Shown in pieces: positions 1 to 4,652 of a stretch of DNA of 4,652 nucleotides; positions within the stretch are counted from its first letter, which is position 1, and each line of letters opens with the position of its first letter. The stretch lies in IMG/VR virus record IMGVR_UViG_3300029885_000167. One strand, 5' to 3'. The stretch is from a virus (Duplodnaviria > Heunggongvirae > Uroviricota > Caudoviricetes). Below the pieces are notes generated by a model. That model saw only the letters and a list, made by a program, of their open reading frames with translations. It ran no database searches and had not been told where the DNA came from. The position numbers were made by a program, and so were the translations under genes.

Positions 1-23
1 GAAAAACGAGTATTTTTAGTCAT
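1..23 (-). CDS. IS3-family transposase OrfA, N-terminal 7-8 codons only (3' end outside window)
   Basis: ATG at 21-23 (minus strand) preceded by AAGAGG; translation MTKNTRF(S) runs off the window edge. Matches the remembered start of IS629/IS1203 OrfA. Confidence 0.5.
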
Positions 24-77
24 CCTGTTTACCTCTTTCTCAGGAAGTTTAGTCTCCAGGATTCCCGGGGCGGTTCA
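1..77 (-). mobile_element. Terminal 77 bp of an IS3-family insertion sequence (IS629/IS1203/IS3411-like), partial; the rest lies beyond the window start
   Basis: Minus-strand sequence from position 77 downward reads TGAACCGCCCCGGGAATCCTGGAGACTAAACTTCCTGAGAAAGAGGTAAACAGG ATG ACT AAA AAT ACT CGT TTT TC. It begins with the TG(A) typical of IS3-family ends, has an AAGAGG Shine-Dalgarno 7 nt upstream of an ATG, and the ORF opens MTKNTRFS, which matches my recollection of the IS629-group OrfA N-terminus. Only about 8 codons are visible, so the family assignment is from memory of the end sequence, not a search. Confidence 0.55.
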
Positions 78-161
78 GTCTTCATCCTCCTCCCAGTCAA
101 GAGATGACAGGAAGGATTTAAACTCTCTGTTACCAGGAAATTTCAAAGTTAAATCTTTCAT
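75..161 (-). pseudogene. 28-codon ORF (MKDLTLKFPGNREFKSFLSSLDWEEDED*) translationally coupled to the tail fibre gene; probably the 5' remnant of a gene cut by the IS insertion
   Basis: Its ATG (159-161) overlaps the stf stop TGA (158-160) in an ATGA arrangement. The reading frame runs for 28 codons and its TGA stop (75-77) is exactly the first three bases of the putative IS end. I do not recognise the peptide. Confidence 0.4.
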
Positions 162-2179
162 ACTGCCTCCTTGATTTGCCTGTCATTTAATTCTTTAAAC
201 CAGACTCTGAAATTTCTGATGTGTCCAAACAAATGACGCGTTCCTGCTGCGGTCTGCCCACCAAACCGGTACGATGTTGCTGTAACTCCAAATATTTTAC
301 CATTAAGGTTTGTTGTATAATTACCATTGCATATTGCATTTACTGATAAATCAGATTTAGCTCTCACACCCACAATGAACCTTTCTCCATCTGAGGCAAT
401 TTGTGGCTGAACCATTCCTACGTTGGCGCTTATCTTTCCTGTTGCAACAAACCCCAGCGATAAATAATTATCATCAATACTGTGCCCTCCAACATCAAAT
501 ATCCTTGGCGCAACATTGGGCGGTGTACTCCAGTTCCTGCTTACTTCGCACAATACCGTAAAAGGCCGTGTTGACAGGTTATTCTGCGATGGGATAGTAA
601 CTACATCACTTGCGCGTGTTGTTGGCATTGTAGTTACAATAAATGACGATGCCGTATTGCCCAGTTCAATTTGCGGCGTCGTCATGGTTAATGTTGAGTC
701 ATCATAGAATGGCTCATTACTTATTTTATTTGTCATATAAAAAGCACAGTTAACGGTATCAATGTCCGTATTAGCTGTATAAGTGGCCTCATAGTAGGTC
801 CACTCGCCCTGTTGTTCAGCTTTGGCTGTTATAAGGGATGTATTACCGCTTACTGTTGCGATCCGGGTATCCAGATCAAGATAAGAGTCAGCAGAGAAGG
901 TATCTGTTCCACCAATAATAACTGAAACTCTTAACCTGCATCGTGCTTTAGCGCCTTTAACCCGGCACGAAAAAGTGAAACATTCACCACTTGCCAGCGG
1001 GAATCTGTCTGCTGCAACCACACCATGCACAGTATAGCCACCTGTTGTTCCCACTATACTTTCCGTGGGTGTCACCGTGGCATAATTGAACCCCTGTTTA
1101 TCAGTGCCAAATGTTTTATTCAGTGCGGAATGAACAGTCCATGAGTCTGGTTTATTTGAGTTCCTCAGATAATTTGTCCTCTGTCCTTCAATCAATAAGC
1201 CATCGCGCTCAAATCGCGGTTCGTCAACTTCAGCAAGCTTGAGTTGGCCGGACTTATTAATATACGTTGCTGTTGAAGCACGTTTAAACTTAACAATCTT
1301 GTCGCCTGGCATTGTTATTTCATCGTCACCAATAACTATCTTTTTATAAGATGGCGAAAAACCCGTAATCATATCCAGTGAATCGTTAAACGGTATCCAC
1401 ACATCAGGCAGCGGCGGCACTATATTCGCACAGGGCTCTGCAGTCACTTCCGCTGCGGCTTCTGCGCGGTCTGCCGCCTTTTCAGCTCGTGTCGCTGCCG
1501 ACAGAGCCTCATCCTTTTTCTGCCCGGCCTTTGTTGCGTCTGCTGCGGCCTCCCGCGCTTTTGTGGTGGCGACTCCGGCATTTTCAGCGGCTGACTCTGC
1601 ATTACGGCGGGAAGCCTCTTCACTGTCTGCGGAGGCTTCTTCTGACGCACGGGCATTTGTCTCTGAACGTTCTGCCGCTGTTGCTGCGTTTTGTGCGGCT
1701 GTTTTTGAAGAAGCTGCCGCTTTCGCGCTGTTACCTGCATTCGTCTCTGATGTTTTCGCCGCGTTCCTGGACGATGCCGCTGCTGTTTCTGATTTCTTTG
1801 CTGCCGCTGCGCTCTGAGAGGCGGCTTCAGCGTTGCGTGCCGCCTCTTCCACCATCTTTTCAAAACGATACAGTGCCTCCGGACAAACATCATCTTCTGT
1901 TGCAGCGCCCAGAAAATCATTCAATGTCCCCGGCTTAGAATCCTCATACACGGTGATGGTCCCGGCATGTGAAGGCGGAAAACCTTCAACCAGCAGGGCG
2001 ACGCTGTACTGGCCATACTCAACATCCATGCTGTAACGTCCGGCTTCATCCGGATTTTCTGAGGCCACCGTGTTCACCACAACTGTGGTGCTGTTACGTT
2101 TTGCTTTGAGCTGAATGGTGCAGTTCTGTATCGGTTTTCCTGCACCGTCTTTCAGCACACCTGAAATCTGTACTGCCAT
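158..2179 (-). CDS. stf: Side tail fibre protein, Stf family (673 aa): conserved N-terminal anchor domain, Ala/Ser/Thr-rich repeat shaft, divergent C-terminal putative receptor-binding domain
   Basis: Complete ORF with stop TGA at 158-160. The N-terminal ~125 aa (MAVQISGVLKDGAGKPIQNCTIQLKAKRNSTTVVVNTVASENPDEAGRYSMDVEYGQYSVALLVEGFPPSHAGTITVYEDSKPGTLNDFL...) is near-identical to the N-terminus of lambda Stf and E. coli K-12 StfR as I recall them. Start set at ATG 2177-2179, which has GGAG 5 nt upstream; the GTG at 2183-2185 used by the ORF track overlaps that Shine-Dalgarno and gives an MNM extension absent from homologues. Confidence 0.9.
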   Translation of the reverse strand: MAVQISGVLKDGAGKPIQNCTIQLKAKRNSTTVVVNTVASENPDEAGRYSMDVEYGQYSVALLVEGFPPSHAGTITVYEDSKPGTLNDFLGAATEDDVCPEALYRFEKMVEEAARNAEAASQSAAAAKKSETAAASSRNAAKTSETNAGNSAKAAASSKTAAQNAATAAERSETNARASEEASADSEEASRRNAESAAENAGVATTKAREAAADATKAGQKKDEALSAATRAEKAADRAEAAAEVTAEPCANIVPPLPDVWIPFNDSLDMITGFSPSYKKIVIGDDEITMPGDKIVKFKRASTATYINKSGQLKLAEVDEPRFERDGLLIEGQRTNYLRNSNKPDSWTVHSALNKTFGTDKQGFNYATVTPTESIVGTTGGYTVHGVVAADRFPLASGECFTFSCRVKGAKARCRLRVSVIIGGTDTFSADSYLDLDTRIATVSGNTSLITAKAEQQGEWTYYEATYTANTDIDTVNCAFYMTNKISNEPFYDDSTLTMTTPQIELGNTASSFIVTTMPTTRASDVVTIPSQNNLSTRPFTVLCEVSRNWSTPPNVAPRIFDVGGHSIDDNYLSLGFVATGKISANVGMVQPQIASDGERFIVGVRAKSDLSVNAICNGNYTTNLNGKIFGVTATSYRFGGQTAAGTRHLFGHIRNFRVWFKELNDRQIKEAV
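1439..1852 (-). repeat. Low-complexity imperfect tandem repeat region encoding the Ala/Ser/Thr/Glu-rich fibre shaft (stf residues ~110-247)
   Basis: Translation shows reiterated SETNA / AAxS / AAE-like units (…AAKKSETAAASSRNAAKTSETNAGNSAKAAASSKTAAQNAATAAERSETNARASEEASADSEEAS…). The DNA is GC-rich with repeated gctgc/gccgc units and produces long shadow ORFs on both strands (1444-1920 -, 1489-1938 +, 1563-1817 +). Confidence 0.6.
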
Positions 2180-2184
2180 ATTCA

Positions 2185-2188
2185 CTCC
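2185..2188 (-). promoter_or_regulatory. Shine-Dalgarno (GGAG) for stf
   Basis: Minus strand reads GTGGAGTGAATATGGCA: GGAG, a 5-nt spacer, then the stf ATG. Confidence 0.5.
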
Positions 2189-2190
2189 AC

Positions 2191-2218
2191 AAATAAAAAA
2201 GGCACCATTTCTGGTGCC
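2191..2218 (-). terminator. Rho-independent terminator-like hairpin between J and stf
   Basis: Minus strand reads GGCACCA-GAAA-TGGTGCC, a perfect 7-bp GC-rich stem with a GNRA-type tetraloop, followed directly by TTTTTTATTT. It sits 19 nt after the J stop codon and ends 12 nt before the stf ATG. Confidence 0.6.
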
Positions 2219-2237
2219 CGAATTTGGGTTTTAAAAT

Positions 2238-4652
2238 TCAACTGATACTGATGCCGGCTGTTGATTTCTTCATCACGACAACAAGAAGGTCGCTGATACT
2301 GGTCGTTGGCGTCCAGTTATTTGCACCATATGAAGAAACATTGAAAGTCAGGGTGACATGGCCGTGTCCGGCAGGCATATCAATGACTGATGAAAATACC
2401 CTGCTGACATCCGTCGCGGGTTGCTGAAAGATTTCCTGTCCGTTCTTCAGCACCTGCAGCTTACAGGTTGAATACCAGTATGACTGTTGGTTGTTGCTGT
2501 TGAAGTTTTCATGCTTACCACCGCGAAACAGAACGGGGGGGACGACTATCTGACGGTCAAAAGCCTGGTCATCGTACACAGTGACCGTTATTGTACCGCT
2601 GGCATAACTGCCATTTCTCGGAAAGGCTTTTCCCACCGTTTTGACAATATCACCTTCAATCTGGTTAGCTGACAGTTTTCCCAGAATCCGACAGTTCTGG
2701 TTAATCGTGACATTATTGAGCGTCCCGGAGTTCGCATTCACGTTACCGCTGATATCCGCATTTCTCGCAGAAAGTCGACCATCAGGTGTCAGTGAAAACG
2801 TTGGGGGATTGCCACCGCTGGTAATGGTGGGAGCCGTCAGATATTTCAGGAACACTTCGTTCATGAATATCTGATCGCCCTGCCCAACAAACATCGGCTT
2901 TGTATTGCCATTCGCAGGATTAATCATCGCAATCCTGTCCGCCGCCAGCAGCACCTGACTCTGCATGCCGTCAGGGGTGTTCTCAATACCGGCACCAATA
3001 CCCGCGATATAAAGGCGTCCGTCCTGCATCTGCTGCAGCTTCACAGCCCACATGCTGTTCAGGTTATTATTTGTATCAACCTGAACCTTCTGTATCTGCT
3101 GAATTGCCGCACTCTGGTCTTCCAGTTTCTTATTGACGGTCTGCGTGATTTCATTGCTGACATCCGTAATGGACGTCCTGATTTCAGCCAGGTCAGGCGC
3201 AAGCTGACCGTTATCAATCTGCGTCCACAGCTCCTGAGCCAGATGGCTTTTCCCTATCTCGCCTTTGAAAAAATCCAGATAGCCGGATGCATCATCACTC
3301 GGCTGGCCAACAGCCTCCACAAATGCCGATTTGCCAACGGTGTTCACACTGCGGATGTAAAAATAATAATCATGGCCCGGTTTGATATTGATACTGGCAG
3401 CTATCCAGTACAGCGCCGTGCCAAGATAGCGGGCTGTGGTTTCAACCTGCCTGATATCCGCAATCCGCTTTTCCGAGAACCAGAACTCAAACTGTACCGT
3501 CGGATCATAAACGGCAAGATGGGGCGTGGCGGTTATCTGAAAATACCCCGGTGTCAGCTCAATCTGCGACGGCGCTGCCGGTGCGGCAATCCGGAACGAT
3601 ACCGATGCCGGATCGCCCTGCTGCCCCCACGCATTTACCGCCCGGACTGTCAGCCTGTAGTTCCCCAGCGCCAGTTGCCTGAAGCGGTATGTGGTTTCCG
3701 TCGTCCGGGCCATGCTGACCAGCCGCTCACTGCCGTCGTCCGCTGCCACGGTAAGGCGAAGCAGGAAGCTCACGCCCTTCACCACCTTCGGCGTGTCCCA
3801 TCGCGCCAGCACCTGATATTCCCCGCTGTCTGTGGTGACTTCGGCGGTCAGGTGCTGCACCGCTGGCGGCGTGACACCATTCACCGTGCCGCTCTGGTCG
3901 CCGTCAAAGTGCGCCCCGTTATCCACGATGGCTTCTTTTTCCGGTACATGCTGCACGGCGGTGATGGCATACGTACCGTCATCGTTCTCCCGGATACTCA
4001 CACAGCGGAACAGGCGCTGGCGCAGCGTCGGCAGCTTCAGCCCCCATACGCTGTATTCAGCAACACCGTCAGGAACACGGCTCACTTTTACCTTCACGCC
4101 GTCGGTGACGGACTGAACCTCCACGCTGACCGGATTGCCACTTCCGTCAACCAGGCTTATCAGCGTGGTACCGGAGGATGGCAGCGTGATTTCACGGTCG
4201 AGCGTCAGCGTCCGGGTCTGGCTGTTCACCGCCAGCACACGACCACCGGTGCTGATACCGGCATAGTCATCATCACAGATTTCAATAACATCGCCCGGTA
4301 CATGGCGAAGCCCTTCTGCGCCGACGCTGAAATCCACGGTCTGCGTTTCCAGCAGTTCCGTTTTAATCAGCCACAGCCCGGCGCGGTGTGCCTGCCCCCG
4401 ACTGGTACAGCCAAAGGCATCCATCTTCGTGACATTACGACCGTAACGGGCAATGGCCTGCGTATCCTCCACGAGCTCTGTCGCCGTCTCCCAGCCGTTA
4501 TCCGGGTCAATCCAGTTCACCTCAACGGCATTATGGCGGTCCTTCAGGGCGCTGAAGCTGTAGCGGAACGGCGCGCCATCATCCGGCATCACCACATTAC
4601 TGCGGTTATAGGTCCACACCTTATCTGATGGTCGGTCCTGCACGAACGTCAG
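2238..4652 (-). CDS. J: Host specificity protein J (tail tip / central tail fibre), C-terminal ~804 codons; N-terminal portion lies beyond the window end
   Basis: The frame is open to the window edge. Translation from the edge reads [50 protein letters not shown]…, near-identical to lambda gpJ from about residue 330 as I recall it; the track's initial M is really an internal GTG (Val). Stop TGA at 2238-2240. The C-terminal ~340 aa are much more diverged from lambda J than the preceding ~460 aa. Confidence 0.95.

Follow-up and report, generated by a model that had tools for sequence, protein, structure and literature searches.

The stretch of DNA analysed here, 4,652 nt in length and referred to as the window, is 100% identical over its whole length to NZ_CP043406.1 (E. 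coli NMBU-W13E19). All features relevant to the finding are located on the minus strand, according to the sequence and the list of its open reading frames, and comprise the following:

1..77, minus strand: left terminus of an IS3-family element of the IS629 type (100% identity to NZ_CP043406.1)
1..23, minus strand: start of the IS orfA (MTKNTRF..., ATG at 23..21), which leaves the window at its start (translation and Pfam HTH_Tnp_1)
53..77, minus strand: left inverted repeat (IRL) of the IS, TGAACCGCCCCGGGAATCCTGGAGA (aligned to the right end in reverse complement)
78..80, minus strand: left GAC copy of the 3-bp target-site duplication, being codon 28 (Asp) of the small gene (NMBU-W13E19 compared with the IS-free strain 4/1-1)
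78..161, minus strand: 5' stub of a phrog_1361 gene, codons 1-28 of 92 (list of open reading frames, intact relatives and phrog_1361 match)
166..172, minus strand: Shine-Dalgarno sequence AAGGAGG of the small gene (read from the sequence)
158..2179, minus strand: intact side-tail-fibre gene, 673 aa from its ATG (Pfam, NCBIfam and PHROG profiles)
2200..2219, minus strand: GC-rich, terminator-like hairpin with a T-run, in the gap separating J from the fibre gene (consensus scan)
2238..4652, minus strand: 3' portion of J, the gene for the central tail fibre and host specificity, which leaves the window at its end (list of open reading frames; PGAP gpJ in NMBU-W13E19)

The small gene starts with an ATG (161..159) overlapping the TGA stop codon of the fibre gene (160..158) in the arrangement ATGA (161..158). 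Its AAGGAGG motif is placed within the last fibre codons, 4 nt upstream of the ATG, and the corresponding place in phage 21 carries an annotated ribosome-binding site. The open reading frame runs from 161 to 78, its 28 codons read MKDLTLKFPGNREFKSFLSSLDWEEDED, and it is closed by a TGA (77..75) formed by the first three bases of the IS left inverted repeat, TGAACCGCCCCGGG.... The hairpin preceding the fibre gene consists of 8 pairs, could lower read-through into the side-fibre module and is found where a terminator is annotated in phage 21.

Nucleotide 1 of the IS corresponds to window position 77 and its nucleotide 77 to window position 1, the remainder of the 1,310-bp element being situated beyond the window start. 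In NMBU-W13E19 the element is complete, with both ends, orfA and orfB, and base-by-base comparison with the IS-free strain 4/1-1 (NZ_CP023844.1) demonstrated an inserted length of exactly 1,310 bp with the duplicated GAC on both sides. The ends are imperfect inverted repeats starting with 5'-TG and ending with CA-3'. The left repeat (window 77..53, listed above) and the right repeat, written as reverse complement TGAACCGCCCCGGGTTTCCTGGAGA, match at 23 of 25 positions and are identical in the first 14 nt. OrfA comprises 108 aa and carries the HTH_Tnp_1 domain (PF01527, E=6.4e-13); an A6 run is present at IS nucleotide 373 and OrfB, open in the -1 frame, contains a DDE-type rve domain (PF00665, E=8.3e-28) together with HTH_21. 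On the NMBU-W13E19 element, PGAP annotated an 'IS3 family transposase' with a 'programmed frameshift', and an 'AL1L pseudoknot'. All the defining features of the IS3 family for which the element was tested were found, i.e. the terminal repeats, the target duplication, the predicted orfA/orfB frameshift layout and the HTH and DDE domains. The name IS629 was adopted from PGAP, which for two of the four junction-carrying genomes gives the label 'IS3-like element IS629 family transposase', and from the left end seen in the window, which we take to be an IS629 terminus. A copy in strain HCM-26C-1, called IS1203 by PGAP, has 96.1% identity to the element. IS629 is abundant in E. coli and is frequently inserted into lambdoid prophages, whose tail regions are common landing sites.

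The IS is positioned between codons 28 and 29 of the small gene. When the IS and one copy of GAC are taken out, the result is a 92-codon gene with an identical ATGA overlap, as seen in IS-free genomes, and the remaining 64 codons are located directly 3' of the IS right end, after the duplicated GAC, where PGAP calls a 60-codon 'hypothetical protein' in NMBU-W13E19. The initial annotation, made on the window only, had described a 28-codon frame whose ATG overlaps the stf stop codon and whose TGA coincides with the left end of an IS629-like element, with OrfA running in the same direction out of the window; each of these elements was confirmed, and positions 1-77, proposed to be an IS terminus, indeed continue into a full-length element of the IS629 family by PGAP. 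The second IS end, the target duplication and the 3' remainder of the gene, all expected past the window start, were present there. The proposal that the gene had been truncated was correct as well, but the count of about 26 codons was too low, as the window retains 28 native codons, identical to the first 28 codons of the 92-codon gene of IS-free relatives. The interpretation of the locus as an insertion is supported since the relatives contain the 92-codon gene and the full IS extends beyond the window start. Viewed within the window, with its start codon, strong ribosome-binding site and stop codon, the 28-codon frame could pass for a complete small gene or a chance frame abutted by the IS, and the junction itself for an assembly artefact. 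Such an explanation is refuted by the extension of the reading frame to 92 codons in IS-free relatives, the displaced 64 codons following the right end of the IS and the occurrence of the junction in four complete genomes, each assembled independently.

Exactly 4 of 5,426 complete E. coli genomes gave a match to a 100-nt probe spanning the junction; they originate from Norway, Switzerland and Poland (two isolates). The uninterrupted arrangement is found in approximately 545 complete E. coli genomes. The Swiss isolate contains the identical IS with both junctions. Since exactly four of the 5,426 genomes share the junction, their sequences point to one insertion event that was subsequently inherited. 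In both Polish wastewater isolates the IS629 copy is itself split after IS nucleotide 795 by a group II intron encoding an ltrA reverse transcriptase/maturase, a case of nested mobile elements exemplified by B1.H1.18 (NZ_CP146564.1; locus L016, 3845-6025).

The fibre/partner locus is a repeated IS target. A second, independent insertion of an IS629/IS1203-type element in a homologous small gene was identified in HCM-26C-1 (NZ_AP038241.1; locus L008, 4540-5940), in a Rac-type prophage remnant (trkG...pinR). It is placed after codon ~19, and an adjoining 243-bp deletion removes the rest of the small gene and the first 8 nt of the gene for a 97-aa protein that follows it. In phage 3W (OM475430.1; locus L009, 1417-3833), recovered from lysogens, three 'mobile element protein' ORFs of 426, 351 and 1,614 bp in an IS66-like layout lie within the 3' end of the fibre gene, with an intact small gene just downstream. 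The IS event in the window is an ordinary prophage lesion, a piece of routine genome decay, and is already known in kind since the sequences are deposited in RefSeq with the IS annotated. The value of the locus comes from the 92-aa gene family marked by the IS, not from the IS itself.

The carrier is a full-length lambdoid prophage of ~48 kb, phage-21-like and integrated at icd, which contains int/xis, recombination genes, cI/cro/cII, O/P, Q, lysis genes and iss. Head and tail genes are also present, and after them come J, the fibre gene, the small gene split by the IS, the gene for the 97-aa membrane protein and, on the opposite strand, sitDCBA. Of these, J, the fibre gene and the sitABCD cargo have been left intact. 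Phage 21 demonstrates the order J, side tail fibre, gp23 (92 aa, 86/92 residues identical to the small protein), gp24 and sitDCBA. Induced Lambda_ev phages share this layout, and their fibre and small protein each show 100% identity to those of the locus studied here. Particle-forming phages thus carry the intact gene, as phage 21 and the induced Lambda_ev phages do.

Several observations were made on the neighbouring genes. The sitABCD iron/manganese transporter genes, together with iss in the prophage, are situated inside phage-21-like genomes recovered as particles (phage 21 and the Lambda_ev series; the loci inspected were NZ_CP043406.1, 1086000-1135900, L011; L005; and phage 21, L012), and since carrier genomes have been recovered as phage particles, sitABCD and iss are phage-borne cargo at the icd site. 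The 97-aa protein encoded after the small gene was found in temperate lambdoid phages only (72 phage records; phrog_1443, function unknown). Its gene is located outside the window, at 6831-7124 of the 4/1-1 locus (L002) and 5001-5294 of the phage 21 locus (L012), and the protein, annotated in phage 21 with a signal sequence and two transmembrane domains, is a candidate lysogenic-conversion or exclusion protein. A short remnant of the C-terminal part of tfa follows the 97-aa gene in 4/1-1 (L002, ~7144-7200) and in HCM-26C-1 (L008, 6210-6320, partial according to PGAP). Because this tfa remnant persists downstream in relatives, the gene order suggests that a module composed of the fibre 3' part, the 92-aa gene and the 97-aa gene replaced stf-3'/tfa in a lambda-like ancestor.

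The product of the fibre gene has the PF08400 domain (phage_tail_N) at residues 1-131 (E=2.8e-67), an NCBIfam GTA_spike_fiber domain (E=3.5e-18) and a match to phrog_1419 (E=1.5e-294), and its N-terminal 94 aa match chain Ta of PDB entry 9e7m, 'Tail fiber protein'. Both the presence of PF08400 and the position of the gene directly after J identify it as a lambdoid side-tail-fibre gene of the Stf type. In the protein, an N-terminal attachment domain of the lambda Stf type precedes a C-terminal module of ~530 aa that also occurs in lateral fibres of several other phage groups. It is 100% identical to the Lambda_ev203 fibre, and its C-terminal module is 38-60% identical to fibres of KarlJaspers, JenP1, IrisVonRoten and Ioannina (40% for Gp22 of IrisVonRoten). 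PGAP splits the 673-codon fibre ORF (locus L001, 4522-6543) into an N-terminal 'pseudogene' fragment and a 'phage head spike fiber domain-containing protein'; since the reading frame is continuous in the window, this split looks like an annotation artefact of domain-based naming.

The intact small gene, as seen in 4/1-1, Lambda_ev203 and phage 21, encodes WP_000654172.1, annotated as 'hypothetical protein'. The 92-aa protein matches the phrog_1361 profile (annotated 'unknown function') with E=1.6e-39, residues 1-91 being aligned to positions 1-91 of 92; this match was obtained with the intact protein, of which the window encodes residues 1-28 only. A profile search gave 354 protein clusters, nearly all of ~92 aa and none of them named, and an exhaustive HMMER profile search returned for the most part separate proteins of 85-100 aa and not a single fusion to a fibre. 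Homology-based assignment of function by Pfam, NCBIfam, PADLOC and PDB gave nothing for phrog_1361: the 92-aa protein had no family match in Pfam or NCBIfam (E<=0.1), no match in PADLOC and no sequence relative in PDB. The BFVD viral fold library returned only uncharacterised phage proteins of 81-100 aa, and a literature search on phrog_1361 and on phage 21 with sitABCD and the side tail fibre found nothing. The virion proteomes of AKFV33 and rV5 neither demonstrate nor exclude the presence of the small protein in particles, that of AKFV33 consisting of four gel bands only and rV5 carrying a different gp41 allele.

By sequence, the protein is acidic (pI 4.05) with a mass of 10.7 kDa and a predicted alpha/beta structure. 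The AlphaFold2 model, based on 57 homologues, is confident (pLDDT 91). In addition to a long beta-hairpin spanning residues 33-67, it shows a beta strand, two helices and a further short helix; this predicted fold did not match any solved chaperone. The 28-residue stub does not contain any part of the hairpin, and the displaced 64 codons hold the whole predicted hairpin core.

Several identities were tried for the protein and set aside. Tfa was ruled out, as there was no match to Caudo_TAP (PF02413) and no hit in Pfam or NCBIfam, and the reading as a defence gene found no support in PADLOC. Giant PKD-repeat proteins (P0149, P0166, P0185 and others) reached whole-sequence E values down to 4e-16 through many weak repeat matches. 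These matches, as well as that to one TPR/CHAT protein, are summed weak hits to a '..Y.V.VR..DDD' motif, the single repeats scoring 1-15 bits at E values of 2e3 or higher on the scale of the library, with an hhalign probability of 70%. Kinship to PKD repeats was rejected on these grounds and also because the AlphaFold2 model is alpha/beta and not all-beta Ig-like; a very remote relationship, as reflected in the hhalign value, is formally conceivable.

The small gene was found by tblastn in 143 phage records, and the C-terminal 254 residues of the fibre in 205. Ten genomic contexts were inspected: the lambdoid 4/1-1, Lambda_ev203 and phage 21, the plasmid-like PhiR41_1, KarlJaspers (Drexlerviridae), IrisVonRoten and AKFV33 (Tequintavirus), JenP1 (Nonagvirus), Ioannina (Dhillonvirus) and FFH2 (Vequintavirus, rV5-like). 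They span six phage groups (lambdoid, Drexlerviridae, Tequintavirus, Dhillonvirus, Nonagvirus and Vequintavirus), and in all ten the small gene starts on or immediately after the fibre stop codon. Two apparent exceptions, FFH2 ORF40 and AKFV33 orf136, turned out on checking to be divergent members of the family (hmmsearch E=2e-18 and 2e-16; hhalign probability 98-99%). The N-terminal attachment domains of the fibres differ between the groups, while the last ~530 residues are homologous. As judged from these comparisons, the small gene moves with the C-terminal module of the fibre, strictly virulent phages included, and the phrog_1361 protein is very probably linked to the fibre in some way.

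The same contexts bear on the possibility that the small gene is a moron or other accessory cargo, acting in lysogenic conversion, anti-defence or superinfection exclusion, whose loss would be harmless to the virion. The protein is small and acidic, has no similarity to known assembly proteins and is encoded next to sitABCD and the membrane protein with two transmembrane domains, all of which would suit such cargo. The occurrence of the gene in strictly virulent phages (T1-like, T5-like, rV5-like, Dhillonvirus and Nonagvirus) argues against this role, as do its start at the fibre stop codon in a late structural operon in the ten contexts and its failure to match PADLOC. The pattern expected of real cargo is shown by the temperate-only 97-aa membrane protein instead, and we consider a cargo role of the small gene improbable. 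Of the two identities offered by the initial annotation, a fibre partner or a moron, the former gains from the module linkage and the virulent phages and the latter is much less supported. The position was also said to be one for tfa or cargo genes; the interrupted gene belongs to phrog_1361 and is not tfa, and the real cargo, sitABCD, is intact.

A role in the fibre can take more than one form. The small protein could serve as a joint or adaptor by which a second, distal fibre is attached to the first, giving a branched fibre, rather than as a chaperone or tip subunit, in which case the IS would have disabled an adaptor already idle in this prophage. In KarlJaspers, IrisVonRoten, JenP1 and AKFV33 the small gene separates the fibre gene from a second one, and with a second fibre gene following in four virulent lineages the adaptor role fits equally well. 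An N-terminal motif (..T.IP.DIT.LK..) and an S74-like region at the C-terminus are common to three of these second fibres, and a published model for IrisVonRoten has Gp24 as a distal receptor-binding protein joined to Gp22, the proximal fibre (PMC11990801). However, phage 21, the Lambda_ev-type phages, PhiR41_1 and the rV5-like FFH2 have the small gene but lack a following second fibre gene, the protein encoded downstream in Ioannina does not have the shared motif, and it is the fibre module upstream, not the gene downstream, with which the small gene co-occurs. A joint is therefore an unlikely, if reasonable, role for the protein, and the comparisons lean towards an assembly factor or tip subunit instead.

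The N-terminal motif of the second fibres, in the form M.T.T.IP.DIT.LK, was observed in T1-like, T5-like and Nonagvirus phages (loci L003, 4270-4947; L004, 4289-6013; L006, 4289-5344) and, by its sequence, may be a docking peptide for the proximal fibre. Gp23 of IrisVonRoten is a member of the interrupted phrog_1361 family. The single mention of 'Gp23' in PMC11990801 is apparently a slip for Gp22 and assigns no role, and no role for the 92-aa family was found in the papers and databases searched, even where the neighbouring fibres Gp22 and Gp24 had been modelled.

The reading preferred here, to which we give a probability of about 0.88 as a whole, is that an IS629-type insertion into a phrog_1361 fibre-partner gene produced a null allele expected to impair fibre function. 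The comparisons show that a 1,310-bp IS629-type element transposed into a phage-21-like prophage at icd with duplication of GAC, and that the terminal TGA of the IS closes the 28-codon stub. Approximately 70% of the coding sequence is thereby cut off from its start, the 64 codons being left 1.3 kb downstream with no proper start of their own. According to the proposal, the phrog_1361 protein would be a dedicated partner of the lectin-like C-terminal module of the fibre, most likely an assembly factor co-translated in stoichiometric amounts or a subunit bound at the tip, and its loss would impair maturation or function of the side fibre. The IS allele should be null for the small protein whether this acts as an assembly factor or as a joint. 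Altered adsorption or host range would be the expected cost, and the viability of the phage would not be abolished because side fibres are dispensable in lambdoid phages, as established for lambda PaPa; phage 3W, with an IS66-type element in its fibre gene, is consistent with this dispensability. Polarity on the downstream gene for the 97-aa membrane protein is conjectured as a further possible effect.

A broader proposal, which we regard as evenly balanced, is that phrog_1361 represents an unrecognised class of fibre accessory proteins, the obligatory co-translated partners of a lectin-tipped module exchanged among at least six coliphage groups. The modelled fold of such a class may be unlike those of Tfa, gp38, gp57A or intramolecular chaperones. 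If the proposal is true, the IS629 allele is a natural knock-out in an otherwise complete prophage carrying sitABCD and iss. When fibre modules are swapped for host-range engineering, or annotated, the small gene should probably go with the fibre. As the carrier mobilises sitABCD and iss, effects on its infectivity bear on the spread of virulence-associated genes.

Among known systems, the element itself is the same as IS629 (isoforms IS1203 and IS3411) in all respects compared, only the insertion site being particular. The gene pair resembles Stf-Tfa, in which a small gene is likewise located directly after a lambdoid side-tail-fibre gene, translationally coupled to it, and travels with the C-terminal receptor-binding part of the fibre. 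Unlike in that pair, the 92-aa protein has no sequence similarity to Tfa, and a chaperone function is a candidate one; the protein may nevertheless play a role like that of Tfa. Lambda Tfa is also larger, having ~194 aa compared with 92 aa here.

Gp22-Gp24 of IrisVonRoten (PMC11990801) provides the second comparison: the C-terminal module of Gp22, modelled with a protruding galectin-like domain, is homologous to that of the window fibre, but the prophage does not have a second fibre gene. The LtfA/LtfB fibres of DT57C (PMC4728585), of which LtfA carries an intramolecular chaperone, represent a different fibre allele, and the papers on them were set aside as a guide. A natural lesion in a side-tail-fibre module with the phage remaining viable is likewise represented by lambda PaPa. 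Its stf frameshift was reportedly described by Hendrix and Duda in 1992. The lesion, which is also discussed in PMC11990801, is a frameshift in the fibre gene itself, whereas in the prophage studied here an IS has entered the downstream partner gene, with a putative phenotype.

Follow-up and report, generated by a model that had tools for sequence, protein, structure and literature searches.

A lambdoid side tail fibre of Escherichia coli with a lambda-type anchor and an allele-variable C-terminal module of two predicted lectin-fold domains

The side tail fibre (Stf) encoded at this prophage locus joins an N-terminal part of familiar type to a C-terminal part unlike the tip of lambda Stf, which raises the question of what fold this distal part adopts and what it may bind. 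The window, that is, the whole stretch of 4,652 nucleotides that was analysed, contains the following features:

1..77, strand not assigned: terminal part of an IS629-like insertion sequence (IS3 family), interrupting the partner gene
78..161, minus strand: first 28 codons of a 92-aa partner gene (PHROG 1361), truncated here
158..2179, minus strand: gene stf (side tail fibre), 673 aa, with ATG at 2179 and stop codon at 160-158
161..610, minus strand: second predicted jelly-roll domain, ConA/LamG-like, residues 526-675
611..1195, minus strand: first predicted jelly-roll domain, residues 331-525, NCBIfam NF048003 'phage head spike fiber'
1196..1438, minus strand: conserved neck of the module, residues 250-330 (PLPDVW...ASTATYINKSG...EPRFE)
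1439..1786, minus strand: Ala-rich shaft, residues 134-249
1787..2179, minus strand: N-terminal Stf anchor domain, residues 3-133 (PF08400, PDB 9e7m, lambda orf-401)
2195..2219, minus strand: intrinsic terminator-like hairpin with T-run, between J and stf
2238..4652, minus strand: tail tip protein J (central fibre, receptor binder), C-terminal 804 aa

The stf gene starts at 2179, directly downstream of J, which ends at 2238; the L-K-I-J-stf cluster is present in identical genomes. J has Pfam matches to Ig_J, Phage_Tail_Tip and Ig_GpJ_C and is 98% identical to J of phage 21, whose record annotates the same terminator-like feature between the two genes. A promoter scan gave matches no more numerous than expected by chance. 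The reading frame given for stf in the ORF listing (158..2185, minus strand) begins with a GTG at 2185; because this codon overlaps the Shine-Dalgarno sequence GGAG (2188-2185), which follows the hairpin, translation probably starts at ATG 2179. The resulting 673-aa form has the length of database proteins (e.g. P0051) and is seen on more than 1000 contigs. The first-pass annotation, which was made from the letters, had allowed for an interrupted ORF; stf is intact in this prophage, uninterrupted over 675 continuous codons and identical to the ORF of viable phages. The distal part delimited by that annotation (158-1438), hereafter the module, corresponds exactly to residues 250-675 plus the stop codon, or 426 aa, and both peptides that it quoted were found.

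The N-terminal part is canonical Stf, as had been proposed. PF08400 covers residues 3-133 with 225.3 bits (gathering score 26.6, E 2.8e-67, Pfam), a tail-fibre chain of solved structure, 9e7m (94 residues), matches residues 3-96 (E 1.5e-49, single-sequence PDB search), and lambda orf-401 is 73% identical over 158 aa. This anchor domain joins the fibre to the tail tip. The shaft that follows is Ala-rich (37% Ala, GC 0.592), likewise as described, and is presumed from its composition to form a trimeric alpha-helical coiled coil; a second shaft segment, of 107 aa, is 53% identical to the lambda counterpart. Lambda Stf (orf-401/orf-314) thus shares with the window protein its position after J, its accessory role, the anchor and an Ala-rich shaft, whereas the tips differ: that of lambda carries HxH repeats and needs the Tfa chaperone, while that of the window has no H.H motif (against 8 in lambda orf-314), no sequence similarity (BLASTP against orf-401/orf-314 not significant, E 0.35) and a different predicted fold. 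Downstream of stf lies the 92-aa PHROG 1361 gene in place of the lambda orf-194 tfa. The tip had been described as lacking HxH repeats and not of lambda or T4 gp37 type, rich in Thr, Asn, Ser and Gly, and encoded by AT-rich DNA, and these points stand: the four residues make up 32.5% of the module, and its GC content, 0.431, is below that of the anchor (0.519), J (0.548) and the shaft (0.592).

Profile comparisons place the module in a family that is already catalogued. NF048003 matches residues 331-525 with 66.8 bits for the full protein and 68.1 bits for the module (cut-off 36), and PHROG 1419 (phage tail protein) aligns module residues 1-426 with positions 353-793 of its 793 (E 1.3e-172). 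A single-sequence PDB search gave the N-terminal anchor only; with a family profile, A1, the search reached Rcc01080 of the gene transfer agent RcGTA (6tb9_F3, chain residues 42-280, E 5.6e-42) and the baseplate proteins E217 gp45, Pa193 gp46 and Sf11 gp17 at about 1e-18. The first homologue search returned near-identical E. coli proteins only, and the diversity used for structure prediction came from a representative search and two profile searches. The resulting monomer model predicts that the module forms two lectin-fold domains in tandem, both jelly-roll beta-sandwiches of ConA-like type, which agrees with the lectin-like C-terminus proposed earlier. Carbohydrate-binding modules are the top structural matches of this model, and ConA/LamG-like and BoNT Hc-type domains also appear. 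At the sequence level, Laminin_G_3 (PF13385) stays below the Pfam gathering score for this protein (20.9 vs 27.6 bits) and matches 21 of the 56 aligned relatives at E <= 1e-3 (best 6e-12), while CBM_4_9 (PF02018) reaches 23.1 bits against a gathering score of 25.9, with only profile positions 92-132 aligned. Experimental coordinates of the homologous region exist for the Pseudomonas baseplate wedge proteins only; the region is unmodelled in the solved structures of RcGTA (6tb9; residues 2-10 only) and Sf11 gp17 (9occ; residues 3-165 only). In these phages the related domain is not a fibre tip: it is peripheral within the baseplate wedge proteins of the Pseudomonas myophages E217 (gp45) and Pa193 (gp46) and a C-terminal appendage within the Dit protein gp17 of Sf11 (PMC12724387, PMC10329688).

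Conservation along the module is uneven. The neck carries the family-invariant residues and retains 60-92% identity even in comparison with fibres of T5-like phages and Dhillonvirus; the body of the first jelly roll (approximately residues 351-500) is hypervariable, with 12-36% identity to other alleles, and the second jelly roll is variable except for its last 25 aa (GHIRNFRVW...). The side tail fiber of phage 21 (CPT_21_22, UMO75437) and the Stf of mEp460_4F5 have the same architecture, neighbours and following 92-aa gene, and their anchor, shaft and neck are 92-100% identical to those of the window, with 84% for the last 25 aa, whereas their jelly-roll bodies (residues 351-650) are only 12-52% identical; judged from these alignments, they are different specificity alleles of the same module. 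Closer still, coliphages 1H12, Lambda_2E9, Lambda_ev058 and PhiR47_2 and E. coli prophage alleles are 98.6-100% identical in DNA over 78-4652, and these four phages share the J-stf-92-aa-97-aa gene order beside sitABCD, the insertion sequence in the partner gene of the window being essentially the sole difference. Among 5426 complete E. coli genomes, 517 carry the exact module DNA with a coverage of at least 80%. The finding of a lectin-type Stf tip is correct but ordinary: this common module has already been catalogued for many phages, annotated fibres of identical sequence occur in isolated phages and in hundreds of E. coli prophages, and curated libraries already include the domains. A very common class of E. 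coli Stf, the classical phage 21 included, ends in this predicted tandem lectin-fold module.

Two known systems are informative about its function. In the case of RcGTA, the head spike fibre Rcc01080 (GhsB) shares the ASTATY...EPRFE neck motif, the first jelly roll and a PQxE...TRA strand. This fibre sits on the capsid vertices as a single subunit whose N-terminal (I/L)-G repeat peptide docks in the pentameric head-spike base (PMC7296036), a docking peptide that is replaced by the Stf tail anchor in the window protein. The RcGTA head fibre binds capsular surface polysaccharide, a result established for RcGTA only (PMC10218006). Rcc01080 has 325 aa, about 45 residues beyond the matched chain 42-280, which leaves no room for the C-terminal LamG-like domain. 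The functional data behind a glycan reading come only from this distant homologue, which has the first jelly roll without the LamG-like domain. In the case of the T5-like phage IrisVonRoten (Bas32), the proximal lateral tail fibre Gp22 shares 43% identity with the module over its C-terminal 426 aa, and its gene is followed by a homologue of the 92-aa gene; the C-terminal domain has been called 'galectin-like' and described as protruding and possibly receptor-binding (PMC11990801). Unlike the window protein, Gp22 has an anchor of T5 Ltf type. Its locus also encodes, further downstream, the T-shaped distal fibre Gp24, for which the lambdoid locus has no gene. The T5-like homologue also carries this second, distal fibre, and binding may not be its sole role. 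DT57C LtfA/LtfB, considered as the closest T5-like analogue, were ruled out; they end in S74 intramolecular-chaperone domains instead of the present module.

Taken with the fold and the variability pattern, these comparisons make it fairly probable that the protein is a lambdoid Stf with a tandem lectin-fold, glycan-binding and allele-swapped module; the interpretation in the first-pass annotation is partly supported. In this three-part fibre, the lambda-type anchor would plug into the tail tip, followed by the Ala-rich helical shaft and by the 426-aa receptor-binding module, consisting of the conserved neck and the two lectin-fold domains. We infer that the most likely ligand of the heads is an E. 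coli surface polysaccharide (O-antigen, capsule or other exopolysaccharide), bound weakly and reversibly, and such binding would concentrate virions at the cell surface and help them cross the glycan layer before J contacts the outer-membrane receptor irreversibly. Glycan specificity would be set by allele-specific sequence in both jelly-roll bodies, and phages could exchange it by recombining at the neck and at the C-terminal strand, both of which are conserved. The putative specificity segments can be narrowed to approximately residues 351-500 and 551-650; conserved sequence favourable to recombination lies on either side, and the segments may be useful for host-range engineering of lambda-based vectors. 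Nothing specific on the receptors of lambdoid Stf of this type was found in the literature.

ConA-like folds bind proteins too, as in LamG and BoNT, and domains of the ConA/LamG-like and BoNT Hc types, which often do so, are among the structural matches; moreover, the reported use of OmpC by lambda Stf is the classical precedent for the same fibre position, as cited in 10.1101/2022.09.30.509847. Recognition of an outer-membrane protein rather than a glycan is nonetheless unlikely, given that RcGTA, the closest relative of tested function, binds capsule, that carbohydrate-binding modules lead the structural matches, and that an allelic diversity of more than 1300 clusters at 50% identity fits glycans better than the diversity of outer-membrane proteins. 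A different role is suggested by phages in which the fibre gene with the module and its 92-aa neighbour are directly followed by further genes on the same strand, namely IrisVonRoten and EC100 (T5-like), tunzivis (Drexlerviridae) and KarlBarth (Dhillonvirus). In tunzivis the first of these genes encodes a hypothetical protein; in the other three phages they carry tail fibre annotations. Gp24 is predicted to attach to the proximal fibre Gp22, the homologue (Humolli et al. 2025, PMC11990801). On this reading, module and 92-aa partner would mainly provide a docking site for an additional fibre or receptor-binding protein placed distally, giving a branched fibre, instead of contacting the receptor themselves. 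For the lambdoid fibre such a docking platform is quite improbable: no distal fibre gene follows the module at lambdoid loci, where the next gene in phage 21, PhiR47_2 and mEp460_4F5 encodes a 95- to 97-aa protein and is followed by cargo (sitABCD) or integrase; hypervariable jelly-roll bodies are unexpected for a docking surface; and the same study has the lectin-like domain protruding from the fibre as a possible extra receptor-binding domain. An enzymatic role, in which the module would be a depolymerase (a glycoside hydrolase or lyase of ConA-like fold) degrading surface polysaccharide, is very improbable, the predicted model consisting of jelly rolls with no beta-helix or other catalytic domain and no hydrolase or lyase signature. 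The Pfam and NCBIfam searches of the protein gave no enzyme family match, and the GH16 motif is absent.

Whichever ligand the module binds, the present copy may differ from its relatives in activity, owing to the state of the partner gene. The ATG of this gene overlaps the stf stop codon (ATGA), coupling the two translationally, and the partner adjoins the module in 144 phage records; a conserved 92-aa gene travels with the module. In the window, phage DNA matches begin at position 78, and the IS3-family end (positions 1-77) cuts the partner after 28 of its 92 codons; in genomes that match positions 1-4652 exactly, an IS3/IS629 transposase is annotated at the window start, and the terminal sequence was also read. 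That the fibre stays unassembled in the present prophage, its partner having been destroyed, is a serious possibility, if a less than even one, and it concerns activity rather than the nature of the module. It has to be set against an intact stf ORF, against a partner protein that belongs to PHROG 1361, a family listed without a function, and that matches nothing in Pfam or the PDB, and against the rV5-like phages, which appear to have the module without the partner (218 module records vs 144 partner records). More tentatively, and as a less likely reading, the module and the acidic partner may constitute an uncharacterised two-component tip, in which the partner would act as an assembly factor or cap replacing a Tfa-type chaperone and three independent monomeric heads would sit on the trimeric coiled coil, the independence of the heads being suggested by the single-subunit head fibre of RcGTA. 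If true, this would be a fibre-tip organisation and assembly mode new to lambdoid phages.

For the 95- to 97-aa gene that comes next, the phage 21 copy carries the annotation putative two-TM membrane protein. Finally, RefSeq splits the intact stf in genomes 100% identical to the window: in NZ_CP043406, identical over the whole window, the annotation consists of a CDS from an internal Met and one partial pseudogene feature; two further genomes have two partial pseudogene features instead. This recurrent split is an annotation artefact, which is now flagged.

The ORF listing places two large genes in the window, both on the minus strand, which encode a lambda-type tail tip protein (J) and a side tail fibre (Stf); the features of the region are as follows.

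2238-4652 (-): J, lambda-type tail tip protein, C-terminal 804 aa (Ig_J, Ig_J_second, Phage_Tail_Tip and Ig_GpJ_C, E 1e-31 to 1e-41)
2195-2219 (-): terminator-like hairpin and T-run between J and stf, followed by a Shine-Dalgarno GGAG and ATG 2179
158-2185 (-): stf ORF, 675 codons, uninterrupted in the ORF listing
78-161 (-): partner gene, first 28 codons; its ATG overlaps the stf stop codon, and a complete copy lies at 2806-3084 (-) of a further locus, L002
1-77: terminal part of an IS629-like element of the IS3 family; phage matches all start at 78

The intergenic gap between J and stf measures 52 bp (2186-2237). The same hairpin and T-run are annotated between these genes in phage 21. Lambda carries lom between J and stf, a gene that the window lacks at this position. 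Because the listed GTG start overlaps the Shine-Dalgarno GGAG upstream of stf (region 2179-2188), translation probably begins at ATG 2179 and not at the GTG, giving the 673-aa protein that databases list for over 1000 contigs (P0051). In its last 150 aa (2238-2690, minus strand) J is identical to phage 21 J, while lambda J shares only 71 of 156 residues; the central fibre is thus predicted to have the receptor specificity of phage 21, not that of lambda.

The first-pass annotation had described Stf as a canonical N-terminus and an Ala-rich shaft joined to a lectin-like, AT-richer tip unlike that of lambda, and every element of this description was found. Residues 3-133 correspond to Pfam PF08400 (225 bits), the N-terminal part is 73% identical to lambda orf-401 over 158 aa, and residues 3-96 match 9e7m, a solved 94-residue tail-fibre chain, in a PDB sequence search. 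Alanine accounts for 37% of the shaft (residues 134-249). The C-terminal module occupies positions 158-1438 (the 426 aa of residues 250-675 and the stop codon), and the two peptides quoted as its limits are both present. The distal part of Stf contains no H.H motif, of which lambda orf-314 has eight, and in BLASTP neither fragment of lambda Stf resembles it significantly. The GC content is 0.592 in the shaft and 0.431 in the module, compared with 0.519 in the anchor and 0.548 in J.

The stf ORF, whose possible interruption had been raised as an objection, is continuous. RefSeq nevertheless splits the gene in E. coli genomes with identical DNA (L001, L003 and L011), despite the intact 673-aa gene. 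In the fully window-identical genome, a CDS named 'phage head spike fiber domain-containing protein' starts from an internal Met and is accompanied by a partial pseudogene feature labelled 'prophage tail fiber N-terminal domain-containing protein', while two other RefSeq genomes show each of the two pieces as a partial pseudogene feature. Since the PGAP split leaves the Ala-rich shaft between the two pieces without annotation, it is a recurrent annotation artefact and no lesion.

The fold of the module, left unassigned in the first-pass annotation, can be described from sequence profiles and a structural model. Over its full length the module aligns with PHROG 1419 ('tail protein'; E 1e-172), and protein residues 331-525 match NCBIfam NF048003 'phage head spike fiber' with 68 bits against a cut-off of 36; Pfam CBM_4_9 and Laminin_G_3 give sub-threshold matches, the latter being matched in 21 of 56 aligned relatives (lowest E 6e-12). 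When 1.84 billion cluster representatives were searched exhaustively, 1375 clusters were recovered at E <= 1e-3, and the whole unit of about 420 aa forms the extreme C-terminus in all 47 representatives checked, which are proteins of 424-1247 aa. A profile built from 48 diverse relatives matched, in the PDB, the RcGTA head spike fibre Rcc01080 (E 5.6e-42) and, at about 1e-18, the baseplate wedge proteins E217 gp45 and Pa193 gp46 as well as Sf11 gp17; the homologous region is unmodelled in the RcGTA and Sf11 entries, so that domain coordinates exist only for the Pseudomonas baseplate proteins and the rest is prediction. The last ~150 aa additionally matched pentraxins, botulinum-toxin Hc-N domains and the S-layer-domain protein 4qvs (E 1e-5 to 5e-3).

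The AlphaFold2 model, generated from an alignment of 55 homologues with 21-49% identity, is confident and all-beta (mean pLDDT 80.5, pTM 0.83). Foldseek ranks Pseudomonas phage baseplate proteins and CBM40 highest, and a viral model library contains the full two-domain arrangement repeatedly (query-normalised TM-scores 0.6-0.84), in coliphage tail fibres and many uncultured-virus 'Concanavalin A-like lectin/glucanases superfamily' proteins. The predicted fold is a neck followed by a jelly roll and a LamG-like jelly roll, in agreement with the lectin-like reading of the tip.

Predicted organisation of the module
Residues 250-330: conserved neck
Residues 331-525: first jelly roll ('head spike fiber' domain)
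Residues 526-673: second jelly roll, LamG-like

Structural matches to the model, with scores
Botulinum and tetanus toxin Hc-N domains: 16-17.6
Trypanosomal sialidase lectin domain: 16.0
Pa193 gp46: 15.7
Sialic-acid-binding CBM40: 14-15
Pentraxins: 12-14
LamG domains: about 11

As a fibre tip, the module is widespread and already catalogued, and exactly this protein is frequent in E. coli. Isolated temperate coliphages, among them 1H12, Lambda_2E9 and Lambda_ev058, are 100% identical to the window (PhiR47_2, 98.6%), and classical phage 21 and mEp460_4F5 share its gene order and architecture. Module DNA occurs at >=80% coverage in 517 of 5426 complete E. coli genomes, and 505 of all matching records reach >=99% identity. 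By tblastn the module was found in 218 phage records, which include lambdoids, the T5-like IrisVonRoten (Gp22, 43% identical over the module) and EC100, the Drexlerviridae tunzivis and swan01, Dhillonvirus KarlBarth and the rV5-like myoviruses JeffSchatz and LL12, the gene being named there as a lateral or side tail fibre. Marine viruses and genomes of Aeromonas, Shewanella and Endozoicomonas contain more distant relatives. Humolli et al. (PMC11990801) described the C-terminal domain of IrisVonRoten Gp22 as 'galectin-like', protruding from the fibre and possibly receptor-binding.

Identity of the window allele to those of phage 21, mEp460, IrisVonRoten and KarlBarth
Residues 251-350, neck: 52-92%
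Residues 351-500, body of first jelly roll: 8-48%
Residues 501-550, inter-domain strand PQIELG...TRA: 52-64%
Residues 551-650, body of second jelly roll: 12-52%
Last 25 aa, GHIRNFRVW...: 60-84%

Family-invariant residues sit in the neck and inter-domain strand, a pattern that, judged from sequence, is that of a fixed scaffold with putatively exchangeable recognition surfaces. This variability and the GC break where the shaft meets the module indicate a horizontally traded specificity cassette.

From its architecture, homology, predicted fold, variability pattern and C-terminal position, we consider it rather likely that the lectin-fold heads of Stf bind surface polysaccharide reversibly, whereupon J would make the irreversible receptor contact. 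Reversible surface-polysaccharide binding is the established role of siphovirus side and lateral fibres (BASEL studies; PMC8594841; PMC11990801), and the RcGTA head spike fibre, the sole relative with experimental data, binds capsular polysaccharide (PMC10218006; PMC7296036). The earlier designation of the tip as 'primary host-range determinant' was overstated, given a J of phage 21 type encoded just upstream.

Recognition of a protein receptor by these heads, with which the fold is compatible, is considered less probable. Enzymatic activity is unlikely, as catalytic ConA-fold proteins rank well under binding modules in the structural matches and the module carries no GH16 motif and matches no enzyme family in Pfam or NCBIfam. 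The module could instead serve mainly as a platform to which a further distal fibre attaches, as predicted for the distal T-shaped fibre on the IrisVonRoten homologue; virulent siphoviruses carry further genes, most of them annotated as fibre genes, directly after the fibre gene and its 92-aa neighbour. In lambdoids, by contrast, these two are followed by a gene for a small 95-97-aa protein and then by sitABCD or an integrase, which makes docking unlikely as the main role here.

The partner is a 92-aa acidic protein (PHROG 1361) with no Pfam or PDB matches, and its gene immediately follows a module-bearing fibre gene in 144 phage records from four groups (lambdoid, T5-like, Drexlerviridae and Dhillonvirus). 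As lambdoids retain it although they lack a distal fibre gene, its function is probably linked to the module, for which it may serve as a dedicated assembly factor, an adaptor or a cap. Four E. coli genomes matching the full window have an IS3/IS629 transposase annotated at 1-77, and this element truncates the window's partner after 28 codons, so this prophage may lack functional fibres, though stf is intact.

Several otherwise identical E. coli prophages carry an IS4 copy in the J-stf intergenic region (2706-4052 of L011), and in the isolated phage Lambda_4B5 the same matched stretch also includes an IS4 transposase; IS elements thus seem to target the fibre region repeatedly. The sitABCD iron/manganese transporter operon adjoins the fibre cassette in the flank past window position 1 (L001-L003 and L006) and also lies within the genomes of phage 21 and PhiR47_2, and is therefore phage-carried cargo. 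Between it and the partner lies the gene for a 97-aa protein (PHROG 1443), for which the phage 21 annotation gives a putative two-TM membrane protein.

Follow-up and report, generated by a model that had tools for sequence, protein, structure and literature searches.

The hairpin between J and stf in a lom-less lambdoid phage is probably a conserved terminator of the J gene

The spacer separating the host specificity gene J from the side tail fibre gene stf contains a stem-loop followed by a T-tract, and it is probable that this structure is a canonical intrinsic (Rho-independent) terminator, 'tJ', which is located at the 3' end of J, is shared by J-bearing lambdoid phages and prophages irrespective of whether lom or stf comes next, and is read through by RNA polymerase carrying the antiterminator Q. 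The DNA analysed, referred to here as the window, is a 4,652-nt stretch from IMG/VR record IMGVR_UViG_3300029885_000167. The evidence comprises the anatomy and stability of the hairpin, its position, a conservation that is backed by covariation, its synteny with Q and the commonness of the lom-less layout. A terminator is already annotated at this site in phage 21, and the structure is conserved, ordinary and part of a very common lom-less arrangement. Regarding it as the standard J terminator, and not as a new regulator, is of value mainly for annotation; in these E. coli prophages, which are very common, stf would form the distal part of a Q-dependent late transcript.

The coordinates of the features within the window are given in Table 1. 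J, the spacer hairpin and stf all lie on the minus strand, which had been left unstated in an earlier note on this DNA. That note described J and stf as adjacent, without lom and separated by 58 nt, and this was confirmed: the spacer extends from 2237 to 2180, directly between the J stop codon (TGA, 2240-2238) and the stf start, and no ORF was present within these 58 nt that could represent a lom moron. The J frame (4652 to 2241) encodes the C-terminal 804 residues of the protein and continues off the edge of the window; the Pfam domains Ig_J, Ig_J_second, Phage_Tail_Tip and Ig_GpJ_C were identified in its product. Residues 1-131 of the stf product matched the phage_tail_N profile (PF08400) from end to end (profile positions 1-131, E 2.8e-67), and homologues in phage 21 and PhiR47_2 are labelled side tail fiber.

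Table 1. Features of the 4,652-nt window, listed in the direction of transcription of J and stf.
Feature	Position	Strand	Basis or comment
3' part of J (tail tip / central fibre, host specificity)	2238..4652	minus	Translation; Pfam; gpJ annotation in a 100%-identical E. coli prophage
AACCC box between J stop and hairpin	2226..2230	minus	Invariant columns in the alignment of 23 distinct relatives
Predicted terminator stem-loop, (G)GGCACCA GAAA TGGTGCC(U)	2200..2219	minus	Terminator scan, fold, covariation, phage 21 annotation
T-tract TTTTTTATTT / RNA UUUUUUAUUU (U6AU3)	2191..2200	minus	G2219 can pair with the first T; the lom-cassette indel has its left edge here
stf Shine-Dalgarno sequence, GGAG	2185..2188	minus	Sequence; RBS annotated at the matching place in phage 21
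stf, side tail fibre gene, 673 aa, single unbroken frame	158..2179	minus	ATG 2179-2177, stop 160-158
First 28 codons of a 92-aa ORF overlapping the stf stop (ATGA)	78..161	minus	Mapped from 1H12 gp24
Left end of an IS629/IS3-family insertion sequence (TGAACCGCCCCGGG...), orfA ATG 23-21	1..77	minus	Sequence; not a phage element

Read on the minus strand, the junction has the sequence TGA ATTTTAAAACCCAAATTC G GGCACCA GAAA TGGTGCC TTTTTTATTT GT GGAG TGAAT ATG. The stem begins 18 nt past the J stop codon, on the strand of J and stf, and is formed by GGCACCA (2218-2212) and TGGTGCC (2207-2201) around a GNRA-type GAAA loop (2211-2208). All seven base pairs are Watson-Crick pairs, five of them G-C, and pairing of G2219 with U2200 can add an eighth. 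The 7-bp stem, GAAA loop and T-tract that had been described earlier were therefore present as stated, as was the abutment of the hairpin on the stf ribosome binding site, the GGAG motif being situated 2 nt past the T-tract and 5 nt ahead of the ATG. The statement that the structure fills most of the spacer was too generous, since hairpin and T-tract together occupy about half of it.

When folded in isolation the hairpin yielded a free energy of -14.2 kcal/mol, compared with a mean of -4.2 for 200 dinucleotide shuffles (z = -5.24), none of which was as stable. The folding check suggested in the earlier note thus returned a stable structure. The terminator scan detected the J-stf hairpin on the minus strand only. 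Over the window as a whole, seven terminator-like sites were found against 4.7 ± 1.8 in shuffled sequences, a difference that is not significant, and since this number was not above shuffle expectation it was not used as evidence; the case for a terminator is built on the stability, position, conservation and covariation of the single hairpin. This hairpin combines a G+C-rich stem within the range of about 5-14 bp and a loop within that of 3-8 nt with a U-rich tract directly 3' of the stem; the site is on the coding strand just past the end of a gene, and its stem is kept by compensatory changes.

Temperate coliphages of the genus Jouyvirus (1H12 and the Lambda_ev series) matched 4575 nt of the window at 100% identity. 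Prophages in several E. coli chromosomes matched all of it, likewise at 100%, and the classical phage 21 was 95% identical across 79% of the window. In the genome of phage 21 (OL657228.1) a 'terminator' has been curated at 19195-19222, between J, the gene for the central tail fibre, and that for the side tail fibre, directly ahead of the stf RBS. This site is homologous to that of the window, with the same spacer, loop, T-tract and RBS (GGGCGCCAGAAATGGCGCCTTTTTTATTTGTGGAGTGAATATG) in the same lom-less J-stf layout, and differs from it by a single compensated pair in the stem (G-C in phage 21, A-U in the window) and a few substitutions upstream; the C-terminal part of stf also differs between the two (79% coverage, 95% identity). 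Within the structural-gene block of OL657228, terminators are annotated only between J and stf and between I and J. A terminator scan of the late region of 1H12 (L127) located a hairpin with a T-tract in four gaps, namely after D (6100-6124), after E (7163-7189), between I and J (15480-15507) and between J and stf (19023-19051). J is hence bracketed on both sides by terminator-like hairpins, as was also observed at locus L001 (1889-1913).

The regions upstream of stf and downstream of J were inspected in 120 IMG/VR loci with a conserved stf start. A lom gene was situated between J and stf in about nine in ten of these loci and was lacking in about one in ten. Both classes exhibited the same succession after the J stop codon: ..TTATAACCC.., 4-8 variable bases, GGGC(G/A)(C/T)C, a loop, G(G/A)(C/T)GCC and TTTTTTATT. 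Where lom is present, the J hairpin and T-tract are followed by GCAGAAAAGCGAGAGGTAATT and the ATG of lom, the hairpin abutting the lom RBS; lom itself is followed by another hairpin, unrelated to the first (AGCCCGCCGGTTCAGGCGGGC TTTTTT), and by GTGGGGTGAAT and the ATG of stf, giving a J-stf spacer of 688-756 nt. Where lom is lacking, TTTTTTATT passes straight into TGTGGAGTGAAT and the ATG of stf. The two states differ by one cassette, comprising the lom RBS, lom and its own terminator, that sits between two T-tracts, and the edges of the indel coincide exactly with these tracts (TTTTTTATT/GCAG...GGGCTTTTT/TGTGG, where the slashes denote the edges).

Because lom-carrying relatives have the same hairpin directly after J, it is to be assigned to the 3' end of J, not to the J/stf junction, and the idea of a special arrangement peculiar to the lom-less state was not upheld. 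Nor is the absence of lom unusual, given that the lom-less junction was detected in 1145 of 5426 complete E. coli genomes by a 201-nt spanning query that had to match in one piece at a coverage of 80% or better. The comparison of synteny proposed in the earlier note therefore revealed a hairpin after J that is common to relatives with and without lom, and a lom-less layout that is itself common.

In lambda (NC_001416), unlike in the window, lom lies between J and stf, as had been stated. A terminator-like hairpin is nevertheless found directly after lambda J (about 18920-18945, -9.7 kcal/mol), although its stem differs from that of the window (CGTCCGGGAACGGGCG then TTTTATTAT) and there is no AACCC box. 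A second lambda hairpin (about 19612-19640, -17.7 kcal/mol; AGCCCGCCGGAACCGGTGGGC TTTTTT) abuts the stf RBS, and its T-tract and RBS are homologous to those of the window (TTTTTTGTGGGGTGAATATG). A terminator-like hairpin touching the stf RBS is accordingly the norm even in lambda, and the hairpin of the window is probably the ordinary J terminator. The hairpins of lambda all fall within its Q-dependent late transcript.

Like the moron cassettes described in lambdoid phages (Juhala et al. 2000; PMC3594210), lom is a dispensable insert ending in its own factor-independent terminator; the window corresponds to the 'empty site', and its hairpin is not part of the moron. The distance from the J T-tract to the lom ATG in lom-carrying loci, for example L015, L017 and L004, was approximately 22 nt, which leaves no room there for a lom promoter. 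In these relatives lom is a promoter-less cassette between two terminator T-tracts, a poor fit to the textbook moron with a promoter of its own and at odds with the reported expression of lom in lysogens. In the Rac prophage of E. coli K-12 (L125, 5010-5050) the lom-stfR hairpin AGCCCGCCGGTTCAGGCGGGCTTTTTTGTGGGGTGAATATG has been kept directly ahead of stfR, J and the J terminator having been deleted and lomR split by IS5. The Term-seq supplements of PMC7815308 contained no stfR/lomR entry for this related hairpin.

To follow the hairpin through its relatives, 23 distinct J-downstream sequences were aligned. The T-tract TTTTTTATT was invariant in this alignment, and 113 J ends in the 120+ loci possess a hairpin with TTTTTTATT at the matching place. 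Considering the helix as one of eight pairs, 96.7% of the alignment cells were paired, compared with 37-59% when the 3' partner was slid by 1-3 columns. Double-sided changes were present in three of the eight pairs, with G-C replaced by A-U or the reverse in eight sequences, C-G/U-A in four and A-U/U-A in two, while the loops varied freely (GAAA, GGAA, UCAGGA, CGAAGC and AUUUCU). The covariation score was reached by none of 500 shuffles, a count that does not amount to a probability because the sequences are related. Judged from these sequences, the pattern of compensated stem pairs is that which a structural RNA element would be expected to give.

The non-coding stretch from the J stop codon to the T-tract exhibited a mean pairwise identity of 85% (median 88%) across 76 distinct loci, whereas the last 450 nt of J were less conserved in the same loci, at 63-72%. 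Variants of the hairpin are shuffled relative both to the type of J C-terminus and to the downstream content, which indicates recombination on both sides of the element. That this non-coding joint is more strongly conserved than the adjoining end of J bears on the swapping of host-range modules and on the engineering of host range through J and stf.

On the coding strand of the spacer, its vicinity and the 3' end of J, no sigma-70-like site was identified by a promoter scan, and a gap of 11 nt separates the T-tract from the stf ATG; the earlier view that there is no room for an independent promoter was therefore sustained. In the 100%-identical prophage of strain NMBU-W13E19, a Q antiterminator (PF06530, E 2.2e-51) is encoded upstream, outside the stretch covered by the window. 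One strand of this prophage carries Q, the genes for holin, lysozyme and spanin, and all those for the head and tail as far as J and stf; the other carries only a few small accessory genes (lipocalin, iss and ylcI). The late genes of phage 1H12 have the same layout, Q included. With Q upstream and the late lysis and structural genes on a single strand, the organisation is that of a Q-dependent late operon. In lambda, the late transcript's 27 genes need Q, and the cluster following J consists of lom-stf-tfa (PMC10695390). Q21 forms a nozzle on the RNA exit channel of RNA polymerase that blocks the formation of terminator hairpins and confers processivity over tens of thousands of nucleotides (10.1101/651190).

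The earlier note had proposed that stf is expressed by read-through under Q. With Q upstream on the same strand, in the identical prophage as in 1H12, this is the natural inference, and by analogy with the Q proteins already characterised, read-through of the J hairpin would be the best-supported mechanism. During lytic growth, polymerase initiating at pR' and carrying Q would be unable to form the hairpin in its exit channel and would continue into stf, so that stf and the small ORFs behind it would be made as the distal end of a single late transcript. Polymerase without Q, such as that originating from stray promoters within the structural block (roughly 20 kb) while the prophage is repressed, should stop at the hairpin; it is at this point that the predicted J terminator would actually terminate. 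In read-through or processed RNA the hairpin may additionally form a 3' barrier protecting the J mRNA. A role as mRNA stabiliser or prophage insulator is possible and compatible with all observations.

The J hairpin may be likened to tR' in the antitermination systems of Q21 and Q-lambda, where an intrinsic terminator in the path of transcription from pR' is bypassed by Q-loaded polymerase. The two differ in that tR' is promoter-proximal and acts as an on/off switch for the late genes, whereas the J hairpin occurs about 19 kb along the structural-gene block (at 19,023 in 1H12, whose genome begins at cos), is even further from pR' and is not known to act as a switch.

One feature of the spacer is given no account by a simple terminator model, namely the invariant AACCC box, the neighbours of which vary within the alignment. 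In the fold of lom-less phages, AACCC can pair around the hairpin with part of the Shine-Dalgarno region of stf. Such pairing does not explain the conservation of the box, since lom-carrying phages keep AACCC without that partner. An extended helix, CCCAAAU/AUUUGUGG, which was present in the minimum free energy structure and would hide part of the stf Shine-Dalgarno sequence, was rejected on the same grounds as not general. Furthermore, a terminator that is always bypassed during lytic growth needs another reason for its strong conservation, and insulation in the prophage, RNA stability or a role in recombination may provide one. A broader proposal would combine these: the whole segment from the J stop codon through AACCC and the hairpin to TTTTTTATT would serve as a module-boundary element, insulating the repressed prophage and at the same time offering a fixed joint for the exchange of J receptor-binding ends and of promoter-less cassettes such as lom, with AACCC as a recognition or processing signal. 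In this full form the proposal is unlikely.

The earlier note had also suggested that the hairpin is an attenuator tuning the J:Stf ratio. A fixed fraction of polymerases would then stop even in the presence of Q, so that there would be less stf mRNA per J mRNA. In favour of this, the terminator is predicted to be strong and is placed exactly between the two genes, and the spacer shows no further control element. However, in most relatives the hairpin precedes lom and not stf, and is therefore not matched to stf. In addition, Q-loaded polymerase has been described as termination-deficient and processive (10.1101/651190), and this counts against any substantial attenuation during lytic growth. 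No competing structure stood out either, the fold of an 81-nt segment giving a z-score of only -1.89. This fold was dominated by the terminator, and no antiterminator structure, leader peptide or ligand-binding fold was found in it of the kind that would characterise an attenuator or riboswitch-like leader. A CCC/GGG alternative pairing was considered as an antiterminator; comprising 3 bp only, it was judged too weak. A scan of the whole window on both strands against Rfam by E-value yielded no hits, and thus no known sRNA or riboregulator. Virions of lambda contain about 3 copies of gpJ and up to 4 side fibres, which are probably trimers. More Stf than J, or at the least as much, would be needed in virions, the opposite of the outcome of attenuation. 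Differences in the expression of the late genes of lambda have reportedly been attributed to translation initiation. Support for tuning of the J:Stf ratio was consequently not obtained, and we consider it improbable.

Less probable still is the view that the segment running from the J stop codon through AACCC, hairpin and T-tract persists mainly as a patch of homology, a linker at a module boundary at which recombination swaps the receptor-binding ends of J and gains or loses the lom cassette, termination being secondary. The conservation of this 49-nt non-coding segment above that of the flanking J coding sequence accords with such a view, as do the shuffling of hairpin variants against J C-terminal types and downstream content, the bounding of the lom-cassette indel by two T-tracts and the occurrence of such hairpins on both sides of J. 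Compensatory changes together with free variation of the loop, on the other hand, indicate selection that acts on the structure of RNA or DNA and not on sequence identity alone, and 49 nt is short for an exchange of the RecA type. A linker function would in any case be compatible with the preferred explanation, a J terminator read through under Q, and would not exclude it.

It is very improbable that the hairpin serves the opposite strand by stopping antisense transcripts that enter J from the stf or accessory-gene side, such as ones from the convergent sitABCD operon. Being symmetric, the hairpin would form in antisense RNA too, and in these phages the sit genes point towards the late operon. 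On the plus strand, however, the stem is followed by CGAATTTGGGTTTT, with no immediate U-run, the terminator scan reported the site on the minus strand only, and the convergent genes end more than 2 kb away. An antisense promoter based on TAAAAT, the complement of bases that follow the J stop codon, was rejected by eye, having no -35 element. The sitABCD genes encode an iron/manganese ABC transporter and are carried as cargo by lom-less Jouyvirus phages and prophages (about 8170-10600 in loci L001 and L002; 10481-12652 in L126), where the operon is convergent with the late operon and is situated just beyond stf and two small ORFs.

At the downstream end of the window, the matches to phages end at position 78. 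The left end of the IS629/IS3-family element (TGAACCGCCCCGGGAATCC...) sits after codon 28 of the 92-aa ORF and cuts this ORF off, whereas it is intact in the free phages 1H12 and phage 21; an IS3 / IS629 family transposase is annotated in the 100%-identical genomes. In one locus (L126, 6474-8495) the intact 673-aa stf frame has been annotated by RefSeq/PGAP as two pieces, an N-terminal pseudogene marked 'partial' and a separate CDS named 'phage head spike fiber domain'. As the window contains one uninterrupted stf ORF, this split is probably an annotation artefact.

Follow-up and report, generated by a model that had tools for sequence, protein, structure and literature searches.

The window, the 4,652-nt stretch of DNA analysed here, very probably contains the last two-thirds of a J gene of the phage 21 type within a phage 21-like E. 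coli prophage, with LamB as the most likely receptor of the encoded protein. The J of the window is an allele already known, deposited in GenBank as phage 21 J and present in many sequenced phages and prophages.

Most of the window is occupied by two adjacent genes of the tail region and the spacer between them:

2238..4652, minus strand: the 3' two-thirds of gene J, encoding the tip attachment or central tail fibre protein (open reading frame and translation)
2190..2219, minus strand: a terminator-like hairpin (putatively intrinsic) with a T-run in the J/stf spacer (scan match GGGCACCAGAAATGGTGCCT, then TTTTTATTTG)
158..2185, minus strand: stf, the side tail fibre gene directly downstream of J (675-aa open reading frame; PF08400, phage_tail_N, E=2.8e-67)

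The J frame comprises 804 codons followed by a stop at 2238-2240, and its N-terminus runs off the window edge. The 356 N-terminal codons lie beyond the window, and the visible part corresponds to residues 357-1160 of phage 21 J. A 52-nt spacer separates J from the stf open reading frame, and a terminator is annotated at the equivalent J/stf site in phage 21. The stf frame is unbroken in the window; its product is 63% identical to phage 21 Stf over the full length and 73% identical to lambda Stf over the first 160 residues. In RefSeq, this stf is split into a pseudogene fragment and a separate coding sequence. Positions 1-77, just downstream of stf, are the end of an IS3-family element, as seen from the E. 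coli chromosome NZ_CP043406. The gene order in that chromosome is tape measure, M, L, K, I, gpJ (1160 aa), stf, the IS3-family element, two small open reading frames and sitDCBA. K is a C40 peptidase and I a tail assembly protein, which places gpJ between the homologues of L, K and I on one side and stf on the other, and the phage 21 tail operon shows a matching order through J and stf. In outline, the prophage has its tail genes first, then J, the terminator, stf and sitDCBA. An antisense open reading frame (3243-4628, plus strand) was rejected as a gene, being a mechanical frame opposite GC-rich coding sequence with no support.

The J fragment contains five Pfam domains above gathering thresholds, in the same order as in lambda: Phage-tail_3, Ig_J, Ig_J_second, Phage_Tail_Tip and Ig_GpJ_C. 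Together with the segments delimited by alignment, they divide the visible protein as follows:

4227..4652, minus strand: part of the hub domains, Phage-tail_3 (PF13550, E=1.3e-33, window aa 1-142)
3579..3893, minus strand: first FNIII/Ig-like domain, Ig_J (PF24421, E=2.2e-41, aa 254-358)
3267..3575, minus strand: second FNIII/Ig-like domain, Ig_J_second, the last lambda-like domain (PF24489, E=1.4e-39, aa 360-462)
3108..3260, minus strand: alpha-helical shaft of the phage 21 type (aa 465-515, from alignments)
within 3123..3215, minus strand: 28 residues (21 + 7) that are extra relative to lambda (MAFFT gap columns against lambda, 434 and A8)
2721..3107, minus strand: central straight fibre of the phage 21 type, a beta-prism, Phage_Tail_Tip (PF09327, E=2.2e-31, aa 516-644)
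2241..2648, minus strand: receptor-binding domain (aa 669-804, equal to phage 21 aa 1025-1160)

The hub-domain part is 95-99% identical to lambda at the nucleotide level. At the other end of the protein, Ig_GpJ_C (PF12421, E=1e-37) covers 2241-2609 (aa 682-804). In lambda J, the shaft is delimited by residues 809-861 (PMC11101478). The span that holds the extra shaft residues also includes three aligned residues (EIT), and the 28 residues themselves, as long as four heptads, may make for a longer shaft. For the last 364 residues, an AF2 monomer model is of low confidence (pLDDT 48.5) and depicts the shaft as helical at most. From the near-identity of the fragment to lambda and phage 21 J, together with the structures 8iyk and 9wca, we infer that the protein would be trimeric at a siphovirus tail tip.

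The assignment to phage 21 relies on its J protein (CPT_21_21, UMO75436.1, GenBank OL657228), which has 1160 residues and aligns without gaps over all 804 visible codons. The two differ at 13 of the 804 residues and 80 of the 2,415 nucleotides (98.4% amino acid and 96.7% nucleotide identity). These differences are evenly scattered, although none changes an amino acid in the last 136 residues, and identity by domain is 96% for the shaft, 98% for the straight fibre and 100% for the receptor-binding domain. The distal 1,026 nt taken alone, the segment that diverges from lambda, are 97.6% identical to phage 21 (OL657228), ev017 and several ECOR prophage-derived phages, and 97.7% identical to mEp460_4F5. 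Synonymous divergence from phage 21, computed domain by domain with the Nei-Gojobori method, is likewise low throughout (dS 0.06-0.15; 0.147 in the conserved body). Ungapped and evenly spread near-identity of this kind identifies the J of the window, on sequence grounds, as the phage 21 allele in a phage 21-like E. coli prophage. The first-pass annotation had described a mosaic J protein. A conserved body is indeed joined to a divergent third when lambda is the reference; the uniform match to phage 21 leaves no room for novelty. There is no mosaic relative to phage 21, and the term describes how the allele class of lambda relates to that of phage 21.

The same allele is widespread. Window positions 78-4652 are 100% identical to the phage genomes Lambda_2E9, Lambda_2G7a, 1H12 and Lambda_ev058/066/110/245 (megablast), and Lambda_2E9, 1H12 and Lambda_ev058/066/110/245 are plaque-forming isolates. 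Four E. coli chromosomes, NZ_CP043406 among them, match the full window at 100% identity, positions 1-77 included, and at least 80% of the window is present in 490 of 5,426 complete E. coli genomes. The region for the last 186 residues (distal straight fibre and receptor-binding domain) was found at no less than 95% nucleotide identity in 1,081 records, and the receptor-binding domain at no less than 95% nucleotide identity in approximately 20% of complete E. coli genomes. Mathieu et al. (2020) grouped the J sequences of these phages into four clusters, which did not follow host range among them; the receptors of the 100%-identical Lambda_2E9, 1H12 and Lambda_ev### are not reported in that study, nor is that of PhiR47 in the SNIPE paper, which mentions this phage.

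These identities also bear on whether the gene is functional. The IS3-family element that adjoins the region at positions 1-77, and the RefSeq treatment of stf, could indicate that J is decaying in a cryptic prophage and no longer functions. Such decay is exceedingly improbable given a J frame that is open across 804 of 804 visible codons and 100% identical to the J of plaque-isolated phages, next to an stf frame that is intact in the window. Moreover, the receptor-binding domain shows no nonsynonymous divergence from phage 21 (dN = 0) despite a dS of 0.11, which points to purifying selection. Frameshifts in the 5' third beyond the window are also at odds with NZ_CP043406, where a 1160-aa gpJ is annotated.

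When lambda J is the reference (NC_001416; protein NP_040600), the fragment falls into two parts. Residues 1-464, which correspond to lambda residues 357-820, are identical at 448 of 464 positions (96.6%; 95.1% at the nucleotide level), whereas residues 465-804 are identical at 170 of 340 (50%; 56% at the nucleotide level) and the last 100 residues at 40%. The switch was placed by a maximum chi-square scan checked by 200 permutations:

3254..3255, minus strand: identity breakpoint against lambda J (maximum chi-square 518; permutation maximum 13.5)

Nucleotide identity falls from 95.1% to 56.8% across 3255|3254, where the second FNIII/Ig domain (Ig_J_second) ends and the alpha-helical shaft begins. 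Beyond this point, identity to lambda is 20% in the shaft, 64% in the straight fibre and 46% in the receptor-binding domain. The alignment of the latter contains five gap positions, with the Pfam family and the fold alone in common, and the domain falls outside the receptor-binding sequence class of lambda (lambda J aa ~990-1132). These results agree closely with the first-pass annotation, which had described a central region matching lambda almost residue for residue, a drop to about half identity from 3263 on (at most 10 nt from the breakpoint) and a strongly different final stretch of about 100 residues, whose quoted C-terminal peptide is exactly present. Identity to lambda J is accordingly far from uniform along the fragment (96.6% against 50% of residues), and its C-terminal domain, at 46%, is distinct from that of lambda.

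Base composition was less informative. The divergent part was said to be visibly richer in AT, which is partly correct (GC 0.496 in 2238-3263 against 0.586 in 3264-4652), and this had been taken as consistent with a recombinational swap, a use that does not hold. GC content drops from 0.61 to 0.50 at ~3572, ~300 nt upstream of the breakpoint, and in 3264-3572 it is 0.505 while nucleotide identity to lambda is still 92-94%. The homologous stretches of lambda J have an equivalent profile (GC 0.606, 0.519 and 0.541). Because the drop is off the breakpoint and is present in lambda J as well, GC content was rejected as a marker of the junction.

Synonymous divergence is more telling about how the two parts came together. 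Against lambda, dS is 0.16 (0.158) in the body, 1.04 in the straight fibre and 1.96 in the neck and receptor-binding domain taken together, with saturation in the shaft; the conserved body is about equally far from lambda (dS 0.158) and phage 21 (dS 0.147). On the distal side, dN/dS against lambda is about 0.24, below 1. Saturated dS, an abrupt junction and a 28-residue indel indicate that, relative to lambda, the J body and distal third have different ancestries joined by recombination, with no burst of adaptive substitutions. The swap relative to lambda that had been proposed from the letters alone is therefore borne out by the jump in dS from 0.16 to at least 1.0 with dN/dS below 1. Rapid diversifying selection could in principle have formed the divergent C-terminus in place on a lambda-like J, without recombination, since variation and adaptive substitutions are known to concentrate in the specificity region of J (PMC6646904). 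This origin is very improbable, and the dS profile effectively refutes it: identity shifts within a few nucleotides, dS is 0.16 in the body but 1.0-2.0 or infinite distally, where dN/dS stays at ~0.24, the shaft carries a 28-residue indel, and the natural alleles P0004, P0053 and P0060 mix the modules otherwise. In P0004, a lambda-type shaft and fibre precede a receptor-binding domain of exactly the phage 21 type; in P0053 and P0060, the shaft and fibre are of the phage 21 type and the receptor-binding domain is of the A8 type; P0083 and P0085 have yet another receptor-binding domain type. These combinations and the breakpoint of phage 434 J, described below, show that exchanges recur at two J boundaries, FNIII-2/shaft and fibre/receptor-binding domain. 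The J body and the specificity region had earlier been reported to recombine frequently (Maddamsetti et al., 2018, PMC6646904).

Structural comparison places the receptor-binding domain close to that of A8 gpJ. A phmmer search against PDB sequences ranked "A8 gpJ 713" (9wca, 9wcb; E=1.8e-145) ahead of lambda gpJ (8xcj, 8iyk; E about 1e-95). An AF2 model of the last 186 residues (pLDDT 81) has its best fold matches in 9wca, the closed state (82% identity), and 9wcb (83%), with Foldseek values against the two A8 structures of E=1.9e-22 and 2.8e-22 and TM 0.72-0.77. The next matches are 8xck and 8xcj, lambda with and without LamB (52% identity). The modelled C-terminus, a comparison that the first-pass annotation had recommended, thus has the same fold as the known J receptor-binding structures, with A8 as the closest. 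By sequence and fold, the domain is of the A8-type subtype (81-83% identity, no indels); A8, the nearest relative with a solved structure, binds OmpC and not LamB. The A8 chimera delivers DNA into cells that lack both lamB and ompC once these are complemented with OmpC (Brodel et al., 2024, PMC11338833). The chimera originates from Eligo Bioscience and the Bikard laboratory. No origin could be traced for its natural receptor-binding domain in the supplements of Brodel et al., and no paper describing 9wca or 9wcb was found.

The receptor can be addressed more directly through phage 21, for which receptor use and the evolvability of J have been studied experimentally. When made lytic, phage 21 (OL657228) natively uses LamB and fails to lyse a lamB knockout (Borin et al., bioRxiv 10.1101/2023.04.13.536812). 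An ompC knockout supports its growth (Borin et al., 2023 preprint; Gerbino et al., 2024, PMC11336670), and the ancestral phage 21 is given as LamB-only and was propagated on such a knockout (Gerbino et al., 2024, PMC11336670). The genome announcement of phage 21 does not state the receptor. The substitution I1025T gives phage 21 the added use of OmpC, and further substitutions add OmpF (PMC11336670); one substitution sufficed for OmpC use in 12 of 12 replicate cultures (Borin et al. preprint; PMC11336670). Single substitutions are known to alter the receptor range of J. Two codons of the window are relevant here:

2646..2648, minus strand: codon I1025 in phage 21 numbering, the ancestral Ile, in a sequence context identical to phage 21
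2508..2510, minus strand: codon 1071, GAA (Glu), from the alignment to phage 21 and matching GenBank OL657228

The window keeps I1025, without the OmpC-enabling Thr. The phage 21 stock that was tested carries G18903A relative to GenBank (Borin et al. preprint, Methods), which maps to E1071K inside the receptor-binding domain, where the window has Glu like the GenBank record. The tested stock therefore differs from the window at one residue, which leaves a single residue of uncertainty on the LamB result. By analogy with phage 21, which needs LamB and whose deposited receptor-binding domain is identical, the receptor of the window J is most likely LamB, as for lambda (PMC11101478). The suggestion that the divergent C-terminus confers a receptor specificity different from that of lambda is contradicted by the phage 21 experiments, in which LamB was required (Borin et al., 2023; PMC11336670). 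At 46% identity between the receptor-binding domains, a receptor shared with lambda was not predictable from sequence alone.

A different outcome, in which the E1071 domain naturally uses OmpC, alone or with LamB, as A8 does, is unlikely, and were it true, the claim of a different receptor would be correct. Several observations nonetheless lead in its direction: the A8 receptor-binding domain is 81% identical to that of the window and delivers DNA into lamB ompC double-knockout cells complemented with OmpC, the complex of A8 gpJ with OmpC (9wcb) is among the best fold matches, phage 21 itself is one substitution away in all 12 replicates, and the tested stock departs from the window at residue 1071 (E1071K). 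Against this stand the inability of ancestral phage 21 to lyse lamB-knockout cells and its routine growth on the ompC knockout, the ancestral I1025 of the window, and 26 differences from A8 among the 136 domain residues, several of them in clusters that are possibly loops. LamB remains the most likely receptor, for a domain type that sits close to OmpC use in sequence space. There is also a small chance that the wild E1071 allele, unlike the K1071 laboratory stock, may prefer, for example, OmpC, or both LamB and OmpC, on non-K-12 hosts, with the longer shaft tuning the triggering; this very common prophage allele would then be a natural intermediate between LamB- and OmpC-binding classes.

A mechanism can be outlined by analogy with lambda. 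The J of the window would form a trimeric tail-tip hub and central fibre, running from the hub domains through two FNIII/Ig domains, the alpha-helical shaft and the beta-prism straight fibre to the C-terminal Ig-like receptor-binding domain. The last three of these would constitute a distal module for signal transduction, derived from an allele class that diverged anciently from that of lambda. As in lambda (PMC11101478), loops of the receptor-binding domain would dock into a trimeric outer-membrane porin, and docking would spread the domain bases, twist the beta-prism and flip the helical shaft; the FNIII strings would then detach, the hub open and the DNA be ejected. Here the shaft, the fibre and the receptor-binding domain are all of the phage 21 type and are inherited as a block, which suggests that the three are co-adapted.

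Because a receptor-binding domain that is 46% identical to that of lambda shares its receptor LamB, whereas one that is 81% identical to that of the window uses OmpC, prediction of the receptor from J divergence is unreliable. Divergence from lambda to this extent need not mean a different receptor. The matter has practical relevance, with about one-fifth of complete E. coli genomes carrying the receptor-binding domain of the window (at least 95% nucleotide identity), and related J receptor-binding domains have been used to retarget lambda-based delivery vectors. Modular recombination of J is likewise documented.

Among known systems, phage 21 is the closest, with a terminator, stf and sitDCBA downstream of J as in the prophage of the window. 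Its Stf is just 63% identical, however, and the IS3-family element after stf is a feature of the source genome of the window. Lambda gpJ has the same Pfam domain order and fold as the J of the window, but lambda carries lom between J and stf, a gene that the window lacks. Phage 434 J (CPT_434_21, OL657226) belongs to the same family and is also a mosaic relative to lambda, with a different breakpoint: its resemblance to lambda extends over the shaft and straight fibre and ends only where the receptor-binding domain starts. With the J of the window it shares 42% identity in that domain, and both this value and the different breakpoint led us to reject the window as the classical OmpC allele of phage 434. 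Finally, A8 gpJ has a natural receptor-binding domain of the same subtype as the window, which also occurs on phage 21-type shafts and fibres (P0053, P0060). A8 gpJ itself is engineered, with lambda J to ~aa 970 followed by this natural domain, and uses OmpC.

The features on which this part of the analysis rests are as follows, in window coordinates unless marked L004, a locus of Escherichia coli genome NZ_CP043406 that includes an exact match to the whole window.

Features of the tail fibre region and its surroundings
158-2185 (L004 8474-10495), minus strand in the window: side tail fibre gene stf, an intact ORF of 675 codons
~1440-1830, minus strand: part of Stf (about aa 120-250) of low complexity, rich in Ala, Glu, Ser and Lys
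1-77, left edge: end of an IS3-family element (IS629-like; L004 10576-11900)
2186-2237: spacer of 52 nt with a terminator hairpin, all that separates J from stf
3243-4628, plus strand: ORF of 461 codons, antisense to the GC-rich part of the tail-tip gene J
L004 12481-15930: iron/manganese transporter operon sitABCD of the prophage, which lies downstream of its tail fibre genes

The Stf protein is a mosaic too. The first 160 residues of lambda Stf are 73% identical to those of the window protein, and phage 21 Stf (OL657228) shares 63% identity overall; a weak CBM_4_9 match lies near aa 442-483. On the same DNA in NZ_CP043406, RefSeq places two features: a gene fragment marked as a pseudogene ('prophage tail fiber N-terminal domain', C-terminus missing) and a second, separate CDS ('phage head spike fiber domain'). 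Given the unbroken ORF in the window, this split looks like an annotation artefact. Over the low-complexity stretch GC peaks locally at 0.55-0.61 and the AT skew is strong, reaching -0.56; the stretch also produces spurious long ORFs in other frames (1444-1920, 1489-1938 and 1563-1817).

The antisense ORF over J was rejected as a gene, being a mechanical outcome of codon bias with no support as a gene. Among phage records, the J region of MW057783 ('Campylobacter phage CJLB-4', 48,361 bp) had tblastn scores equal to those of lambda, which suggests either contamination or a lambda sequence submitted under a different name.

In four E. coli genomes the IS3-family element sits some 80 nt beyond the stop codon of stf, on its downstream side; it is absent from the phage isolates and most genomes compared. 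Because IS4 or IS5 insertions also occur inside the J-stf region, in other genomes and in phage Lambda_4B5, this region seems to attract insertion sequences.

No lom gene (Ail/OmpX-type outer-membrane protein) lies between J and stf in the window, whereas lambda (comparison locus L001, 3966-4586) and phage 434 carry one there. The interval of phage 21 resembles that of the window, with a hairpin-bearing spacer and without lom. In phage 21, sitABCD likewise follows the tail fibre genes, and the operon occurs in about 70% of infant-gut lambda-like phages (Mathieu et al., 2020).
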